Below are positions 1-64,000 of a stretch of 64,000 nucleotides of DNA, piece after piece; positions within the stretch are counted from its first letter, which is position 1, and each line of letters opens with the position of its first letter. The stretch spans positions 1 through 64,000 of IMG/VR virus record IMGVR_UViG_3300029923_000015; one strand, given 5' to 3'. Made by a program: the position numbers and the translations under genes. The stretch is from a virus. Under the pieces are notes generated by a model that was not told where the DNA came from, did not search any database, and was given only the letters and a program-made list of their open reading frames with translations.

Positions 1-131
1 GAAAGACTTTATTGCCAGTACTATTTAATTCAGCCTATTTCTGGTCTTATATCTTCCCCTTTCTACGATTTAGTCTTAGTTTATAAGACAAACTTAATAT
101 GACGCTTCATATAGTTTTTTGTTGCGTCTGA

Positions 132-437
132 CTATTTTATGCCGCCAAACAGGGCTTTGTGTTTTAATTCCCAGTAGTTTTTACGTTCTTCTTTTGTGGC
201 TTTTCTTACTTCGGATACTTCTTCGTGCCATAGTCCATTTTCTTTTGGATATGTTTTATGCATCCCATTTGAATTGCTCCATCCCAAGCCACTTAATGGA
301 GATATCAGTATATTCGAATTGGTAACTCTGGTTCTTCTAATTACAGCCAATCCTTTGTCTACACTCATAATTATCATTCCGACACGTGCTTGTATTCCGT
401 CAGACATTATTCTAGGTATTGCTTTCTGTCTTTTCAT
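132..437 (-). CDS. hypothetical protein (101 aa)
   Basis: ORF in the minus-strand block with an AT-rich leader; no recognisable motif. Confidence 0.6.
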   Translation of the reverse strand: MKRQKAIPRIMSDGIQARVGMIIMSVDKGLAVIRRTRVTNSNILISPLSGLGWSNSNGMHKTYPKENGLWHEEVSEVRKATKEERKNYWELKHKALFGGIK

Positions 438-488
438 TATTTGATATAATGTATGGTTAATAATAGTAAGTTGCTTAAATCAGCTTAA

Positions 489-576
489 AATGCGTATTAG
501 GCAGTCTTTAGGGTACTTTCAGACCCTCGAACTCATATATTTGACTAATTGCTCAATGTTAGACTTTTTACGCATT
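489..576 (-). promoter_or_regulatory. multi-stem RNA structure upstream of the 132..437 ORF
   Basis: AATGCGTA(489-496)/TACGCATT(569-576) closing stem enclosing AGTCT/AGACT and AGGGT/ACCCT inner stems. Confidence 0.5.
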
Positions 577-735
577 AAAGGCTATATAATTAGCCAGTGT
601 TGGTAAATTTAGGGATTGTAAAATCTATCAATGGGGGCATGATTAAGACTCTCTCCCTCTCCCTCATTCGCATCAATTTATACAAACTTTTTCGCGTTAT
701 GAATAGATAATCACTACAATTCTCATAAAGAACAA

Positions 736-806
736 AGAGTAATACAGTATGTTGATCCTAACGCTACAATCAAGTACGTAATTTTCGAACAATACCATAT
801 TACTCT
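736..806 (-). promoter_or_regulatory. long intergenic hairpin (processing or termination signal)
   Basis: On the minus strand AGAGTAATATGGTATTGTT pairs with AACATACTGTATTACTCT (with G-U pairs), directly after the stop of 815..1321. Confidence 0.55.
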
Positions 807-814
807 AATCCTTT

Positions 815-1321
815 TTAGCCAATTGGCACTCCATTTATTTCCCAACCACCTGTAACGGTGTTTAATACCGGTACTCCTGGAACTGCAACTGTCGGAACTA
901 CTGTTGTATCAGTGTTAGGCGTAATAACCGTCTCACTAATTTCAGCCTTTTCCATCATTGCATCAATGATCTGATTAGCAATAGCCAATGCAGATTCAAT
1001 AGCTTCGCCTGTATCAGGGTCAACCATTACCAATACTCGCATATCAGTATGAACCAATGGCAATACTTTACCATCCTTCTTCACACGAAATGGTTTAGTC
1101 TTTACGACTTCATATTTGCCAGGGAAATAAGGTAATTTACCGGCTGCAATCTGTTGTTTCCATTCAGCCAATCCATCAGGATTAGGGAAGAAACAAGTTT
1201 TATGCGTTGCCGATAGGAATTGAGAGACTGGTGCTACAATAGCTACGATATATTCAGAGCCTTCGTTCTGTTTTCCTGCTTCAACCACTTTGATCTCTGC
1301 AGATTGTACTTTAAATTTCAT
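815..1321 (-). CDS. hypothetical protein (168 aa)
   Basis: Long clean ORF, AT-rich Bacteroidota-type leader, protein-like composition. Confidence 0.8.
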   Translation of the reverse strand: MKFKVQSAEIKVVEAGKQNEGSEYIVAIVAPVSQFLSATHKTCFFPNPDGLAEWKQQIAAGKLPYFPGKYEVVKTKPFRVKKDGKVLPLVHTDMRVLVMVDPDTGEAIESALAIANQIIDAMMEKAEISETVITPNTDTTVVPTVAVPGVPVLNTVTGGWEINGVPIG

Positions 1322-1483
1322 ACTTTATATTGTTTTAAGGGGTTAATAATCAATTTACAGAGAACACTGTCCCTGCGCAATTCCTTACAAAGGCGGCTTG
1401 ACCTTTCAAAAAAAAAATGCCTAAATGCTTCCATTTCAGCCTATGCTCTATTAATAAGTAGCTTGACCCGAATGGCATTATAA

Positions 1484-1529
1484 AGTAATAATAGTAGATC
1501 AGTATCTATCTGATAATACTATTATTACT
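1484..1529 (-). promoter_or_regulatory. intergenic hairpin
   Basis: AGTAATAATAGTA(1484-1496)/TACTATTATTACT(1517-1529) plus inner ATCAG/CTGAT, overlapping the stop of 1525..1746. Confidence 0.55.
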
Positions 1530-1746
1530 CTTCTTCGATTGTTAATTTCAATACCTGCAGCTCACCAAGAGCGTTTATTATGGTCCCAACTCGATTGTAG
1601 AGTTCTGCATTAAGCGCAGCATCCCTCAATTTTATCATAGAGATGTGGTTTGTTGCCATTTTGATTGAATTGAGTGAAGATATCATAACACTTGCTTCAT
1701 CTTCTGACATTTCTAATGTAAATGTTTTTCTAACTGTAAGTTTCAT
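1525..1746 (-). CDS. hypothetical protein (73 aa)
   Basis: ORF co-oriented with neighbours, AT-rich leader. Confidence 0.65.
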   Translation of the reverse strand: MKLTVRKTFTLEMSEDEASVMISSLNSIKMATNHISMIKLRDAALNAELYNRVGTIINALGELQVLKLTIEEE

Positions 1747-1876
1747 TTTGATAATGTATTACTTATGTTATTACTATGTTTTATTATACATTTTAAGCTC
1801 ATTTAAGACACTTTATATGCAATCTGGTATATTAGTACAATGAAGGTTTAGCATGCCACCTACAAGCTTGTATGCC

Positions 1877-2185
1877 CTATCTAAACACCGCGAATGGCTT
1901 ATTGATAGTGGCGATCTCTTTAATTGAACTCGAGCGATAATTATCACCACACTTCGCATCAAACATCCGTTGAGCATCATACTTGTCAGCTGCATAACAA
2001 TATGCATTAACAGTTACACCAGTATTGTAAGTTACGGTGTATTGATACAATTCGATAATGTTCTTTAGTGGCAATGGCTTCTCTGTATTATACTGACTTG
2101 GAGAAGAGCAACTTGTAGCAAGGCATGTTACTAAGATAGTAGCTACAAGAATAATAATTACTTTGATAAGATTAGATCTGCTCAT
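1877..2185 (-). CDS. putative lipoprotein
   Basis: Basic N-terminus, hydrophobic stretch VIIILVATILVTCL, lipobox-like LATSC. Confidence 0.65.
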   Translation of the reverse strand: MSRSNLIKVIIILVATILVTCLATSCSSPSQYNTEKPLPLKNIIELYQYTVTYNTGVTVNAYCYAADKYDAQRMFDAKCGDNYRSSSIKEIATINKPFAVFR

Positions 2186-2245
2186 TTGATATGAATTTAT
2201 ATAGTTAATATTAATTAATTACAATGGTAGCCTGACTTCAACAGG

Positions 2246-2298
2246 GTACATATAAGGACACTATACACGTCACGTGGAGTATAATGCCCTTATAGTAC
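2246..2298 (-). promoter_or_regulatory. 16-bp hairpin upstream of the lipoprotein gene
   Basis: Minus strand TATAAGGGCATTATAC/GTATAGTGTCCTTATA pairs fully using G-U; the same positions are C-A mismatches on the plus strand. Confidence 0.6.
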
Positions 2299-2706
2299 GA
2301 ATTGTCTAAATTAGCCTTTAGAATGAGCTTCTATTAGCGTAAAAGTAGGATAGAATGTGGTCGAGTGCCCAATAGCTGTCTGTATTGCATTGCTGTATCC
2401 TATATCATTACATAGGCAGCATGACTGCAACACTATGCTTATTCTTATTACTAACTTAGTATAATGCTCAATCACATGCATCATGCATATGCAGAGAGAG
2501 TGGCAGTGCTGTACTAGCTCCATAGGTGTCTAAACCAATGTCTAAGTCTTAACTCGACAAAGTGTTCCTAACACTGCCCTAATGATTGTATGAGAGCAGT
2601 CTTACCATCATTATAGTAAGAATACTTGTCCGATCTTGATCGATTCAGACGAATAGACGGGGGACTTCCATCCCACTTCGTTACCCCGGGAGCTTGACAT
2701 AGACAG

Positions 2707-2810
2707 TTTCACGCACGCACATATGTCATCAATTTTTTATTTTACCAAAAATTTTTCATTTCACGCGGTCATACATGTGATTAATTATTTTTTTTAGAAA
2801 ATTTTTTACA
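2707..2810. repeat. two imperfect 52-bp tandem repeats with A/T tracts at the strand switch (candidate packaging or origin site)
   Basis: TTTCACGC..CA.A.ATGT.AT.AATT..TTTT..AAAATTTTT starting at 2707 and 2759; GC-rich GGGGG/CCCCGGG segment just upstream. Confidence 0.6.
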
Positions 2811-2816
2811 ACACTG

Positions 2817-2847
2817 ACAACAAATTATAGGTTAATACGTTTATATA
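2817..2847 (+). promoter_or_regulatory. putative phage promoter ACAAC-N14-TACGTTTATATA
   Basis: Identical motif and spacing recurs at 4666-4696; both copies lie at the start of plus-strand units. Confidence 0.6.
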
Positions 2848-3210
2848 GTCGATGCCAGTCTCCAAAGGCTGAATCACCCTAAGGTAATCAAATAAGGGTT
2901 AGACATCGGATTATAATAGATTAACAGAGGACGTATATAAAGGTAGTAGGTGAGTACTTAAATGAGATAAAGGTCAAGCGCCAAACTCTATGCATTTATA
3001 GTCAATAAAAGGCCGTTAGTTAGTCTATTAGTTTTCTCCGGTAGTATCAAAAGATTAAGAGTACAAGTTAAATGCTGCTGCTAGAAATAGCTAAGAAGGA
3101 GAGATTGCGATAGGCAGATGGGTGAAACCGAAAGGTTACGTACGGGTTTAACGAGGAAGTTAATTGAAAACAAACCGAATAATGGCCGGTCTCAAGGGGT
3201 AAACTATGTT
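2843..3210 (+). ncRNA. candidate large structured ncRNA (~370 nt)
   Basis: No credible ORF; stems 2914-2925/3019-3030, 3031-3039/3098-3105 and 3040-3047/3072-3079; GAAA tetraloops at 3080-3091 and 3126-3137; long-range pair 3011-3018/3180-3187. Confidence 0.65.
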
Positions 3211-3298
3211 CAATTGATAAATAAAAACTAAGAGAAGTAAAACAAAGGCTGTTATAATTACGTTTATATTAATATGATGGAGCTCAAACAATGTTATC

Positions 3299-3490
3299 AT
3301 GACACTAATAGACGAATCAATAGTCTTTGTAATAGCTATCTGTATAGGGTATGCTCTACATCCGTTAATAAATAGTATGATACTATTACTAGCAAATGCT
3401 ATTATGAGGCAAATGTGGAGATTTAATTCATTATTAAACAAGTTAAAAGAGGATGGATTACAGCACCGAATTAGCAATAAGGATAAATAA
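3299..3490 (+). CDS. small membrane protein
   Basis: Hydrophobic N-terminal half and basic tail; follows a TACGTTTATA element at 3259. Confidence 0.45.
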   Translation: MTLIDESIVFVIAICIGYALHPLINSMILLLANAIMRQMWRFNSLLNKLKEDGLQHRISNKDK

Positions 3491-3507
3491 CGCATTAGAC
3501 AAGTTAT

Positions 3508-4095
3508 ATGGAAAGTGATATAGATGATATAACTAAGGTTTCAAATAGGCATAAAGAAGAATATTTAAAAACAGAAAGCTCCAAATGGGCTGTATTAAAC
3601 ATAGGGAATATAGTAAATACAATATACGGTGGAGAATTAAAACCAATAAAAAGAGGAAAAATGGAAGAAGTAAATGATTATACAGTAAATGTCCAAGAGC
3701 AATTAACTATTGAAAACGTGGATAACACTATATTGGCAAACGCAGTGGCTAATAATGTAGGATACGAGTTCGCAAATATGATACTTGTAAAGCCAATGGA
3801 AATAGAAAAGGTCACAAAGACCCTAACTGTACCAGAGGACTCAGGAGAGAAGAACGAAGAAGGTGAACCAATTATGCAAATGACAATCAAAGATGTCGTT
3901 ACAGAGTCCCTATTGCGTAAGGGCACCATTATATCTATACCTGCATCATTACGGGTAACGGAATATAAAGATGGGCTGCTTCATTTGAACATAGGGGATG
4001 TAATTGTATTCCCAAATAAACGTTCAATTGATTTTGACCTGCTTAAAGACTCATTATTAGTACCTTACTACGAAGTATTAGCAAGAACGGTATAA
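3508..4095 (+). CDS. GroES-like protein (start may be 3661)
   Basis: ILVKP...RKGTIISIP...IGDVIVF...LLVPYYEVLA matches the GroES-like pattern seen in crAss-like phages. Confidence 0.6.
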   Translation: MESDIDDITKVSNRHKEEYLKTESSKWAVLNIGNIVNTIYGGELKPIKRGKMEEVNDYTVNVQEQLTIENVDNTILANAVANNVGYEFANMILVKPMEIEKVTKTLTVPEDSGEKNEEGEPIMQMTIKDVVTESLLRKGTIISIPASLRVTEYKDGLLHLNIGDVIVFPNKRSIDFDLLKDSLLVPYYEVLARTV

Positions 4096-4568
4096 TGAAA
4101 GATGTATTGAACGCCTGGTGCGACGGAGCTTGCGCTGGCAACCCAGGCCCAGGCGGATTTTCGGCAGCAATAATATTCAAAGACTCTACTATATCTTTTT
4201 ACTCTGGCTACAGTGAGTATACTACAAACAATAGAATGGAACTAAATGGTTTTATACAGGCCATTAGATTAGTCTTAAATGAAGTATATAATGGATTTAG
4301 TGGAGAAGTAATAATACACACAGACTCTAAATATATAGAGAACGCTATCAATTGCGGGTGGTTAGATAAATGGGCAAGAAAAGGATTTGTTAAGATAAAA
4401 AATCCAGACTTATGGCAAGAGGTATATACCGTGATAAGTAAATGCGAATTTATAACTGTTAAATGGGTGAAAGGGCATTCAGGCATAATAGGAAACGATA
4501 TAGTAGATAGATTAGCCGTAGAAGCTATGAATTTAAAAAGAACTAGTGGGGGTGTAATGGAAATTTAA
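4095..4568 (+). CDS. rnhA: ribonuclease HI
   Basis: DGACAGNPGPGG, TTNNRMEL, HTDSKY, KNPDLW, WVKGHSG..GNDIVDRLA motifs all present. Confidence 0.95.
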   Translation: MKDVLNAWCDGACAGNPGPGGFSAAIIFKDSTISFYSGYSEYTTNNRMELNGFIQAIRLVLNEVYNGFSGEVIIHTDSKYIENAINCGWLDKWARKGFVKIKNPDLWQEVYTVISKCEFITVKWVKGHSGIIGNDIVDRLAVEAMNLKRTSGGVMEI

Positions 4569-4591
4569 AATTTGTTTTAGTTGTGTTATTT

Positions 4592-4634
4592 AAGGAGGTA
4601 CTGGACCAAAAGGTTGAGGCCTCCTTTCTTTTTT
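4592..4634 (+). terminator. intrinsic terminator
   Basis: AAGGAGG...CCTCCTT stem followed by a T-rich tract after rnhA. Confidence 0.65.
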
Positions 4635-4665
4635 ATACAAAGTTTAATATTACTTTATTTCCGAT

Positions 4666-4696
4666 ACAACCTTTTTCATTTAAATACGTTTATATA
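4666..4696 (+). promoter_or_regulatory. putative phage promoter, second copy
   Basis: ACAAC-N14-TACGTTTATATA immediately after a terminator and before a gene run. Confidence 0.6.
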
Positions 4697-4737
4697 TATG
4701 TAGGTCCTTAAACTAATAACCCTACAATATAAACAAA

Positions 4738-4869
4738 ATGGAAAAGCAAGAAGCACTAAATACAATCGCTACCTTATCTGGTATGCTTGATGCATTAAAT
4801 AGAGCAAATAAAAAAGAGGCTATTGATACAGTTGTGTCAAAGATATTAGACCTAATAGATAGATTATGA
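4738..4869 (+). CDS. small helical protein (43 aa, not in ORF track)
   Basis: MEKQEALNTIATLSGMLDALNRANKKEAIDTVVSKILDLIDRL; ATGA overlap with the next gene. Confidence 0.6.
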   Translation: MEKQEALNTIATLSGMLDALNRANKKEAIDTVVSKILDLIDRL

Positions 4870-5471
4870 TGAGCAATATTAAGACAATTAAAGTAATTAA
4901 AGAGACGATGGGATTACTACCTGGGACTACACTATCAAGAATGGATAACACAAAAGACTTTTTTAATATAGAAGATTGTGTTGGAGAAGGCTATTTAATT
5001 AGCACCTCTATGGTCGTATCTCCAAATAGCGTAACAGATGAATTCTTTGAAGTAACTGAATGGTTTGATCCTATTAAAGATCCTAAGTCAAAACAAGAGC
5101 CAAAATTAACCTACAAACAATTGGCTAATGAATTAAAAATGTATATCGATTTGCACGATCTGCAATTAGAGACTATTAGTGAATTATCTAATACAATAAA
5201 TGACTTAAATAGTAAAGCCCAGTCTCAGCATGATGATATATATTCTTTGATTAAAGAAGTAACTAAATCGCGCAATATTATTAATAAAAGAGATAATAGA
5301 ATCGATTCTAAATTAATTGAGTTCAAGATAGAATTAGATAATATATCAAAACAACTAGAGTTAAATAAAATTGATGGACGTGATATCTCTGGAGAGCGTC
5401 TAGAGATGTTAAGCGAATCATACATAGTACATTATAATATGATTGATTTACTAGAAAAGATTAAAGCATAA
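4866..5471 (+). CDS. hypothetical coiled-coil protein
   Basis: 201-aa ORF, TAATG-coupled to the next gene. Confidence 0.8.
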   Translation: MMSNIKTIKVIKETMGLLPGTTLSRMDNTKDFFNIEDCVGEGYLISTSMVVSPNSVTDEFFEVTEWFDPIKDPKSKQEPKLTYKQLANELKMYIDLHDLQLETISELSNTINDLNSKAQSQHDDIYSLIKEVTKSRNIINKRDNRIDSKLIEFKIELDNISKQLELNKIDGRDISGERLEMLSESYIVHYNMIDLLEKIKA

Positions 5472-5848
5472 TGAACAAGTTTATAAAAACCATATCTCCA
5501 GACAATCTAGGTTATGAGTTTTTACGTAGCTTAAATGGATTATTAGATCTAACAGATAGAGAGTTAGAATTGCTCTCTATCTTCTTGGACTTATACTTAA
5601 AGAACATGAAATCCAGAAGAGGTAAAGCTCCAATAGACTCTACGGAGAATAGACGTCATGTGATGAGAGTAACTACAGTTACAAAAGATAATCTATGTAG
5701 ATATATAAAAATGTTTAGAGAGAAAAAGATATTCGTAATAGAAGATGGGATGTTAGTTATGAGTAGAGCCTTAACCCCTATAGTAATAGGTTCAAAGACA
5801 GTCCAAATAACAATGATATTAAAACTAAAAGAAAATGAACTACTATAA
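5471..5848 (+). CDS. winged-HTH (RepL/MarR-like) DNA-binding protein
   Basis: LNGLLDLTDRELELL...KDNLCRYIKMFREKKIF pattern typical of the crAss-like conserved HTH gene. Confidence 0.55.
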   Translation: MNKFIKTISPDNLGYEFLRSLNGLLDLTDRELELLSIFLDLYLKNMKSRRGKAPIDSTENRRHVMRVTTVTKDNLCRYIKMFREKKIFVIEDGMLVMSRALTPIVIGSKTVQITMILKLKENELL

Positions 5849-6095
5849 TCCAACTAGTTATACTAAATGTCCATCTCTATGGTCTAGATTATTCAGATCA
5901 GAAGATACCACATATTATTTTACTTCTGACAATAAACTTGAATGGAAATCAAAAGGCCAAAGGAAAGCAGAGAAGGAATTGGCTGAATACAAAACAAAAA
6001 GAAATAATAAATGTAATCGTAACTTATATAATGATTACTATATTATAGTAAATAAATCATGGTATCCAAAAACACAGACATATATACTGTTTTAG
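5835..6095 (+). CDS. hypothetical protein
   Basis: Overlapping ORF in a tightly packed run. Confidence 0.5.
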   Translation: MNYYNPTSYTKCPSLWSRLFRSEDTTYYFTSDNKLEWKSKGQRKAEKELAEYKTKRNNKCNRNLYNDYYIIVNKSWYPKTQTYILF

Positions 6096-6322
6096 CAGAT
6101 AAGCACAAGCTACATAAATCGGTTGTGTCAATGATTTGTAATCACCCTTTCATATTTGCATCTAGGAGAATATCAAATCCAGATGATGAAAAAACTTTTA
6201 TGTTTGCGTATTTGTTTAAAATAAGATTAAAAAATAGACTAAAAGGTAAAAAAAGAATATTATCAGATGAACAAAAAGAAAGAAGATCTAATAACGAAGA
6301 ATGTAGCAACAAGGGCATTTGA
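6059..6322 (+). CDS. HU/IHF-like small basic protein
   Basis: IYTVLADKHKLHKSVVSMICNHPF...FAYLFKIRLK. Confidence 0.55.
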   Translation: MVSKNTDIYTVLADKHKLHKSVVSMICNHPFIFASRRISNPDDEKTFMFAYLFKIRLKNRLKGKKRILSDEQKERRSNNEECSNKGI

Positions 6323-6434
6323 TTATGCAGTATACAATGTAATTTGTAAGGGAAATAAAGAAAAATCAACTACTTGTATAGAGAGAAAGGCTGGTTGCGA
6401 TATTAGGAACACATTCATTAAAAAGTTAGGCTAA
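6267..6434 (+). CDS. small Cys-containing protein (55 aa, not in ORF track)
   Basis: MNKKKEDLITKNVATRAFDYAVYNVICKGNKEKSTTCIERKAGCDIRNTFIKKLG fills the gap exactly. Confidence 0.5.
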   Translation: MNKKKEDLITKNVATRAFDYAVYNVICKGNKEKSTTCIERKAGCDIRNTFIKKLG

Positions 6435-6435
6435 T

Positions 6436-6618
6436 ATGGGCCACGATATTAATTTCTTCATAGATGAGGATGGGATGTCTTTAAATTGTACCGAAAGAGA
6501 CCTGGATAATTCAGATAAAGGATATGCATTGAAGCAACTTAAAGATGGGTTTAGACTTAGTATGATAAGAAAACAAATGATGGGGATAGTATATATATGG
6601 AGAAGAATAAGAAAATGA
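6436..6618 (+). CDS. hypothetical protein
   Basis: 60-aa ORF with ATGA overlap to the next gene. Confidence 0.55.
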   Translation: MGHDINFFIDEDGMSLNCTERDLDNSDKGYALKQLKDGFRLSMIRKQMMGIVYIWRRIRK

Positions 6619-7046
6619 TAATACATGAGTTCTACTCAGATATATTCCCAATTCAATTTTGGGTTTTAATAAATCCATCACAAGAGCAGATAGATGATGT
6701 ATTCGAACCAAAAGATAGGGATGCATCAAATGAGATAATAGGAAACTGGAAAGCTTGCGTGTCTGAAATAAATATAAAAAAAGACACAGATAAATATGGT
6801 ATATGGGTTGCATTATTAGAGTTAGACAAAATAACGCCTGGAGTATTAGCGCATGAAGCATGTCATATAACAGATACAATATATACTCACCTTGGTGCTA
6901 AATTGATTGACCTAGGTGGAGAACCACATGCATATTTTATGGAGTGGGTAGTAAGGTGTATGGATGAAGCAATAACAGACAATAAAAAAGAAAAAATGAA
7001 TAAGTTAAAATGCGGCGGAAAAAAGAAACCACCTATTAAAAAATAA
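6615..7046 (+). CDS. putative zincin-type metallopeptidase
   Basis: LAHEACH (HExxH) followed by EPHAY. Confidence 0.65.
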   Translation: MIIHEFYSDIFPIQFWVLINPSQEQIDDVFEPKDRDASNEIIGNWKACVSEINIKKDTDKYGIWVALLELDKITPGVLAHEACHITDTIYTHLGAKLIDLGGEPHAYFMEWVVRCMDEAITDNKKEKMNKLKCGGKKKPPIKK

Positions 7047-7051
7047 ACAAA

Positions 7052-7510
7052 ATGGAATTAAGGATAAACAAAATAGACGAAAAGGCAACATTGCCACAAA
7101 TAGCTTCCAACGGAAATGCATTTGAATTAACTTGTACTAATATATCTACGGCAATCGGAAGAGATGGCAGACTTGTATTGGAATACAAAACGGGTCTAGA
7201 GATTGATGTTCCAGATGGGTATGTTGCAATGCTATTTATAAATGATAATTGCTATAGTAACTCGCTAGTATTGACTAATGCGGTAGCAACATTCATGTCT
7301 GATTCTCCACAAGAGATTGTAGCTAAATTTAAGACAAACACAGATTCAGTTCCTGCAATATATGAGATAGGTGAAGTGTTTGCAAAGATGATTATAGTAG
7401 AATTACCAACTGTAACTATAGTAGAAACTATGTCAAATAACGATACGCAGAAGTTAGTTGCTTCAGGACAAGCGACAATAGAAGAAGAATTATCACAGTC
7501 AAATGGATAA
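7052..7510 (+). CDS. dUTPase-fold protein, catalytic motifs degenerate
   Basis: Overall trimeric dUTPase pattern (KATLP, YKTGLEIDVPDGYV, LTNAV, YEIGEVFA) but the canonical motifs are altered or absent. Confidence 0.75.
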   Translation: MELRINKIDEKATLPQIASNGNAFELTCTNISTAIGRDGRLVLEYKTGLEIDVPDGYVAMLFINDNCYSNSLVLTNAVATFMSDSPQEIVAKFKTNTDSVPAIYEIGEVFAKMIIVELPTVTIVETMSNNDTQKLVASGQATIEEELSQSNG

Positions 7511-7919
7511 GTATTATACCCCTACAATAGAAGAACTTTATGTCGGGTTCAAGTATGAATCAAAAGAAAATTTTCAAGATGGCACTGTAAAATCACAAGA
7601 GCAATTCGATAACGCTAAGTGGGTTAAAGAAATATTTGGAATTAATGATAACGCATATGTAAATAGATCATTAAATGGAAAGAATTCTGAAAATGGTAGA
7701 TGCGGAATTAGAGTTAAATATCTTGATAAAGAAGATATAGAATCATTAGGATTTATTCAAACAATTAAAGATCAATATTATAAAGATGATTTCGAATTAT
7801 TAATAGATGATGATTTGTTTATTCAAATTATAAAAGATGATGGGTTTGTATTTCAAGGTACAATTAAAAACAAATCACAACTTATTATATTACTAAAACA
7901 ACTAGGTATAAATGTTTAA
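7503..7919 (+). CDS. hypothetical protein
   Basis: KYYTPTIEELYVGFKYE...FQGTIKNKSQLIILLKQLG. Confidence 0.75.
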   Translation: MDKYYTPTIEELYVGFKYESKENFQDGTVKSQEQFDNAKWVKEIFGINDNAYVNRSLNGKNSENGRCGIRVKYLDKEDIESLGFIQTIKDQYYKDDFELLIDDDLFIQIIKDDGFVFQGTIKNKSQLIILLKQLGINV

Positions 7920-8235
7920 TAAGAAAATAAATAAAGACGTTATAGAATTATTTGGATTTAAATGTATAAAAGAATCTTATGACAAGAACTATAATAAACC
8001 AATCTTCTATTATAAATTTACAATGGGTCTTTTTACTTTTAGTTATGAATTAGAATATTTAAATTGGTATATTACTGGGTCAAAACATTCTATAAATGGA
8101 GGACCATTTGATTATAGAAATTGTAACGAGATCCAACTGATAAGAATAAAACGAGATGATAATCAAATTTTTTCTGGAATAATTAAAACCAAAAAAGAAT
8201 TTAAGATTCTATTAAAACAATTGAGTGTTCTATGA
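7912..8235 (+). CDS. hypothetical protein, paralog of the preceding C-terminal domain
   Basis: IELFGF...FSGIIKTKKEFKILLKQLS mirrors IESLGF...FQGTIKNKSQLIILLKQLG. Confidence 0.7.
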   Translation: MFNKKINKDVIELFGFKCIKESYDKNYNKPIFYYKFTMGLFTFSYELEYLNWYITGSKHSINGGPFDYRNCNEIQLIRIKRDDNQIFSGIIKTKKEFKILLKQLSVL

Positions 8236-8768
8236 ACAATAAATTAGCAGATATAGTTGGTGGTAAAGTAGTAATACATCAAGACACATTAGAAATTCCA
8301 TGTTTTAAAAAGATATGGAATGATAATACAGATAAAGAATTAGCTACTAAATATATAGATTATATATTCTTTAAACATCACCCAGATAGTCCTTACGTAA
8401 TATCAATGCCTCTGGAATATAGAGATGCAAAATTACGCAAAGAATTATTTATTGAAGACTGGGAGCCTACTCAAGATATTATACACGCAGAAGAAATGTA
8501 TTTAGAATTCCTTGACACATTATTACTCCAGCTATTGACTGGATATAGAAATGCGTTAAGTGCCATAAGCAAATATTTAAACAGTATTGTGTCGGGGACT
8601 CTAGATATGAGGATGGTTAAAGAGGCATTAACTGCAGGTGGTCAATTAGACAAGACAGTTAAATCTATTACTTCGTTAGAGAAACAAGTGCGTAAGGACG
8701 AATTAGAATCTTCCAGGGTACAAGGAGGTAGCGAGGTTGGTCATTATGAAATGCCTAAATCAAGATAA
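8232..8768 (+). CDS. conserved crAss-like helical protein (possible terminase small subunit)
   Basis: ADIVGGKVVIH...DSPYV...SRVQGG pattern upstream of terL; function inferred only. Confidence 0.5.
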   Translation: MNNKLADIVGGKVVIHQDTLEIPCFKKIWNDNTDKELATKYIDYIFFKHHPDSPYVISMPLEYRDAKLRKELFIEDWEPTQDIIHAEEMYLEFLDTLLLQLLTGYRNALSAISKYLNSIVSGTLDMRMVKEALTAGGQLDKTVKSITSLEKQVRKDELESSRVQGGSEVGHYEMPKSR

Positions 8769-8769
8769 T

Positions 8770-8970
8770 ATGGCATATATAGATCAAACAATAAAATATT
8801 ATAAAGGTTCCCCTAAACTAAAGAAAGCAATAGCCGCAGGAACTCTTATTGATAATAGACTTAAATTAGAATACTCAAATAGCGGCACAACAGATTGTCA
8901 CTTTGATATGCAAAATTATTTAAAATATTTTAGTTACGAGGCATTATCAATAATACCTAAATCGATATAA
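8770..8970 (+). CDS. hypothetical protein
   Basis: ATG one base after the upstream stop; fills the gap. Confidence 0.55.
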   Translation: MAYIDQTIKYYKGSPKLKKAIAAGTLIDNRLKLEYSNSGTTDCHFDMQNYLKYFSYEALSIIPKSI

Positions 8971-8971
8971 T

Positions 8972-9370
8972 ATGGATGGATTAACACAATTATTTTGGAT
9001 ACTATTTTATTTGCTTTGCGCTTGGGTCGCATGGAAAATACCATCATTATATATAAAGGTACTTTACTTAAGAGATAAAATAAAGGCAAAGGATTATGAA
9101 TATTCTACACTTTTATCGCAAAAGAAATCATCTGAAGTTAGACTTGGTCAGATATCAGAGAACTTAGCACCATTCTTAAAAGACTTTAAATACAATCCAA
9201 AGAAAGCACATTTCTTAGGTAATCCAATAGACTATATTATATTTGAAGAAAATAAGATAGTATTCCTCGAGATTAAATCAGGTGAGTCTAAGTTAAGTGA
9301 GGGCCAGAGGAATATAAAGAAATTAATACAAGATGGCAAGGTTGAATTTGACCAAATGAGAATTGATTAA
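8972..9370 (+). CDS. Holliday-junction-resolvase-like endonuclease (Endonuc_Holl type) with N-terminal membrane anchor
   Basis: GQISENLAPF...FLGNPIDYIIF...FLEIKSG..LSEGQRNIK; hydrophobic N-terminus. Confidence 0.8.
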   Translation: MDGLTQLFWILFYLLCAWVAWKIPSLYIKVLYLRDKIKAKDYEYSTLLSQKKSSEVRLGQISENLAPFLKDFKYNPKKAHFLGNPIDYIIFEENKIVFLEIKSGESKLSEGQRNIKKLIQDGKVEFDQMRID

Positions 9371-9427
9371 TAAGGAGATGACGAAAACCTTTAATAGAGT
9401 AGTCGATATAAATAAATAAATACAATT

Positions 9428-9727
9428 ATGGATACAATTAAATTTAATAAGACACAAGATTGGACTATTTTTATTCTACGTAGAATAGATGAGAATATGG
9501 TAGAAACAGACACTATGCTCGGCGGATTTTATAGTTATATACAGGAAAATAAAAGTACAGACGTATTTAATGAATGTACACTTGGATGGTCTGACGAAGA
9601 TAAACAAGATGTATATGCGGTAATAACATTTTTTGATACATCGGTTATGCCATTGTATAAAAATTCAACATATTATATAATGACTGATACTGGTGGTACG
9701 GTTGCCAATAGATCATTTAAAGGATAA
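9428..9727 (+). CDS. hypothetical protein
   Basis: 99-aa ORF ending YIMTDTGGTVAN. Confidence 0.7.
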   Translation: MDTIKFNKTQDWTIFILRRIDENMVETDTMLGGFYSYIQENKSTDVFNECTLGWSDEDKQDVYAVITFFDTSVMPLYKNSTYYIMTDTGGTVANRSFKG

Positions 9728-9851
9728 ACAATGATTAAAGACGCGTGCACTCTGAGTGCCAAAGAGATTAAATCAACTATACATGAAGAGTGGATGGTCT
9801 TCTACAAATATAGAGCAAAACAAGAATTAGATAATATAAAATATCTTACAG

Positions 9852-10328
9852 ATGGTAAATGTTAAAGTAAAGAATGCAAAGACCCACGAATATGATGGTC
9901 AGAAGTTTAAATCAGGTTTAGAGCTATTCTGTTACAAACTACTTAAAGAGAATCGTATTCCATTTATATATCAACCAGCATCATATGTATTGATACAAAA
10001 GTTTAAATCAAACTTTAGATGTTATGAGGATACTGGTAAGATTACTAGGGATAGCAATAAGAAAATACTATCGTCTACTAAACGTTTTGATCTAATTGAG
10101 AACGTAAGAGAGATAGCCTATACACCAGATTTCTGTGGAGTGGATAATGACTGGATAATAGAGACAAAAGGATTTGCTAACGATGCATTCCCATTGAGAT
10201 GGAAGTTATTTAAAGCAAAACTAAATGAAGAAGATTTCCAAGGAATATTAATGAAACCAGAAAGCCAGAAGGAGGTTATGCAATGCATAGATATAATTAA
10301 AGACCAAACAATAATTGAGTATGTCTAA
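9852..10328 (+). CDS. PD-(D/E)XK nuclease (DUF1064-like)
   Basis: KNAKTHEYDGQKFKSGLE...YTPDF...IIETKG. Confidence 0.8.
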   Translation: MVNVKVKNAKTHEYDGQKFKSGLELFCYKLLKENRIPFIYQPASYVLIQKFKSNFRCYEDTGKITRDSNKKILSSTKRFDLIENVREIAYTPDFCGVDNDWIIETKGFANDAFPLRWKLFKAKLNEEDFQGILMKPESQKEVMQCIDIIKDQTIIEYV

Positions 10329-10471
10329 AATAGTCTGTATATTAGAAAATGTATGGGGGAATATAGGAGACACCTGTCCCATGGTATTTGCACCACACCC
10401 AGCAAACAGATCATTGAGCAATATCCAGACAAGTAATATAAGTGATATAATAATAAATATACTAAAACAAA

Positions 10472-10816
10472 ATGAACAAAATATTAATGAGTAAAGGTGG
10501 TTATAGTGCTGCAATGTTTAATACAGAAACATTAGAACTAGTAGAAATAAACACTATTGATAGCGAAGTGAGCGCATGTTATCTAATCGAAGAAGACTCT
10601 GAATTGATTTATAATGAAGACATTGTTGATGTTAAATCTGGTGATATCGTATTCAAATTATATTCGTATAAAGGAGAAAGAAAACTAATAGTAATGGGCA
10701 AAAACGAATTAACCGATGAGATTAAATTACGCGAATTAGCAAGAAGGGCGAATTCTCAAAATGAAAAACTAGAAAGAGTATCTTCTGGTTCTGAGTCTAT
10801 GTGTGTCCCTGATTGA
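10472..10816 (+). CDS. hypothetical protein
   Basis: 114-aa ORF in the plus-strand run. Confidence 0.7.
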   Translation: MNKILMSKGGYSAAMFNTETLELVEINTIDSEVSACYLIEEDSELIYNEDIVDVKSGDIVFKLYSYKGERKLIVMGKNELTDEIKLRELARRANSQNEKLERVSSGSESMCVPD

Positions 10817-10900
10817 GGAATTAAGTTGTAGAATCATTAACTGCTAGTAAAACAAATTAAATTAAACAACGTTTAGAATACTAAACAATAATTATTGATT

Positions 10901-11209
10901 ATGAATAATACCACAAATAAGGTTCCAGCGAAAGCGGTTGAACCTAAAATTAATGAAATAGTAGCTCCGGTTGGTACAGGGTACACTGATGTTGTTACGC
11001 AAGTAAAAAAACCATATAATAAAAGACGTAAAAAGGCTAAAAACACACCTATAGATGTCACCAAATTGCCACAAGAAAATCAATTAAAACTTGAATCAGG
11101 AGATAGGATCATAATTGTTAAGTTATCTAAAAAATCTAAGCTATTTAGGCAATTATATAATTATATTAAAACAAAGTACGGACAATTTAAACTTTGGTTG
11201 AAAAATTAA
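10901..11209 (+). CDS. hypothetical basic protein
   Basis: KKPYNKRRKKAK basic patch; co-oriented. Confidence 0.6.
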   Translation: MNNTTNKVPAKAVEPKINEIVAPVGTGYTDVVTQVKKPYNKRRKKAKNTPIDVTKLPQENQLKLESGDRIIIVKLSKKSKLFRQLYNYIKTKYGQFKLWLKN

Positions 11210-11259
11210 TATCATTTAATGATTAACTCTAGTAAAAGAATTTTAAATTCCAATAAATT

Positions 11260-11296
11260 CTCCCTTAGCAATTTAACCAATTGTTCTAAGGGAGTT
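11260..11296 (+). promoter_or_regulatory. hairpin upstream of terL
   Basis: CTCCCTTAGCAATT/AATTGTTCTAAGGGAG inverted repeat. Confidence 0.5.
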
Positions 11297-11315
11297 ATTG
11301 GTATATATAAAGAGC

Positions 11316-14300
11316 ATGATAGATTTTAATAAAAAAATAAAAAATAGCGAAAAATTTAGAGCGCCAGCAATTTTTTTCCAAAAACATGGACTATACTGTT
11401 TTTCCCCATATGGAACTACTGAGTATCTAACCTATTGGGATACTGAGGCCATTAGATGCGTAGAAGGATATACTGCCCCTGATGGGGATTGGATAAGTGG
11501 GTATAATTATTTTTACTTAAATTATTGTCCGATACTTAGATTAGTCGAATTTGAATATAAGGATAGGTTTGGTAACATGAAGATGCGCAGAGAAAAGGCT
11601 AGGAAATTTCCTGACTTTTATGATTATGACTACTATTACTTTATGGGCGTTCAGGAAGCGCAAGAGGAAGGTGCTCACATGGCAGTTTTAAAGGCTCGTG
11701 GTAAAGGTTTTTCGTTTAAAGGAGGATCGATGCTCGATAGAAATTATTATCTGATACCAGACTCTAAAGGCTATGCAATTGCATCTGAAACTGAATATTT
11801 AGTTAGAGATGGTCTACTTACGAAGGCCTGGGATTACATGGACTTCATAGATGAACATACTGCATGGGCGAAAAAACGTCAGGCTATTAATACAAAGATG
11901 CATAGAAAGGCTTCTATTATTACTACAGATGAAATGGGTAATAAAATAGAGGTTGGTTATAAGTCTGAGATAATTGGAGTATCATTAAAGAATGATCCCA
12001 ATAAGGCTCGTGGTAAACGTGGTCAACTAATCCTATGGGAAGAGGCAGGATCGTTCAAGGATATACTTCAGGCGTGGCAGATAGCTAGACCTTCTGTAGA
12101 AGAAGATGGTAAAGCTTATGGTCTAATGATAGCATTTGGGACTGGTGGTGATGAAGGTTCTAGATTTGATGGACTGAAAGAAATGTTTTATAATCCATCT
12201 GGATATAATATAAAATCGTTTCCAAACATATGGGATGAAGGGGCTGATGCAAATCAATGTGCTTTTTTTGTTCCTGTATACGCCAATATGTCTGTACTAG
12301 ATGAAAATGGACATAGAATGTTTATGGATAAGAATGGTAATAGTCTTAAGACTAAAGCTGTTGATTATGCCATGACCGAGCGCAAGAAAGTAGTTGACGG
12401 ATCCTCTGACTCAAGGGCTATTGATAGGTATATTGCAGAGAACCCTATAACTCCTCAGGAAGCTGTTTTAGAACTCACAGGGAACATATTCCCTAAGAAG
12501 GAATTAATGGTACAGTTGGCCTCAATACGTACAAATAAGAAGCTACAGGCATATAAGCAGGTCGGTGATTTGAATTATGTTAATGGAATATTGAGTTGGG
12601 AAATAAAACAAAAAGGAGATATAACTAAATACCCATTAGGTAGAGACGATAAGCATGAAGGATCAATAGTAATATGGGAACACCCATCACAAGACACATC
12701 AGGGCAATTATACATAGCGGGGTGTTTATTACCAGGAGAGCAAGTAATTACTGACTATGGATTAAAAAACGTAGAAGATGTATCATTTGAAGATAAATTG
12801 ATAAATGAAGATGGATTGGAAAAGAGTATCGTAAATCTACAAAGATATGAAAAAGTAGATGAACCTATATTTAAAGTAAAACCAAATGGATCTTTTAGGA
12901 CTACGACGTTTACTCAAGAGCATCCTATATTATTAGATTCTGGATTCAAAAAAGCATCTGAATTAAAGAAAGGAGATGTACTTAAAATACCAAATAGATA
13001 TATAGATAGTAATAATAATTATATAGATATTATATCTAAATATTTTACAGAGGATTTTAATTACAATGATCCATTATTTTGGTGGTTTCTAGGTATATGG
13101 ATAGGAGATGGTTTTAATAATAAGAATAGTCAATCTCATGATATATATGTTGCATTTGGAATCAAACAAATTGAAGAAGCAAATTTTTATAAAAACGTAG
13201 TTTATTCATTGTTCCATAGAAAAACATTAGTTTGTGTTAAAAATGGTGGAAATACTACTAGGTTTACTTATAAAATATTATATGATTTCTTAGAGAATGA
13301 ATTTGGTAGATATTCATATGGAAAAAGAATTCCAGAATGGGTTAAATATGCACCAGAAGAATTAAAAAAATATTTTATATCTGGATATTTAGATTCAGAT
13401 GGATCTGCATATTTTGATAAAGGAAAATTAAGAGTATCATTTACTAGTATAAATTTAACATTACTAGAGTCTATCCAAGATATTTTATATTCAATGAAAA
13501 TTAGAAATAGTATAGTCAGACACTCAAAAGAAGGTATATCTATATTTAATAATAAAGAATATAAACACAAAGAATCATATAAGGTATCAATTCCAACATC
13601 AGAAATAAAAAAAATATTGCCACTAGATCTTAGTATACTAAATAGCAGAAAAATTAATGAAATAGAGAAATACTCATCGTCTTTACCCAGAAACACCGTA
13701 GAGAAAGCAGTAGTCTACTTCGTGAACAAATACATATTCCTTAAAATAGAGAATATAGCAGAATCAAAATACACTGGTACTGTTTATAACTTTGAATGTG
13801 ATACACACACATATATGTGTAGGAATATCGTCACACACAATTGTGACCCGTTGACAAACTAGCGGTGCGATGTATGTCGTAAGAATTGAGCAAAATCGGT
13901 GAAAGTCTCTAGTAGAAAACACCGAGGTAAATAATTAGATTTCGAAAGGCTAATTATCACCGTAACGCGTAGCAGATGAATAAATATAATTCTGCCAAGA
14001 GTGCTCGACAAGAATCAAACTTGATAATGTACGCTGAGCTATATGGCGACATATAGAAGTAAGGATAAAAAGCCTTGCGATAACAAAACTGATGATCACG
14101 ATAAAGCTGGGACCAACTCATTAGGTGCTACATTTATATATAAACGTATGCAAAACTTTGAATCATATTATGATATCCTAGTTGCCGAGTATACTGGTAG
14201 ACCTGATACGGCAGAAGATTATTATGAGAATGTACGTAAATTATTACTATATTATAATGCTAGATTGCTTTATGAAAATGAACGTAAAGGTATATTTCCA

Positions 14301-14744
14301 TACTTCACACAAAAGCATTGTGATTATTTGCTAGCGGATCAACCTGATATTATAAATGATATTATAGGCAAGTCTACAGTACAAAGACGAAAAGGCATCC
14401 ATATGAATACCCAAATAAAGGATTATGGGGAAGGTCTTATTAAGGAGTATCTTAATGAGGAATTTGCTCCCGGTAAAAAATGTCTTACTACTATTCTGTC
14501 AGAACCTTTACTAGAAGAGTTAATACAATATAATGATAAAGGTAATTTTGACCGAGTAATAGCACTTATTATGGTCATGATATATAGGCAGCAACTACAC
14601 AATATGCATGTGAAGAAAAAGAATATAGAAGTAAGAAAAAATATACTCTTTAATAAACCATTATTCGGCAAAGAGTGGTGGGATTCAAATGATAGCGGCC
14701 TAGAAGAAATAACAAAAAATTCAATAGATATAAATTGGAATTAA
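11316..14744 (+). CDS. terL: terminase large subunit, join(11316..13851,14092..14744); contains an intein
   Basis: LKARGKGFS and LILWEEAG ATPase motifs; removing the intein and intron restores YIAG-CDP-Y-DHDKAGTNSLG; C-terminal GNFDRVIAL; lies upstream of portal; mature protein 689 aa. Confidence 0.93.
12723..13841 (+). mobile_element. intein with LAGLIDADG homing endonuclease (373 aa)
   Basis: Starts CLLPGEQV, block B FTQEHPI, LGIWIGDG and FISGYLDSDG motifs, ends VYNFEC...VTHN followed by +1 Cys. Confidence 0.95.
13852..14091 (+). mobile_element. group I intron, ORF-less, 240 nt (IA-like, with P7.1)
   Basis: 5' exon ends CCGU and pairs with IGS GCGG(13862-13865) via U-G; P3 GAGCA/TGCTC; P4 TCGGTG/CACCGA; P7 GCGTA/TACGC; P9 CTATATG-GCGA-CATATAG; terminal G at 14091; splicing restores frame (T+AT = Tyr). 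Confidence 0.9.
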
Positions 14745-14745
14745 G

Positions 14746-17298
14746 ATGAATAACACAACAACTATGTTTCCTGCGCAAAAAATAGCGCTCAAGAAAAAGA
14801 ATAAAGAATGGGGCGAGGCTTGCGTAGACTATATTATTGGAATGGGCGAAATAGTTCCTTCTGGTTCCGATAGAACTAATTTCGAGGAGATGCAAACCTA
14901 TTACGACTTATATAATAGTATCTTCAATGAAAAAGATTTAAAATATGTAACAGACCCATTCAAACAGGATGATGGATTTCCAGCTAGCCCGCAAGACTTT
15001 AACATAATTAGATCTAAAATCGATTTGCTGTTAGGCGAAGAAACAAAACATCCATTTAACTTTAGGGTCATTAGGACTAGCCAAGATGCTGCCTCTGACG
15101 TTCAAGAGAAGATGAAGAAGATGATGGTTGATTATATGATGGCAGAAGTTATGGCCGGAATGTCGGAAGACCAAGCAAAAGAGTTTCAAGATAAATTATC
15201 TACTGGAGAATTGATGCCACCAGAAAAAATAGCATCATTTATAACAAAAGACTATAAGGATGTGGCAGAAAGTGCTGCGTATCATAGTCTAAATTATTTA
15301 AAAGAAAAACTTGGTTTAGATCATGAGTTCCAGAAAGGATGGAAGGATGCATTAATAGCTGGAAAAGAAATATACTATACTGGAGTAATTAATGGCGAAC
15401 CTAATATGGAGAGAGTGAACCCAATGTATTTTGGACATGATCATTCACCAGACTTAGAGTTTATTGAAAATGGAGATTGGGCAGTTAGAAGGATGAGGAT
15501 GTCTTATACTGAGATCTATGATAGATTGTATGATAAGATGGACGAAAAGCAATTAGACAAGCTCCTTGAAATGACAAATTCTAAACCAGGAGCTGCTGGA
15601 TATGGTTCAGACAGGTCTAAAGTCGACTACATTCATTTAGATGTGAAAACAGTTACAGGTCCTGGAGACGATAATATAAACCAATCAAACCAATTAAATT
15701 TATGGCACGCTACATGGAAATCATATAAGAAAATTGGGTTTGTTACTATACTGGATGAAAATAATCAACCACAACAAATGATCGTTAGTGAGGATTACAT
15801 GGTTATAGGAAATGAATTAAATATAGAATGGAAGTGGGTTATAGAGGTCTGGGAGGGATATAGATTCGGAGAAGATGGTTATGTTGGAGTTCAACCTTTA
15901 GAATATCAATTCGTATCTGCAGATAATTTAAATTCACAAAAATTACCATACTCTGGAGTTATTTATAGTAATACAAACTCGAAGTCAAGGTCTCTCGTAT
16001 CTATAATGAAGCCTCTCCAATATATGTACATAATTATATGGTACAGGCTAGAATTAGCCTTATCAAGGGATAAAGGTAAAGTAATCACAATGGATATTAC
16101 CCAAATCCCTAAATCCATGAATATTGATGCTGCTAAATGGATGCATTATCTATCAGCGGTTGGAGTTAACTTTGTTAATCCATATGAAGAAGGTTGGGAT
16201 ATACCAGGCAGAGAGGGCGGGAAGGCTGCTCAGTTTAATCAAATATCTGCACTCGATCTAACGATGTCTGATGTTATAAGCCAGTATATAAGTCTTATGG
16301 CAAAGATAGAAGACATGTTATCCGAGATATCTGGTGTTAGTAGGCAAAGACAGGGAGAGATTACATCAAGTGAATTGGTTGGGAATGTAAATCAGGCAGT
16401 TCAAAACTCTGCTAGTATAACTCAACCATTATTTTGGATGCATAATCAATGCAAAAAAAACGCACTAAGGATGTTGCTAAATACAGCAAAAGAATGTTGG
16501 AGGGATTCTGCTAGACAGAATATTCAATACGTTATGAATGACTCTACTAGGGTATTTATGAAACTTGCTGATGATTTCTTTTATGAAGAAATGGATATAT
16601 TTGTATCTGACTCTACAAAAGATTTACAGAATCTAGAGGCGATAAAATCATTGTATCAGCCTGCGATGCAAAATGGAGCCAGTATATTGGATATCGCCGA
16701 GATAATGACGCTAGATAGTATTTCTGCAATTAAGACTAAGTTGGCACAGATAGAGAAGACTAGGTCCGATCAAGCGCAACAGACGGCAGACGCAGAAAAT
16801 CAAAGACAAATGCAGTTGTCTCAGGTTCAGAATGAAGTTAAACAACAAGAGGTCCTACTGAAACAACAAGAACTTGATTTGACTAAATATAAGACTGATT
16901 CTGATAATTCTACTAGAATAACAGTAGCAGAAATTGGTGCATATAAAGGAACGGCTGATATGGATGCAGATGCAAGTGGGACTCCAGATGTAATGGAAAT
17001 AGCAGATATGGCATTAAAGCAAAGCCAACATGATGCCGCTGTTTTTGACAAAGATATGGAAAGAAGTCAAAAAGAAAGAGAGTCTTCATTAAAGCATGAC
17101 TTAGAAGGAAGAAAGATTGAAGCTGATAAACAGGCCGCAAAATTAAGGGCAGATGCTGATAGAGATAAAATAAATCTTGAGAATCGAAAAATGGATGTCC
17201 AAAAACAATTACAAAAAATGAAAGATGATTCTGCTATGGAGCGCGAGAGATTAAAAGCTAAAACTGCGATTTCTAACAAGGTAACTGGTGAAAAATAA
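14746..17298 (+). CDS. portal protein
   Basis: 850 aa directly after terL; FNIIRSKIDLLLGEE, SGVSRQRQG, long C-terminal coiled coil typical of crAss-like portals. Confidence 0.9.
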   Translation: MNNTTTMFPAQKIALKKKNKEWGEACVDYIIGMGEIVPSGSDRTNFEEMQTYYDLYNSIFNEKDLKYVTDPFKQDDGFPASPQDFNIIRSKIDLLLGEETKHPFNFRVIRTSQDAASDVQEKMKKMMVDYMMAEVMAGMSEDQAKEFQDKLSTGELMPPEKIASFITKDYKDVAESAAYHSLNYLKEKLGLDHEFQKGWKDALIAGKEIYYTGVINGEPNMERVNPMYFGHDHSPDLEFIENGDWAVRRMRMSYTEIYDRLYDKMDEKQLDKLLEMTNSKPGAAGYGSDRSKVDYIHLDVKTVTGPGDDNINQSNQLNLWHATWKSYKKIGFVTILDENNQPQQMIVSEDYMVIGNELNIEWKWVIEVWEGYRFGEDGYVGVQPLEYQFVSADNLNSQKLPYSGVIYSNTNSKSRSLVSIMKPLQYMYIIIWYRLELALSRDKGKVITMDITQIPKSMNIDAAKWMHYLSAVGVNFVNPYEEGWDIPGREGGKAAQFNQISALDLTMSDVISQYISLMAKIEDMLSEISGVSRQRQGEITSSELVGNVNQAVQNSASITQPLFWMHNQCKKNALRMLLNTAKECWRDSARQNIQYVMNDSTRVFMKLADDFFYEEMDIFVSDSTKDLQNLEAIKSLYQPAMQNGASILDIAEIMTLDSISAIKTKLAQIEKTRSDQAQQTADAENQRQMQLSQVQNEVKQQEVLLKQQELDLTKYKTDSDNSTRITVAEIGAYKGTADMDADASGTPDVMEIADMALKQSQHDAAVFDKDMERSQKERESSLKHDLEGRKIEADKQAAKLRADADRDKINLENRKMDVQKQLQKMKDDSAMERERLKAKTAISNKVTGEK

Positions 17299-17299
17299 T

Positions 17300-18166
17300 A
17301 TGCCAAAGATAGTGACAAAAACAAACAAGTCACTTATTTCTGATTGGAGGAAGAACTTCTCTAAACCTCCAACAGAATTGACTACGCCAGGTGTCGGTTT
17401 ATTAGATACGCAACAACTACAATCGTCCACAATGGTATCTACTCCAAATAGAATAAAGTCTGAGACTAATCGCGTTCCAATAGTGAAAGGAGATCCAACG
17501 CCAAAGTATATAAATATAAAGGATAATAGAAAAATTAGAGCAACCACTGGTCTTGCCATTGATCCTAATAGAGATCTCAAGACTGGATCTTATCCAACTA
17601 CTCTTCCTGTTGATATAGCTGGCAGCGCAAATACATTAAATAAAGATGCGTGGACAGTGATGGCTATAGGCCTTGCAGAAAATGACTTAGACAAAAAAGA
17701 CTCTTTCTCCGGTCATATGACTTCACCACCAACAGAAGGTGCAACATCTCCCGGAGATGATATGGTTAGGACGTTATCTAAAAAGATGCAACTCGCAAAA
17801 AGACTTGGCTATAAAGATGAACCCCACCAGATACAGGCGTGGCAGGGATTAAGCCATAAGGGTCTAACTGCAAAGTCAGATCAAAAATACAATATAGAGA
17901 CAGGGCAAGGCTCTAGTCAAGGGTCCTGGTTTGGGGTTCCAATCCCCTCTAGTGGGCATATAGATACTTTTGAGAACCCTTTGTATGGAAAAGAGATAAT
18001 AGATCTTAGAGATAATGTATTAAAGCCGAATAAAGACTTAAAGAATATAGTAGATACTACCGGCACAAAAGGTGGCGTTGTTATAAATAATGGAATAAAA
18101 TATACTAACTCAAACTACGCCAGGAGACTTGCTGTCAATAAGTGGCTAGAGGGTAATAGAAAATAA
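17300..18166 (+). CDS. lysozyme/transglycosylase-like protein
   Basis: DAWTVMAIGLAEN (candidate catalytic Glu after helix), HQIQAWQG, NPLYGKEI resemble SLT motifs. Confidence 0.45.
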   Translation: MPKIVTKTNKSLISDWRKNFSKPPTELTTPGVGLLDTQQLQSSTMVSTPNRIKSETNRVPIVKGDPTPKYINIKDNRKIRATTGLAIDPNRDLKTGSYPTTLPVDIAGSANTLNKDAWTVMAIGLAENDLDKKDSFSGHMTSPPTEGATSPGDDMVRTLSKKMQLAKRLGYKDEPHQIQAWQGLSHKGLTAKSDQKYNIETGQGSSQGSWFGVPIPSSGHIDTFENPLYGKEIIDLRDNVLKPNKDLKNIVDTTGTKGGVVINNGIKYTNSNYARRLAVNKWLEGNRK

Positions 18167-18187
18167 TACAATTGAAAATAAACAATT

Positions 18188-19354
18188 ATGATAGATAAAA
18201 ATAATGACGCTCTGGGAGGTTTTAGTGCAATTTTCGACACACTATCTCCTAATGAAGACATACAAAGATTTAAAGGGTTTGAAGTTGTAGAAGATCCAGA
18301 TGATCCTACGACAGACACTAAGGCAATTGATGGAAAGGACGTACAAAGTCCATTTGACTTAGCGGATGAGGACGATTCCGTGGAAGTCCCAGGTAAACCA
18401 GATTTGAAAAAAACTACTCCTACTGTAGAGAAAGATGAAGTAAAGGAAATTATTCCTATTACTGATGATGAGCCTGAAAAAGAGGACGAAGTAGATGAGT
18501 CTGAATCTCAACAGGTGACTGCATTTTTTGATGCAATAGCAGAACAAGTTGGATGGAATGATATTACTGATGATGAAAAGCCAAAGTCGGTAGAAGACTT
18601 CGTATCATATATGAAGTCAGCAGTAGAAGAAAGTAGCACGCCTCAATACGCTAACGATGAGGTCGCTTCTCTAGATCAGTATATAAAAACAGGTGGTACT
18701 ATGTATGACTACTTTAATGGTACCACATCAGTTGATTATGATTCTGTTGACTTATCAAATGTAGAGTCTCAAAAAGCCCTAGTAAGTGAATTCCTTACTA
18801 CAAAAGGGTTCAGTGATACCCAGATAAAAAGAAAATTAGAAAAATACCAAGATGCAGATCTTTTGGAAGATGAAGCTACTGACGCCATAGAATTTTTAAA
18901 AGAATCTAAAGAGCAAAACAGAAAAGCGCTATTAGAAGAACAAAGAACTGCATACGACAATACGGTTAAGGAGCAACAAATTTTTTACAACAGCGTTGTT
19001 GATCAAATAGAAGCCCTTTCGGATGTTAGAGGAATAAAAATACCAAAAGAAGATAAGAAAGTTTTTAAGGAATATCTTTTAAAAATAGAATCTGATGGTA
19101 AAACCAAATATCAAAAAGACTATTCAAATCCTAATCGGATGATCAAGAATCTTATAGAATCTGCATACTTCACAATGAAAGGTGATGTATTGATAGAAAA
19201 TGCTAAAAGATCTGGAGAAACGTCTGCTACAGAAAGACTGAAAAATACTTTGAAAACAAACAAAGTAAGTGGTTCGAAACAATCAATAAATAATGGGTCT
19301 CCAGCACCACTATGGTCTATAGCTTCGCAACAACTATTACGAAGACCCCAATAA
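18188..19354 (+). CDS. acidic scaffold-like head protein
   Basis: Very acidic, helical, immediately upstream of MCP as in crAss-like synteny. Confidence 0.7.
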   Translation: MIDKNNDALGGFSAIFDTLSPNEDIQRFKGFEVVEDPDDPTTDTKAIDGKDVQSPFDLADEDDSVEVPGKPDLKKTTPTVEKDEVKEIIPITDDEPEKEDEVDESESQQVTAFFDAIAEQVGWNDITDDEKPKSVEDFVSYMKSAVEESSTPQYANDEVASLDQYIKTGGTMYDYFNGTTSVDYDSVDLSNVESQKALVSEFLTTKGFSDTQIKRKLEKYQDADLLEDEATDAIEFLKESKEQNRKALLEEQRTAYDNTVKEQQIFYNSVVDQIEALSDVRGIKIPKEDKKVFKEYLLKIESDGKTKYQKDYSNPNRMIKNLIESAYFTMKGDVLIENAKRSGETSATERLKNTLKTNKVSGSKQSINNGSPAPLWSIASQQLLRRPQ

Positions 19355-19378
19355 TAAACATAAAACTAAGTTTTAAAA

Positions 19379-20857
19379 ATGGATAATGGAATTTTAAACA
19401 ACCTACAGCTTTACAAAGGAAAATGGTTTTCTGATCTTGTAGATGAAAATATGCTTTCTAATGCACTTCTGGTTAAACCTCACGAAGTATCTAGCGTAAT
19501 TTCTTACGTATTTGGTGCTAAGGATGATGGTTATAGTTCTGCCTTAGATTTCTTAACAGGAGGTCTTGGAAAGACTATGGTAATTGACCAACGTGAATTT
19601 AGATGGTCTGTTATGATCGATTCTGATCGTGCAGTTACTATTCGTTCAGCTAAATGGAATGGTTCTACAGTAACCGATCCAACAACTCAGGCAGGTCTGG
19701 GTAATACTCCGATAATGCTATCTCTAGAAGATAAGTGGTTCGGTCCAGGTGCTATACTTGAATTAGACGATAAGGAATTTCAATTACGTGTGTCGGGCGC
19801 TCCTTACCAAGATGGAAATGAATGGGTTTATACTTGCTTCATTGCAGATAGTCAGGCTACTTCGTTTGTACCGGGTAAATATTTACTTTCTGGATGTCAG
19901 GTATCTCGTTTAGGTTCCGCCTACGAAGAGTACTCAGAAGAGGCAGATATCATCAATTACAATACTCATATTAAACTGCATAATCATTTGACTACGGTTC
20001 GTTTGTCTTACGATATTACAGGTACCGCTTATAGTACTGTATTGGCTATCGCATTGAAAGACCCTAAGACTGGTAAAACTTCTTACTTGTGGTCGGATTT
20101 CCAGGAATGGAAAGCTGCCCGTGAATGGAATAAACGTCAAGAACGTCAATTGGTATACTCTAAATATAATGCTAGTGCTGATGGTACTACTGAATTAATG
20201 GGTACTAATGGTCGTCCAGTATATATTGGTGCAGGTTTATTGCAACAGATAGCCCCGGCAAATCGTAGATATTATACAGAATTAAATGCCGATTTATTGG
20301 AAGATTTCTTATCTGACATGTCTTATAATATGCTTGGAACTAATGAACGTAAATTCGTTGCCTTTACAGGCGAAATGGGTATGCGTGAATTTGACCGCGT
20401 ATTAAAAGAAAAGGCAGGTACCTATAATCTTATTGACAGTAAATTTGTTACTGGTTCTGGTCAAGAACTAACTTTAGGTGGTCAGTTCACTACTTATAAA
20501 ATGACTAACGGTATTGAACTTACTGTTAAGCATTTGCCAATGTATGATGATATCGTACATAATCGTAAGTTACATCCAATTACTGGGAAACCGGTTGAGT
20601 CTTATAGATTTACCTTCTTGGACTTTGGTACAAGAGATGGAGAAGCTAATATCGTTAAGGTAGCTAGGAAAGACAGAGAGATGGTTATGTGGCATACTGC
20701 TGGTTCTGTAGCCCCTGGAGCTGGATATGGCAAATCAATCAACACCCTTCGTTCAAATGCAAAGGATGGTTATTCGGTAAACTTCTTAGGTGAAGTTGGT
20801 ATCATGGTTAGAGATCCACGTGCTTGTGGTGAGTTGATCATGGACGTTATTGATTAA
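19379..20857 (+). CDS. major capsid protein
   Basis: 492 aa; NNLQLYKGKWFSDL, GAGLLQQI, FTGEMGMREF, LGEVGIMVRDP; strongly biased codons; followed by a terminator. Confidence 0.9.
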   Translation: MDNGILNNLQLYKGKWFSDLVDENMLSNALLVKPHEVSSVISYVFGAKDDGYSSALDFLTGGLGKTMVIDQREFRWSVMIDSDRAVTIRSAKWNGSTVTDPTTQAGLGNTPIMLSLEDKWFGPGAILELDDKEFQLRVSGAPYQDGNEWVYTCFIADSQATSFVPGKYLLSGCQVSRLGSAYEEYSEEADIINYNTHIKLHNHLTTVRLSYDITGTAYSTVLAIALKDPKTGKTSYLWSDFQEWKAAREWNKRQERQLVYSKYNASADGTTELMGTNGRPVYIGAGLLQQIAPANRRYYTELNADLLEDFLSDMSYNMLGTNERKFVAFTGEMGMREFDRVLKEKAGTYNLIDSKFVTGSGQELTLGGQFTTYKMTNGIELTVKHLPMYDDIVHNRKLHPITGKPVESYRFTFLDFGTRDGEANIVKVARKDREMVMWHTAGSVAPGAGYGKSINTLRSNAKDGYSVNFLGEVGIMVRDPRACGELIMDVID

Positions 20858-20866
20858 TAAAAATTA

Positions 20867-20896
20867 AGTATAGGTAAATTGGTTTTTACCTATACT
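20867..20896 (+). terminator. hairpin after MCP
   Basis: AGTATAGGTAAA/TTTACCTATACT 12-bp perfect stem. Confidence 0.7.
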
Positions 20897-21004
20897 ACAT
20901 TAATTAGATTAGTTTGATTCATAATAAAATCAAAACTATCGAAATGGAAGTAAAAATATTTTGAATTGCGATTGCATTCATAGGTTATAGCTAATCTACA
21001 ATGT
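20897..21004 (+). promoter_or_regulatory. candidate structured leader RNA
   Basis: ACATT..TAGATTAG/CTAATCTA.AATGT closing stem enclosing TTTGATT/AATCAAA and TGAATTGC/GCATTCA hairpins. Confidence 0.5.
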
Positions 21005-21047
21005 GTGATTAGTTATTTTTAGTATTAACTTTTAAATCTTTAGAATT

Positions 21048-21821
21048 ATGGCACTTACTTTAGATGGTACAACGACTTTACCTGCAATGGGTGGAAGTGG
21101 TCTAGGCTCGGGCGTTGGTCTCGGGGCAGTTGGCGGTGGTATTGCTGGGTTAATCCTTGGTGGATTAATAGGCAATAACGGAAATGGATTATTTGGTGGC
21201 GGGTCTAGTACCGCTAATGTAGCAGAATTTGGAGCAATAAATAACCAACTGCAAACATTACAATCTCAGATCGGCGCAAATGATTTAAGGAATGAATTGG
21301 AAAGTATGGAGAACACATACGCTACAATATCATCCGGACAGACTGCTGCTAATGCAGCTGGATTCGCGTCAATCGGGAGTCAAATAGGAAACGTTGCAAC
21401 GGCACAAGCAACTAATAACTTTACTACACTTACATCTATCAATGATTTAGGCCGTGATATTACTGCTCAATCGAATCAAAATGCTTTACAGCAATTGAAT
21501 TCTTTTAATCAGCAAAATACCACAATGCTGCAAGGATTTAACTCATCCGCAATGCAGGTTCAAAATGCAACTAATCAAATAATTGCTCAAGGAACTGCAA
21601 ATGCAATGGCAATGGCTAATTGTTGCTGCGAAATAAAGAGTACTATCCTATCAGACGGAAATGCAACTCGCGCATTGATAAATGATCTTAATGTTCAAAA
21701 CTTAAGAGATCAATTAACTGCTGCTAATAATAAGATCAGTAATAACGATCAGAATCAATATTTGTTAAGTTCCATCTTGACACATATTCACCCAACAGTT
21801 ACTGGGACTACTATTGTCTAA
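21048..21821 (+). CDS. glycine-zipper / Asn-Gln-rich coiled-coil protein with CCC motif
   Basis: GLGAVGGGIAGLILGGLIG; MANCCCEIKSTILSDGNATRALI. Confidence 0.85.
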   Translation: MALTLDGTTTLPAMGGSGLGSGVGLGAVGGGIAGLILGGLIGNNGNGLFGGGSSTANVAEFGAINNQLQTLQSQIGANDLRNELESMENTYATISSGQTAANAAGFASIGSQIGNVATAQATNNFTTLTSINDLGRDITAQSNQNALQQLNSFNQQNTTMLQGFNSSAMQVQNATNQIIAQGTANAMAMANCCCEIKSTILSDGNATRALINDLNVQNLRDQLTAANNKISNNDQNQYLLSSILTHIHPTVTGTTIV

Positions 21822-21835
21822 TAAAAAACACCAAC

Positions 21836-21849
21836 GGGGCTTCGGCCCC
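21836..21849 (+). terminator. GC hairpin with UUCG loop
   Basis: GGGGC-TTCG-GCCCC; weak T tail. Confidence 0.55.
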
Positions 21850-21870
21850 TTAGGTTAAAACTAAAGAGAT

Positions 21871-22167
21871 ATGGCAAGTCCAATAACAGTAGGCACTACA
21901 GCAATTGTAGTCGCTTTAGCTAATTTGTCTAGGGCTGATATTCGATTTCAGAATACAAGTCTAACACAGACAATTTATTTGAAAAGGGTCCCTAGTACTG
22001 GGTTATTTACTCCAGTATCTACAACTGATTATGATGTAAGAATGCTTCCAGATTCAGCAACTGGTGAAGGCGGAGAGCCATTTGAAACTAACTCAGTTTC
22101 TGCTTTCCAAGCAATTTCATCGGCAGCAGCAGGAACATTGGCAATTTATGAAACGGTTAAAGTTTAA
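21871..22167 (+). CDS. small predicted beta-sandwich protein
   Basis: ITVGTTA...RADIRFQNTS..TIYL alternating beta pattern. Confidence 0.75.
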   Translation: MASPITVGTTAIVVALANLSRADIRFQNTSLTQTIYLKRVPSTGLFTPVSTTDYDVRMLPDSATGEGGEPFETNSVSAFQAISSAAAGTLAIYETVKV

Positions 22168-22171
22168 GATC

Positions 22172-22348
22172 ATGGAAGAAAATTATTTTAAAATAAGTTT
22201 CGATAAAGTCATGGAAATGATTTTAATCGAAGAAAGACAAAAGATACATAAGTTTATCTTAGATACATTAGGGAAGGCTACTGCAGATATATTCGAAACA
22301 TACAAAGCGACTCCTTCCGAAACTCTTAAGTTATTTGTAACAGTTTAA
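22172..22348 (+). CDS. hypothetical protein (58 aa)
   Basis: ATG at 22172 just after the upstream stop. Confidence 0.65.
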   Translation: MEENYFKISFDKVMEMILIEERQKIHKFILDTLGKATADIFETYKATPSETLKLFVTV

Positions 22349-22359
22349 CCTAAGCTAAG

Positions 22360-22611
22360 ATGGAAGATAATATTACTGTACAAGATACAGCCGTAGACAC
22401 AAAGAAAGTCTATCCAATGGTAGAAGAGATGACGTTCAGATCTCCTGTAAAGAGTGAAGAAGAAGCATATAGACTATTAATGGCAATACAAACTTTAGTC
22501 AATGAAGTAGGATCAATTGAGATTATCTCACTATTCGATTATTTTGTAAAAAATCCATCAGCAATAGCAAAGGCTAAAAAGTACTTACCTTACTTAAAAA
22601 TGTTAGGATGA
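22360..22611 (+). CDS. hypothetical protein
   Basis: 83 aa, ATGA overlap with the next gene. Confidence 0.7.
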   Translation: MEDNITVQDTAVDTKKVYPMVEEMTFRSPVKSEEEAYRLLMAIQTLVNEVGSIEIISLFDYFVKNPSAIAKAKKYLPYLKMLG

Positions 22612-23072
22612 GCAAATTTATGAATTTAATAGAAAAAGCAGCTCCGATTGTTATTCAGTCTAAGCCAATGATAGAAATTATTAATATAGTTAATGAGCAT
22701 CTAGATGATATGTGCTTATTGCATCCTAATCAATATGATGATCTTATTAATGAAATATATATGGTAGCAAATGGACCTTATTTCGATCTTGATATAGCCA
22801 ATAAGGCTGTAGCTGCTATGCATAATGAAGATGGCACTATGGGCCAGAAACTTAGTCTAAATGATACTAATCAAATAGCATCATCAATGAGTATTTATTT
22901 TGATAAATTTAATCAATACGATTGGTACTATACCGTAAACATGATATATTCTGATTACAGCGTAGTCTTATCAAATAACTCTTCATTATTAAATGAAATG
23001 GCAAAAGCCTTTTTAATGGATAAGGACGCCCCAGCAGGGAAGGCCTATCTGTACTATAAGGCAATGTGCTAA
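22608..23072 (+). CDS. conserved phage helical protein of unknown function
   Basis: GPYFD...AVAAMHNEDG...DWYYTVNMIYSDY...AKAFLMDKDAPAGKAYLYY. Confidence 0.8.
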   Translation: MSKFMNLIEKAAPIVIQSKPMIEIINIVNEHLDDMCLLHPNQYDDLINEIYMVANGPYFDLDIANKAVAAMHNEDGTMGQKLSLNDTNQIASSMSIYFDKFNQYDWYYTVNMIYSDYSVVLSNNSSLLNEMAKAFLMDKDAPAGKAYLYYKAMC

Positions 23073-23078
23073 AATACT

Positions 23079-23108
23079 TATGTGGGGCGATTGATTTTAC
23101 CCCACATA
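23079..23108 (+). terminator. terminator-like hairpin closing the module
   Basis: TATGTGGGG/CCCCACATA stem. Confidence 0.65.
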
Positions 23109-23152
23109 ACAATTAAATAAATATAAAAATTACTATACTTAAGTAAACTTAA

Positions 23153-23905
23153 ATGGAAGTATTATTGAAACATAAGCGCAAAGACGCTTGGGCCCAAGTA
23201 ATAAAATATAAATCATGCTTTGATTATATTGCGCCTGCATTAACAAGATCGGGAAATAGACACACTGGATTAACAGAAGAAGACGCCCTTAGACTTGAAA
23301 AGGAATTAAATTTAGGACCAAATACTTTAGCCCCTTATAGCAAGTATTGGGTTACGTTTATTATAAAAATAACTAATAAAGAGCTTGCTCTAGACACTAG
23401 TAGACCCTGGGATGAATTGCAATATCTATTTTTAAAGAATCATCACAGAGTTGCAATTGGATTAAACGATTTAAAACCAGGAGCAGACTATGTATTAATA
23501 AACAAAGATTCTGAGGCTCAAGAGTCTAATAGGATCAATAAGAGAAAGCGCGATGCTATTAAAGAATTTGACAAACTATCGCTAGAAGACATGAGAAAGT
23601 GTTTGCGACTATTTGGATATAAAGCAGATACTATGTCGGCTGAACTCGTAGAAAGCAAATTATTTGAACAAGTGGAAGGAAGCCCAGAGAGATTCTTTTC
23701 TAAATGGGTTGATAATAAATCAAAAAATACTGAATTCCTAATTGAGGCTGCAATAGCAAAAAATATTTTACGAAAAAATAAAAATGCTTATTTGTACGGA
23801 ACGGATGTTATAGGGACTTCATTATCTGATGCAGTATCTTATTTAGATAATAAGATGAACCAAGATCTGAAGATGACTATAAAAAATGAATTAGAAAGTA
23901 AATAA
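23153..23905 (+). CDS. conserved crAss-like virion/head protein
   Basis: TRSGNRHTGLT, PWDELQYLFLK, YLYGTDVIG; resembles the gene that normally follows MCP. Confidence 0.7.
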   Translation: MEVLLKHKRKDAWAQVIKYKSCFDYIAPALTRSGNRHTGLTEEDALRLEKELNLGPNTLAPYSKYWVTFIIKITNKELALDTSRPWDELQYLFLKNHHRVAIGLNDLKPGADYVLINKDSEAQESNRINKRKRDAIKEFDKLSLEDMRKCLRLFGYKADTMSAELVESKLFEQVEGSPERFFSKWVDNKSKNTEFLIEAAIAKNILRKNKNAYLYGTDVIGTSLSDAVSYLDNKMNQDLKMTIKNELESK

Positions 23906-23907
23906 AT

Positions 23908-24624
23908 ATGACAAACGAATTAGTACACAGGAATTTTAATATAGAGGCCGATAAATCTAATCTAATTACTAGTTCGCCTTCATTTCTTCCAGAAGAAATA
24001 GATTATTTTGTTAATACAGAAATAGAACGATTTATTAAGACTAGATATTCTGGCTTAAATATACATAAAGATGGCTTCCAGCAAAGTCAAAAAAGATCAG
24101 ATGATCTTAGAACTGTTACCAAGTCTGTAGATATTATCCCAACCATATCAATGATATCAAAAAGTGATGATCTAAAGTCCTCTAAATATACTTTCGAGTA
24201 CCCTATAGATTACTTTATTGGACTTGGAGAGACTGCGTACATTAGTACTCCCAATGCACTGCCGTCAGGAGTACATAGAGTCGATGTAATGGAGTCTACA
24301 ATAGAGAATATAGATTCGAGTCTCCAGAACTCATTAAGCCCTTACAGGTACCACAATGGGACGGCAAGGCCATTAAGAGTCTATTCAGATGGGAAGATAA
24401 ATTTATATACTGACGAAAACTATATTATAAATAAATATACTATAACTTACTTATTCCTGCCAGCGAAACTAGATTGGTACTCTGGAGATAGGAATGTAGA
24501 ATTAACTATAATGCCAGACCACACTTGGGATGAAATAATCGTAAATGCGGTAAAATTAGCATTATTAAATACTTCTGATGACAGGTATCAAGCCTACTCT
24601 CAGGAGGCTCAAATAATTGAGTAA
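23908..24624 (+). CDS. neck/ring (head-tail adaptor) protein
   Basis: PSFLPEEIDYF, GFQQSQKRSDDLR, MPDHTWDEII. Confidence 0.7.
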   Translation: MTNELVHRNFNIEADKSNLITSSPSFLPEEIDYFVNTEIERFIKTRYSGLNIHKDGFQQSQKRSDDLRTVTKSVDIIPTISMISKSDDLKSSKYTFEYPIDYFIGLGETAYISTPNALPSGVHRVDVMESTIENIDSSLQNSLSPYRYHNGTARPLRVYSDGKINLYTDENYIINKYTITYLFLPAKLDWYSGDRNVELTIMPDHTWDEIIVNAVKLALLNTSDDRYQAYSQEAQIIE

Positions 24625-24630
24625 TAAAAT

Positions 24631-24697
24631 CTCAGTTTAGTTCAACGTGGAAATCTTTAACGAAAGTAGAAAAAACTAAACGATAGTTTAAACTGAG
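24631..24697 (+). promoter_or_regulatory. structured leader with alternative pairings
   Basis: CTCAGTTTA/TAAACTGAG versus GTTTAGTT/AACTAAAC. Confidence 0.45.
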
Positions 24698-24730
24698 TCG
24701 ACAAAAATTTAAACTAATAAAAATAAAAAT

Positions 24731-25708
24731 ATGTTACAAAAACCAAATACGGTATTCGTTGCTAAAAAAGTAAACACGGCTGGCACCTCGCTTGTTGCTG
24801 GAGACTTAGTGGTAATTAACGCCGAGACTGGAGCAGTTTCTGCATCTAGTGTAATTACAACTCTTGCTTCTGCCCCAAAATCGATTCAGTTCGGATTTGT
24901 TAAAACCGATGGTACTATTGCTAAAACGCAAGTTATCTCTAGGAAGAATATTACCAACATCGTATACGATGCATATGTTGCAAAAACAGTGGCATCTGCA
25001 GTAATTAGTTTTGCTGGAGTTACTCCTGTAATCGGTCATCGTTATGTATTGCGTTGTATCTATAGGGATCTATACGAGCATCCTGGACAATTTACTCATT
25101 CTTATGAGGTAATAGCAAAGACTACTGTCCCTGCTGATTTGGCTATTGCTTTTAATGCTTTAATTAATACAAGTTCTAGTGCTCGTGTAACTTCTACTAT
25201 CGTAGGGAGCATAATAACTCTTACTGCAAAAAGTGTAACTGATAATGGATTTGGAACTCAAGGTAAAGAGGCAATCACTCCTTATTCTCAAGTTCAATTG
25301 AGAGTAGTTGCATATGTTACTGATCCTAAGGCTAGATTTACAATTAGCGCAAAAGACGCTATTGTTGGATTGACTATAGTTCAGACAGAAAGTCAACCAG
25401 GTAAAGGTAATGCTTATATTGTTAGAGATCGCGAACAAGCTGCTCTTGCGTATAAAGGTATTACTTATCGTACAGAATGGCCAGTAATTAAACCAGAATT
25501 AAATGTAGACTTAACTGCTACTTACGATTCTCTTGTTATTGAATATAGCAAACAATATCAAAGTCCAGACAACCAATATATGAAATCTACTGATTTGGCC
25601 GCTGAAATTTATGTTGACCACTCAAATACGGGTACTCTATCTGCTTTGAATACACTTATTTCTGATTGGGCATCACTAGTTGGACCACAAGGGATACAGG
25701 GAGTTTAA
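24731..25708 (+). CDS. auxiliary capsid / structural protein
   Basis: GHRYVLR..YRDLYEHPGQFTHSYEV, GKGN..IVRDRE; biased codons; has its own terminator. Confidence 0.7.
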   Translation: MLQKPNTVFVAKKVNTAGTSLVAGDLVVINAETGAVSASSVITTLASAPKSIQFGFVKTDGTIAKTQVISRKNITNIVYDAYVAKTVASAVISFAGVTPVIGHRYVLRCIYRDLYEHPGQFTHSYEVIAKTTVPADLAIAFNALINTSSSARVTSTIVGSIITLTAKSVTDNGFGTQGKEAITPYSQVQLRVVAYVTDPKARFTISAKDAIVGLTIVQTESQPGKGNAYIVRDREQAALAYKGITYRTEWPVIKPELNVDLTATYDSLVIEYSKQYQSPDNQYMKSTDLAAEIYVDHSNTGTLSALNTLISDWASLVGPQGIQGV

Positions 25709-25724
25709 TTTATTCTATAAAATA

Positions 25725-25760
25725 AAAATAGGGACGGGTTTAATTAGTCGTCCCTATTTT
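25725..25760 (+). terminator. bidirectional intrinsic terminator
   Basis: AAAATAGGGACG/CGTCCCTATTTT. Confidence 0.8.
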
Positions 25761-25777
25761 AATATAAAGTCATCAAT

Positions 25778-26143
25778 ATGAAGAGATACCAAGGGGAGGA
25801 TATTTATTTCTCATTAAATTTTAGTACTTCTACGATTCCGGACATAACAAGTTTTAATGATCTGGAAAATATGATAGTCTATGCATATACTCAAAGCGAT
25901 ATTGTTACAAAATTCTCTAGGATAGCAAAAGAAGGCTATGGCCCACTATTAGATACTAATGGAAATGGATTAACACTTAAAGGCGTTATATCCAGTGATA
26001 ATACTAAAGATATGCTTGGGCAAATAGTACTAGACATAATGTGTATAAAATCATCTACGGAAGGAGATCTTACTGAAAATCTAATACAAAAAGCATTAAC
26101 TGGTATTTTTATTATGCCAAGTGTAATTAAAGAAGAAGCTTAA
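25778..26143 (+). CDS. BppU-like tail fibre adaptor
   Basis: YQGEDIYFSLNF...ISSDNTKDMLG Ig-like pattern at the head of the fibre cluster. Confidence 0.5.
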   Translation: MKRYQGEDIYFSLNFSTSTIPDITSFNDLENMIVYAYTQSDIVTKFSRIAKEGYGPLLDTNGNGLTLKGVISSDNTKDMLGQIVLDIMCIKSSTEGDLTENLIQKALTGIFIMPSVIKEEA

Positions 26144-27120
26144 TGGATTTAAACGTAGAGATAATCCCCGGAGAGGGGATGTTAGATTTAGATGTTAGTA
26201 TATCTAATGTAGAGCTATCAGTAGATGTTATTATTGGAAGTTCTTATGGTGGCACGACAGAAGAGTTACCGGAAGTATTTATTACTGACGCAGCCCCTAC
26301 CGAGCATAGTGCAAAAATATGGATAGCAGGAGAGCCTTCAATAGTAGGAGAGAGCAATTTATATAATTGGTATGCAGTTGCAGATCCAAGGGGTATTGCC
26401 CCGATTGGTTGGCATGTCCCATCAATCTCTGAATGGAAAACTCTATATGACTATGTTGATGATGCAACTGGACTATCGTTAAGGGAGGTTGGATATGATC
26501 ATTGGCTTGCTAATCAAGGGCCTATTGATTTCGAACAAGGGACTGATATATATGGATTTAAAGCTATTGCTAATGGAACTTATTATAGAGGGGAGTTCGG
26601 GGCTATAAAATACTATAGTTTATACTGGTCTACTAGTGAATCTATTACAAATGATAATAGGATTGACGCTGCTATAATAAGCGCTGATTCCATTTTTGGT
26701 TTTACTTATGCAAAGAAAGAACCAGCTATAACAATTAGATTAATAAGAGATAGTGATAATACTGCTCAAATTGCTACTGATTATGATGGGAATGCGTATC
26801 AATCGATAACGATTGGGACTCAGACTTGGCTTCAAAAAGACTTGAATGTTACACATTATCTTAATGGAGATTTAATAGGGTCTAATTTTAATGGAGTAGA
26901 TGGCGCATTTATAAAATATAGCGAATCTGGACAATCCAGCCTTAAGTATAGAAAAAATAGCAATTGGATAGAATTACATGATTCTCAAAAAGAAGATAAA
27001 GGTGTAGTTGCTGATTTGATTAGTAAAATGCCACTCTCTTTGCCAGAGATTCAAGTATCTAAAGAATCACCTACAGATTTAAATGTTACAATGTGGATTC
27101 AGCAAGTTGAAGAACAATAG
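26143..27120 (+). CDS. tail fibre protein with permuted Fib_succ_major domain
   Basis: LYNWYAV..GIAPIGWHVPS..EW, YWSTS, IRLIRD, then DYDGNAY..ITIGTQTW. Confidence 0.8.
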   Translation: MDLNVEIIPGEGMLDLDVSISNVELSVDVIIGSSYGGTTEELPEVFITDAAPTEHSAKIWIAGEPSIVGESNLYNWYAVADPRGIAPIGWHVPSISEWKTLYDYVDDATGLSLREVGYDHWLANQGPIDFEQGTDIYGFKAIANGTYYRGEFGAIKYYSLYWSTSESITNDNRIDAAIISADSIFGFTYAKKEPAITIRLIRDSDNTAQIATDYDGNAYQSITIGTQTWLQKDLNVTHYLNGDLIGSNFNGVDGAFIKYSESGQSSLKYRKNSNWIELHDSQKEDKGVVADLISKMPLSLPEIQVSKESPTDLNVTMWIQQVEEQ

Positions 27121-27131
27121 ACAATCATAAT

Positions 27132-28970
27132 ATGAAAAACATACTAAAACAAATACGTAATCCGCAAACTAATCTTTTAGAAGACGTGTTTACTATTCCT
27201 GATCCATCCACGTTATTACCTTATGAAAAGAAAGGAGTTGCTAAAACTTTAGTTGATGCTGAGGGTGTAACTAGACAAGAAGAAGATCAGAATTTGCAAA
27301 CTCAAATTAATGGCATTGATCAATCTAAATGGGAACCTGCAACTATTGAGACTAAAACTATAATATATGGTAGATTATATAATTGGTATGCAGCAACTGA
27401 TCCAAGAGGTATAGCACCTAATGGATGGCATGTACCAAGTCAGGAAGAATGGCAAACTTTAATTGATTTTGCTGGTACCCCAATAACGGCCTTTTCTAAA
27501 TTATCAGAAAGTAGTGATACATATTGGACAGTAAATGAACAAGTAAGAACCAATGAACTTGGATTTTCAGCGCTACCAGGAGGGTGTATTAATGGAGGGA
27601 CTGGAAATCCTTTTATATTAGGCTTGGGTGCTAATTTTATTACTACGACACTACTATCTGATGATTATGAACGAGTAGTAACATTTGGATATAAGGATTA
27701 TGGTATAACATTTGACCAAGGGAGTACTTTCTCATTTGGAGGTTCTATCCGACTAATCAAAGACAATTCAATTAACGAAGGTGATGTAATAATAGATGGA
27801 GATACTTACCATGCAGTAACAATAGGGGATCAAGTTTGGTTACAACAGAATCTTGCAGTTAAACATTATCAAAACGGTGATTTAATTGGTTCAGATTTTA
27901 GTGGTACAATTGGGGCTGTAACTGCATACAATAATGATGAATCAAATGTTTATGATATTGTACAAGTTGAAGATTCAGCTCATATTCAACCCAAGGAATC
28001 TAAACGTATAAATGCTAATATAATTGATAATTTACCTATAATAGATCCTAATGCAGTTATTGATGAAAATTATGTTCATACAGACAATAATTATACCACT
28101 ACTGAAAAAAATAAACTTGCTGGAATAAATGAATATTTTAGAGGAACGTATCCTACATTAACAGACTTAAAAACTGCTATTCCTATAGGATCAGAAGGTA
28201 ATGAAGCTGTAGTTGATGCAGGAATTGGAAGTGATCCACAAAAATACATATGGGATGTTTCGGATCAAGATTGGAGGTTAGGAAGCGGGACGGCTATCAC
28301 AGTAGACCAATCCATTAACGAAGGTTCAGTTAATCCGGTTTCGGGTGGTTCAGTATTTAGTGGATTAGCGGCAAAGGCAAAGCAGTCATCAACTCATATT
28401 AATGATCCAGATGCAATCACAACGGAAAATCCTTCAGGTGATGTCATTGCAGATGTTGATAGATCAGCTTTTGCACAGGCGTCAATTACAGCGAATTCAG
28501 CTGCAACTGACGACGGAAATCATGTGTTTACTTTATATTATGCAACTAAAGAAGAAAATGACGCAAAAGAAGATATAGGAGTAGCATCTCAATTAATATC
28601 TGAAATTCAATTTTTAGATATATTAGGTTACGCTTTATCAGATCAAACAACAGATATTACTACTGGAATAAAAATAACTGATACTATATTAAATACATTC
28701 ACATTAACAGATATTTTATTAAGCTTATCAACTGCTGCTACAGGCGGTATATTTACTGTTAATATCAAAAAAAATGGGGTATCTATATTTACTACCAAAG
28801 TAACTATTGATGCAACTGAATTGTCTAATTTAACAGCTACTACTCCATATGTACTAGTATCAGATTCCACCACACTTATAGTAGGTGATCGTATTGAGAT
28901 AAGTGTTGATGCTGTAGGAGCGGTTACAACAGGAAAAGGTGCAATAATTCATATTAAAGGAACATTATAA
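27132..28970 (+). CDS. mosaic tail fibre protein with permuted Fib_succ_major domain
   Basis: YGRLYNWYA, GFSALPGG, IRLIKD, VTIGDQVWLQQNL; HTDNNYTTTEKNKLAGI fibre motif; C-terminal beta domain. Confidence 0.8.
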   Translation: MKNILKQIRNPQTNLLEDVFTIPDPSTLLPYEKKGVAKTLVDAEGVTRQEEDQNLQTQINGIDQSKWEPATIETKTIIYGRLYNWYAATDPRGIAPNGWHVPSQEEWQTLIDFAGTPITAFSKLSESSDTYWTVNEQVRTNELGFSALPGGCINGGTGNPFILGLGANFITTTLLSDDYERVVTFGYKDYGITFDQGSTFSFGGSIRLIKDNSINEGDVIIDGDTYHAVTIGDQVWLQQNLAVKHYQNGDLIGSDFSGTIGAVTAYNNDESNVYDIVQVEDSAHIQPKESKRINANIIDNLPIIDPNAVIDENYVHTDNNYTTTEKNKLAGINEYFRGTYPTLTDLKTAIPIGSEGNEAVVDAGIGSDPQKYIWDVSDQDWRLGSGTAITVDQSINEGSVNPVSGGSVFSGLAAKAKQSSTHINDPDAITTENPSGDVIADVDRSAFAQASITANSAATDDGNHVFTLYYATKEENDAKEDIGVASQLISEIQFLDILGYALSDQTTDITTGIKITDTILNTFTLTDILLSLSTAATGGIFTVNIKKNGVSIFTTKVTIDATELSNLTATTPYVLVSDSTTLIVGDRIEISVDAVGAVTTGKGAIIHIKGTL

Positions 28971-28994
28971 ATTAAATATATAAATTAAAAAATT

Positions 28995-29576
28995 ATGTTA
29001 AAGGGAAGATTAATTCAGTGGAGTGCTGACAGAATGAGTTTTGAAACATTAAATTATAACCCATGTCCGGTTATGTTAGGTGAACCATTACAAGATATGG
29101 GTGAGGGAATAGAGTGGTATGCCGATTATGAACCGTTACCTCCAATTGATTACGACCAACGTATTTATATTCGTGTTGTAAAGCAACAACCAACGGAGAT
29201 ACCACATCCGGAGTGGGCAATGTACAAAACTTTTCAAATCACGTATGACAAAGAAAAACGTTCAATTGAGGACATTATCAAGTCGATTCAGATTGAAGAA
29301 CAAAATGCCAATGCTGCATTACTCAAGGAAGCTGAAGAATCAAAACTGAACTTCTTTATGGCTGCCTATACATTAGCTATTGCCCAGGGCGTTGAACCAT
29401 CTGACGAAGCTAAGAATGCCGAAATACGCCACTCAGATGTAACTTACAAAATGGCACAGAATGCAGCCAGGCGTGTTTATTTGATTGATGAATTCACAGC
29501 AGGGAATGTCCTCGATATTTCATCAGGTTTTGAACGTGATAATATCGCTATTGGAAATGCACCTTTTCAAAATTAG
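28995..29576 (+). CDS. hypothetical protein (possible fibre chaperone)
   Basis: 193-aa ORF inside the fibre cluster. Confidence 0.7.
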   Translation: MLKGRLIQWSADRMSFETLNYNPCPVMLGEPLQDMGEGIEWYADYEPLPPIDYDQRIYIRVVKQQPTEIPHPEWAMYKTFQITYDKEKRSIEDIIKSIQIEEQNANAALLKEAEESKLNFFMAAYTLAIAQGVEPSDEAKNAEIRHSDVTYKMAQNAARRVYLIDEFTAGNVLDISSGFERDNIAIGNAPFQN

Positions 29577-29579
29577 ACT

Positions 29580-30308
29580 ATGGGATACGTCAATGATCCA
29601 CGAAAAAATATTCATAAGATATATACAAAAGAGATGATAATTAATCCTTATGCATTTGGAAAATCTACACCAGCCATATTGAATGACGGTAATACAGTCG
29701 CATGGTGGGATTTTACAGATTTATCAAAGATAGAGTTATATGCGAGTGGGAATGATATAAAAACAGTTAACCCAGTAATAGCAGGCCAGGTTCCACTCGC
29801 AGGAGATGCTGGGGTAACTCCCACGTGGAGTATTAACGGAGCTCTCTTTGACGGAGGAGCTGCTTCCTTACGGAATTCGCAAGAACTTCTTGTTAGTCCT
29901 CCTTTTATAATTTATTATGTTATGCGACAAATATCTATTATTCCAAATAGGTATAATATGCTCCTGTCAGGTAGTAATGCTTTTCAAAATGGTCAAGAAC
30001 CAAATACTAACAGGATGTATATGTATGATGGTTCGAATGTAATTTATGATGGTTATATGCCTCTTAATACATTCTCAATAATAAAATTAGCATGTTATTC
30101 TGGCGGAGATTCCTTCGCATCTATTAACGAAAATAAGACATTAGGGAGCGTAGTAGGTGGAATAACTGATATTACGGTAGGTAAACACGTTAGCAATCAA
30201 TATGCGAGTAATATTGAGGTAAAGGAAATGATCATAAGACGCGTGATTGAAACGTCCCAAAACGAGTCCGATATTTATGCTTATTTAAAAACTAAATATC
30301 GTTTATAA
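29580..30308 (+). CDS. LamG/concanavalin-like tail-associated protein
   Basis: MIINPYAFG..VAWWDF...FDG...EVKEMII...IYAYLKTKY. Confidence 0.65.
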   Translation: MGYVNDPRKNIHKIYTKEMIINPYAFGKSTPAILNDGNTVAWWDFTDLSKIELYASGNDIKTVNPVIAGQVPLAGDAGVTPTWSINGALFDGGAASLRNSQELLVSPPFIIYYVMRQISIIPNRYNMLLSGSNAFQNGQEPNTNRMYMYDGSNVIYDGYMPLNTFSIIKLACYSGGDSFASINENKTLGSVVGGITDITVGKHVSNQYASNIEVKEMIIRRVIETSQNESDIYAYLKTKYRL

Positions 30309-30375
30309 TTTTTAGGAGGAATTAAAAAAGCCTCCATCTCCACTCAACCGGCTCTCACACCGTGCAAATATTTAA

Positions 30376-30621
30376 GGTACTGATGGAATAACATCTGCAT
30401 TTAGAGAAAGTAATTTTACTAGAGATATTAATCAATATAATGCATTGATAGCAATATTATTAAGTCAAATTTCTATTCTATTTTGTTACTATTTATATTA
30501 TTTAAATATTGTACTGATAAGCAATGCTATAACTCTTTATTTATTAAAAAACCCTTTTAAACAATGGATGACAATTCTTGAATGGATTGCATTTATAACT
30601 ATAACAATAACTTTATTATGA
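30376..30621 (+). pseudogene. 5'-truncated remnant of a multi-TM membrane protein gene
   Basis: 81 stop-free codons (GTDGITSAFRES...LIAILLSQISILF...LEWIAFITITITLL) with no early ATG; its TGA overlaps the next ATG (ATGA). Confidence 0.5.
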
Positions 30622-30911
30622 TAACAAATAAAACAGACATCTCAAAGTTTTCATTTCCAGAAGCTGTAAGTTCAAGCACTGGAAAGACATCAGGCAGCAA
30701 AGTCGCCGGAGCAATAGTAGTTGTTACTGGATGTATTACATTTGCATCAGCGTCAGTCGCGACTATTCTTAACAATCCATTCGGGATAGCATTAGCAGGG
30801 ATATGTGCCGGAGTAATTGCTTCTGGATTGGCTATATTTAGCTATTCAAAAAAGAAGGATATTGATAATAATACCATAACAAAAATCGAAACGTCTCCGA
30901 TAGAGGATTGA
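30618..30911 (+). CDS. putative holin
   Basis: Two hydrophobic helices and a charged tail, upstream of the endolysin. Confidence 0.55.
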   Translation: MITNKTDISKFSFPEAVSSSTGKTSGSKVAGAIVVVTGCITFASASVATILNNPFGIALAGICAGVIASGLAIFSYSKKKDIDNNTITKIETSPIED

Positions 30912-30944
30912 AAATAATCCTAGAATACAATAAATTGTTTTATA

Positions 30945-31304
30945 ATGGCACTTAAGAAAGAAGTAAATATAAATAATGAAGAAAATAAGGGTAAAAATAA
31001 ATCAGAAAAATATATTTATATACACGAATCAGATTATAAAAAAGACATACTTCCAGTCCAAGGATTAACATTCTCTCAAATATTATCTATGCTTGGCCTA
31101 CTAGCCCTACTTGGTGCCGCTTGGGTTGATTTGAGCGTTAAGATGGAGAGAATAGATGTAAAATATGGAGAAAAGACAGAGTTTCTAGAAAAAGGGAGAG
31201 AAACGAATGCTAGGGCCATAGAATTAAATAGAACTGAGAATAAACAAGAACATGCTAAAATGCTTGATAAACTTGACTTATTACTAGAGAGAAGAAAAAA
31301 TTAA
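30945..31304 (+). CDS. single-TM coiled-coil lysis-cluster protein
   Basis: ILSMLGLLALLGAAWV followed by coiled coil. Confidence 0.55.
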   Translation: MALKKEVNINNEENKGKNKSEKYIYIHESDYKKDILPVQGLTFSQILSMLGLLALLGAAWVDLSVKMERIDVKYGEKTEFLEKGRETNARAIELNRTENKQEHAKMLDKLDLLLERRKN

Positions 31305-31308
31305 AAAT

Positions 31309-31932
31309 ATGTTAAACAAAACAAAATTAATATTATATATAATAGGTGCATTATTTGTTATTGGCTCTGGGCTTGGAATCAAGTTGGCTTATAGCAAATA
31401 TGTATCTATTGTAAATGAAAGAGACAGTTACAGAGGAAATCAAAGAGCGTATGAAGATCTAATATCAGGTAAAACGTCTGAGAATAGGGCTCTAAGGCTT
31501 TCTAATGCTGATTTAAGGAACTCAAATGACAAATTCATACAATCTATCGATTCTGTTAGAAAGTCCTTTAAAGGAGCTAAGAATAAGCCTGGTGATGTTG
31601 CTACCGGGATAGGGAGTTCTATCCACACCTCCACTTCCGTATTACTACAAAATAATGGTGGTTGCGTAGTGGATACTGTCCTATATTTTAATAAATATAC
31701 TAAAAGTCATATAACTTTAAAAAATAATTTGTTAAAAGATTCTTTGGATGTAAACAATGTACAGAGTTTATACGTTTACACTACTAGTGAGTACGTTAAT
31801 ACATACAAGAGTGGTTGGATTAGGTTCTGGCATTTTGATTGGCATAAGGAAGATGTAGATAGGTATGACATAGATAATACAAATAAACTAATAAAGGTTG
31901 ACAGCGTTAGGGTATATAAAATAAGGGAATGA
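31309..31932 (+). CDS. putative spanin-like protein
   Basis: N-terminal TM, coiled coil, directly before the endolysin. Confidence 0.5.
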   Translation: MLNKTKLILYIIGALFVIGSGLGIKLAYSKYVSIVNERDSYRGNQRAYEDLISGKTSENRALRLSNADLRNSNDKFIQSIDSVRKSFKGAKNKPGDVATGIGSSIHTSTSVLLQNNGGCVVDTVLYFNKYTKSHITLKNNLLKDSLDVNNVQSLYVYTTSEYVNTYKSGWIRFWHFDWHKEDVDRYDIDNTNKLIKVDSVRVYKIRE

Positions 31933-31933
31933 T

Positions 31934-32365
31934 ATGAAACTAAAATTAATAAGGAAGGCACTAGAGGCTGACTATACTATCGGTGATTTATTGGTAAATG
32001 GCATATTTGAATGTAATGTTCTAGAGGATACAGTTAGAGACCTTAATAAAGACGGTGATCTTAACGAGAAGGGAGAAACTAAAGTATATGGAAAAACCGC
32101 AATACCTTATGGAATCTATACAATTGATTTAACATATTCAAATAGATTTAAGAAGATCTTGCCATTACTAGAAGATGTTAATGGATTTGAAGGAATTCGC
32201 ATACATCCCGGAAATACTGCCGTTGACACTCACGGGTGCTTACTCGTTGGTATAAATTCCACAAAAGGAATGGTAACTAATTCTAAAAAGACATTCGACA
32301 AATTAATGATAAAATTAGTAGACGCCCATCAAATGAAAGAAACTATAACCATAGAAATAGCATAA
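31934..32365 (+). CDS. endolysin candidate, DUF5675 family
   Basis: YTIGDL, LED, KTAIPYGIY, GIRIHPGN..DTHGCLLVG. Confidence 0.85.
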   Translation: MKLKLIRKALEADYTIGDLLVNGIFECNVLEDTVRDLNKDGDLNEKGETKVYGKTAIPYGIYTIDLTYSNRFKKILPLLEDVNGFEGIRIHPGNTAVDTHGCLLVGINSTKGMVTNSKKTFDKLMIKLVDAHQMKETITIEIA

Positions 32366-32368
32366 TAA

Positions 32369-33067
32369 ATGATACAATTTAATTCTCTAAATACGATCAT
32401 AGACGATATCTTATTAGAGTATCGGAATAATCAACTAGCAGAAAGCGATCCACTTAGTAGAATTCAAATAGAACAATGGATTATCCACTATCGCGCATTC
32501 CTTATAAAACAAGATATAGATAGGGGCAGAGAAATAAATTCTGCATATGTACAAGAGGTTTTAAATTTGCCTGTTATCTATAAAGATTCGAACGGAGTCA
32601 CTATTTCTACCTCAAATCTAATAGTCGGAAGAACTACTGACACTATTCCAAATGGAATAGATTTCCATTTTGCAGACAATATAATATCTATAACAGATAA
32701 GTATGATAATCTCATACAATTAACTTCTGAGCAGAGAGCAAAGATGCAAGTCAATAGGAGGTATACCAATAATAATCCAATGGCATATGAAAGAGATGGT
32801 TATATATACGTTGTATGCCAAGGGGATGTTAAATTTTTAAACATAAAAGGAGTATTTGAGAATCCGTTAGAAGATGTATTCGGACTAAATGCAGATGATC
32901 AATATCCAATTCCAGTAAATATGATCCCAACACTAAAGGATCTAATAATGACTAAAGAGTTAGATATAGTAGCGTTGTCTGATCTCTCAAATGATTCTTC
33001 AAATGATTTAGCAAAAGCGACACTAAACGCAAGAGACTATAAAAAACTATCACGTGGTATCAAATAA
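32369..33067 (+). CDS. tail ring protein
   Basis: SLNTIIDDIL, LSRIQIEQWI..YRA.LIKQDID, GVFENP, YPIPVNMIP. Confidence 0.7.
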   Translation: MIQFNSLNTIIDDILLEYRNNQLAESDPLSRIQIEQWIIHYRAFLIKQDIDRGREINSAYVQEVLNLPVIYKDSNGVTISTSNLIVGRTTDTIPNGIDFHFADNIISITDKYDNLIQLTSEQRAKMQVNRRYTNNNPMAYERDGYIYVVCQGDVKFLNIKGVFENPLEDVFGLNADDQYPIPVNMIPTLKDLIMTKELDIVALSDLSNDSSNDLAKATLNARDYKKLSRGIK

Positions 33068-33506
33068 ACATCAATCATATACGCTGGAAGACTACTTTAA
33101 TTCCTATAAGGAATATACTAGTGGCAATCCGGCGTATACTGTTTCAAGGAAACAATTCAATTCTTTGCTTAAGGATTACTTTAAATTTCTATCGGCGGAA
33201 TTGATAGATAACTCAAAAGAAATAAGATTACCTGCAAGGATGGGTACGTTAGTAGTAACCAAGAAGAAGCCAAAAAGATATGATTTTACTTATTTGCGAG
33301 TCGACTTTCACAGTACAAAAGAGTCAGAAAAAACCATATTACATCTAAATGAACATTCCGATGGATATAACTTTAGATTCCATTGGTGCAAGAAGGACAT
33401 GCTAATAAGTAATAAAAATATGTATGAATTAGTTATGTCTAGGGCAAACAAAAGGAGACTAGCTTACATGATAAAAGTAGAACACAAAGATTATATAGAG
33501 AAATAA
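33054..33506 (+). CDS. IHF-like tail-region protein
   Basis: LPARMGTL, LNEHSDGYNFRFHW, RANKRRLA. Confidence 0.7.
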   Translation: MVSNKHQSYTLEDYFNSYKEYTSGNPAYTVSRKQFNSLLKDYFKFLSAELIDNSKEIRLPARMGTLVVTKKKPKRYDFTYLRVDFHSTKESEKTILHLNEHSDGYNFRFHWCKKDMLISNKNMYELVMSRANKRRLAYMIKVEHKDYIEK

Positions 33507-33507
33507 T

Positions 33508-34272
33508 ATGGTTTATAAAATGATCAGCGTGCAGCAGGTAATAGCAAAGGTATTGTCCGACTTGGATATAAGAGAAGAGGCTATAAGGATATCAGACTGT
33601 ATTGAGTGGGCCTCAGAGGCTGTTGAGAAGATAGGATCAGTGAAGCAATTAAACAGAAAGGTTTCTGGAACAAATGGACTTGGGGTATTGCCAATAGTTG
33701 GTCATCAGGTACAAATACCATTTGATTTACACCGACTAAATAGTGTTGCGTGGTCTAGAACTGGTACCGGAAATTGGCATCCAATGACTTTGGCTACCGG
33801 AGCATTTAGCGTCTGGTCTGCAAAAGATATTAAAAATACAGTGGATACGTCTATGGGTCCAGGGATTCTAAATCAAGAATTAAAGTACTCCATAAAGCCG
33901 AGGTATATAATGACAAATGTAGAAGATGGATTCTTGAAATTAAGTTACGACTCCATACCTTTGGATGAAAATGGATATCCATTAATACCAGATATTATAT
34001 CATATATAGAAGCTATATATTGGTATATTACTGTTAAGTTAAAATATCCAGATTATATGGCCGGAAGACTTAATAGAGAAGTATATTATGATATGCGTAG
34101 ATCATGGAATTTTTATTGTAAGCAAGCATATGGTGATTCACTAATGCCTACTTCTGACGAAATGGAGACTATAAAAAATAATTGGACAAAATTAGTTCCA
34201 GATGTATATGCCAATAATAATTTTTATGATACTATTGGAGATATTCAGGTAATTAAAACACAGAATAACTAA
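33508..34272 (+). CDS. tail tubular/ring protein
   Basis: VIAKVLSDL, EWASEAVEKIG, DENGYPLIPD, WNFYCKQAY. Confidence 0.75.
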   Translation: MVYKMISVQQVIAKVLSDLDIREEAIRISDCIEWASEAVEKIGSVKQLNRKVSGTNGLGVLPIVGHQVQIPFDLHRLNSVAWSRTGTGNWHPMTLATGAFSVWSAKDIKNTVDTSMGPGILNQELKYSIKPRYIMTNVEDGFLKLSYDSIPLDENGYPLIPDIISYIEAIYWYITVKLKYPDYMAGRLNREVYYDMRRSWNFYCKQAYGDSLMPTSDEMETIKNNWTKLVPDVYANNNFYDTIGDIQVIKTQNN

Positions 34273-37200
34273 TGAGTAGCAAGAACGGAAAGACTACTGT
34301 GAATACATTTAGTGGAGGAATCCAACTAGATATTGATAAAAGTCTGTTAAAAGAAAATCAATATAGATACGCGGAAAATGTTCGTATTGTATCAAATGAG
34401 GGCGCTACTACTGGCGCCCTAACTAATATAGAAGGATCTACTATTCTTAGCCTTGGCTCTGATACATTCTCTGTAGATGAAGATATAATTGCCACTACCA
34501 CAATAAGGGATCTAGGCGTAGTAATAACAGCGCTGCCATCAAAAAGAACTGGTATGCTTACTTACGATTGGAATGAGCAGCCAGACACTGGCACTATAAC
34601 AATACCAGCTAAGGCAGAGGAAACAATAGTTATAGAAGATTCTAGAACGACCCCAGATCCTGTTAGTCCAAATGCAAATTTACTTTATGTAGAATGGACT
34701 GGTATAGGGACAAAGGAACTTAGATGCCAATTTCAGGATCTTCTGACTACAACTGTATCATTTAAAGTTACAGTTACGTACACAGATAGTTCCAATGAGG
34801 TATTCAATGTATTCTTAGACCAATCTGCTACCCCTAGGAGCGTAAATCCTGCGTCCCCATATGTCATAACCACAGTATTAAGGATGGATCTTAAATCGCC
34901 TTATATGCAGTATATCTCTGTTAACTCATTCTTACCAACTCATGATGGTGCAATGTGTGACAATAACGGTGTAGAAGGATATTATCCAGTAGAGACAAGG
35001 AGGTACAAAAATGTAACGCAATACTATTTATACGAGACGGATTATTACTCTCCAGACCCTGTAACATATAGAGGCGTAGATATAGTTACTTCTCACAATG
35101 TGGTCCATGACGAACAGTTTTACGAGGTAGCTACTATTATCGGCATATATAATAGCTACGTATCGGGAAGGGTCAATTTAGCGATATCAACCCCATTAAC
35201 ATTAAATTTAAATGCATATTTATATGATGTTGATATAAATACTATTTCTGGGAGATATAATGGCGCTAACACTCTGCATTTTAATTCCGCAACTATATAT
35301 TCTTTTGATGGAGAATATATTTCGTCTGTACAATCAAGAAGCGTAGAGATACAAGATATTATAAAAAATTCAGATGGGATTCATTCTGATATTATAGCGG
35401 CAAATCATCAAATTCCTATATATACACAGCAAGATATATCTATAGATTGTATAGACAAAAATTACAATAATGTATCAGCTATTGCTACATATTTAACGGA
35501 TGGCCGTTTAAGTACTAATTTAGTATATAATAAATCAGCCATAACATCAAATAAAATATATAGAGTATCATTTCCTGATGATAAATCTCCTGTGTTTAAA
35601 AATGTTCTAAATCCAAATGGAGTAAACTTCAACACACCATTAAATCCAAACCTAAGTATGGTTGGGAGGTATGAGGATTTTGATAACATAAAATTATATT
35701 GGGCCGATGGGGTAAACTTTATTAGATGCGTAAATATAGCGAGTACTAATGATTTAAATAATTCAGTATTAACAGACTCATCTATATTTGATTTAATCCC
35801 ATCTTCAAAACTAGTTAGCCCATCTATAGTTTCTATAGGGAGTGGAAGATTGGACGCGGGATTAATACAGTACTGTTATCAACTATACAGCCCATCAGGA
35901 GGAGAGACTGAATTAAGCCCAATGAGTCCTGTAGTACACTTGACTAATAGCGAGGTACTGGACTACAGTGTAAAATATATGGGGACTGGTATTGGTGACA
36001 TTCATGGTAAGTCAACAGGCAAATCTGTCAAGGTTGGAATAAAGATACCAGATAACAATAAATTTATCAGAGCAAAATTAATATCTGTTTATTACTTTAA
36101 TTACTCCGACGTCCCTGTTATCTCCGTGGTAAAGGAATTAGATATAAAATCAGAACAAGACAATGGATATATATATCTTGAAGATGGTGGGGTTGGAGCG
36201 GTAGGCGAATTAACTCAATCTGAATTTAATTTGATTGGCGGTAATTTATTTATACCAAACTATATAGAAAGCAAGGACAATATATTGTTTGCAGCTAATA
36301 CGAAGGAAGACACCTGGGACTTATCAACTGAAGAGTACGATACTAGGTCTTATCAATTTAAGGATGAGTTTACAGGAGTCACTATTCCAGCAAATCCAAA
36401 ATTGGTTACCCTCAGAACGGTAGTTATGAAGGGAAGCGCTACAATAGAAGTCAACATAGTTGATGACTATACTACTGTAAGCTCAGCTGTATCTATTGGA
36501 GATATACTAAAAGAAATAAATGGGGTCCCTATTGCTAGAGAGATAAAAGTAATATCTATATCTGACGATAAGAATTGGATTGGATTTGACTCTTCCGAGA
36601 TAGGCCTAACATATGTTAATGGCTGTAGTATAGTGATATCAGAGCCATATACAGTTGAGATTCAGAAAAAGGCCAAATTAAGTATGGCCTCTGGCGAGTC
36701 AAGCAGTTACTCTTTGTCTCAATTGCAATCTATACTTCCAACACACGACTGTATACATGACGAGATATACAAAGAAGATAGATATGCTGATTTACAGTAT
36801 AGGTATGATAAAGATGGCAACCTTGGTGGAAGCGGGCTTAATGTAGATTATAAGTTTACAAATGCATTCTTTATTGAATCATATGGGGACTATTATGGCA
36901 AAAGGGTTAATTCTACTTCTGGAGATACTTATTCAGAATCATGGGTTACAGACGCAGATAAATACATAGATCAGAGGACTGCTAGAATAGGAGATAAGAA
37001 AAGAAATATCTCAAGTATAAAACTACAGGATAGTGATGGAACTATATATGACGCTCCATTATCTAATTTCGGATTGCCGGTACATGATGGGTTTCTAAAT
37101 TACGCAAATCCATATCTGTCAAACAATTTCACTTCGTATCAAAGAGATGAAATATATAGATTTGGGGCCATTTTTAGGGATACAAAAGGGAGAAAGACGC

Positions 37201-39968
37201 CAGTAAAATGGATAGCAGACATAAGATTCCCTGCTGGGTATGTCGAGAATAGTAAATGGGCTCCAAATATATTTGAGGTCCCAGAGGAGACGTATAATTT
37301 ACCATATGTAGGTACTGAATTAGAATTTCAAGAATTGATAGTTAAACCCCTTGGACTAAAATTTAATTTCAGAAATTTACCGAAATCAGTAGTAAGTGTT
37401 GAGATAGTAAGAGCAAAAAGAGATATAAATAATAAGACTATATACGCCCAAGGGATTATACAAAAAACTGGGACTCAATATCCATCATACCAGCAAGATC
37501 ATTTAAATGATACTGGGTATATAATAGACGAGGGAATAACTAATACTCTAAGGCCTCACCCAATAGTATCTATGGGATATGCTACGTCAATATGTGGGAT
37601 AGTCAGAAATCAAAATGGGAATATACCTCATTCTATAAATATAGAGAATGAAGGTTCTTTTTGGTATGATTTTAATGATTATACTGGTAACACGTTTTCT
37701 CAAGATAATTCCCAAGTAAGAACTACTGCTAGATACACCGACCATGCTCTTTCTCCATATTTTTATTATAAGAACAGTGTTCTATTTGTAAATCCAGAGA
37801 CTTCGTACTATGGAGTTGATTTTACAGAGCAGTTAAGGAATATTGCAGATTCAATTAAAATGGATATTGTTGATATTGCATATCCAATATCTACTCCCCC
37901 ATTAACAGCAATGGCCCCTAATGTAAAGGGTCGATATTATATTGGTGGACTAGAGCAAGATAGACTGCAATTTAAAGTAGTAGGAGACTCTGCAAATAGA
38001 TGGTATCCTACTGCAATGTATTTTGCGGCAGATTTGAATAAGAAAATAAGGTCATCGTTCCCAATTCCATCTACTACCGCTCCAATATTTACAATAGGAT
38101 TAGTTGGAGCCGATTACAGAAGAATAGCAAGTGAGACCACTGGATATACTAGTTATAATCATATGTGGAATGCTATAAATGCATCACCAGTATCTGATAT
38201 TACTATACAAAGCAGTTGGAATGCTTTAGAAAAAGGAGATAGGGCTTATATATCACTCGGGGGGCTATTAGCATATGCTGGAGATAATAAATATATATAT
38301 AAAAATGGTTATGTATATGATGTTGCTAGTGCAACTACTGATGATCCATTTATATTGGTGGACGCAGCAAGTACTAATGGTGCTTCTGGTGCTACGTTTA
38401 AGTATTTTAATAGATATGTGTCCAGATCAAGCACGATACAAAATAATATAAGTCTTGTTTTTCAAAAGACTTCTAATTTAGAGGATGCCACTGTTTACAC
38501 TTTTGCCGGATTAGACGTACCAAAAACAAATCCATATAGTAGTAGCACCGTAGAGAGCTTCTCATTAATAAGAAAGGTGTCATCGTTTGAGTACTCTGGT
38601 TCCATAAATCCAGGACTTCCTATAGAGAAAGTCTCTGGATCAGACTATGTTACCGCTGGCAGTATACAGTATTTAAATTGGTCTAAGCCATTAACTGGAG
38701 GAAATGAAGGTCAAACGAATTCTACTGACATAAAGAATATAATATCTGTGCTTACTAAAACTAAAGTTGGCGGTCCACATGGAGCTGGTATAATCTTGTC
38801 TTTAGAAGATATGGAACAATTCCCAACAATATCAGATGTAAATCAGTCTAAGAAAATATATGACGGAGTAAATGGACTATATTCCGGGTATAAAACTCTT
38901 GATAGGATAGGAAGTTCTTCTCTTTCTACATATATTACAAACATGAAAATGATGAATTCATATATATATGGTGGTTCTTCATTATTAGATAGGCAGTTTA
39001 CTGAATATATATCTACTGGATGTTCATTTGACAATATAGATGGTAATGGGACTAGTGTTGTCTTTGGTGGTGATACATTTATAGGTATATTCGATTATAC
39101 GGCAGTAAAAGCAACAGATCCATATGTAGCATATGACTCCTCAACTAAAATAGGCAGAGGGGCTAATATCGCTAGCCAAGTAAGACACATAGGGGCGTTA
39201 ATTCCATTAGAATCATCTATAAATTTGCATCTAGTTAATTCTAAATCATACATAGCTGATGGAAATAATTTTGCCATACAAGACGAGCCAGGAGTATATT
39301 CTCCAGGAGCTAGTATAGGAAGTAAATGGAAGCATACTCAGTTGCTCCCTCAGTATAAATATAATTCTGCATATTCTTCAGAAATGACGGCTATTGGCTC
39401 TTTATCGAAACTCCTAATCACTCAAAGTAACAAAACGTTTGATTGTAGGGTTTGGTCTTCAGAGCCAAAAACAAATGATGAATTATATGATAATTGGTCT
39501 AAGTTTAAAGTCGCCAACTATATAGATGTTGATACTAAGTACGGGGAAATTACTGGTTTAAAAGCATTTAGAGATAAGTTATTGTTTTGGCAAAGAGATT
39601 CTTTTGGCGTTTTATCTGTTAATGAGAGGTCATTAATAAAAGATAATAATATAAGTTTACTTACTCTTGGAACTGGTGGGATACTATCAAGATTTGATTA
39701 TATATCTACATCTAATGGAATGAAGAAAGGAATGATAGGTGGAGTAACAGAATCTGAATCTAATCTATATTGGTTCGACCTAAATAATCTTGAATTATGT
39801 ACGTTTGGCGGATCGCTATCGGTACTATCTAAAGCAAAAGGTATACAGACTATATTAAATATGAATAGAGAGAATATTACAGATAAGATACCAATGGTCT
39901 TCGATAAAAAATATAATGAAGTGATGATAACTTTAGATGGACTTCAGGGAGTCGACAATATAAGATAA
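34272..39968 (+). CDS. tail stabilisation/muzzle protein, N-terminal and main part
   Basis: NTFSGG..D.DK, YRYAENVR, KLYWADG, YQRDEIYRFG, VFGGDTFIG, YIDVDTKYGEIT. Confidence 0.8.
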   Translation: MSSKNGKTTVNTFSGGIQLDIDKSLLKENQYRYAENVRIVSNEGATTGALTNIEGSTILSLGSDTFSVDEDIIATTTIRDLGVVITALPSKRTGMLTYDWNEQPDTGTITIPAKAEETIVIEDSRTTPDPVSPNANLLYVEWTGIGTKELRCQFQDLLTTTVSFKVTVTYTDSSNEVFNVFLDQSATPRSVNPASPYVITTVLRMDLKSPYMQYISVNSFLPTHDGAMCDNNGVEGYYPVETRRYKNVTQYYLYETDYYSPDPVTYRGVDIVTSHNVVHDEQFYEVATIIGIYNSYVSGRVNLAISTPLTLNLNAYLYDVDINTISGRYNGANTLHFNSATIYSFDGEYISSVQSRSVEIQDIIKNSDGIHSDIIAANHQIPIYTQQDISIDCIDKNYNNVSAIATYLTDGRLSTNLVYNKSAITSNKIYRVSFPDDKSPVFKNVLNPNGVNFNTPLNPNLSMVGRYEDFDNIKLYWADGVNFIRCVNIASTNDLNNSVLTDSSIFDLIPSSKLVSPSIVSIGSGRLDAGLIQYCYQLYSPSGGETELSPMSPVVHLTNSEVLDYSVKYMGTGIGDIHGKSTGKSVKVGIKIPDNNKFIRAKLISVYYFNYSDVPVISVVKELDIKSEQDNGYIYLEDGGVGAVGELTQSEFNLIGGNLFIPNYIESKDNILFAANTKEDTWDLSTEEYDTRSYQFKDEFTGVTIPANPKLVTLRTVVMKGSATIEVNIVDDYTTVSSAVSIGDILKEINGVPIAREIKVISISDDKNWIGFDSSEIGLTYVNGCSIVISEPYTVEIQKKAKLSMASGESSSYSLSQLQSILPTHDCIHDEIYKEDRYADLQYRYDKDGNLGGSGLNVDYKFTNAFFIESYGDYYGKRVNSTSGDTYSESWVTDADKYIDQRTARIGDKKRNISSIKLQDSDGTIYDAPLSNFGLPVHDGFLNYANPYLSNNFTSYQRDEIYRFGAIFRDTKGRKTPVKWIADIRFPAGYVENSKWAPNIFEVPEETYNLPYVGTELEFQELIVKPLGLKFNFRNLPKSVVSVEIVRAKRDINNKTIYAQGIIQKTGTQYPSYQQDHLNDTGYIIDEGITNTLRPHPIVSMGYATSICGIVRNQNGNIPHSINIENEGSFWYDFNDYTGNTFSQDNSQVRTTARYTDHALSPYFYYKNSVLFVNPETSYYGVDFTEQLRNIADSIKMDIVDIAYPISTPPLTAMAPNVKGRYYIGGLEQDRLQFKVVGDSANRWYPTAMYFAADLNKKIRSSFPIPSTTAPIFTIGLVGADYRRIASETTGYTSYNHMWNAINASPVSDITIQSSWNALEKGDRAYISLGGLLAYAGDNKYIYKNGYVYDVASATTDDPFILVDAASTNGASGATFKYFNRYVSRSSTIQNNISLVFQKTSNLEDATVYTFAGLDVPKTNPYSSSTVESFSLIRKVSSFEYSGSINPGLPIEKVSGSDYVTAGSIQYLNWSKPLTGGNEGQTNSTDIKNIISVLTKTKVGGPHGAGIILSLEDMEQFPTISDVNQSKKIYDGVNGLYSGYKTLDRIGSSSLSTYITNMKMMNSYIYGGSSLLDRQFTEYISTGCSFDNIDGNGTSVVFGGDTFIGIFDYTAVKATDPYVAYDSSTKIGRGANIASQVRHIGALIPLESSINLHLVNSKSYIADGNNFAIQDEPGVYSPGASIGSKWKHTQLLPQYKYNSAYSSEMTAIGSLSKLLITQSNKTFDCRVWSSEPKTNDELYDNWSKFKVANYIDVDTKYGEITGLKAFRDKLLFWQRDSFGVLSVNERSLIKDNNISLLTLGTGGILSRFDYISTSNGMKKGMIGGVTESESNLYWFDLNNLELCTFGGSLSVLSKAKGIQTILNMNRENITDKIPMVFDKKYNEVMITLDGLQGVDNIR

Positions 39969-41029
39969 TGCTGAATACTATAAACTACTCTGAGATGACT
40001 CAAGCATTTTGCTCTTTCATCTCTATGAACCCAAAATGGTACTTTGATTTTAAAAACAAGTACTATTCATTTGACTCTTTTGGGAACTTGGAGTTGCACA
40101 ACTCAAATGACAAATATAATATTGCTGGCACTTCTCAAGTTCCATATAGGTCATTTATAAGACTTATTATAAATGACCTATATCACTATACCAAGGTTTT
40201 TGATAACGTATCATATAGTGGAGATAATTTAGATTTTATGACGAATTTGCATAAATTCTATACAACGACACAGACAAGTTCGGAGATAAACTCGTTACTT
40301 ATAGATAAAAGAGAGGATACATATAAATTTGCTATTCCAAGGAATACAAAGAGTGGGGAGTATGTTAAAATATTAGTCCCATCAACAACAGTATATACTA
40401 TCGGTCAGGCTTTTCAAGGTGGAAAGATCGGATACATACTACAACAAGGAGACTCTGGGTATGTATCTACTGAAAAAAGGTTAATAATAGTAGCAACGTC
40501 CGATCAAGCTATAGATACATCTTGGGGTCCAAATACAGTAGGTATAGGAACCACTAGCTCTGATATATACTCTGGGACAGACAATACAAATGAAATAATA
40601 TCAAAAATACATAGTTATGGGGTTGCAGCTAATGCATGCAAAAACTATAATAGTGGAGGCTTCACTGATTGGTGTCTACCTAGCAGTGGTGATTTAAACT
40701 CTATAATGAGCAATGCAACCGTGCTAGGAATGGATAATGGATTAACATATCTTAGTTCTACCGAGGTGACTGATAGTAATTCAAATATATATACCTCTAG
40801 TGGATACACAACGAAAGAAGACTCTTCTGGCATATACACAAGGGCTGTAAGATACTTTATAGACAAAGGAACTACTATTAATGGGTCGGAGATAGATATT
40901 GCGCCAGGAGCCTTCGCAGACAGAATGAGAGGCAAGTATCTAGTCTCAGATTACTCATTTCAAAATAATAATGGTATAATGTTTACCTTACCATCAATAG
41001 AAACAACATATAGATATTCAATGATATAA
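39968..41029 (+). CDS. muzzle C-terminal module with inserted Lcl-C/DUF1566-like lectin domain
   Basis: YSEMTQAFCSF, TKVFDNV, REDTYKFAIPR ... RMRGKYL flank IGQAFQGGKI..AANAC..DWCLPS..YLSSTE..RAVRYF. Confidence 0.75.
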   Translation: MLNTINYSEMTQAFCSFISMNPKWYFDFKNKYYSFDSFGNLELHNSNDKYNIAGTSQVPYRSFIRLIINDLYHYTKVFDNVSYSGDNLDFMTNLHKFYTTTQTSSEINSLLIDKREDTYKFAIPRNTKSGEYVKILVPSTTVYTIGQAFQGGKIGYILQQGDSGYVSTEKRLIIVATSDQAIDTSWGPNTVGIGTTSSDIYSGTDNTNEIISKIHSYGVAANACKNYNSGGFTDWCLPSSGDLNSIMSNATVLGMDNGLTYLSSTEVTDSNSNIYTSSGYTTKEDSSGIYTRAVRYFIDKGTTINGSEIDIAPGAFADRMRGKYLVSDYSFQNNNGIMFTLPSIETTYRYSMI

Positions 41030-41030
41030 T

Positions 41031-43544
41031 ATGAAGCAAAAAATAAAAGTGAAGCCATTGTTTGCTTCTAAAAAGAAATTGCCAAGATATGGTGAAGGAG
41101 GCGTTAGTACAATAGATCCATTAGCCGCCTACCGTACTTCGATCAAACCACAAATTGGACCCGTTAACCCAACAAATACAAATGCGTTAATGACTGGTAC
41201 TGCCGGTTCAGTACCGTCTACTGCGTCCGCTCCAGTAGATGTTTCCGGAATAGGGAATATTGCGTCTGGAGTAGGATCCATGATGATGACAGATGATGCT
41301 AGCAGTTCGCTTAATTACGCTGGAGATATGATAGGAAATGCCGGTAAAGGGGCTTCTATGGGCGCAGCGTTAGGTCCATGGGGGGCTGCTGCTGGGGCTG
41401 CAATTGGTGGAATATATGGAGCTTTTGATGCTGCTAATGCAGAGAAAATGCAAAATAGAGCTAAAGAAAAAGAGCAGATAAATACTAATCTTGCATCAAA
41501 TAACTCAATGTCTGGGTCTGTTAATTCTAATTACAATTTAAGGAATTCATATAATGATAGGGTTCCTGGATTAAACAAAGGGGTTGCTAAATTTAAATCT
41601 GGAATTTCTAATACAAATCAGCCTAATGCTATGATAGCTCCAGAAGAGGGGGTTATGGATGGTGACACTGGAAGGCTATCAATAGTCCCCGGGAAATATA
41701 ACACATCTAATCCAGATACTGTACCGGCCAACCTAACTAATGGCAGTTCTGTATTTTCAAACAAACAATCACAAGTACTTCCAGGTGGAAAAAGTACACC
41801 GGCTGACATTATGGCAAAGGCAGAAAAGATGCAAAAAATAAATGATAAGATATTAACTCCAAAAGAGGGAGAAAGAAAGCTCAGTAGAATAGACCAACTA
41901 ACAGCAAAATTAAATCAAAGGAATATCCAGTTACAGGCTGAGAATTTGAATAAATTTAATATGCTATCTAATCCCATGCAGCAGCAATCAAATGTACTTC
42001 CAGGATATGCAAGAGGGACTGCTAGTTCTGGGGATAGGGAGATAGAGAATGAAATACCAGCCACAGTCTTAAGACAGAGTTTTACTAAGCCGAGCAGAAG
42101 TACAAGGCCAAATGGGACTAGGATAAATATAAGTCCAGCAGATTATTACGCACTTCCAGAAGACCAGAAAAAGCAATATAGGATCGACGAGGAAGCTGTT
42201 CCATACTCAGAGAAAGGTAATACTCCTGGTATATATAATTATGATATAAGAGTAAATAAAGATGTTCCTGCAGAAGCCAAGCCTCAATCAACTCTAACTA
42301 CTAATAATATAAATACGATAGCTGATCCTACTAATAACGTCATTAATAACGTCTCTAACCCAAATACTTTCTCTACGAATATAACTGTCCCAAAAGGAGG
42401 AACAATGGCTCATGAGGCCTTAAAAGCTGTCCAAAAAGCTCATCCAGAGTTAAACGTTAAAGTTATTCCAAAAGATATAGCACTCGGTATTCAAACTCAA
42501 AATAATCAGCAGAAAGGTCAATTATACAAACCTGGCTCATATAACGCTAACTTAGATTTGGGCCAATGGGCTGCTGCAAATAAACCTCAATCGAACTTTC
42601 AACCACAACCAGTTTCTGGAAGCAATTGGAACACTAATATCCAAAACAATAGGTCATTAGATAGAATAGGAGGGCAGAATGATTATACGTCTACATATGT
42701 TCCAGAAAACGATATGAGGTTGGATAATCCAGAAATAGCAAAAATACAAGCTCCGTTAACAAATCAAAATTCAACTAATACGTCTGGGTCATATAGATTT
42801 AATACTCCTATGACCCAACCATTTATAACTACTCCTAATATTGGAGATGTGAAAATGGGAACAAATTATAACTCACAGGCGAGTCAGCCTACTAACCCAG
42901 AAACTCAGGTAGAACAACCTAGGTCTCCGGTAAATTCACCAGCACAAGATCAACCCTCCGCTAACTTTGGGGGAATTAATAAACTTGGGAACAGTTTGAT
43001 GTCATTAGCTCCTATAGCATACAATTCTTGGAACTCGGAACCAGAAGTCGCAACTCCAATATATCAAAACTATACTAACCCCAACCAAAGATATAACATA
43101 GCTCCAGAATTAGCCGAAGCAACAAAGCAAAGGCAAATATCTAGATATGGAAATGCATCTACAAATACAGGAACTGGTGCTAATATGGCGTATGGTGCTG
43201 ATGCCTATTCAAGAGGCAATGATCAGGTATCTGAACTAATGGGTAAGGCTCAAACCGTTAATGCTGGATATAGGAATGATTATGTAAATAGATATAATCA
43301 AATAGCTGGAATGGATGCTTCTGAAAATAGAAGGATATATGATTTGAATGCAAGGAACAGAGCTGCATCTAGAACATTTGGAGCTAAAAATGCAGAGATG
43401 TTAAGTCAGTATGGGCAAACTCAACAATTAATGAACAACCAACTGAACTCTGATAGATTAAACACATATGTTTACAGTCTATATAATACGGCAATGACTA
43501 AAGATCAAAGAGCAGAAGTTAATAGAAGATTAAATCAAAGATAA
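41031..43544 (+). CDS. virion cargo/ejection protein
   Basis: Gly-zipper GASMGAALGPWGAAAGAAIGGIYG, low-complexity N/Q/P-rich body; lies between tail and RNAP genes. Confidence 0.65.
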   Translation: MKQKIKVKPLFASKKKLPRYGEGGVSTIDPLAAYRTSIKPQIGPVNPTNTNALMTGTAGSVPSTASAPVDVSGIGNIASGVGSMMMTDDASSSLNYAGDMIGNAGKGASMGAALGPWGAAAGAAIGGIYGAFDAANAEKMQNRAKEKEQINTNLASNNSMSGSVNSNYNLRNSYNDRVPGLNKGVAKFKSGISNTNQPNAMIAPEEGVMDGDTGRLSIVPGKYNTSNPDTVPANLTNGSSVFSNKQSQVLPGGKSTPADIMAKAEKMQKINDKILTPKEGERKLSRIDQLTAKLNQRNIQLQAENLNKFNMLSNPMQQQSNVLPGYARGTASSGDREIENEIPATVLRQSFTKPSRSTRPNGTRINISPADYYALPEDQKKQYRIDEEAVPYSEKGNTPGIYNYDIRVNKDVPAEAKPQSTLTTNNINTIADPTNNVINNVSNPNTFSTNITVPKGGTMAHEALKAVQKAHPELNVKVIPKDIALGIQTQNNQQKGQLYKPGSYNANLDLGQWAAANKPQSNFQPQPVSGSNWNTNIQNNRSLDRIGGQNDYTSTYVPENDMRLDNPEIAKIQAPLTNQNSTNTSGSYRFNTPMTQPFITTPNIGDVKMGTNYNSQASQPTNPETQVEQPRSPVNSPAQDQPSANFGGINKLGNSLMSLAPIAYNSWNSEPEVATPIYQNYTNPNQRYNIAPELAEATKQRQISRYGNASTNTGTGANMAYGADAYSRGNDQVSELMGKAQTVNAGYRNDYVNRYNQIAGMDASENRRIYDLNARNRAASRTFGAKNAEMLSQYGQTQQLMNNQLNSDRLNTYVYSLYNTAMTKDQRAEVNRRLNQR

Positions 43545-45436
43545 TGGTAAATTTATACGATAGTCCTGCACAGGCTCAATTCATTAATACATACGTGCCA
43601 ATTCAATTTGAAGGGTTATATAAAGTGGCAGATAAAGCTCAGAAAAATCTGGACGAAGCAACCGCAATGGAAGATGATGCCATTACTAATTACTCTACAT
43701 TAAACACCCCAATAGCGTCTCATAGAAAAGCTTGGGACACTAACGTATACGGTTCGTTTAGGGATTTAGTAAATAATACTCTTACTGACCCAGAAGCTTT
43801 AAAAGATCCAGTGAATCAGGCAAAATTAAAATCAGCTGTTAGAAAAATGAAATCTAACCCATTGGCTGCCAATTTGCTTATAAGCGCTCAGAATGCGAAA
43901 GCGTACATAAAAGCATCTGATCCTAGGTGGGGCGATTATGAGATAAATAAAGCAAAAAACTTTGACCCAAATGGAACTGGCCAATTGTTTGAGGGATCTA
44001 ATCAACAATATAAATCTGATGAAGAAATCTTCGAACCATTATTCAAGGATCTACATCCAGGAGGAACTGACTTAGGCCAAACTAAGGGCGGTGCATATGA
44101 TTTAAAGGGATGGGATAAAACCCATACTGATCAAAAGTTAGTACCAGCTATTGGCGAGTTGAGGCAACAAGAGGGAGTTCAATCTAGGATTGATCAGATG
44201 AGACAAGAGAATACAATTCCGGATAGATACTATACTACTGATAAAAATACTGGAGTAAAGAGTTTAGATGAGAATGCGTTAATCTATGATATGGGTAGAA
44301 ATATTGCAGTTAGGCATGAATGGGTCAATAAGACTCCAAATGAATTCTACCTAAAAAGGTATGAAGAATCATTGAGACCTAAACCCGTTGCAAAACAAGA
44401 AGGATACACTCCGAATCTAAATGATATTGAACAATATTCGATGTCTAACCAAGTGGCAGGAGCTCTAGAGGATAATGCATATATGAAGCTTATATCTAAT
44501 AGAATTTTACCTGGAGGGAAAATGCAGTCATATATATCTAAAAATTCCCAAGGAGTACCAGTAGTATCAAAAAATAATCCAATGGGGATAGTTGGTAGCG
44601 AGTATGCTAGAATTAGACTAAATAGAGATGCAGTTGGGAGTAGACTTAAGCAGATGGCAGCAATGTTTATAAACAGGCAAGCAACCACTCAAGAAACGAA
44701 TGAATATGATAAAGTGGAAAGAAACTACAAGCACTTAAATCAAGAATTTGAACCAGCTAGAAAGGCATTTTTATCTCAAGTTGCAGCGCATAGAACGTTA
44801 GCAGAGAATAACGTTATTGACCCTGAGACCAGAAGACCAATGAAGAGTATATTTACTAAAGATGACTTATATAGTTCGGCAAAAGTACAAAACAGCCCTT
44901 TGTTTATAAATAAACAACTTACTGATGCACTAGGAAATCCTTCGACAGTAAAAACATCAACTAAGGTACAAACTGATTTATATCCAGTTAAGAATTCTGG
45001 GCTACTTACATTAATCGATCCTAGAAATGGAAGACAAATATATACGTCTGATATAAAAGATAATGACGTATCTAAAATGAAAAAATCTATTGAGTCTGGT
45101 AAGTTTAGCAACGCGGCATCATTTGAACCTACAACTACATCTATGAAGTATTCTGACAGGGTAGATAACATAGGTAGTACTTATATTAGGGCTGGAAAAT
45201 TTGAATCAGAAATGTATCCTCAGTTAGTAAAAGATAAAGACGTGAACACATTAGATAAAAAAATAAAAAAGCTTACACAAATGGGGTTATTATCATCTGA
45301 AGAAGTAACTGTTGGTACTGGACCAAATGCAACTACTGAAACATATTATAGAATACCCACTTCCATAGATTTGGAAAGCCCTATAATCAATCCATATAGT
45401 AGAGTTACAAAACAAGATCCAATTAAAGCTAGATAA
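43544..45436 (+). CDS. virion cargo/ejection protein
   Basis: N-terminal YDSPAQAQFINTYVPIQF typical of crAss-like cargo proteins. Confidence 0.65.
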   Translation: MVNLYDSPAQAQFINTYVPIQFEGLYKVADKAQKNLDEATAMEDDAITNYSTLNTPIASHRKAWDTNVYGSFRDLVNNTLTDPEALKDPVNQAKLKSAVRKMKSNPLAANLLISAQNAKAYIKASDPRWGDYEINKAKNFDPNGTGQLFEGSNQQYKSDEEIFEPLFKDLHPGGTDLGQTKGGAYDLKGWDKTHTDQKLVPAIGELRQQEGVQSRIDQMRQENTIPDRYYTTDKNTGVKSLDENALIYDMGRNIAVRHEWVNKTPNEFYLKRYEESLRPKPVAKQEGYTPNLNDIEQYSMSNQVAGALEDNAYMKLISNRILPGGKMQSYISKNSQGVPVVSKNNPMGIVGSEYARIRLNRDAVGSRLKQMAAMFINRQATTQETNEYDKVERNYKHLNQEFEPARKAFLSQVAAHRTLAENNVIDPETRRPMKSIFTKDDLYSSAKVQNSPLFINKQLTDALGNPSTVKTSTKVQTDLYPVKNSGLLTLIDPRNGRQIYTSDIKDNDVSKMKKSIESGKFSNAASFEPTTTSMKYSDRVDNIGSTYIRAGKFESEMYPQLVKDKDVNTLDKKIKKLTQMGLLSSEEVTVGTGPNATTETYYRIPTSIDLESPIINPYSRVTKQDPIKAR

Positions 45437-45439
45437 TAG

Positions 45440-48400
45440 ATGCCTACAAATAAACAAAACAGAGCATTAGCTCCTAAATCATTTACTGATAAATTAAGGG
45501 TCGAAAATACAATTGGGGGGCTAGTCTCTAGCTCCTCTGCTTTAAGCGAATCGGTAGATGAATTAAAACAAAGTACCGGTGTGGTTGATAGAACTCCATC
45601 ACAAATTCAAGATGATAACGAATCTGTGTTTGACAAAGTTACTGATGCTGTTAGTTGGATTACCCCATCTACTAAGAACTCATTGAAAGTTGTTGATTGG
45701 CTGTCTGGGTCCAGAATAACGCTAGCTAATGATCTAGATAGGACGAAGGTGGATACAGATAATGGAGACCTAAAAATGCTTCAAAACAAATCTGACGCGG
45801 TAGACTATATACAGAATATAGCCCCTCTAGAACCTTTATGGCCAGAAGTCCTAAGGCAGGTTAATCTATGGAAAAATAGACCAATGTCTGAAAGAAAATC
45901 AGAAGATGTTAAAACGTCGGCTCCAGAACCTATTTCGAAAAAAAATCCATTTTCTGATTTAAATAAATTTGTAAGTTCTACTTATGGAAGACAGACTACT
46001 ACTGAAAAACTTTTATCAGAAAAAAAACAAATAGAAGATAGAAATAGTCCAATAGACAAAAATGGGAATGTTAAAAATTGGGTATCCGACCAACACAAAG
46101 CCGAAGTGTTAGCAGGAAACTATAAGCCATCAGATGATAATACATTAAAGGGTTCTAATGTATATAAATACCTTAGTGACTATGAGAAATCAGTAGCGGA
46201 CCAAACTAAATTTCCATTCGTTGAATTTGGGGGTGATCTTCCTGGTATAGGAGACATGCCTCCATATCTAAGAGCCGCGTATATTAAACATTCTGGGGCC
46301 CTTAGATACTATGAGCAGGCTAGGAAACAGATGGGCGGAAAAGATGCATTTAAAAACACGTTTGAAAATACAGTATACAACTATACACCAGATCAATCTG
46401 TCAATAAACAAAAGCAGTTGCCATCTACATGGGATTTGGAGAAACATATAAACGAGATAGATTATGGTAATTCAGACTCATTTAATAGTTATAAAAAAAC
46501 TGCTGTAGATTATTCTAAAAGGGTGAATGCTGAAATTGTAGACTATAGAAAATCGTTATTAGCTAGGAGCCAGCCAAGTGAGTATTATAAACAAAAAATG
46601 GAAGAAGGTAATCTTCTATATACTACCCCTGGCACCATAGGTTCATCATCGTCTGAGGCATTATCTCAGTGGGGATCTATGGCTGCAGAAATAACAATAG
46701 CTGCCATACCATCTATTTTGAAAATGCCATCACTTCAGCCAATAGCGGATATAGTTGCTGCCGGGGTTAATGTAATGATGAACGTTCACCAAAGGAATAA
46801 AGAAGATTTAGCAGAAGTCGAACAACAAGGTAATACGAAGATAGATAATACAATAAAAGCGGCATATGGTAAAACAATAGAAGATTTTACTGATCAAGAG
46901 TTGTTAGCAAAAGTTCCATATGATAAATCTAATTTAACCTTCATGGCTAATGCAAAGGGTGAGTTTAAAAGAGATGGAAAGCTATCAGAGAACACTAAAT
47001 ATGATTTAACTAGGGGGATTAGAAATGGTACATATAAGACCAATGATCCAGTAATAAATGAAGCTATAAAATCAGAGAGAAAGGGCCTTCAGGAGTATTG
47101 GGACAGAGATCAGGCATTCATGCTTGGAGACATCGTAACTAGTGCTTCCGTCGCTATTCCTGGTGCTAGTTTTATAAAAAGTTCATTCTCTAGACTTGCT
47201 AAGAATGCAGTAGAGGAGACTTCGGAGAGAATGGTAGGTAAGTTATTATCTGGTGAATCAAGAGCTGTGAGAGGCCTTAAAACGATCACAGACGCCACTA
47301 GGATGGCTTATGATAAGTCATTGGGAAGATTCTCTAAGTCTAAGGCTGCACCATACCTGTCTTTAGCTGCAATACATACAATTAATGCAGGTTCTGAATA
47401 CTTAGAAGAGGGCGGACAATATGTGAATGGACAAAATTATATATATGACAATCAAGTAGAGAACACTAAATATATGAATTCTCTTATAGATGGTTATGCC
47501 GGAGGGTTAACTGGTGTTGCTCAAGTCCTTGGTCTATCAAACGATAATAGGTACATTAATAGAGATGATTTTCAACGGAACGCTGTACCTGGATTTGTGT
47601 TAGGGATGATAATGCCATTGCCATTTACTGCAATGCATGTTAATAGTAAAATTCAAGAACAAGTAAAAGATAAGCAAGCTAGGAAATTTGTTGAAAGTCA
47701 AATATTACCATCTGTAAAAAAAGACTTTATTGATGGTAGTATAATATCTGATTTAGATTCTAATACCAGAATGATTAAATCTCAGGCATATGTGAATTCT
47801 GCAATACAAGGCAGAGGCGCACATGTAATCTCTAATATAGAGAAGATGATTGCAAATCCACCTGAGGGAACTACTAGAGAGCAACTACAGGAAGAGTTAG
47901 AAATAGCAAAAGAAACTATAGGAATTGCAGAAAGTAAGCAAGTAAAGAAATTTGCTAAAACTGATGCTGATTTAGAAGGGACAGAACAATATGGATCTAA
48001 TAATCATAAGTTACTAGTTGGTCTTATAATGGATCATAGGCGCTCCAGAAGTCTATCAGAAACTGCTGTAGCTGAAACAAATTCTACCGTAGTCAATACT
48101 GAACGTAAAGACTTTGCTGCAAATCCAGTACTTGGAGAGTATTTTAAAACTATAAATGCAAAAAGACAAGAAGAAGGCAAGCCTGTTATTGATACTATTC
48201 AACAGATTAAGTTAGTTGGACTAGATAATAGATTGAATTCTATTGCTATAGCAATTAAAACTAAAAATGCTAGCAATGACAATGAAAAGGCGCAAGGAGT
48301 AGATGGATATTTATCTGATAGCAGTAAGCATTTTATGCATGAACTATTACAAGATCAAAAATCTACTGCGGCTCAAATATTTAAAATAAAATCAGACTAC

Positions 48401-51400
48401 GAGATTACTGATGAGGAATATAATGATTTACCAGATGCGATTCTATCTAATGATCACAACGCTGCATTAAATAAGAATGTAGTAGCTCAAGCTGGTATAA
48501 GATATGACTCTTATATGGAAGCTGGATTACTTGGTTATAAAACTAAGGCAACTAATACTGGTTATTCATTAGAGAAAATGAGTGATAGTTCTCATGAAAA
48601 TTTTGTATTAAAACATTTAAATAAATACAAAGACTCTAGAGATATTGAGACGACCAATGAAGATAGTCGATTACAGAAAGAGGTTGACGATGCAAATTAT
48701 GAAGAGAATCATGATAATGCGGAATCTCAAGGCGTATCTCATCCAGGAGAAAGGGTAGAACCCTCAGAAAAAGTAGCTCCAGAACCAATATACACAGATG
48801 ACGCTGCTAATGATTTAGCAATGACGTTCCCACCTACAGACGATACTAATCCCCCTGTTATCTCTGAGACTAATGAAGAAAGAGAATCTAAATTTAATCA
48901 GGAAGCTATAGACAGAGAAACTAGGAGAGCCGGTCAAGAGGCGCAAGCAGAAGCATTTAAAATAGCTCAAGAAAAAGATAAGGTCCAAGCTAAAACTCTT
49001 CCATCAGACGATATTAAAACTCCATCAGAGGAATCAAACTCAGAACAGTCAGAGAATACAGAGGCTATTGACTCCGAAGAACAGGAAATATTGAAGGGAG
49101 ACATAGAATCTCTTGAGCAGTCTATGCAGGATCTAATCCACAGTGAAGAAGATGTAGCAAGTCCGACCCAAGAAGAAGGTTCAGAATCTGTGGAGGTAGC
49201 AGAAAAAAAGGACGAAGTAAAAGATATAGAAGAAGCTGGTGGATTTGTTTCGTCGTTTAGAGTAAATAGACTATTCTTTGGAGTTATGTCTGACGAATTA
49301 GCTAAATCAGTTAGGAAACTTTCTACTGGTGGCTTTAAAAGTTCAAAACAACTTGGAGAAATGCTTCGCTCAGAGAATGCTTTATCTGATTGCGAGTTCG
49401 AAATATATGTTACTCCTGATAATAATGGAATATTTGCAATTGGTAGTAAATCTACGTACGATTATGCTAATATCTTAGTAAAAATAACTAAGAGATCAGG
49501 AGATCATTCAGGAGATTATCTGTCTGTTGTTAGGGACCCTCGCGTCTTGCTAAAAGATAGTGACGCAACTCCGACTGGAGATGATACCACGGACTTGTCT
49601 AAGTTCAGAGAGAATATAATAAATCTAGTCCCATTGACCATGACCAAAAGTGATGGTAAAACGACTAAGACTAGAAAGATTGTGGCTACTTCTATAAAAC
49701 TAGTTGATGGCATAATTAATACTTTGAGAGATAAGACAAACCCAATTATTCATGTCCAAAGGAAGCTAGAAGAGATTCCTGGTTTTAACTTACCTAGATT
49801 GGGAGATGGGAAGGTTAATTGGAATTTAGTTAATACAAAAACAATAAATTTACTTTATGGTGGTGGGGAAACAAATTATAACGATTTACTCACTCCGGGA
49901 GGATCCGCATCTGGGTTTAGCACCAGAGAAACTAATGCTGGTAATGCATACTTATTAGTTCCTGGCAATGTTTCAAAATCCCCTAAAAGGGTCCATGTTA
50001 ATATGAAGCAATTTAGCAGGGAAGATCCATCTGTGGTTAACTTCATAATTGGGTTATTGACTGGTGATGGGAGAACGTATATAAATACTAAAGGGAAATT
50101 AACAGATTCTGGTATCAGTGCTTTTGACATGATCAATAAAATTGTTAATTTTGGACCAACAACAGAAGTTGGAGAGAACAGGACTGCAGAACAAAGAATA
50201 TTTCTTACGCCTAAACAGTTTTACGTAGACTCTAAATTTGGGTTTATTCAACTTGGAGAAAACAAAATGAATCTAGATGAACTTAGAACAGAGTCTGGAA
50301 TAACTAAGTTAAGAGAATTTGTAACATCTAATTTGCACTGGAATCTAGATAAAAATGATCTTGTAAATACTAGCGAGAATGTTATTGGAGAAAAAGACAA
50401 TAAGATAAAGGATCTATTTCCATCATTAAGTAGGGTGTTTAATGACGAGACAAATAGTATCACGTCGGCTACATTTGCAGAAGGATTAACTATATCTAAA
50501 GATGATATGGAATTGACATGGGCTGCGTGGTTGCTAAAGAATGGCAAAATTACATCTGACGCCATTGACGATATATTTACTCCTCCATTTATGCATTTAG
50601 AGGCATTTAAGGTTATCGATAATGAAGATAATGCAATTGTATCAACTAATGGTGGAGAGTTGCTTAAAACGCCTCCAGTGAATCCACAACTGCTGTCTAG
50701 CGTAATAGATTCTGTATCGGATAAAGATATAGACGTCCCAATCAAAAAAGAGACAGGAAAGACTCCAACATTTGCGGATCTGAAACGGAAAAAACGTAAT
50801 CTTCCGAAGGGCCCTTCTGCTTTAAGTATACTGAAAGAGGACATAAAGGAAAGAGTTAACTTCGCTGTTGAGTCAAAATGGATTGTGTCCAAGTTAGGTA
50901 TGGAAATAGAAGACATCCACGAACTAGATAGAGTATTAACTCTTGCTGGCGATAGACAGGCTATGGGCGCTATGTATGAAGATTCTATAGCAATATGGAA
51001 AGGGTCTGAAGAAGGTACTGGGTATCATGAAGCTTGGCATAGAATTTCTTTACTTATGTTTAGTAGGGCTGAACGAGTTAAAGTCTATCAAATAGTAAGA
51101 GATTCTGTTAAGTCAATGAAAAATGCGGATAGTAATTCCGTTGAAGAGTACTTAGCAGAAAGATTTAGACAATGGAAACTAGATAATGAATCTATTAATG
51201 ACCATTATGGGATAAAGAGATTCTTTAGGATAGTTGCTAATTTTACTAATAAACTACTTGGTTTATCGCCAAAAAGCCTAGATAGGTTATTTAAGGATGT
51301 TGAACTTGGTGTGTTTAAAGGTCATTCTATTAATCAAAACAGCTTAAGAGAATTTAAAGACAAGTATGGTGATGCTGCTCCCTATGGAATAACGGAACTT

Positions 51401-54400
51401 AATTTAAATAATATACAAACTTATACTCAATTGTTTGAGATAAGGGATGCGCTGTTATATACTTTATTTAGAGTAAATGGAGTTTCAGGAATAGACAAAA
51501 ATGTTGAGGATATTGACTTTGGTAAATTAAATGCTACTATAAAACAATCAGCAGAAGAAGAGACTGACCCACAAAGAAAAGCTTTGTTCGAAGAAATCCA
51601 TGATCGATTCGAAGAGGTATTTATTCCTAAATTGAAACGCTCTCTAACATTAATGGGAATAAGAGAGATTGACGAGTATAATGCTACCGATACTAGTTCT
51701 AATCAACTTGCTGATGAAATGGCTGACCACTCCAAAGCCTCTTATGAGATATCCAAAAAGGATAATATAAGGACTGGAGTAAAGATGTTCATTGCAACAA
51801 TGGAGCACTCTGAAATTAAAGATGGCGAATTAGAGTTTATTGAAGAACCAATGACCGGTTTATACAAATTTATACCATTTGACGTTGCGTGGAATACCAT
51901 GATATCTCATTTGTCAAATGAAAGGACTGTAGAGTCTATGATTGGAAAGATATCTAGACTATCTGAAAATAACGCATTTTATAGGAATTTACTTGAGAGA
52001 ATAAGCGAATTAGACGAAGATGGGAATCCCATGCTAGACGAGAACTTTAAGACTCAATTTTGGAATACAATGTTCAGCTTAAGACATGAGTTCATTAACA
52101 TTGGATATAAAGAGCAATTGCAGTCCCAAAACCAAGTAGAGTCATTGTTTAATGTAATGGACAGTGATGTGGATAGGGCTACCAAGACGTTGCCATTGGC
52201 TTGGGGCCAAATGTTATCAGAAGATGAAAATATATATCCTACTGATGCGAATGGACAAAAAACATTTAATGCAAAATACGTTGAATCAATTAGAACTGAG
52301 TTTAGAGATGGTATTTCTAATCCAGTTAATTGGTCTAAAAATGGTATAGATATCGCTACGGAAGAAGGAAGACGTCAAGTAATAAACAAAATAGTATCAT
52401 TATACAGCAAACTCGGAGTTAACATAGACTCTGAAACAATAGAATACATGCTATCTAGTGGTAATGGAGGCCCAGAGAATTCAATAGAATCACTTATGGA
52501 TTATCTTACCAATAGGAAGTCAGGCAAAATGTATTTACTGTTCAATAATATACTTAAGTCTCTTATTGATAACGATGGGTCCATCTATAAAAAAGATAGA
52601 TATACTAAGATTAATAGGAAGATGAGCACAAAAAACATATTCCTAGGTGAAAAGTTTGCTAAAAACCTAGCCGCAGCATATATTAAGGTCCATCCATCCC
52701 CAGAAGAGGTAACTGTACTTGGTGCCGATGGAGCTAAATTATATCAGATATCATTAAATAATTACTTATCAGATAAAGTAAGAGACATAAATCAATCTCC
52801 AGAAGCTATTGATGAGTTACTAAAGTCTACTTATAATAGAGGAAGATTAGATCAAGGTGGAATTGGTACTGGATCCAGATTGCTTAGTCAACTTAGAACT
52901 GGGGTCGCTTCTAAAATCCAATTAAAAACATTCGTAAAGCTGTACGAAGAAGAGACTAAGGATAAAGGTAGAGACTATTTAGATATATCTCCCGCAGAAG
53001 ACTATGTGATGAAAATGGCAGCAATGTCAAAAGATTATATGTGTTTACCAACCATGGCAGATAAGAAAACATACATGTTTATATCTGGAATAAAACTTAT
53101 ACATGAAGGTATTATATATAATAGAACGGTCGTAGATAATCCAGATGGGACCTCTAATAATGTTATAAATATAGATTTCGGACCAGAGGCTAAGGATCAA
53201 TTAGGAGAATATTTTATTGCAGAATTATATACAATAAGAGATGCTTGGGATGAATATCAATTACAAGGAGGTGATCAGAATAAACTAGAAAAAGTGTATC
53301 ACTTTGGTGGCGAGAATATGAACACAGGCAAAAAGTGGTCTGAAAATCATGGCAATGGTTTGCGATTTAGGCACTTTGGAGATATGGTTCATGCGCTTTC
53401 AATTGGAGGCGAAGTAAAAACTTCTAATTTAAGTTTAAATGACTACTTAGATGCTGCAGTATTAGCAGATCCAAAAGATGGTTTAACTATTGCCTTAAAC
53501 AACTTAGAACGTATATTTATTACTAATAAAGATAGTGACATAGAACAGGGTGCTACTACCGTTAGAAATGATATGATTAATGCATCGTTAACTACTGCAT
53601 TATACCAGGAACTGGAATATTGTAAATCTATAGGTGTAATACAATATGATGGGTCAAATACATATACATTAAATAATAAACTATTAGATAAAGGCGATTT
53701 CAACAAACACTCATCAAATGCTAAAAATTCAGTATTCAGCAACACTTACGGCGGATACGAAAATCAAGCAGCTACTATTCAAATGATTGGGGAGGGATTA
53801 GTTAATGGAATCATATCTGTCAATGAGTTTGAAAAAATCATATCAAAAGACCCTTCGTTCTATCCAAATCCAGACTCTAAAATAAAGAGATTATCATCTA
53901 TACTTTCTACCGGGTCTAATCTTAGAACTGATTGGCCTGTTGGGCATAGACTAAGTGGAGTAACTAAATTTAATTCTTCCGAGTTAAATGACAATAAAGT
54001 AGGTAGCAATCAATTTGCTGAACTTAGAAATAGATTCCTTGCAAGTTCCATTAATAGTGAATTAAGAAAGTCGTTAAAACAGACAATACCTAATTTGCTA
54101 GACTTAATAAATAACAAGTTTTTGCCTATAGCCGAAAGAGATGTTGGTAAATTATCTGAATTAGAAGAGTTAAATAAACAATACAAAAAACAATTTGCTA
54201 TAGGATCTAAGTCTGTTGAAAATAGTTTCCTTGGATATGGTGAGAAAAAGATAAATGAGACTGATGCTACTGTTTATATATCTCCATCTATGTATAGGAA
54301 TATAGTAGAGATGCTTGGCGAATGGTCTCCGGAAATGGAAGATGCATTTAATTTACTTGAATCACCAGATCAATCATGGATGAATGATGATGTTAAGTAC

Positions 54401-57400
54401 ACTTCAGTTATGAATTTGGCTCTTAAACCATTGAAAATGATCTATTTTGGCGACAGAATCGATGAAATAAGGAATTTAGATATACCTAAACTTGATAAGA
54501 TGGCTATGTTCCCTCTTTTCAGGGCTCTAGCTGGAGGCGATCTATCTACTTTATATGACAGAATGAATATAGATGAAGTTGCCACAGGAATGCGTAAAAT
54601 CGATATGGTGGCATTTAATAGTGCTGTTAAAGTTGGTAATGGGAAAACTATGTCTTTTTACAAGGATGGTACTCAGTCAGAGATTAATGATCTATCGAAT
54701 ATGGCTCATGAAGAACAGGAGTATAAATATCTTAGACGTCAGCTATTAACAGATCCTCACGAGAGCGCTAACATTAATCTAGGCACACAAGCTAATAAAA
54801 CTGGATTATCAAACATATTATCAGATAAAACATACAGTAATATAGATCTAAATGGTAAAAAAGGTGCTACCGGCGCTGAATTGATTGCAATCGCAAGAGA
54901 GTCTAATATTGCCTTGTCTGATCTTGGTGTTAATTCCCTTTCTAAAGAATTAGGAGTTACAACAAATGAGAGTGGACAACAGGAGGTAAATGAAGACGAT
55001 TTATATAAATTATTATCTGAGGACGCTGAAAATTCTGGCATGTCTGTCGATATTATAGAAAAACTTAGTACTAAAGATGGTGAAAAAAGATATCCACTTC
55101 AGGGTTTACTAGATTGGAAATGGATTGAGTCAAGAATAATGGCTACTATTGGGAAGAAAGTTATTGACGTTCAGACCCCAGGAGGTATGTTTATTCAAAT
55201 GACTCCATTTGGTTTAAAATCTATAATGTCTCAACAATTAAATGAAGGTAAGATAAGTCAAGAAGATTATGATAAATCACATAAAGGGAAACATCTTATA
55301 AATAATGGTATGCCATTAAGATTCTTTGACGATGGATCTATGGAAACAGTTATTTCTATTACTATGTTTAAAGATGTACTACCAAAAGAAATAAAGAACT
55401 TTTCTGCTCAAAAACAATGGCTTATTGATAATAAAATAATAGGCCCAAATTCACAAGCATCATCTATTGGTTATAGAATTCCTACACAAGGCTTATCATC
55501 GATGTCATCATTAAAAATAGTAGACGTAATGCCTGCTAATATTGGAGATACAATAGTATTGCCTACTGAGTTTACCAAACTAACTGGTTCTGATTTTGAT
55601 ATTGATAAACTTTATATTGCTAGATATAACTTTAAAAAGAACGAATCAGGAGTGGTCGAAAAAATGAAATTCGATGATTCATTGTCTATCGATGGAAAAG
55701 ACTCGTATCATTCTAATTCAAAAGAAGCAGTTCAAAATAGACTTTTAGATGTATTTATGGCAGTTCTAACTGACCCAGATAGTACTCATGAAACTAGAAT
55801 GCCACTTGATACTGTGACTGATGAATTAAAAGACAATATACTTAGTGATGTTGAATCATTAATAAATGTAAGCGAAAAAACGTCTCCATTCAAATACTTA
55901 TCTCCATCATTTCAATCCAGGAAGAAAGAAGAGTATTCTACTGGTAAGCGTGGTATAGCTCCATTTGCATTAGGTAATGCCCATCATGTATTAACTCAAA
56001 CTGCAAAATTGGAGTTTAATAATAGAGGCCCAATTAGAAAATTCGAAATGAGTAGTTTGCACGATATAGATGGTATAGATGGTAAACGTATACTTGACTG
56101 GCTATCTGCTATGATTAATGCTCACGTCGATGTTGCTAAGGACCCTTATATTACTAGACTTAATGTTAATCAATACACATATAATACTGTCAGTTTATTA
56201 TTGAGAACAGGTATTGGTGGAAATTCGTTCTATTTTATGCCACAGCCCATATTAAAAGAAATAGCTAACGGTGTAAGACTTGTAGATGGTCAATATGGCG
56301 CCGACAAAATGGCTTCTGCTTTTGAAAAAGAAGAGCGCGTAGTTAGATCAGTCAGCAGAAAATATATGAATATGGCAAAGGTTGCTATATTAGCAGAAGG
56401 CGATGTCGATGAGAGGAAACAAAGATTACTTGATGGATTGAATAAATTTGATAAAAATAAACACAAAATACTAGATAATGGACACGTATTTGATAAAGAA
56501 TATTTAAGGACTCAATTAGCTAGCATTTCTGGAACATTTGAACATGCATATAATCAGCTACTCATATTTGAAACATATCAAGAACTTCAACCATTTTCTA
56601 AGTCATTGGCAGAATTAGTTAAGTATTCTCAGATTGACAATAAAAAATGGGGGAATAGCCTCACCTCTATTAAACTATTTGCCAAGAACGTTCAAGCAAT
56701 TAAAGAACTTGGTAATAAGAGCGTATTTAGAAATGTATCTCAATTCTACGCTGAAACATTTTTGAATGCTAAACTAAAGAATGCATTGAGTATGTCTAAT
56801 TTAGTCGGAAATGGTAGATTCTTCAGAACTACTGACTCGGTTGAAAATTTCATAAATAAAATTGCATCTAGAATAAATAGTAGAAATGTAATGAATGAAG
56901 ATACTGTAGTAGAAATTGCTAATGCAGTTGACTCATTAATAAAATCTAAATTCTATATTGATTTAGCTAAAGAGAATAATACAGATATAGGTGGAATATT
57001 CTTTGGCGATAATACAATTGCAAAAAGATTATATAAGATTAAACAAAAGATTAAAGACGAGGTTAGTGCATATGCATTATTAAGTAATAATACATTTTTA
57101 AATAATATTGAACCTGAAATATCAGAAGTAAATATAGATCCATATAATCAACGTCCTGATCATGTATATGTTACATCTTCTGTAAAAAACGATAATTATG
57201 CAACTGAAATAAAAGAATACTGGGGCGAGTTATTAGATAGTCCAATTCCTGAGGTCAAATCATTTGCACATGATTTTATACTTTATCAATACTTCTCTAA
57301 TGGTGAAAATGGTGCATTTAATCAAGTCAAACTTGGAGAAGATGTTAGATCTGATATTGGGTTTGGTGATTTTGTAAATAATAAATTAGAGGAATTTAAA

Positions 57401-59140
57401 AAGACTCAAGATCCATTTGAAAATGAGCAAGAAGCGATAGATCAGGTATTTAGAAATAGATGGTATGATGATAAAATAGTTCCTTCTACTTATATACATA
57501 AGAATCTAGGTACGTTTACAGATATAGGCGGTATGAGAATACCTGATACTTATAATGCCCCATCAATTCCTTCTAGGGCTGAGTACATTAAAGGTAAGAC
57601 TCATGAGGTAGTATTTATTCAATCTGATGCTAAAAACATAGGAATGGATGACATGAAAAACCCTATATTCAGGCCATATGTTAAAGTAGCCTATGATGCT
57701 GGTAGTGAAGGTAAATTCTATGTATTATACAAACAAGTTGGTACCGTTACTGATGAAGATGGTAAAATTAAACCAGTATATACTGCTACTGACAAGTCTA
57801 GTGAGAAAGTATCAGGCAGATCTATAGTTGAATTAGGTTTAGATAAGTCTATTGTTCCATCTAATACACTTAGAGAAAATGGTACTATACCGAATTTCTT
57901 ATTTACCTCTAATGAAATGTTTACTAGCGCTATTCAACAATTAGTTGCAGCGTATAATAATGATCCTAGATTTCAATCTGCTAGAGTTTCAAAAGATTCT
58001 GCAGATGCATTTTCTACTTTTAGACCACTTGATGAGCAAATAGAAGATGGTGAAGTATATGAAGATCAATATGATGAAGATATGATGGAAGCAAATCCAA
58101 TTGAGGATTTAAGGAATCAAATAAAAGAATACCTAGAAGTAGCAGAGAATACCAAAGATTATGAATCTGCTGCTAATTCATTAAATGATGACTTATCTGA
58201 ACAAGGATATTCTGACGCTCAAATAGATGCTTCTATGTACGAGTTTTCTAGATTACTATCTAACTCTCAACTTACAAAAAATAATACTACAGAAGAGCTT
58301 AAAACAAGCGTAGAAGCCTATTCTAAGGTAGTTATGGATACTTTATTAGATAATAACGTTTCTACAGACTATTTTAATGAGGCTGTTACTACCCCGACTA
58401 AGGTTACAACAGAAGCTGCCCCAGAAACGTTATTAACAGATATGAAAGATATAACGAATCACTCCGGAGGAGCTATCGGTGCTGATAGTATGTTTGATAC
58501 TATAGGCAGAGAATATGGAGTAATAAATCATATTCATTATTACCATGGATCTAAAACTCCGCTTGGCAATAGGGTATTGACACAATCAGAGCTAGAAGAA
58601 GGATGGTCTGAGGTTCAAAAAGCAAATACCCTCTTACATAGAAGGCCAGATGCATATAAAGATCTACTTAGTCGCAATTGGTTTCAGGTTAAAAATAGTA
58701 CTCAGGTGGTTGCAATAGCACCTATAGAAAATAATATGAAAACTGTTAAAGGCGGAACTGGGTGGGCCGTAGCAATGGCCCAAGTTAATGGAAAAGAAGT
58801 TAATGTTTTCAATCTTACAGATAACCTATGGTATAAATGGAATGGTGATACTTTCGTTAAGTCAGCAACCCCAATACTAGAAAAAGATTTTGCAGGAATA
58901 GGTAGTAGACAAGATGCTGGTAAAATGACTTTAGAGTCCATACAGGCAATTAGAGATGTATATGAAAATACTAAAAATTCTATTGAAAATAAACCAATTT
59001 CTTCTGTATCTATTTCAGAACAGGAATTATCTACTATAAATAAAACATTTCAAGATGCTGGGTTCCCAGCTATGACTATGGAAGAATATAATAATCTATC
59101 AGACGAAGACAAAGATAACTTAAAACCCTGCTTTTCATAA
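45440..59140 (+). CDS. virion-associated multi-domain RNA polymerase polyprotein (4566 aa)
   Basis: GYRIPTQG...TGSDFDIDK catalytic DxDxD (55592-55606), TDATVYISP, KPLK, KMAMFPL, SAVKVG, INAHVDVAKDP; HEAWH zincin motif (51026-51040). Confidence 0.9.
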   Translation: MPTNKQNRALAPKSFTDKLRVENTIGGLVSSSSALSESVDELKQSTGVVDRTPSQIQDDNESVFDKVTDAVSWITPSTKNSLKVVDWLSGSRITLANDLDRTKVDTDNGDLKMLQNKSDAVDYIQNIAPLEPLWPEVLRQVNLWKNRPMSERKSEDVKTSAPEPISKKNPFSDLNKFVSSTYGRQTTTEKLLSEKKQIEDRNSPIDKNGNVKNWVSDQHKAEVLAGNYKPSDDNTLKGSNVYKYLSDYEKSVADQTKFPFVEFGGDLPGIGDMPPYLRAAYIKHSGALRYYEQARKQMGGKDAFKNTFENTVYNYTPDQSVNKQKQLPSTWDLEKHINEIDYGNSDSFNSYKKTAVDYSKRVNAEIVDYRKSLLARSQPSEYYKQKMEEGNLLYTTPGTIGSSSSEALSQWGSMAAEITIAAIPSILKMPSLQPIADIVAAGVNVMMNVHQRNKEDLAEVEQQGNTKIDNTIKAAYGKTIEDFTDQELLAKVPYDKSNLTFMANAKGEFKRDGKLSENTKYDLTRGIRNGTYKTNDPVINEAIKSERKGLQEYWDRDQAFMLGDIVTSASVAIPGASFIKSSFSRLAKNAVEETSERMVGKLLSGESRAVRGLKTITDATRMAYDKSLGRFSKSKAAPYLSLAAIHTINAGSEYLEEGGQYVNGQNYIYDNQVENTKYMNSLIDGYAGGLTGVAQVLGLSNDNRYINRDDFQRNAVPGFVLGMIMPLPFTAMHVNSKIQEQVKDKQARKFVESQILPSVKKDFIDGSIISDLDSNTRMIKSQAYVNSAIQGRGAHVISNIEKMIANPPEGTTREQLQEELEIAKETIGIAESKQVKKFAKTDADLEGTEQYGSNNHKLLVGLIMDHRRSRSLSETAVAETNSTVVNTERKDFAANPVLGEYFKTINAKRQEEGKPVIDTIQQIKLVGLDNRLNSIAIAIKTKNASNDNEKAQGVDGYLSDSSKHFMHELLQDQKSTAAQIFKIKSDYEITDEEYNDLPDAILSNDHNAALNKNVVAQAGIRYDSYMEAGLLGYKTKATNTGYSLEKMSDSSHENFVLKHLNKYKDSRDIETTNEDSRLQKEVDDANYEENHDNAESQGVSHPGERVEPSEKVAPEPIYTDDAANDLAMTFPPTDDTNPPVISETNEERESKFNQEAIDRETRRAGQEAQAEAFKIAQEKDKVQAKTLPSDDIKTPSEESNSEQSENTEAIDSEEQEILKGDIESLEQSMQDLIHSEEDVASPTQEEGSESVEVAEKKDEVKDIEEAGGFVSSFRVNRLFFGVMSDELAKSVRKLSTGGFKSSKQLGEMLRSENALSDCEFEIYVTPDNNGIFAIGSKSTYDYANILVKITKRSGDHSGDYLSVVRDPRVLLKDSDATPTGDDTTDLSKFRENIINLVPLTMTKSDGKTTKTRKIVATSIKLVDGIINTLRDKTNPIIHVQRKLEEIPGFNLPRLGDGKVNWNLVNTKTINLLYGGGETNYNDLLTPGGSASGFSTRETNAGNAYLLVPGNVSKSPKRVHVNMKQFSREDPSVVNFIIGLLTGDGRTYINTKGKLTDSGISAFDMINKIVNFGPTTEVGENRTAEQRIFLTPKQFYVDSKFGFIQLGENKMNLDELRTESGITKLREFVTSNLHWNLDKNDLVNTSENVIGEKDNKIKDLFPSLSRVFNDETNSITSATFAEGLTISKDDMELTWAAWLLKNGKITSDAIDDIFTPPFMHLEAFKVIDNEDNAIVSTNGGELLKTPPVNPQLLSSVIDSVSDKDIDVPIKKETGKTPTFADLKRKKRNLPKGPSALSILKEDIKERVNFAVESKWIVSKLGMEIEDIHELDRVLTLAGDRQAMGAMYEDSIAIWKGSEEGTGYHEAWHRISLLMFSRAERVKVYQIVRDSVKSMKNADSNSVEEYLAERFRQWKLDNESINDHYGIKRFFRIVANFTNKLLGLSPKSLDRLFKDVELGVFKGHSINQNSLREFKDKYGDAAPYGITELNLNNIQTYTQLFEIRDALLYTLFRVNGVSGIDKNVEDIDFGKLNATIKQSAEEETDPQRKALFEEIHDRFEEVFIPKLKRSLTLMGIREIDEYNATDTSSNQLADEMADHSKASYEISKKDNIRTGVKMFIATMEHSEIKDGELEFIEEPMTGLYKFIPFDVAWNTMISHLSNERTVESMIGKISRLSENNAFYRNLLERISELDEDGNPMLDENFKTQFWNTMFSLRHEFINIGYKEQLQSQNQVESLFNVMDSDVDRATKTLPLAWGQMLSEDENIYPTDANGQKTFNAKYVESIRTEFRDGISNPVNWSKNGIDIATEEGRRQVINKIVSLYSKLGVNIDSETIEYMLSSGNGGPENSIESLMDYLTNRKSGKMYLLFNNILKSLIDNDGSIYKKDRYTKINRKMSTKNIFLGEKFAKNLAAAYIKVHPSPEEVTVLGADGAKLYQISLNNYLSDKVRDINQSPEAIDELLKSTYNRGRLDQGGIGTGSRLLSQLRTGVASKIQLKTFVKLYEEETKDKGRDYLDISPAEDYVMKMAAMSKDYMCLPTMADKKTYMFISGIKLIHEGIIYNRTVVDNPDGTSNNVINIDFGPEAKDQLGEYFIAELYTIRDAWDEYQLQGGDQNKLEKVYHFGGENMNTGKKWSENHGNGLRFRHFGDMVHALSIGGEVKTSNLSLNDYLDAAVLADPKDGLTIALNNLERIFITNKDSDIEQGATTVRNDMINASLTTALYQELEYCKSIGVIQYDGSNTYTLNNKLLDKGDFNKHSSNAKNSVFSNTYGGYENQAATIQMIGEGLVNGIISVNEFEKIISKDPSFYPNPDSKIKRLSSILSTGSNLRTDWPVGHRLSGVTKFNSSELNDNKVGSNQFAELRNRFLASSINSELRKSLKQTIPNLLDLINNKFLPIAERDVGKLSELEELNKQYKKQFAIGSKSVENSFLGYGEKKINETDATVYISPSMYRNIVEMLGEWSPEMEDAFNLLESPDQSWMNDDVKYTSVMNLALKPLKMIYFGDRIDEIRNLDIPKLDKMAMFPLFRALAGGDLSTLYDRMNIDEVATGMRKIDMVAFNSAVKVGNGKTMSFYKDGTQSEINDLSNMAHEEQEYKYLRRQLLTDPHESANINLGTQANKTGLSNILSDKTYSNIDLNGKKGATGAELIAIARESNIALSDLGVNSLSKELGVTTNESGQQEVNEDDLYKLLSEDAENSGMSVDIIEKLSTKDGEKRYPLQGLLDWKWIESRIMATIGKKVIDVQTPGGMFIQMTPFGLKSIMSQQLNEGKISQEDYDKSHKGKHLINNGMPLRFFDDGSMETVISITMFKDVLPKEIKNFSAQKQWLIDNKIIGPNSQASSIGYRIPTQGLSSMSSLKIVDVMPANIGDTIVLPTEFTKLTGSDFDIDKLYIARYNFKKNESGVVEKMKFDDSLSIDGKDSYHSNSKEAVQNRLLDVFMAVLTDPDSTHETRMPLDTVTDELKDNILSDVESLINVSEKTSPFKYLSPSFQSRKKEEYSTGKRGIAPFALGNAHHVLTQTAKLEFNNRGPIRKFEMSSLHDIDGIDGKRILDWLSAMINAHVDVAKDPYITRLNVNQYTYNTVSLLLRTGIGGNSFYFMPQPILKEIANGVRLVDGQYGADKMASAFEKEERVVRSVSRKYMNMAKVAILAEGDVDERKQRLLDGLNKFDKNKHKILDNGHVFDKEYLRTQLASISGTFEHAYNQLLIFETYQELQPFSKSLAELVKYSQIDNKKWGNSLTSIKLFAKNVQAIKELGNKSVFRNVSQFYAETFLNAKLKNALSMSNLVGNGRFFRTTDSVENFINKIASRINSRNVMNEDTVVEIANAVDSLIKSKFYIDLAKENNTDIGGIFFGDNTIAKRLYKIKQKIKDEVSAYALLSNNTFLNNIEPEISEVNIDPYNQRPDHVYVTSSVKNDNYATEIKEYWGELLDSPIPEVKSFAHDFILYQYFSNGENGAFNQVKLGEDVRSDIGFGDFVNNKLEEFKKTQDPFENEQEAIDQVFRNRWYDDKIVPSTYIHKNLGTFTDIGGMRIPDTYNAPSIPSRAEYIKGKTHEVVFIQSDAKNIGMDDMKNPIFRPYVKVAYDAGSEGKFYVLYKQVGTVTDEDGKIKPVYTATDKSSEKVSGRSIVELGLDKSIVPSNTLRENGTIPNFLFTSNEMFTSAIQQLVAAYNNDPRFQSARVSKDSADAFSTFRPLDEQIEDGEVYEDQYDEDMMEANPIEDLRNQIKEYLEVAENTKDYESAANSLNDDLSEQGYSDAQIDASMYEFSRLLSNSQLTKNNTTEELKTSVEAYSKVVMDTLLDNNVSTDYFNEAVTTPTKVTTEAAPETLLTDMKDITNHSGGAIGADSMFDTIGREYGVINHIHYYHGSKTPLGNRVLTQSELEEGWSEVQKANTLLHRRPDAYKDLLSRNWFQVKNSTQVVAIAPIENNMKTVKGGTGWAVAMAQVNGKEVNVFNLTDNLWYKWNGDTFVKSATPILEKDFAGIGSRQDAGKMTLESIQAIRDVYENTKNSIENKPISSVSISEQELSTINKTFQDAGFPAMTMEEYNNLSDEDKDNLKPCFS

Positions 59141-62100
59141 TGAAACATTGTATAAATATTCGCTTGAAAGAGTTTCAGGCACTTACAGAACAAACTAATA
59201 TGCATCCAATGGTACTTGCTGCCAAGATGGGTGTATATATGGAAAAGAATAATACTACTGAATGGCCTACATTAGAGCAAATAGAATCTATAATTTTATC
59301 TGAAAAATCATTTGACGAACAATTATCTCAATATGAAAAAGATTATGAATTATATCAGACAAAATTAAGATTTGACGAAAAGCCTACACACCCAATGTCC
59401 GAAGAAGAGGCTGATAGTGAGTTTAATGAGTTTAGTATTATATTTCCAGAGTCGGCGTTATCTATAGTTCCATTCGAAACACTTAAAACCATAAATGGAG
59501 AAACTGCGTATAGAATAGATATTAATTTAGATAAGCCAATAAAACCAGTTAAAAGTAAAATAGAGTTATCTAAAGAAGAAGAATTAACTGCTGATCAGAT
59601 ATCTGAAAATGCATTAAAAGAACAAGAGGAAAAAGATTCCCAATTAAGTATAAACTTACAAAAGAAGAATCAAATATTTGATATGTATGAAGGTACTTCT
59701 AAGGCTGAGTCTGCATTAGGAGAAGACAAACCAGGTACATTTACTAAAGATGAAACTGAATTAGACAAAAGAACTGAGAAAGAGTTAAAGAAATTAAAAA
59801 AGGTCCAACGTAGAACTCAAGCAGTTTTACATATGTTAGCTACTAATATAGGTAAAAGAACTGGTGTTAGTTTTAAAGTAGTTACAGATTCTGAGATGCA
59901 AGAGATATTTCCATGGTTTCAGTCTGGAGATCTTGGAGCATATGATGATACTAGTAATACCGCATATATAGTAAGTAATAATGCAGATGAAACTACTGTT
60001 GTTCACGAATTATTTAGTCACCCATTTCTAGATTATATAAAATCAGTACTATCCTTAAAGTCTATATATGAAAATCTGCTTTTTGAAGCAAAGGCTACAG
60101 AAGGATTAGAAGAAAATGTACGTGAGACATATAAATCTGAGAATATTGATGAAGATGCAATGAACGATGAGATCGTTGCAAGAGCTTTAGATATGGCAGT
60201 TCAGGGCATTTTGAATGAAGAACGACATAAAACACTTATAGATGCCATTAAAGCCTATTTTAAGGCGTTTACAGACACTATTAAGGAGGCTCTGGGCATT
60301 CGTTCCGGTCTAGTGTTTACTATCAATGAGAAGACTACAATTAGCGAATTAGCTAAGTGGGCTTTAAATGGCGAAGGACAAATGAGGGTACTTGGAGACC
60401 TAAATGAAAGAGAAAGTATAGTTGAGTCATTAGATATTATATTTACTGACAAAGGCGAATCTAAATTTGATGAATTATATAAAGGAATGACTATAGATCA
60501 GTTTATAGATAGTTTTGATGTTAATTCTAAAGATTCTGAATTGCTTAAAAATTGGATGTACGAACATAATCCAGCTAATATAGACGATTTAGTTAGGGGG
60601 GTATTGTCTGATTTAAATAGAGAGGAGGTATTAATAGATAAAAAAGGTTTTGTCTCATTACAAAAGAAAATATTTTGGAAACCAGGAGATATGACTGAAA
60701 ATGCTATTAAAGCAAAAGAGTTTTATGTCCATGGATTAAAATCTAGAGCCGCAATATTAAAGAAAAGTAAGGCTTTAACTAGATCGCAAAGAGATGAATT
60801 CGATAAAGTAATTAATGAAATAGAAAATTCGGACGAAGTGGTTGCGGCAATGAAATTTGTTGAATACGCAATGCAAGAAGGATTGTCTACTGAGAAGGAG
60901 TTGAAAGAAATGACAACGAAAATGAAAGTTGGAGATGATATTGATGCAAATAGATTAATTTCTATTTATAATGACTTTCTTAAAATGTTTGATCAGTCGA
61001 TTAAGAATATTTCAGTAATAAATAATAACGAAGATAGTATAATAAATAAATATGCTAGCAAAACTAAACTTAAGGAGTTTAAAGAAAACTTAAATTCAGT
61101 AAAGGAAGCATTTCAAAATTTAGATGAATTATTTCAGCCATTATTTGAATATAAATACAGGAATAAGCTACAGGAAATAGCAGCTACTGCAGGATCTCCT
61201 ACTATGGATATGGTAGTTGAGGATTTGTATAATTCAGAAAGAGATGTTACCTGGATGTCTACATTTGTAGGGAGCCCATCTATGTCTAGAGTTGAGCAAA
61301 TCAGAGCGTTAGATTTTTTACTTACTAACATAAATAATCAAGTAAGACATGATGTGAGTAATTCTGGATGGATATCTAAATTATCTATATTATCTAAAAA
61401 GATGGCTGGTACTAATCCATATGTTAGTTTTATGAGTTTTTACGAGCATCACGAAGGTAAAGCTACTGGATTTTTACTGTCTAAACTTAAATATGGCGTC
61501 TTCTTAAAGGATTATAATAAATTTATGGACGAACTCGCTGAAGAGTTTGACCTTAATAATACATATGAATCACCACTAGATCCAGTAGAGTATAAAAAGT
61601 TTATAGAGAAAAAGGATAAGTTTTTAGAAGAACATGCCGAGAGGATGTTTACTCCAGAATATTATAATTTAAAACACTCATTGTCTCCTATGACTAGTGA
61701 AGTTTTAGATGATTCAAATAAGTCGATTCGCGCCATAACTGATAAATATATAAATGAGTTTGGAGTTCCAGATGCATTTAATATGACGTTAGAGGATAGT
61801 GAGAGATTATTTACACTAAGGAAAGAAAAAGAATTTCTTTCGTCTGATAAATACCAAGGAACTGGACTCCCTAAATTTGGAAGAGATCTGGAGATAGCAA
61901 ATGAATTAAAATCATATAATGAGAATATGAAGGGTAAATTAGATTATCACACTAATAAAACCAAATTTAATCAAGCTAAATCTATTATGAAATCTACATT
62001 GGCTCCAGAAGAGTATATGAGATGGGTGCAAGCAAATACTAAAGTAGAATATGAGCAGTCATTTTGGGACGATTTAGCTTCTTTAGAAAAAGAAAATCAA

Positions 62101-64000
62101 ACTCCACAATGGCAAGCTTTATATGATCAAAAACAAGCTATATTAAAATCATTCAGAGACACTAATACAATGGAGATTAGAGTTAACCGAATGGAAGCAT
62201 CTAGAATTGGCCTAAAATCAGTAAAAGAATGGATTGATAGTGCTGATTCCATGTTAAGCAAATATAAAAATCAATCTAAAAACAAAAATGCTAGACAGTT
62301 TGGTAGTATCGCTGACATGGTGAAGACTAAGGCGTATCTTGCTGAAAATGCAAAATATACTGAAATGGCATTAGGAAATTCTATCGAGCAAAAAATATCT
62401 GAAGAATGGTTTGCAGAAAATCATACTGTTAGAAGTGATGGTGTTTCATTAGTACCTAAAGGATATTGGATGAAAATAGAACCTAAAGATAAATCTTTAA
62501 TAAAAAGAGACGTCCCTAATGCTTCTTGGTCTGAGCTAGATGAGAATTCTATCTTCTATAACAACAAGTATGAAAAAGATATGTCTGATTACGGGTTGCA
62601 ACCTAACAAAATATTATACGATAACTCTTCTGAATTCAATAAAATGATGAGTTCTTCAGATAAGGCAGAATTCTATAATACTATTATTGAAATGAGGAAA
62701 GAAGCTGATTCTATGCTTGATTTTATAGAGAGGCCAAATCCATTACTTATGCCACAGATATCTGGTAATAGCGTTCGTAGAATGTTTTCTGAGAATAATT
62801 TACTAAAAGGTATATGGAATGAAATAAAAGACATATTTGCAGTTAGATCAGATGAGTCTGAATATGGTGGAGATGTAGATAAATTATTTAGGCCAGATAG
62901 CTCTATAGTAAAAAATATCCCTGTATTTTATAGGAAGATGCTTGATAACCCATCTGCTATTTCAAAAGATATGATACATATATATACTTTGTATTATACT
63001 ATGGCTGCTAATTATAAGAGACAGAATGAAAATCATGCTGATGTACAAGTATTATTAGAAGGCCTGAATAGGACTTCCGCCTCAAATAAAACATTGTTTA
63101 ATAAGATTGGTGGAGCAATAAAAAATAAAGGTTTAGATAGATCTGATTTAGAGACTACTAAAGCTGGCGAAACTAATATAATTAAACGAGCTAGAGGAAT
63201 GGTTGATAGGTCTATGTACGGTATAAACTCAAATAGAATGACGGCCTCCTTGAACTTCGCTGACTGGAGGCGGAGTATAGGAATATTTAAAGTTTTATTA
63301 CCAAATTCAAATATTAAGATAGATATAGCTAAACCTTTTAAAAGTATGCTATCTTGGTTTAGAATGATAAACCTTGCATACAATCCACTAGCTATTGTAG
63401 CTAATTATGCTACTGCAGAGATAAATATGAAGATTGAAGCCGAGATTGGATTAAATATGAATGAAAAGGACTTGTGGAATGCAAATATAGAACTAATTAA
63501 AATTTTACCTGAAGCATTGATGAGTCTTACTAGAAGAAGATTTAATAATAAAGTGGTTGCCTTGACTAGATTGTATGGAGTTGCTGGGTCAGAAGCGGAA
63601 TCTACTAAAGATACATATGGATTACAATTAGCCCAATTTACAGGAGAACATATAATGTATGGTCCATATACAGCAGGTGACTTCTTAGTTAAATCTAGAA
63701 TGCTTATAGCAGTATTAAAAGGGTATAAATTAGATGGAGATACATATGTAAATAGGAATGAATTTATTACTAAATTTATGTCTACAACTCCAGGATCTAA
63801 CAGAAAGGATGCTATTGAATTTTTTAATGCATTACCAACTAATCTATATGACTCATTTATAATTGATAAGAAAAGTGGTCAATTATCAGTAGACCCAAAA
63901 TACAAAGCGTTTGTTACTCAAGAAGTAATGAATAAGTCTAATATGGTTGCAGAAAGATTAGCTGCTAAATTAGATGGTGTTCTCGTATCTTCAGATAGAA
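59140..64000 (+). CDS. giant virion cargo protein, 3'-truncated by the window (not in ORF track)
   Basis: TAATG coupling at 59138-59142; MKHCINIRLKEFQAL...; frame spot-checked, still open at the window end; VHELFSHPF zincin-like motif at 60004-60021. Confidence 0.85.
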   Translation, partial: MKHCINIRLKEFQALTEQTNMHPMVLAAKMGVYMEKNNTTEWPTLEQIESIILSEKSFDEQLSQYEKDYELYQTKLRFDEKPTHPMSEEEADSEFNEFSIIFPESALSIVPFETLKTINGETAYRIDINLDKPIKPVKSKIELSKEEELTADQISENALKEQEEKDSQLSINLQKKNQIFDMYEGTSKAESALGEDKPGTFTKDETELDKRTEKELKKLKKVQRRTQAVLHMLATNIGKRTGVSFKVVTDSEMQEIFPWFQSGDLGAYDDTSNTAYIVSNNADETTVVHELFSHPFLDYIKSVLSLKSIYENLLFEAKATEGLEENVRETYKSENIDEDAMNDEIVARALDMAVQGILNEERHKTLIDAIKAYFKAFTDTIKEALGIRSGLVFTINEKTTISELAKWALNGEGQMRVLGDLNERESIVESLDIIFTDKGESKFDELYKGMTIDQFIDSFDVNSKDSELLKNWMYEHNPANIDDLVRGVLSDLNREEVLIDKKGFVSLQKKIFWKPGDMTENAIKAKEFYVHGLKSRAAILKKSKALTRSQRDEFDKVINEIENSDEVVAAMKFVEYAMQEGLSTEKELKEMTTKMKVGDDIDANRLISIYNDFLKMFDQSIKNISVINNNEDSIINKYASKTKLKEFKENLNSVKEAFQNLDELFQPLFEYKYRNKLQEIAATAGSPTMDMVVEDLYNSERDVTWMSTFVGSPSMSRVEQIRALDFLLTNINNQVRHDVSNSGWISKLSILSKKMAGTNPYVSFMSFYEHHEGKATGFLLSKLKYGVFLKDYNKFMDELAEEFDLNNTYESPLDPVEYKKFIEKKDKFLEEHAERMFTPEYYNLKHSLSPMTSEVLDDSNKSIRAITDKYINEFGVPDAFNMTLEDSERLFTLRKEKEFLSSDKYQGTGLPKFGRDLEIANELKSYNENMKGKLDYHTNKTKFNQAKSIMKSTLAPEEYMRWVQANTKVEYEQSFWDDLASLEKENQTPQWQALYDQKQAILKSFRDTNTMEIRVNRMEASRIGLKSVKEWIDSADSMLSKYKNQSKNKNARQFGSIADMVKTKAYLAENAKYTEMALGNSIEQKISEEWFAENHTVRSDGVSLVPKGYWMKIEPKDKSLIKRDVPNASWSELDENSIFYNNKYEKDMSDYGLQPNKILYDNSSEFNKMMSSSDKAEFYNTIIEMRKEADSMLDFIERPNPLLMPQISGNSVRRMFSENNLLKGIWNEIKDIFAVRSDESEYGGDVDKLFRPDSSIVKNIPVFYRKMLDNPSAISKDMIHIYTLYYTMAANYKRQNENHADVQVLLEGLNRTSASNKTLFNKIGGAIKNKGLDRSDLETTKAGETNIIKRARGMVDRSMYGINSNRMTASLNFADWRRSIGIFKVLLPNSNIKIDIAKPFKSMLSWFRMINLAYNPLAIVANYATAEINMKIEAEIGLNMNEKDLWNANIELIKILPEALMSLTRRRFNNKVVALTRLYGVAGSEAESTKDTYGLQLAQFTGEHIMYGPYTAGDFLVKSRMLIAVLKGYKLDGDTYVNRNEFITKFMSTTPGSNRKDAIEFFNALPTNLYDSFIIDKKSGQLSVDPKYKAFVTQEVMNKSNMVAERLAAKLDGVLVSSDR

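Follow-up and report, generated by a model that had tools for sequence, protein, structure and literature searches.

Comparative evidence for an uncatalogued structured RNA gene in crAss-like phages

The window analysed here, the first 64 kb (64,000 nucleotides) of the 78.7-kb IMG/VR virus record IMGVR_UViG_3300029923_000015, almost certainly carries a genuine structured non-coding RNA gene at positions 2851-3218 of the plus strand, and this gene belongs to a family that has not been catalogued. Alignment of 14 distinct versions shows the family to be under RNA-level selection on the plus strand. A preliminary description of the region, written from the letters of the window, had proposed a large functional phage RNA without a named family. 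Conservation, covariation in both domains of the RNA and the lack of any Rfam 15 match support that proposal.

Few viruses of the human gut are as abundant as the crAss-like phages, which also occur widely in the environment. What is new here is a structured RNA family with a defined fold that is absent from Rfam and unannotated in RefSeq, and that spans both a classified human-gut phage, cr118_1, and environmental relatives. The covariance models built for it now allow the family to be annotated across viromes, and an RNA of about 300 nt is a concrete object for probing, structure and function work.

Extent, coding potential and relatives

The limits of the gene are set by nhmmer and covariance model matches, which span the region, and by sequence conservation, which stops near 3218. 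The RNA is about 368 nt long in the window and about 290 nt in short-form members. The start placed in the preliminary description lies within a few nucleotides of the start supported here. That description had also called the stretch free of open reading frames, and this holds for the relatives as well. Whatever the frame, the longest stretch without a stop measures 40-65 aa depending on the member, and no open frame exceeds 65 aa. Substitutions fall evenly over the three codon positions with no 3-base periodicity, and insertions and deletions are of 1-2 nt. In the relatives L019 and L020, window positions 2699-3282 are 83-84% identical and the RNA proper 87-88.5%. For the five flanking proteins of these relatives the identities are 50%, 65%, 89%, 42% and 88%, and none of the window's minus-strand ORFs upstream has a counterpart there; the RNA is more conserved than most of its neighbouring genes. 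Stops in all frames, even substitutions, short indels and high identity together indicate that the region is conserved and non-coding.

No known RNA class accounts for the element. With Rfam 15, the whole window gave no match at gathering thresholds. At E up to 10, a search around the site gave two unrelated chance matches only, both outside the RNA element, and the homologs L125, L039 and cr118_1 gave no match. The families covered, all without a match, include ARRPOF, ROOL, GOLLD, HEARO, tmRNA, RNase P RNA, group I and group II introns, pRNA and riboswitches. ARAGORN reported no tmRNA or tRNA in the window, the genome or the homologous loci, and detected the tmRNA of phage phi14:2 as a positive control.

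The loci of relatives were retrieved via the neighbouring GroES-like protein, and the family was found by nhmmer, by DNA patterns derived from its best conserved blocks and by two covariance models, each covering half of the RNA (R1, the 3' core; R2, the 5' domain). All 14 versions are colinear, full-length matches in uncultivated crAss-like phages. The window, L019 and L020 are the only carriers of a long form. A short form of about 290 nt is found in L055, L026, L023, L002 (at 2801-3090), L025 and L008. L011 has a reduced 5' domain, L125 is a 97-kb contig, and L168 and L060 are distant crAss-like members with terminases 39-56% identical. The last member is the gut phage cr118_1. As found, then, the family is confined to crAss-like phages of the Suoliviridae type, mostly environmental, plus cr118_1.

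R1 matches window positions 3067-3152 from end to end (58.3 bits, E 4e-15) with the window outside its seed, and its matches to five non-seed members are likewise complete, with E between 1e-10 and 1e-15. Three of the distant members came to light first by a pattern on the P8 hairpin, which inflates their scores. The matches in cr118_1 (NC_055872, locus L175) came without pattern pre-selection, being reached by synteny plus the covariance models: R2 scores 33 bits at 3317-3433, followed by R1 with 21.5 bits at 3449-3515. The cr118_1 RNA lies in the same divergent gap, behind the promoter 11-mer described below and ahead of a small ORF, a chaperonin and RNase H. The RefSeq annotation of cr118_1 has nothing at this position.

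The family has a limited reach among the other genomes searched. Six other Suoliviridae genomes gave no R1 match with filters off and have only short gaps at the equivalent place, neither the window region nor a short-form RNA had a blastn match among 50,697 GenBank phages, and one relative, L015, is without the RNA. Several groups of pattern matches were set aside. The 28 matches to a 16-mer contained L055 as the sole new member, the rest being known members or chance. Nearly all of the 77 matches to a loose P8 pattern belonged to one protein-coding motif. The 20 pattern matches in genome contigs, mostly Pseudomonas, were without the ACGUAC frame and were taken as spurious, and L063 and L064 were rejected by eye.

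Secondary structure and covariation

Comparison of the members shows that the RNA folds in two domains, a 5' multi-helix junction and a 3' three-way junction. P1 closes the 5' domain, a junction of P2, P3 and P4-P5. Px closes the 3' domain, a three-way junction of P6-P7 and P8, which is followed by P10 and a G-rich tail. Every helix of both domains was checked in each member by hand, and those of the 5' domain are all at homologous positions across members.

Covariation, which the preliminary description had named as a check in homologs, is strong in both domains. For the 3' core (14 sequences), 92.9% of cells are in standard pairs against 66.6% after shuffling, 19 of the 25 pairs change on both sides, and the covariation score is 0.598 against 0.170. 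For the 5' domain (8 sequences), the corresponding values are 92.8% against 75.3%, 18 of 25 pairs, and 0.563 against 0.243. In each domain none of 500 shuffles reached any observed measure, with the qualification that alignments made by covariance models lean to the modelled structure and that kinship of the sequences inflates shuffle tests. Sliding the partner strand by 1-3 columns leaves 25-48% of cells paired in the 3' core and 30-50% in the 5' domain. A structure-blind alignment made with MAFFT likewise keeps P1, P4, P6 and Px. MAFFT itself misplaced the 100-nt insertion described below, or helix registers, in some alignments.

Many of the G-U pairs would turn into A-C mismatches on the opposite strand, so the RNA is assigned to the plus strand. 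The earlier remark that G-U pairs favour this strand is thus confirmed by both covariation alignments. Folding better than dinucleotide shuffles, put forward at the same time as a check, was not seen. The fold energy of 2843-3210 equals that of the shuffles on both strands (z = -0.04 and -0.38), and z is +0.23 for 2851-3218 and +0.58 for a short-form homolog. We regard these poor scores as overridden by the comparative data.

P1 (2851-2855 with 3044-3048) has five of five pairs in all nine of the members on the structure-blind alignment. Most members read GAUAC/GUAUC, and the window and L020 have one G-U pair. Double changes occur in L125 (GACAA/UUGUC) and cr118_1 (GAU(U)GC/GCAUC), and L168 reads GACAC/GUGUC by eye. 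A conserved run of A follows the 3' strand. P2 (2856-2871) is a hairpin of 6 bp with the loop CCAA. All six of its positions covary in a table made by hand, and all four modelled pairs are double-changed. P3 (2876-2899; 2876-2880 with 2895-2899) has a GNRA-type loop in most members and double changes in five of five pairs. These two hairpins had been proposed from the window as CAGTC/GGCTG and ACCCT/AGGGT, and both are present and kept by compensatory changes. P4 (2905-2910 with 3037-3042) is 100% paired, with three pairs double-changed; in L008 all six pairs are replaced and pairing is kept.

P5 is where the long and short forms differ. The 12-bp stem 2914-2925/3019-3030, which the preliminary description took as the closing stem of a second domain, exists in the window, and the position of the helix (2914-3030) is conserved. 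The stem is not kept by compensatory changes. It closes an insertion of about 93-100 nt in the window, L019 and L020 only, and elsewhere a hairpin of 5-6 bp takes its place. The R2 alignment fails to span this insertion of about 100 nt, so the three long-form members were left out of R2-based alignments, and the 5' domain of the window rests on MAFFT alignments.

In the 3' domain, Px (3067-3073 with 3146-3152) exists in about nine sequence versions, all of them paired, and seven of seven pairs are double-changed. P6 (3075-3078 with 3114-3117) encloses P7 and the strand J7/6; it is 98% paired and all four pairs are double-changed. P7 (3080-3091) is a hairpin with a GAAA loop and double changes in five of eight pairs, and J7/6 (3092-3113) is a purine-rich, nearly invariant strand. 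No element of the family is better conserved than P8 (3123-3140), which served as the query pattern for distant members. It has invariant GGUG and ACGUAC flanks and a covarying upper stem (3126-3129/3134-3137) with a GAAA loop. Both GAAA hairpins (3080-3091 and 3126-3137) had been noticed in the window, and compensatory changes keep them in the relatives. P10 (3174-3177 with 3187-3190), analysed by hand outside the covariance models, exists in seven sequence versions, all paired. The 3' tail (3190-3218) consists of a pyrimidine tract, AAGGGG and a U/G-rich end. It is conserved in every member read, and its G-run is invariant.

No pairing partner was found for the tail. Pairing of its G-run with P3 or P4 strands does not covary, and pairing of J7/6 with the pyrimidine tract before the G-run is possible, yet neither L025 nor L125 keeps it. 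If the 5' leader paired with the 3' tail, the helix would consist of A-U and G-U pairs only and would probably lie upstream of where transcription begins. At P10, a CCAU/AUGG pseudoknot is missing in the window and L008.

Other pairings read from the window do not survive comparison. An outer stem TATAGT/ATTATA drops to 0-4 of 6 pairs in relatives, and CGATG/CATCG shows no covariation and collides with the covarying P4. The proposed helix 3040-3047/3072-3079 overlaps the covarying P1 and P6 and drops to 3-7 of 8 pairs. For 3031-3038/3098-3105, a pyrimidine tract facing a purine tract, covariation is uninformative, and the pairing is lost in L008 (3 of 8); it may be a tertiary or alternative contact. 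The same description had the last nucleotides of the RNA pair in four blocks back into the second domain as a set of pseudoknots. These blocks pair into the insertion of the window, L019 and L020, whereas the 3' tail is conserved in all members, and the first block falls from eight of eight pairs in the window to six of eight in both L019 and L020. Because the four pseudoknots need the clade-specific insertion, they cannot be general for the family.

Promoter motif and gene neighbourhood

A motif at the start of the RNA, reported in the preliminary description, proved to be real and is read here as a promoter motif. The putative promoter (2819-2846, +) consists of AAC, 16 nt and CGTT, the last within the 11-mer TACGTTTATAT (2836-2846), and is conserved in the aligned relatives. 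The motif recurs on the plus strand, at 2836, 3259 and 4685, and is commoner than in shuffled sequence. By eye, the motif also stands ahead of the RNA in cr118_1. The spacing from promoter to P1 is conserved in the aligned members, with P1 beginning 7-10 nt past CGTT; this places the predicted 5' end of the RNA at about 2849-2851. The AAC-N16-CGTT arrangement agrees with the -35 AAC / -10 CGT pattern of ECF-type sigma factors, and we infer an ECF-type promoter with a start site at the foot of P1. Pfam searches of the 78.7-kb genome found no sigma factor and no reverse transcriptase. A second copy of the promoter motif (3242-3269, +) lies between the RNA and the first ORF, which begins at 3299, in the long-form clade only. 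No intrinsic terminator is present between the RNA and the next ORF.

The terminase, portal and major capsid proteins of the window phage match crAss-type PHROGs. In cr118_1, a RefSeq gut phage (Besingivirus coli, Suoliviridae), the capsid protein shares 80% identity with that of the window phage. To the left of about position 2520 the genes are on the minus strand, and all ORFs of at least 250 aa from 3299 onward are on the plus strand. The RNA element occupies the 780-nt gap that separates these two blocks. Downstream of it are a 63-aa ORF, a GroES-like protein, which has no Pfam match and whose relatives bear the name co-chaperonin, and an RNase HI recognized by Pfam (E 2e-29). The cumulative GC skew of the window turns near 2800. 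This turn falls where the genes change orientation and proves neither an origin nor an operator.

Upstream of the promoter, an alignment of ten members contains a GC-rich hairpin (2658-2688), in which the G-run 2658-2662 pairs with the C-run 2684-2688, and two iteron-like direct repeats (2706-2730 and 2757-2780) with A/T tracts between them. Other members have two or three copies of the repeat. By eye, cr118_1 has such repeats and an element similar to the hairpin. The iteron-like, A/T-rich region could be an origin or an operator.

The neighbourhood of the RNA is not constant. RNase HI, pointed out in the preliminary description as a downstream neighbour, is present in 11 of the 11 members checked, at 0.9-1.5 kb from the RNA. 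The suggested co-occurrence of the two is not strict: L015 has RNase H without the RNA, and in L060 the neighbours of the RNA include PhoH, with no RNase H in the 13.6 kb examined. In L168 the RNA follows a chaperonin-like gene, between two genes and away from the divergent gap. The placements in L168 and L060 indicate that the RNA is tied neither to one neighbour nor to the divergent gap. The first downstream gene differs among members, and the next ORF starts about 40 nt past the RNA in L002 and about 85 nt past it in L125.

Possible roles and comparison with known RNAs

Taken as a whole, the data are best explained, in our estimate with somewhat better than even confidence, by a structured RNA gene with its own promoter whose product would be a free-standing folded RNA. 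Transcription would proceed from the AAC-N16-CGTT promoter and start at the foot of P1. The RNA would then work free-standing and compactly folded, as a protein-binding scaffold or a catalytic RNA, and would be neither an unstructured R-loop primer nor the leader of one particular gene. The promoter of its own with its conserved spacing to P1, the second promoter behind it in one clade and the changing downstream genes favour a stand-alone RNA acting in trans. Structural selection over the whole length, the GNRA loops, the two junctions with conserved unpaired nucleotides and the expandable helix are the mark of an RNA whose action depends on its three-dimensional fold; compact folded RNAs typically have repeated GNRA loops and a peripheral helix that can expand. 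To the more specific reading, in which the RNA stands alone and acts in trans, as a protein-binding scaffold or ribozyme, we give close to an even chance. The analysis identified neither a partner protein nor a ligand or catalytic motif for the RNA.

The main alternative makes the RNA a cis-acting 5' leader at the start of a long transcript running rightward, where it would regulate RNA polymerase or the following genes, by processive antitermination or in the manner of a large riboswitch. With no terminator ahead of the next ORF, the RNA may share a transcript with the genes downstream of it and act in cis. In most members it heads a one-strand gene block of more than 60 kb that includes terminase, portal and capsid, the next ORF is close behind it in L002 and L125, and a junction with conserved unpaired nucleotides resembles ligand- or protein-binding RNAs. 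We nonetheless consider a leader rather unlikely. In the window's clade a second full promoter separates the RNA from the first ORF, the first downstream gene varies, and the L168 RNA comes after a chaperonin-like gene. The RNA, at 290-370 nt, is also four to five times as large as the put and EAR RNAs, and no alternative terminator/antiterminator pairing is conserved.

It is improbable that the RNA is a replication pre-primer or origin RNA, whose G-rich tail would hybridize with DNA to be trimmed by RNase HI into a primer, as with ColE1 RNA II or the T4 and T7 origins. Such a role would suit the GC hairpin, iteron-like repeats and A/T tracts directly upstream (in ten members and, by eye, cr118_1), the skew turn, the invariant G-run in the tail and the RNase HI gene found downstream in the 11 members checked. 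Against it, helices and GNRA loops are selected along the whole RNA, beyond what a primer needs, and the skew turn, being the switch in gene orientation, locates no origin. The placement in L168, the absence of RNase H from the 13.6 kb of L060 and its presence in L015, which is without the RNA, argue the same way. Neither for a replication primer nor for a packaging role, the two functions suggested in the preliminary description, did this analysis yield positive evidence. Least probable by far is that there is no RNA gene here at all, the region coding for protein in another code or frame or acting as DNA, as an origin, packaging site or operator array. The RNA does adjoin likely DNA-level elements, and its fold energy is unexceptional. 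But stops interrupt all frames of all members, indels of 1-2 nt occur without codon periodicity, compensatory changes keep the pairs of ten helices, and many G-U pairs fit one strand only.

To go further with the free-standing, trans-acting RNA is more tentative. It is possible, if doubtful, that the RNA founds a new class of compact trans-acting phage RNA, a ribozyme or the core of a ribonucleoprotein, which would carry out an early-infection task that no protein performs. One lineage of crAss-like phages would have retained the RNA from gut to freshwater, with the conserved three-way junction and the G-rich tail as the active or binding site.

Several known phage and plasmid RNAs invite comparison. 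GOLLD and ROOL are large ornate RNAs of phages and prophages, known from comparative analysis and structural work only. The present RNA is likewise an orphan, ornate and phage-borne, with GNRA loops and multi-helix junctions. Unlike them, it has no Rfam match, is half their size or less, belongs to another host group and has no adjoining tRNA genes. With ColE1/pMB1 RNA II it shares a structured RNA at a presumed origin, a G-run near the 3' part and a nearby RNase HI gene. It differs in that the linkage to RNase H is loose and that structure is conserved throughout rather than in the hybrid region alone. A consensus scan bearing on an antisense RNA I counterpart gave minus-strand promoter-like sites at chance frequency (6 found, 5.5 expected). 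Like HK022 put RNA and like EAR, both cis-acting RNAs of processive antitermination, the RNA stands directly behind a promoter and heads a very long co-directional block, and no protein factor is evident. Its size is far greater, it has two domains, it is followed in one clade by a second promoter, and it has no homology to them. Phi29 pRNA, too, is a structured RNA encoded by a phage, and its early-type promoter is placed towards an end of the gene map. Here, in contrast, there is no Rfam pRNA match, the large terminase, portal and capsid are of the crAss type, and nothing ties the RNA to packaging.

The nearest precedent is in phage phi14:2, in which two long intergenic regions, at the g004-g005 and g005-g006 junctions, give long non-coding RNAs that are transcribed above most genes from the earliest time point onward and whose functions were left undetermined (Drobysheva et al., bioRxiv 10.1101/2020.03.07.982082). 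Our search of the literature on non-coding RNAs of Crassvirales found nothing besides this preprint. In both cases a non-coding RNA of several hundred nucleotides, here a predicted transcript, lies behind a promoter in the first kilobases of an arm and is co-directional with the genes that follow. By eye, the promoter of the first phi14:2 RNA has in common with the present one the core ACGTTATA and an upstream ACCTTT block. Unlike phi14:2, which belongs to Steigviridae, the present phages are Suoliviridae-like, and the second phi14:2 RNA is a tmRNA, which the present RNA is not. No homology to phi14:2 positions of about 2965-3590 was detected: nhmmer --max returned nothing meaningful, and R1 and R2 had no match on that locus (L061). 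The precedent is a functional and not a homologous one.

The assignment of the second phi14:2 region to tmRNA is an observation made along the way. Its Rfam score is 46 bits (E 3e-16), with the threshold at 47, and ARAGORN places the tmRNA at 4031-4500 with the tag GSSVQKLAMVA.

Sequences flanking the RNA promoter

The segment directly upstream of the promoter of the RNA (window 2655-2790) combines a GC-rich hairpin with A/T tracts and a pair of iteron-like direct repeats. This arrangement is alignable in ten members of the RNA family and can be followed by eye in cr118_1, a RefSeq gut phage that is also a member, with three copies of the repeat rather than two in some relatives. The region may be a replication origin, or it may be an operator array serving the divergent promoters.

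Further plus-strand copies of the promoter motif, AAC-N16/17-CGTT, occur downstream. One precedes a 63-aa ORF (window 3259-3269) and another the ORFs located after RNase HI (window 4685-4695); both are also present in relatives at the corresponding places. A third copy (window ~10851-10877), with one mismatch, precedes the terminase ORF by about 0.4 kb. Two open stretches (window 11277-13859 and 14028-14741) together make up the terminase large subunit, and the matches in relatives span both. No group I intron was detected by Rfam at gathering thresholds anywhere in the window.

The RNA locus in two relatives

In L125, a relative's locus carrying the RNA, a clear hairpin and U-run terminator (~150-200, minus strand as read) follow the RNA and one small ORF, and another copy of the promoter 11-mer lies beyond that terminator. 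In this relative the RNA and the small ORF would form a single short transcription unit. A second such locus, L008, carries a putative partial copy of the RNA ~1.1 kb ahead of the complete gene. By eye, the start of this contig (1-96) seems to duplicate exactly the final ~96 nt of the RNA (1150-1248). Either this is a genuine direct repeat, or the assembly has produced it from strain variants.

Observations outside the family

Many Pseudomonas genomes (L066-L084) contain, at one conserved place, a 20-nt match to the pattern of P8, a hairpin of the RNA. This match was rejected as a family member and is probably unrelated, because the ACGUAC frame and the remainder of the RNA are absent.

The crAss-like Cellulophaga phage phi14:2 (NC_021806) has two abundant "long non-coding RNAs", and we identify the one at its g005-g006 junction as a phage-encoded tmRNA (4031-4502, plus strand). 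The region carries no annotation in the NC_021806 record. The Rfam tmRNA model scores 46 bits there, against a threshold of 47, with an E-value of 2.6e-16. The tmRNA called by ARAGORN spans 4031-4500, and its tag reads GSSVQKLAMVA.

Follow-up and report, generated by a model that had tools for sequence, protein, structure and literature searches.

The terL gene of a gut crAss-like phage, at positions 11316 to 14744 (plus strand) of the 64,000-nt stretch of DNA that we analyzed (the window; positions 1 to 64,000 of IMG/VR record IMGVR_UViG_3300029923_000015), is interrupted twice, by an intein and, 10 nt downstream, by a group I intron. Exon 1 (11316 to 12722, plus strand), the N-extein with the ATPase part, ends in ...LYIAG; its product matches PHROG 6681, terminase large subunit (E = 2e-82), and is 63% identical to the TerL of cr118_1. 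It is followed on the same strand by a 373-aa intein with a LAGLIDADG homing-endonuclease domain (12723 to 13841), a ten-nt exon piece, TGTGACCCGT (13842 to 13851), an ORF-less, subgroup-IA-like intron of 240 nt (13852 to 14091), and exon 2 (14092 to 14744), which starts with AT GAT CAC GAT (the rest of a Tyr codon, then DHD), encodes the remaining nuclease domain, and matches PHROG 6681 as well (E = 7e-54). The exon piece codes for Cys+1 (the intein nucleophile), an invariant Asp, Pro, and the first base of Tyr. An initial annotation had already placed the intein and the intron 10 nt apart in terL, and all of its coordinates hold to the base.

The reading frame is open from TTG 11298, and by homology translation would start at ATG 11316, the Met of MIDFNKK. 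The ORF at 11298 to 13862 encodes, in order, the TerL N-domain, the intein, and CDPLTN before the stop codon TAG (13860 to 13862), which touches the P1 hairpin of the intron and is where the unspliced frame had been predicted to halt. Removal of both insertions (the intein and 13852 to 14091) restores a TerL of 689 aa, in which the motif reads LYIAG-CDPYDHDK as in uninterrupted relatives and which aligns with the uninterrupted TerL of cr10_1 without gaps over LYIAGCDPYDHD. Read-through or recoding of the stop was rejected as an alternative: the 240 nt contain TAG, TGA, and TAA in frame, so no single codon reassignment opens the frame. The window's terL exons are themselves free of in-frame TAG codons, whereas many relatives have them.

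The intein has a class 1 layout, running from Cys1 at 12723 through a TxxH block (TQEH), the two LAGLIDADG motifs (IGDG and DSDG), and a C-terminal THN whose His-Asn extends to 13841, with Cys+1 at 13842; the extein junction, LYIAG/CDPYDHD, agrees with uninterrupted homologues. Pfam LAGLIDADG_3 scores 35.1 bits (cutoff, 22.5), and Intein_splicing matches with an E value of 1e-7 at 32.3 bits, slightly below its cutoff of 35.8. Homologous inteins occupy the identical G/C site in cr118_1 and about 40 other alleles, and CL.PGE, T..EHP, VYNFECDTH, and HN are invariant in all 41 inteins compared. The endonuclease motifs GDG and DSDG are kept in both deep intein clades, the endonuclease part has a dN/dS of 0.08 to 0.22 in relatives, and the domain is, on this comparative evidence, under purifying selection. 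The window's intein is 59% identical to that of allele L006, with exteins that are 89% identical, a disparity that raised the suspicion of intein replacement in the window's lineage; replacement was ruled out because synonymous divergence is alike in the two parts (0.9 in the intein, 1.2 in the extein). By these rates the window's intein is simply faster-evolving (dN/dS, 0.41), and it departs at just 2 of 75 conserved columns. No further intein or intron copies were found elsewhere in the 78.7-kb record.

Searches of Pfam and PDB sequences with the uninterrupted TerL of allele L008 gave no match, and the nuclease domain had to be located by way of a structure model. The top structural matches of the predicted model of the homologous L008 domain (pLDDT, 71.6) are all terminase nuclease domains, from T4, RB49, G20c, and T7 (Foldseek against RB49 gp17, E = 1e-4; VIA against terminase nucleases, Z = 5.8 to 7.9, rmsd of 2.2 to 3.0, about 90 residues). 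RuvC residue 1 corresponds approximately to model residue 56, which would set Asp62 opposite RuvC Asp7, a placement taken from aligned ranges only and not from a residue-level alignment; Asp62 is invariant in 16 of 16 homologues. According to the model, the interrupted site would be the first nuclease motif (RNase H/RuvC-like), at the end of strand beta-1 and bearing the putative first metal-binding Asp.

Junctions, fold, and relatives of the group I intron

The P1 hairpin (13848 to 13865, plus strand) joins exon to intron: its 5' strand (13848 to 13853) is made up of exon CCGU and intron UG, its loop is ACAAAC, and its 3' strand, the guide, lies at 13860 to 13865. As the initial annotation had proposed, the ten nucleotides that code for Cys+1 and Asp double as the exon strand of P1, with CCGU pairing with GCGG at 13862 to 13865. 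The splice-site base U13851 forms a wobble with G13862, a U-G pair that recurs in 28 of 29 intron alleles, and the exon C-G pairs beside it are present in 22 to 29 of the 29. The A and G of the TAG stop codon fall within the 3' strand. The junction itself is unique, in that a shift of one base in either direction swaps out the invariant Tyr. The last base of the 5' exon is U and that of the insert is G (G14091), and all 29 intron alleles end in ...YG followed by AY GAY (or by TAC in L188). GAC CCG T is fixed in every intron-bearing allele, with intron-less alleles varying as GAY CCN. Inspection by eye for a P10 pairing of the guide region with exon 2 produced no convincing case.

The 240 nt contain no plus-strand ORF of 40 aa or more lying entirely within them. 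A P2 hairpin (CGA/UCG; 13868 to 13879, plus strand) is confined to the window's intron clade and shows compensatory changes among the window, L006, L012, L015, L089, and L090. The catalytic core (13886 to 14034, plus strand) contains the P3-P8 and P4-P6 domains and is built, on that strand, from P3 (13886 to 13891 with 14003 to 14008), P4 (13896 to 13901 with 13920 to 13925), an invariant P5 (13906 to 13908 with 13914 to 13916), P6/P6a (13926 to 13938 with 13950 to 13961), P7 (13967 to 13971 with 14030 to 14034), which crosses P3 in a pseudoknot, P7.1 (13972 to 13976 with 13991 to 13995), and P8 (14009 to 14012 with 14020 to 14023), which is poorly aligned and 65% paired. Beyond the core lie, again on the plus strand, P9 (14039 to 14045 with 14050 to 14056, loop GCGA) and P9.1 (14060 to 14064 with 14073 to 14077), both 99 to 100% paired and containing 5 and 4 pairs, respectively, with compensatory changes. 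P3, P4, P6/P6a, P7, and P7.1 are each 99 to 100% paired, and each shows compensatory changes. For the whole P1-P9.1 model, 96.4% of cells in the 29-allele alignment are paired, versus 27 to 46% when partners are slid, and 33 pairs have changed on both sides, versus 4 to 9 in the slid controls, figures that are somewhat favored by the structure having been drawn by eye from the same 29 sequences. By this covariation, the insertion has group I architecture, including the P3/P7 pseudoknot.

Relatives of the intron were gathered with an nhmmer profile and blastn, the latter of which aligns the insert at 70 to 78% with terL insertions of cr7_1, cr131_1, Staphylococcus phages, and the Lactobacillus phage JCL1032. 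The JCL1032 match (E = 1e-18, 71.6% over 200 nt) falls between the two exon ORFs of a coding sequence annotated as a join, and homology runs from P3 to the terminal G, with compensatory changes. The terL intron of JCL1032, a phage of Lactobacillus delbrueckii, was reported to be self-splicing (Riipinen and Alatossava 2004, as cited in PMC6669764), and related introns occur in Staphylococcus phages (ROSA, 6ec-like) and Bacillus cereus-group prophages (PMC2504315). The JCL1032 and window introns thus belong to one ribozyme family (72% over 200 nt), and both are ORF-less, interrupt a terminase gene, and run into an in-frame stop shortly after the 5' end; they differ in site, the JCL1032 intron interrupting the ATPase part of terL, some 470 nt from its start, and the window's the putative nuclease motif, and in setting, JCL1032 being a Bacillota phage with no adjoining intein, whereas the window's phage is crAss-like and has one.

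Rfam cmscan returned no group I match for a segment of 901 nt, for one of 261 nt at an E of 10 or less, or for the whole window at gathering score. Another group I intron, in L188, is picked up by this search, which nonetheless misses the proven intron of JCL1032, and because of this miss we dropped the blank result as evidence against an intron; Rfam Intron_gpI (RF00028) does not cover the JCL1032 terL-type subfamily. The blank search, and the presence in RefSeq of the cr7_1 and cr131_1 equivalents as truncated genes, would suit a terL that is broken or in two pieces, with the 240 nt as a spacer or assembly artefact. We give this reading practically no credence: the insert is conserved with compensatory changes across independent assemblies and is homologous to a proven intron, its exact excision restores an invariant motif, and the piece of terL after it, which does not include the invariant Asp, would be useless by itself. 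RefSeq cr7_1 and cr131_1 have the same pairing of intein and intron, and their terL genes came to be deposited as truncated because neither Rfam nor screens for protein domains pick up the ORF-less intron. Phylogenies and completeness checks that rely on TerL can go astray on such an unseen intron.

Distribution of the intein and intron among terL alleles

A survey of related alleles, recommended in the initial annotation, covered 114 distinct terL sequences (a biased sample; the intein or an intron motif served as the seed for two of the searches) and recovered all four states, namely alleles with neither element, with the intron or the intein alone, and with both. The double interruption is shared by some 25 distinct alleles in IMG/VR and is therefore not due to chance. 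Of 14 independent contrasts in which intein presence differed, 10.5 showed the intron shifting in the same way, 0 in the opposite way, and 3.5 no change (p of about 0.002), and within the window's clade only "both" and "empty" sisters occur (L006/L008 and L015/L014), with no single-element intermediates.

The two elements also occur apart. Intron-only alleles have the intron at the identical site (L291, L311, and L294) or displaced by 1 nt (L188), which shows that maintenance or spread of the intron does not require the intein, and intein-only alleles are common. The inteins of L142 and L143 are 100% identical, but the intron is present in L143 and exactly absent from L142, which implies that the pair was separated at least once in the recent past, by transfer of the intein or loss of the intron. 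Inteins of two deep clades adjoin the same intron (L096 versus L143), unrelated inteins having been exchanged beside an intron left unchanged. A single phage population, with terL flanks that are 93 to 97% identical, holds every state (five when both intein clades are counted). Extein divergence is followed more closely by divergence of the intron (Spearman 0.72) than by that of the intein (0.50).

Judged by its alleles, the site is a polymorphic hot spot rather than the location of a fused composite element, and the occupants are two separable selfish elements in tight linkage, probably through co-conversion. The composite selfish element envisaged in the initial annotation is hence not an obligate one, in view of the intron-only, intein-only, and swapped-intein alleles and the L142/L143 pair. 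Its suggestion that the intron hitch-hikes by co-conversion fares better, since about 10 of the 14 contrasts are joint, as predicted, and none is opposite, although the linkage is broken in the single-element and swapped alleles; an independent distribution, which had been named as speaking against co-mobility, was by the same observations found only in part.

It is also conceivable, if rather unlikely in our estimation, that each element targets this ultra-conserved motif by itself and that their association reflects descent and homologous recombination between co-infecting phages, the endonuclease being uninvolved in the spread of the intron. The coexistence of all states within one population, the closer tracking of extein divergence by the intron than by the intein, and the wide occurrence of this intron family in unrelated genes and in phages without inteins all accord with such independent occupancy. 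It does not readily account for some 10 independent joint gains or losses with none in the opposite direction, or for a window clade restricted to "both" and "empty," and at a spacing of 10 nt, a moving intein could hardly fail to take the intron along.

Interference between the elements is a further reading: by altering the downstream half of the endonuclease site, the intron could render intron-only alleles resistant to the intein, or the two could compete. LAGLIDADG recognition sites usually reach 10 nt from the insertion point, and the intron begins 10 nt from that of the intein; intron-only alleles, moreover, persist alongside intein-bearing ones in the same population. Neighboring inteins were reported to hinder each other's homing in the haloarchaeal MCM gene (PMC10643990). 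The association that we observe is nonetheless positive, not negative, and two different inteins beside the same intron suggest that an intron-bearing allele is not closed to intein acquisition (plain recombination could also explain them), such that we consider immunity or competition quite improbable.

Proposed splicing and mobility of the pair

The reading that we favor, and hold to be fairly probable, is that the first nuclease motif houses two adjoining but independent self-splicing parasites, that they are mostly inherited jointly, and that the intron most likely rides on the intein endonuclease. In the pre-mRNA, the group I ribozyme would pair exon CCGU with the guide GCGG to form P1, cut after U13851, and join U13851 to A14092, with GACCCGT followed by ATGATCAC as the expected ligated junction. 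The ligated message would encode a 1062-aa precursor, from which the intein (Cys1 ... His-Asn, Cys+1) would excise itself to yield the 689-aa TerL and a free LAGLIDADG endonuclease. On unspliced RNA, ribosomes would halt at the UAG in P1, and the product would keep the whole intein along with Cys+1. That full-length TerL requires RNA splicing followed by protein splicing, as initially annotated, is borne out insofar as both elements are real, the order being read from their anatomy.

This dual requirement could, in principle, act as an adaptive two-step gate that delays or tunes the active terminase. The anatomy is what speaks for a gate, in that active TerL needs both reactions and unspliced RNA would yield an ATPase-only product, but we find the idea very improbable: close relatives (with exteins that are 89% identical) are without both elements, all states are polymorphic within one population, which is the pattern of selfish elements and not of a conserved regulatory device, and phage group I introns in general have an in-frame stop early on, in P1 or P2 (PMC2504315).

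Returning to two linked parasites, the gene-less intron lies 10 nt from the intein, and any double-strand-break repair or recombination by which an empty allele acquires the intein must therefore begin copying past the intron, so that the pair would mostly be gained or lost as one unit. The intron would most likely move by means of the intein's putatively active endonuclease; ordinary recombination and precise loss would generate the intron-only, intein-only, and intein-swapped alleles, and linkage would not be absolute. The order of splicing, an active endonuclease, and co-conversion as the reason for linkage are our inferences. A free-standing helper endonuclease nearby was considered and set aside, the sole candidate being an ORF at 9852 to 10328 with a sub-threshold match to DUF1064.

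More tentatively, and with somewhat less than even confidence, we propose that the intein-borne LAGLIDADG endonuclease may be the mobility engine of the gene-less group I intron 10 nt away, which would amount to collaborative homing across two self-splicing classes. The same guarded standing applies jointly to the possibility that the shared ten nucleotides are under simultaneous constraint from protein splicing (Cys+1), catalysis by the terminase (the putative Asp), and P1 pairing. If the endonuclease does play this role, the occurrence of all allele states in nature would make the homing cycle of the pair directly measurable. Most studies treat inteins and group I introns separately; here, ten nucleotides of an essential, putative active-site motif are common to both, and wild populations display strong linkage together with clear recombination of the two elements. 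They form a natural test system for whether neighboring homing elements help (by co-homing) or hinder each other, a question for which cultured crAss-like phages and their Bacteroides hosts could be used.

Collaborative or trans homing is exemplified by the cyanophage psbA intron with F-CphI and by T4 mobE with I-TevIII (PMC2790892), and I-PogI is reported to cleave at the site of a neighboring ORF-less intron (Nakayama 2003, as cited in PMC10643990). Those systems likewise set a gene-less intron beside an endonuclease-bearing element, with joint conversion expected after a nearby double-strand break, but their helper is a free-standing gene or another intron, whereas the presumed helper in the window is intein-borne, a link drawn from comparative data only. 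The TerL inteins of Delta-group (Suoliviridae) crAss-like phages are of the same kind, and in the same gene and phage group, as the window's. Yutin et al. 2021 (PMC7886860) and a review (PMC10136315) describe TerL as "containing an intein" and place introns, located through endonuclease domains, in the MCP, PolB, and primase; neither mentions an ORF-less intron 10 nt downstream of the TerL intein. As in the window, several self-splicing elements interrupt conserved motifs of one essential gene in Bacillus phage SPbeta bnrdE (a group I intron and an intein) and in the haloarchaeal MCM (PMC10643990). Unlike these genes, the window has two element classes 10 nt apart that share the bases of the intein +1 codon and the intron P1. 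In SPbeta bnrdE and multi-intein genes, the known elements are well separated or are all inteins.

Two interruptions in the terminase gene

The window derives from a 78.7-kb crAss-like phage record, and its TerL is closest to those of the Suoliviridae, with 63% identity to the cr118_1 protein and 59% to that of cr10_1. The first terL reading frame is open from 11298 and closes at a TAG (13860 to 13862), its true start being, by homology, the Met at 11316. It comprises an N-extein (11316 to 12722, up to LYIAG; PHROG 6681, terminase large subunit, E = 2e-82) and a 373-residue intein (12723 to 13841) that begins with Cys, ends with His-Asn, and matches Pfam LAGLIDADG_3 above cutoff and Intein_splicing slightly below it (E = 1e-7). 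A 240-nt group I intron (13852 to 14091) separates this frame from exon 2 (14092 to 14744), the C-terminal part of PHROG 6681 (E = 7e-54). When position 12722 is joined to 13842, and 13851 to 14092, the product is a 689-aa protein that aligns without gaps to the uninterrupted cr10_1 TerL across LYIAG-CDPYDHDK; the cr118_1 TerL (1056 aa) carries a homologous intein at the identical G|C position. Moving the RNA junction one base either way replaces an invariant Tyr, which fixes the insert boundaries (exon end U13851, insert end G14091).

The coordinates of intein, insert, and junctions in the initial annotation agree with this alignment, and it was also correct in placing a 10-nt spacer, TGTGACCCGT, between the two elements and an in-frame stop (the TAG) within helix P1, a trait general among group I introns in phages (PMC2504315). 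Its view that TerL needs RNA and then protein splicing is upheld at the sequence level: the ribozyme would splice first and the intein second. An ATG at 14043, within P9 and in frame with exon 2, opens a 233-aa ORF (14043 to 14744) whose product would be without the Cys-Asp-Pro-Tyr motif and which is probably a chance ORF. A 158-aa ORF 5' of terL (9852 to 10328) has a subthreshold match (E = 1.7e-4, 22.4 bits versus a cutoff of 24.7) to DUF1064, a phage family of unknown function.

Identity of the 240-nt insert

An Rfam search gave no group I match for the insert, even with 261 nt at E <= 10, but this silence is uninformative: the intron in terL of Lactobacillus delbrueckii phage JCL1032 likewise escapes this search, which does find another group I intron at a different locus. 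The JCL1032 terL carries a join annotation, and its intron is reported to be self-splicing (PMC6669764, reference 64). By blastn, the insert is 70 to 78% identical to terL insertions of the crAss-like genomes cr7_1 and cr131_1, several Staphylococcus phages, and JCL1032, in which the match sits between the two exon reading frames. Its alignment to the JCL1032 intron starts at P3, extends to the terminal G, and includes compensatory substitutions in P3, P6a, P7, P7.1, P9, and P9.1.

Across 29 distinct terL-site alleles, a P1 to P9.1 model in which P7 crosses P3 has 96.4% of cells paired (27 to 46% with partners slid) and, although drawn from the same 29 sequences and thus somewhat biased in its own favor, still shows large compensatory counts, with 33 pairs changed on both sides versus 4 to 9 in slid controls. 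No shuffle attains the observed values on four of five measures. Of the 29 alleles, 28 have the U-G wobble at the splice site, and all have the terminal G. Only one hairpin, P7.1, lies between P7 and P3', which suggests subgroup IA, as in the Bacillus and Staphylococcus phage relatives (PMC2504315). No ORF is contained wholly within the insert. The same intron family (70 to 72% identity) occurs elsewhere in NC_055872.1 (cr118_1; 43262 to 43481) and NC_055894.1 (cr6_1; 60299 to 60519), one copy lying in an unannotated stretch and the other beneath a gene called "endonuclease."

Linkage of intein and intron among terL alleles

Searches of IMG/VR (TerL-seeded, intein-seeded, intron-motif, and a second TerL-seeded search from a sister clade) gave 172 loci spanning the site; the final tree contains 114 distinct alleles. 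This survey, which the initial annotation had proposed, recovered all four states: empty, intein-only, intron-only, and double. RefSeq genomes cr7_1 and cr131_1 are double; their terL genes (NC_055895.1, 985 to 4353, and NC_055902.1, 1004 to 4346) are annotated as truncated, ending within the intron, and exon 2, of which ~650 nt precede the portal gene, is unannotated. In the window's clade, sister alleles carry both elements or neither, without single-element intermediates (L006/L008 and L015/L014). On the enlarged extein tree, intein presence differs in 14 phylogenetically independent contrasts, across which the intron changes in the same direction in 10.5, in the opposite direction in 0, and not at all in 3.5 (sign test, P of ~0.002).

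The pair is best read as two separate selfish elements at adjacent positions of one conserved motif. Repair that introduces the intein into an empty allele would have to reach homology past the intron and, since only 10 nt separate the two, joint transfer would be expected, in agreement with the comparative data. The endonuclease of the intein probably benefits the intron, as in collaborative (trans) homing (PMC2790892; Nakayama 2003, as cited in PMC10643990).

Linkage is not absolute. Three intron-only alleles have Cys+1 at the identical site (L291, L311, and L294), and in a further one, L188, residue +1 is Asn and the intron is displaced by one base. (L188 also has an Rfam-recognized group I intron of 59.6 bits and two tRNA genes; regions 5757 to 5987 and 8594 to 8750, both minus strand.) Alleles L142 and L143 have 100%-identical inteins in flanks only 92 to 97% identical, which argues for recent intein movement, and the 229-nt intron is absent from L142 exactly. 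L096 and L143 are 97 to 100% identical in exteins and intron. Their intein cores, by contrast, share just 51 to 69% identity at the DNA level and fall into two deep clades of the intein tree. The existence of single-element and swapped alleles shows that recombination and precise loss are also at work. The two elements are linked but not fused into the composite selfish element first suggested. Within a single species-level cluster (terL flanks 93 to 97% identical), alleles are empty, intron-only, intein-only, or double, the last with an intein of either clade, and such within-population polymorphism counts against a conserved regulatory role for the pair, as in the idea of a gate on packaging.

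Inteins in Delta-group crAss TerL (PMC7886860, PMC10136315) and group I introns in phage terminase genes (PMC2504315) are already published; among the papers searched, we found no mention of an ORF-less intron beside a crAss TerL intein and no intein-intron pair this close. The present analysis adds, as new results, the survey of four states, the test by independent contrasts, the intron-only alleles, the swaps of inteins, and the constraint on the P1 codon.

Constraint on the spacer and condition of the intein

The 10-nt stretch carries three constraints: P1 pairing, the intein's Cys+1, and an Asp. Every intron-bearing allele reads GAC CCG T, whereas alleles that are empty or have the intein alone vary as GAY CCN, so P1 pairing holds the Pro codon in place. 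Cys+1, needed by the intein, is kept in empty alleles where the intein circulates in the clade; in empty alleles of intein-less clades, the residue is Ile, Val, Met, Asn, or Ala. The Asp does not vary among 16 homologues. A predicted model of the homologous C-terminal domain (pLDDT of 71.6) best matches terminase nuclease domains (RB49 gp17, T4 gp17, G20c, and a T7 model; Foldseek E = 1e-4, VIA Z of 5.8 to 7.9); RuvC residue 1 aligns to model residue 56, and, judging from the aligned ranges alone, the invariant Asp would lie opposite RuvC Asp7.

Across 41 inteins, neither the splicing blocks nor the two LAGLIDADG motifs vary, and dN/dS is 0.08 to 0.22 for the whole intein and its endonuclease part where synonymous sites are unsaturated, which argues for maintained function. 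The intein of the window stands out as unusually divergent, with only 55 to 60% identity to all others, and deviates at just 2 of 75 highly conserved columns. Its synonymous distance to the intein of L006 (0.9) resembles that of the extein (1.2), so the divergence reflects faster protein evolution (dN/dS of 0.41) rather than an intein swap.

Among the more distant relatives (L023 to L085 and L188), most have 2 to 6 TAG codons in frame within the final third of terL and end at TAA or TGA, suggestive of TAG recoding; the terL of the window has none. At a second site ~460 nt deeper in the nuclease domain lies a distantly related intein, 24 to 25% identical to the window's (L042, L046, L047, and L061 at 6418 to 7524, L074 at 6382 to 7497, and L084 at 6415 to 7518), and the G|C site of these alleles is empty. 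In environmental phages, inteins of the window's family (35 to 40% identity) occupy the equivalent G|CD of another terminase type, with the motif YIMG|CDVSRGDGED (L107 to L112, L114, L116, L123 to L127, L132 to L135, L138, L150, L152, L153, and L155), so the intein has crossed from one terminase family to another at this motif.
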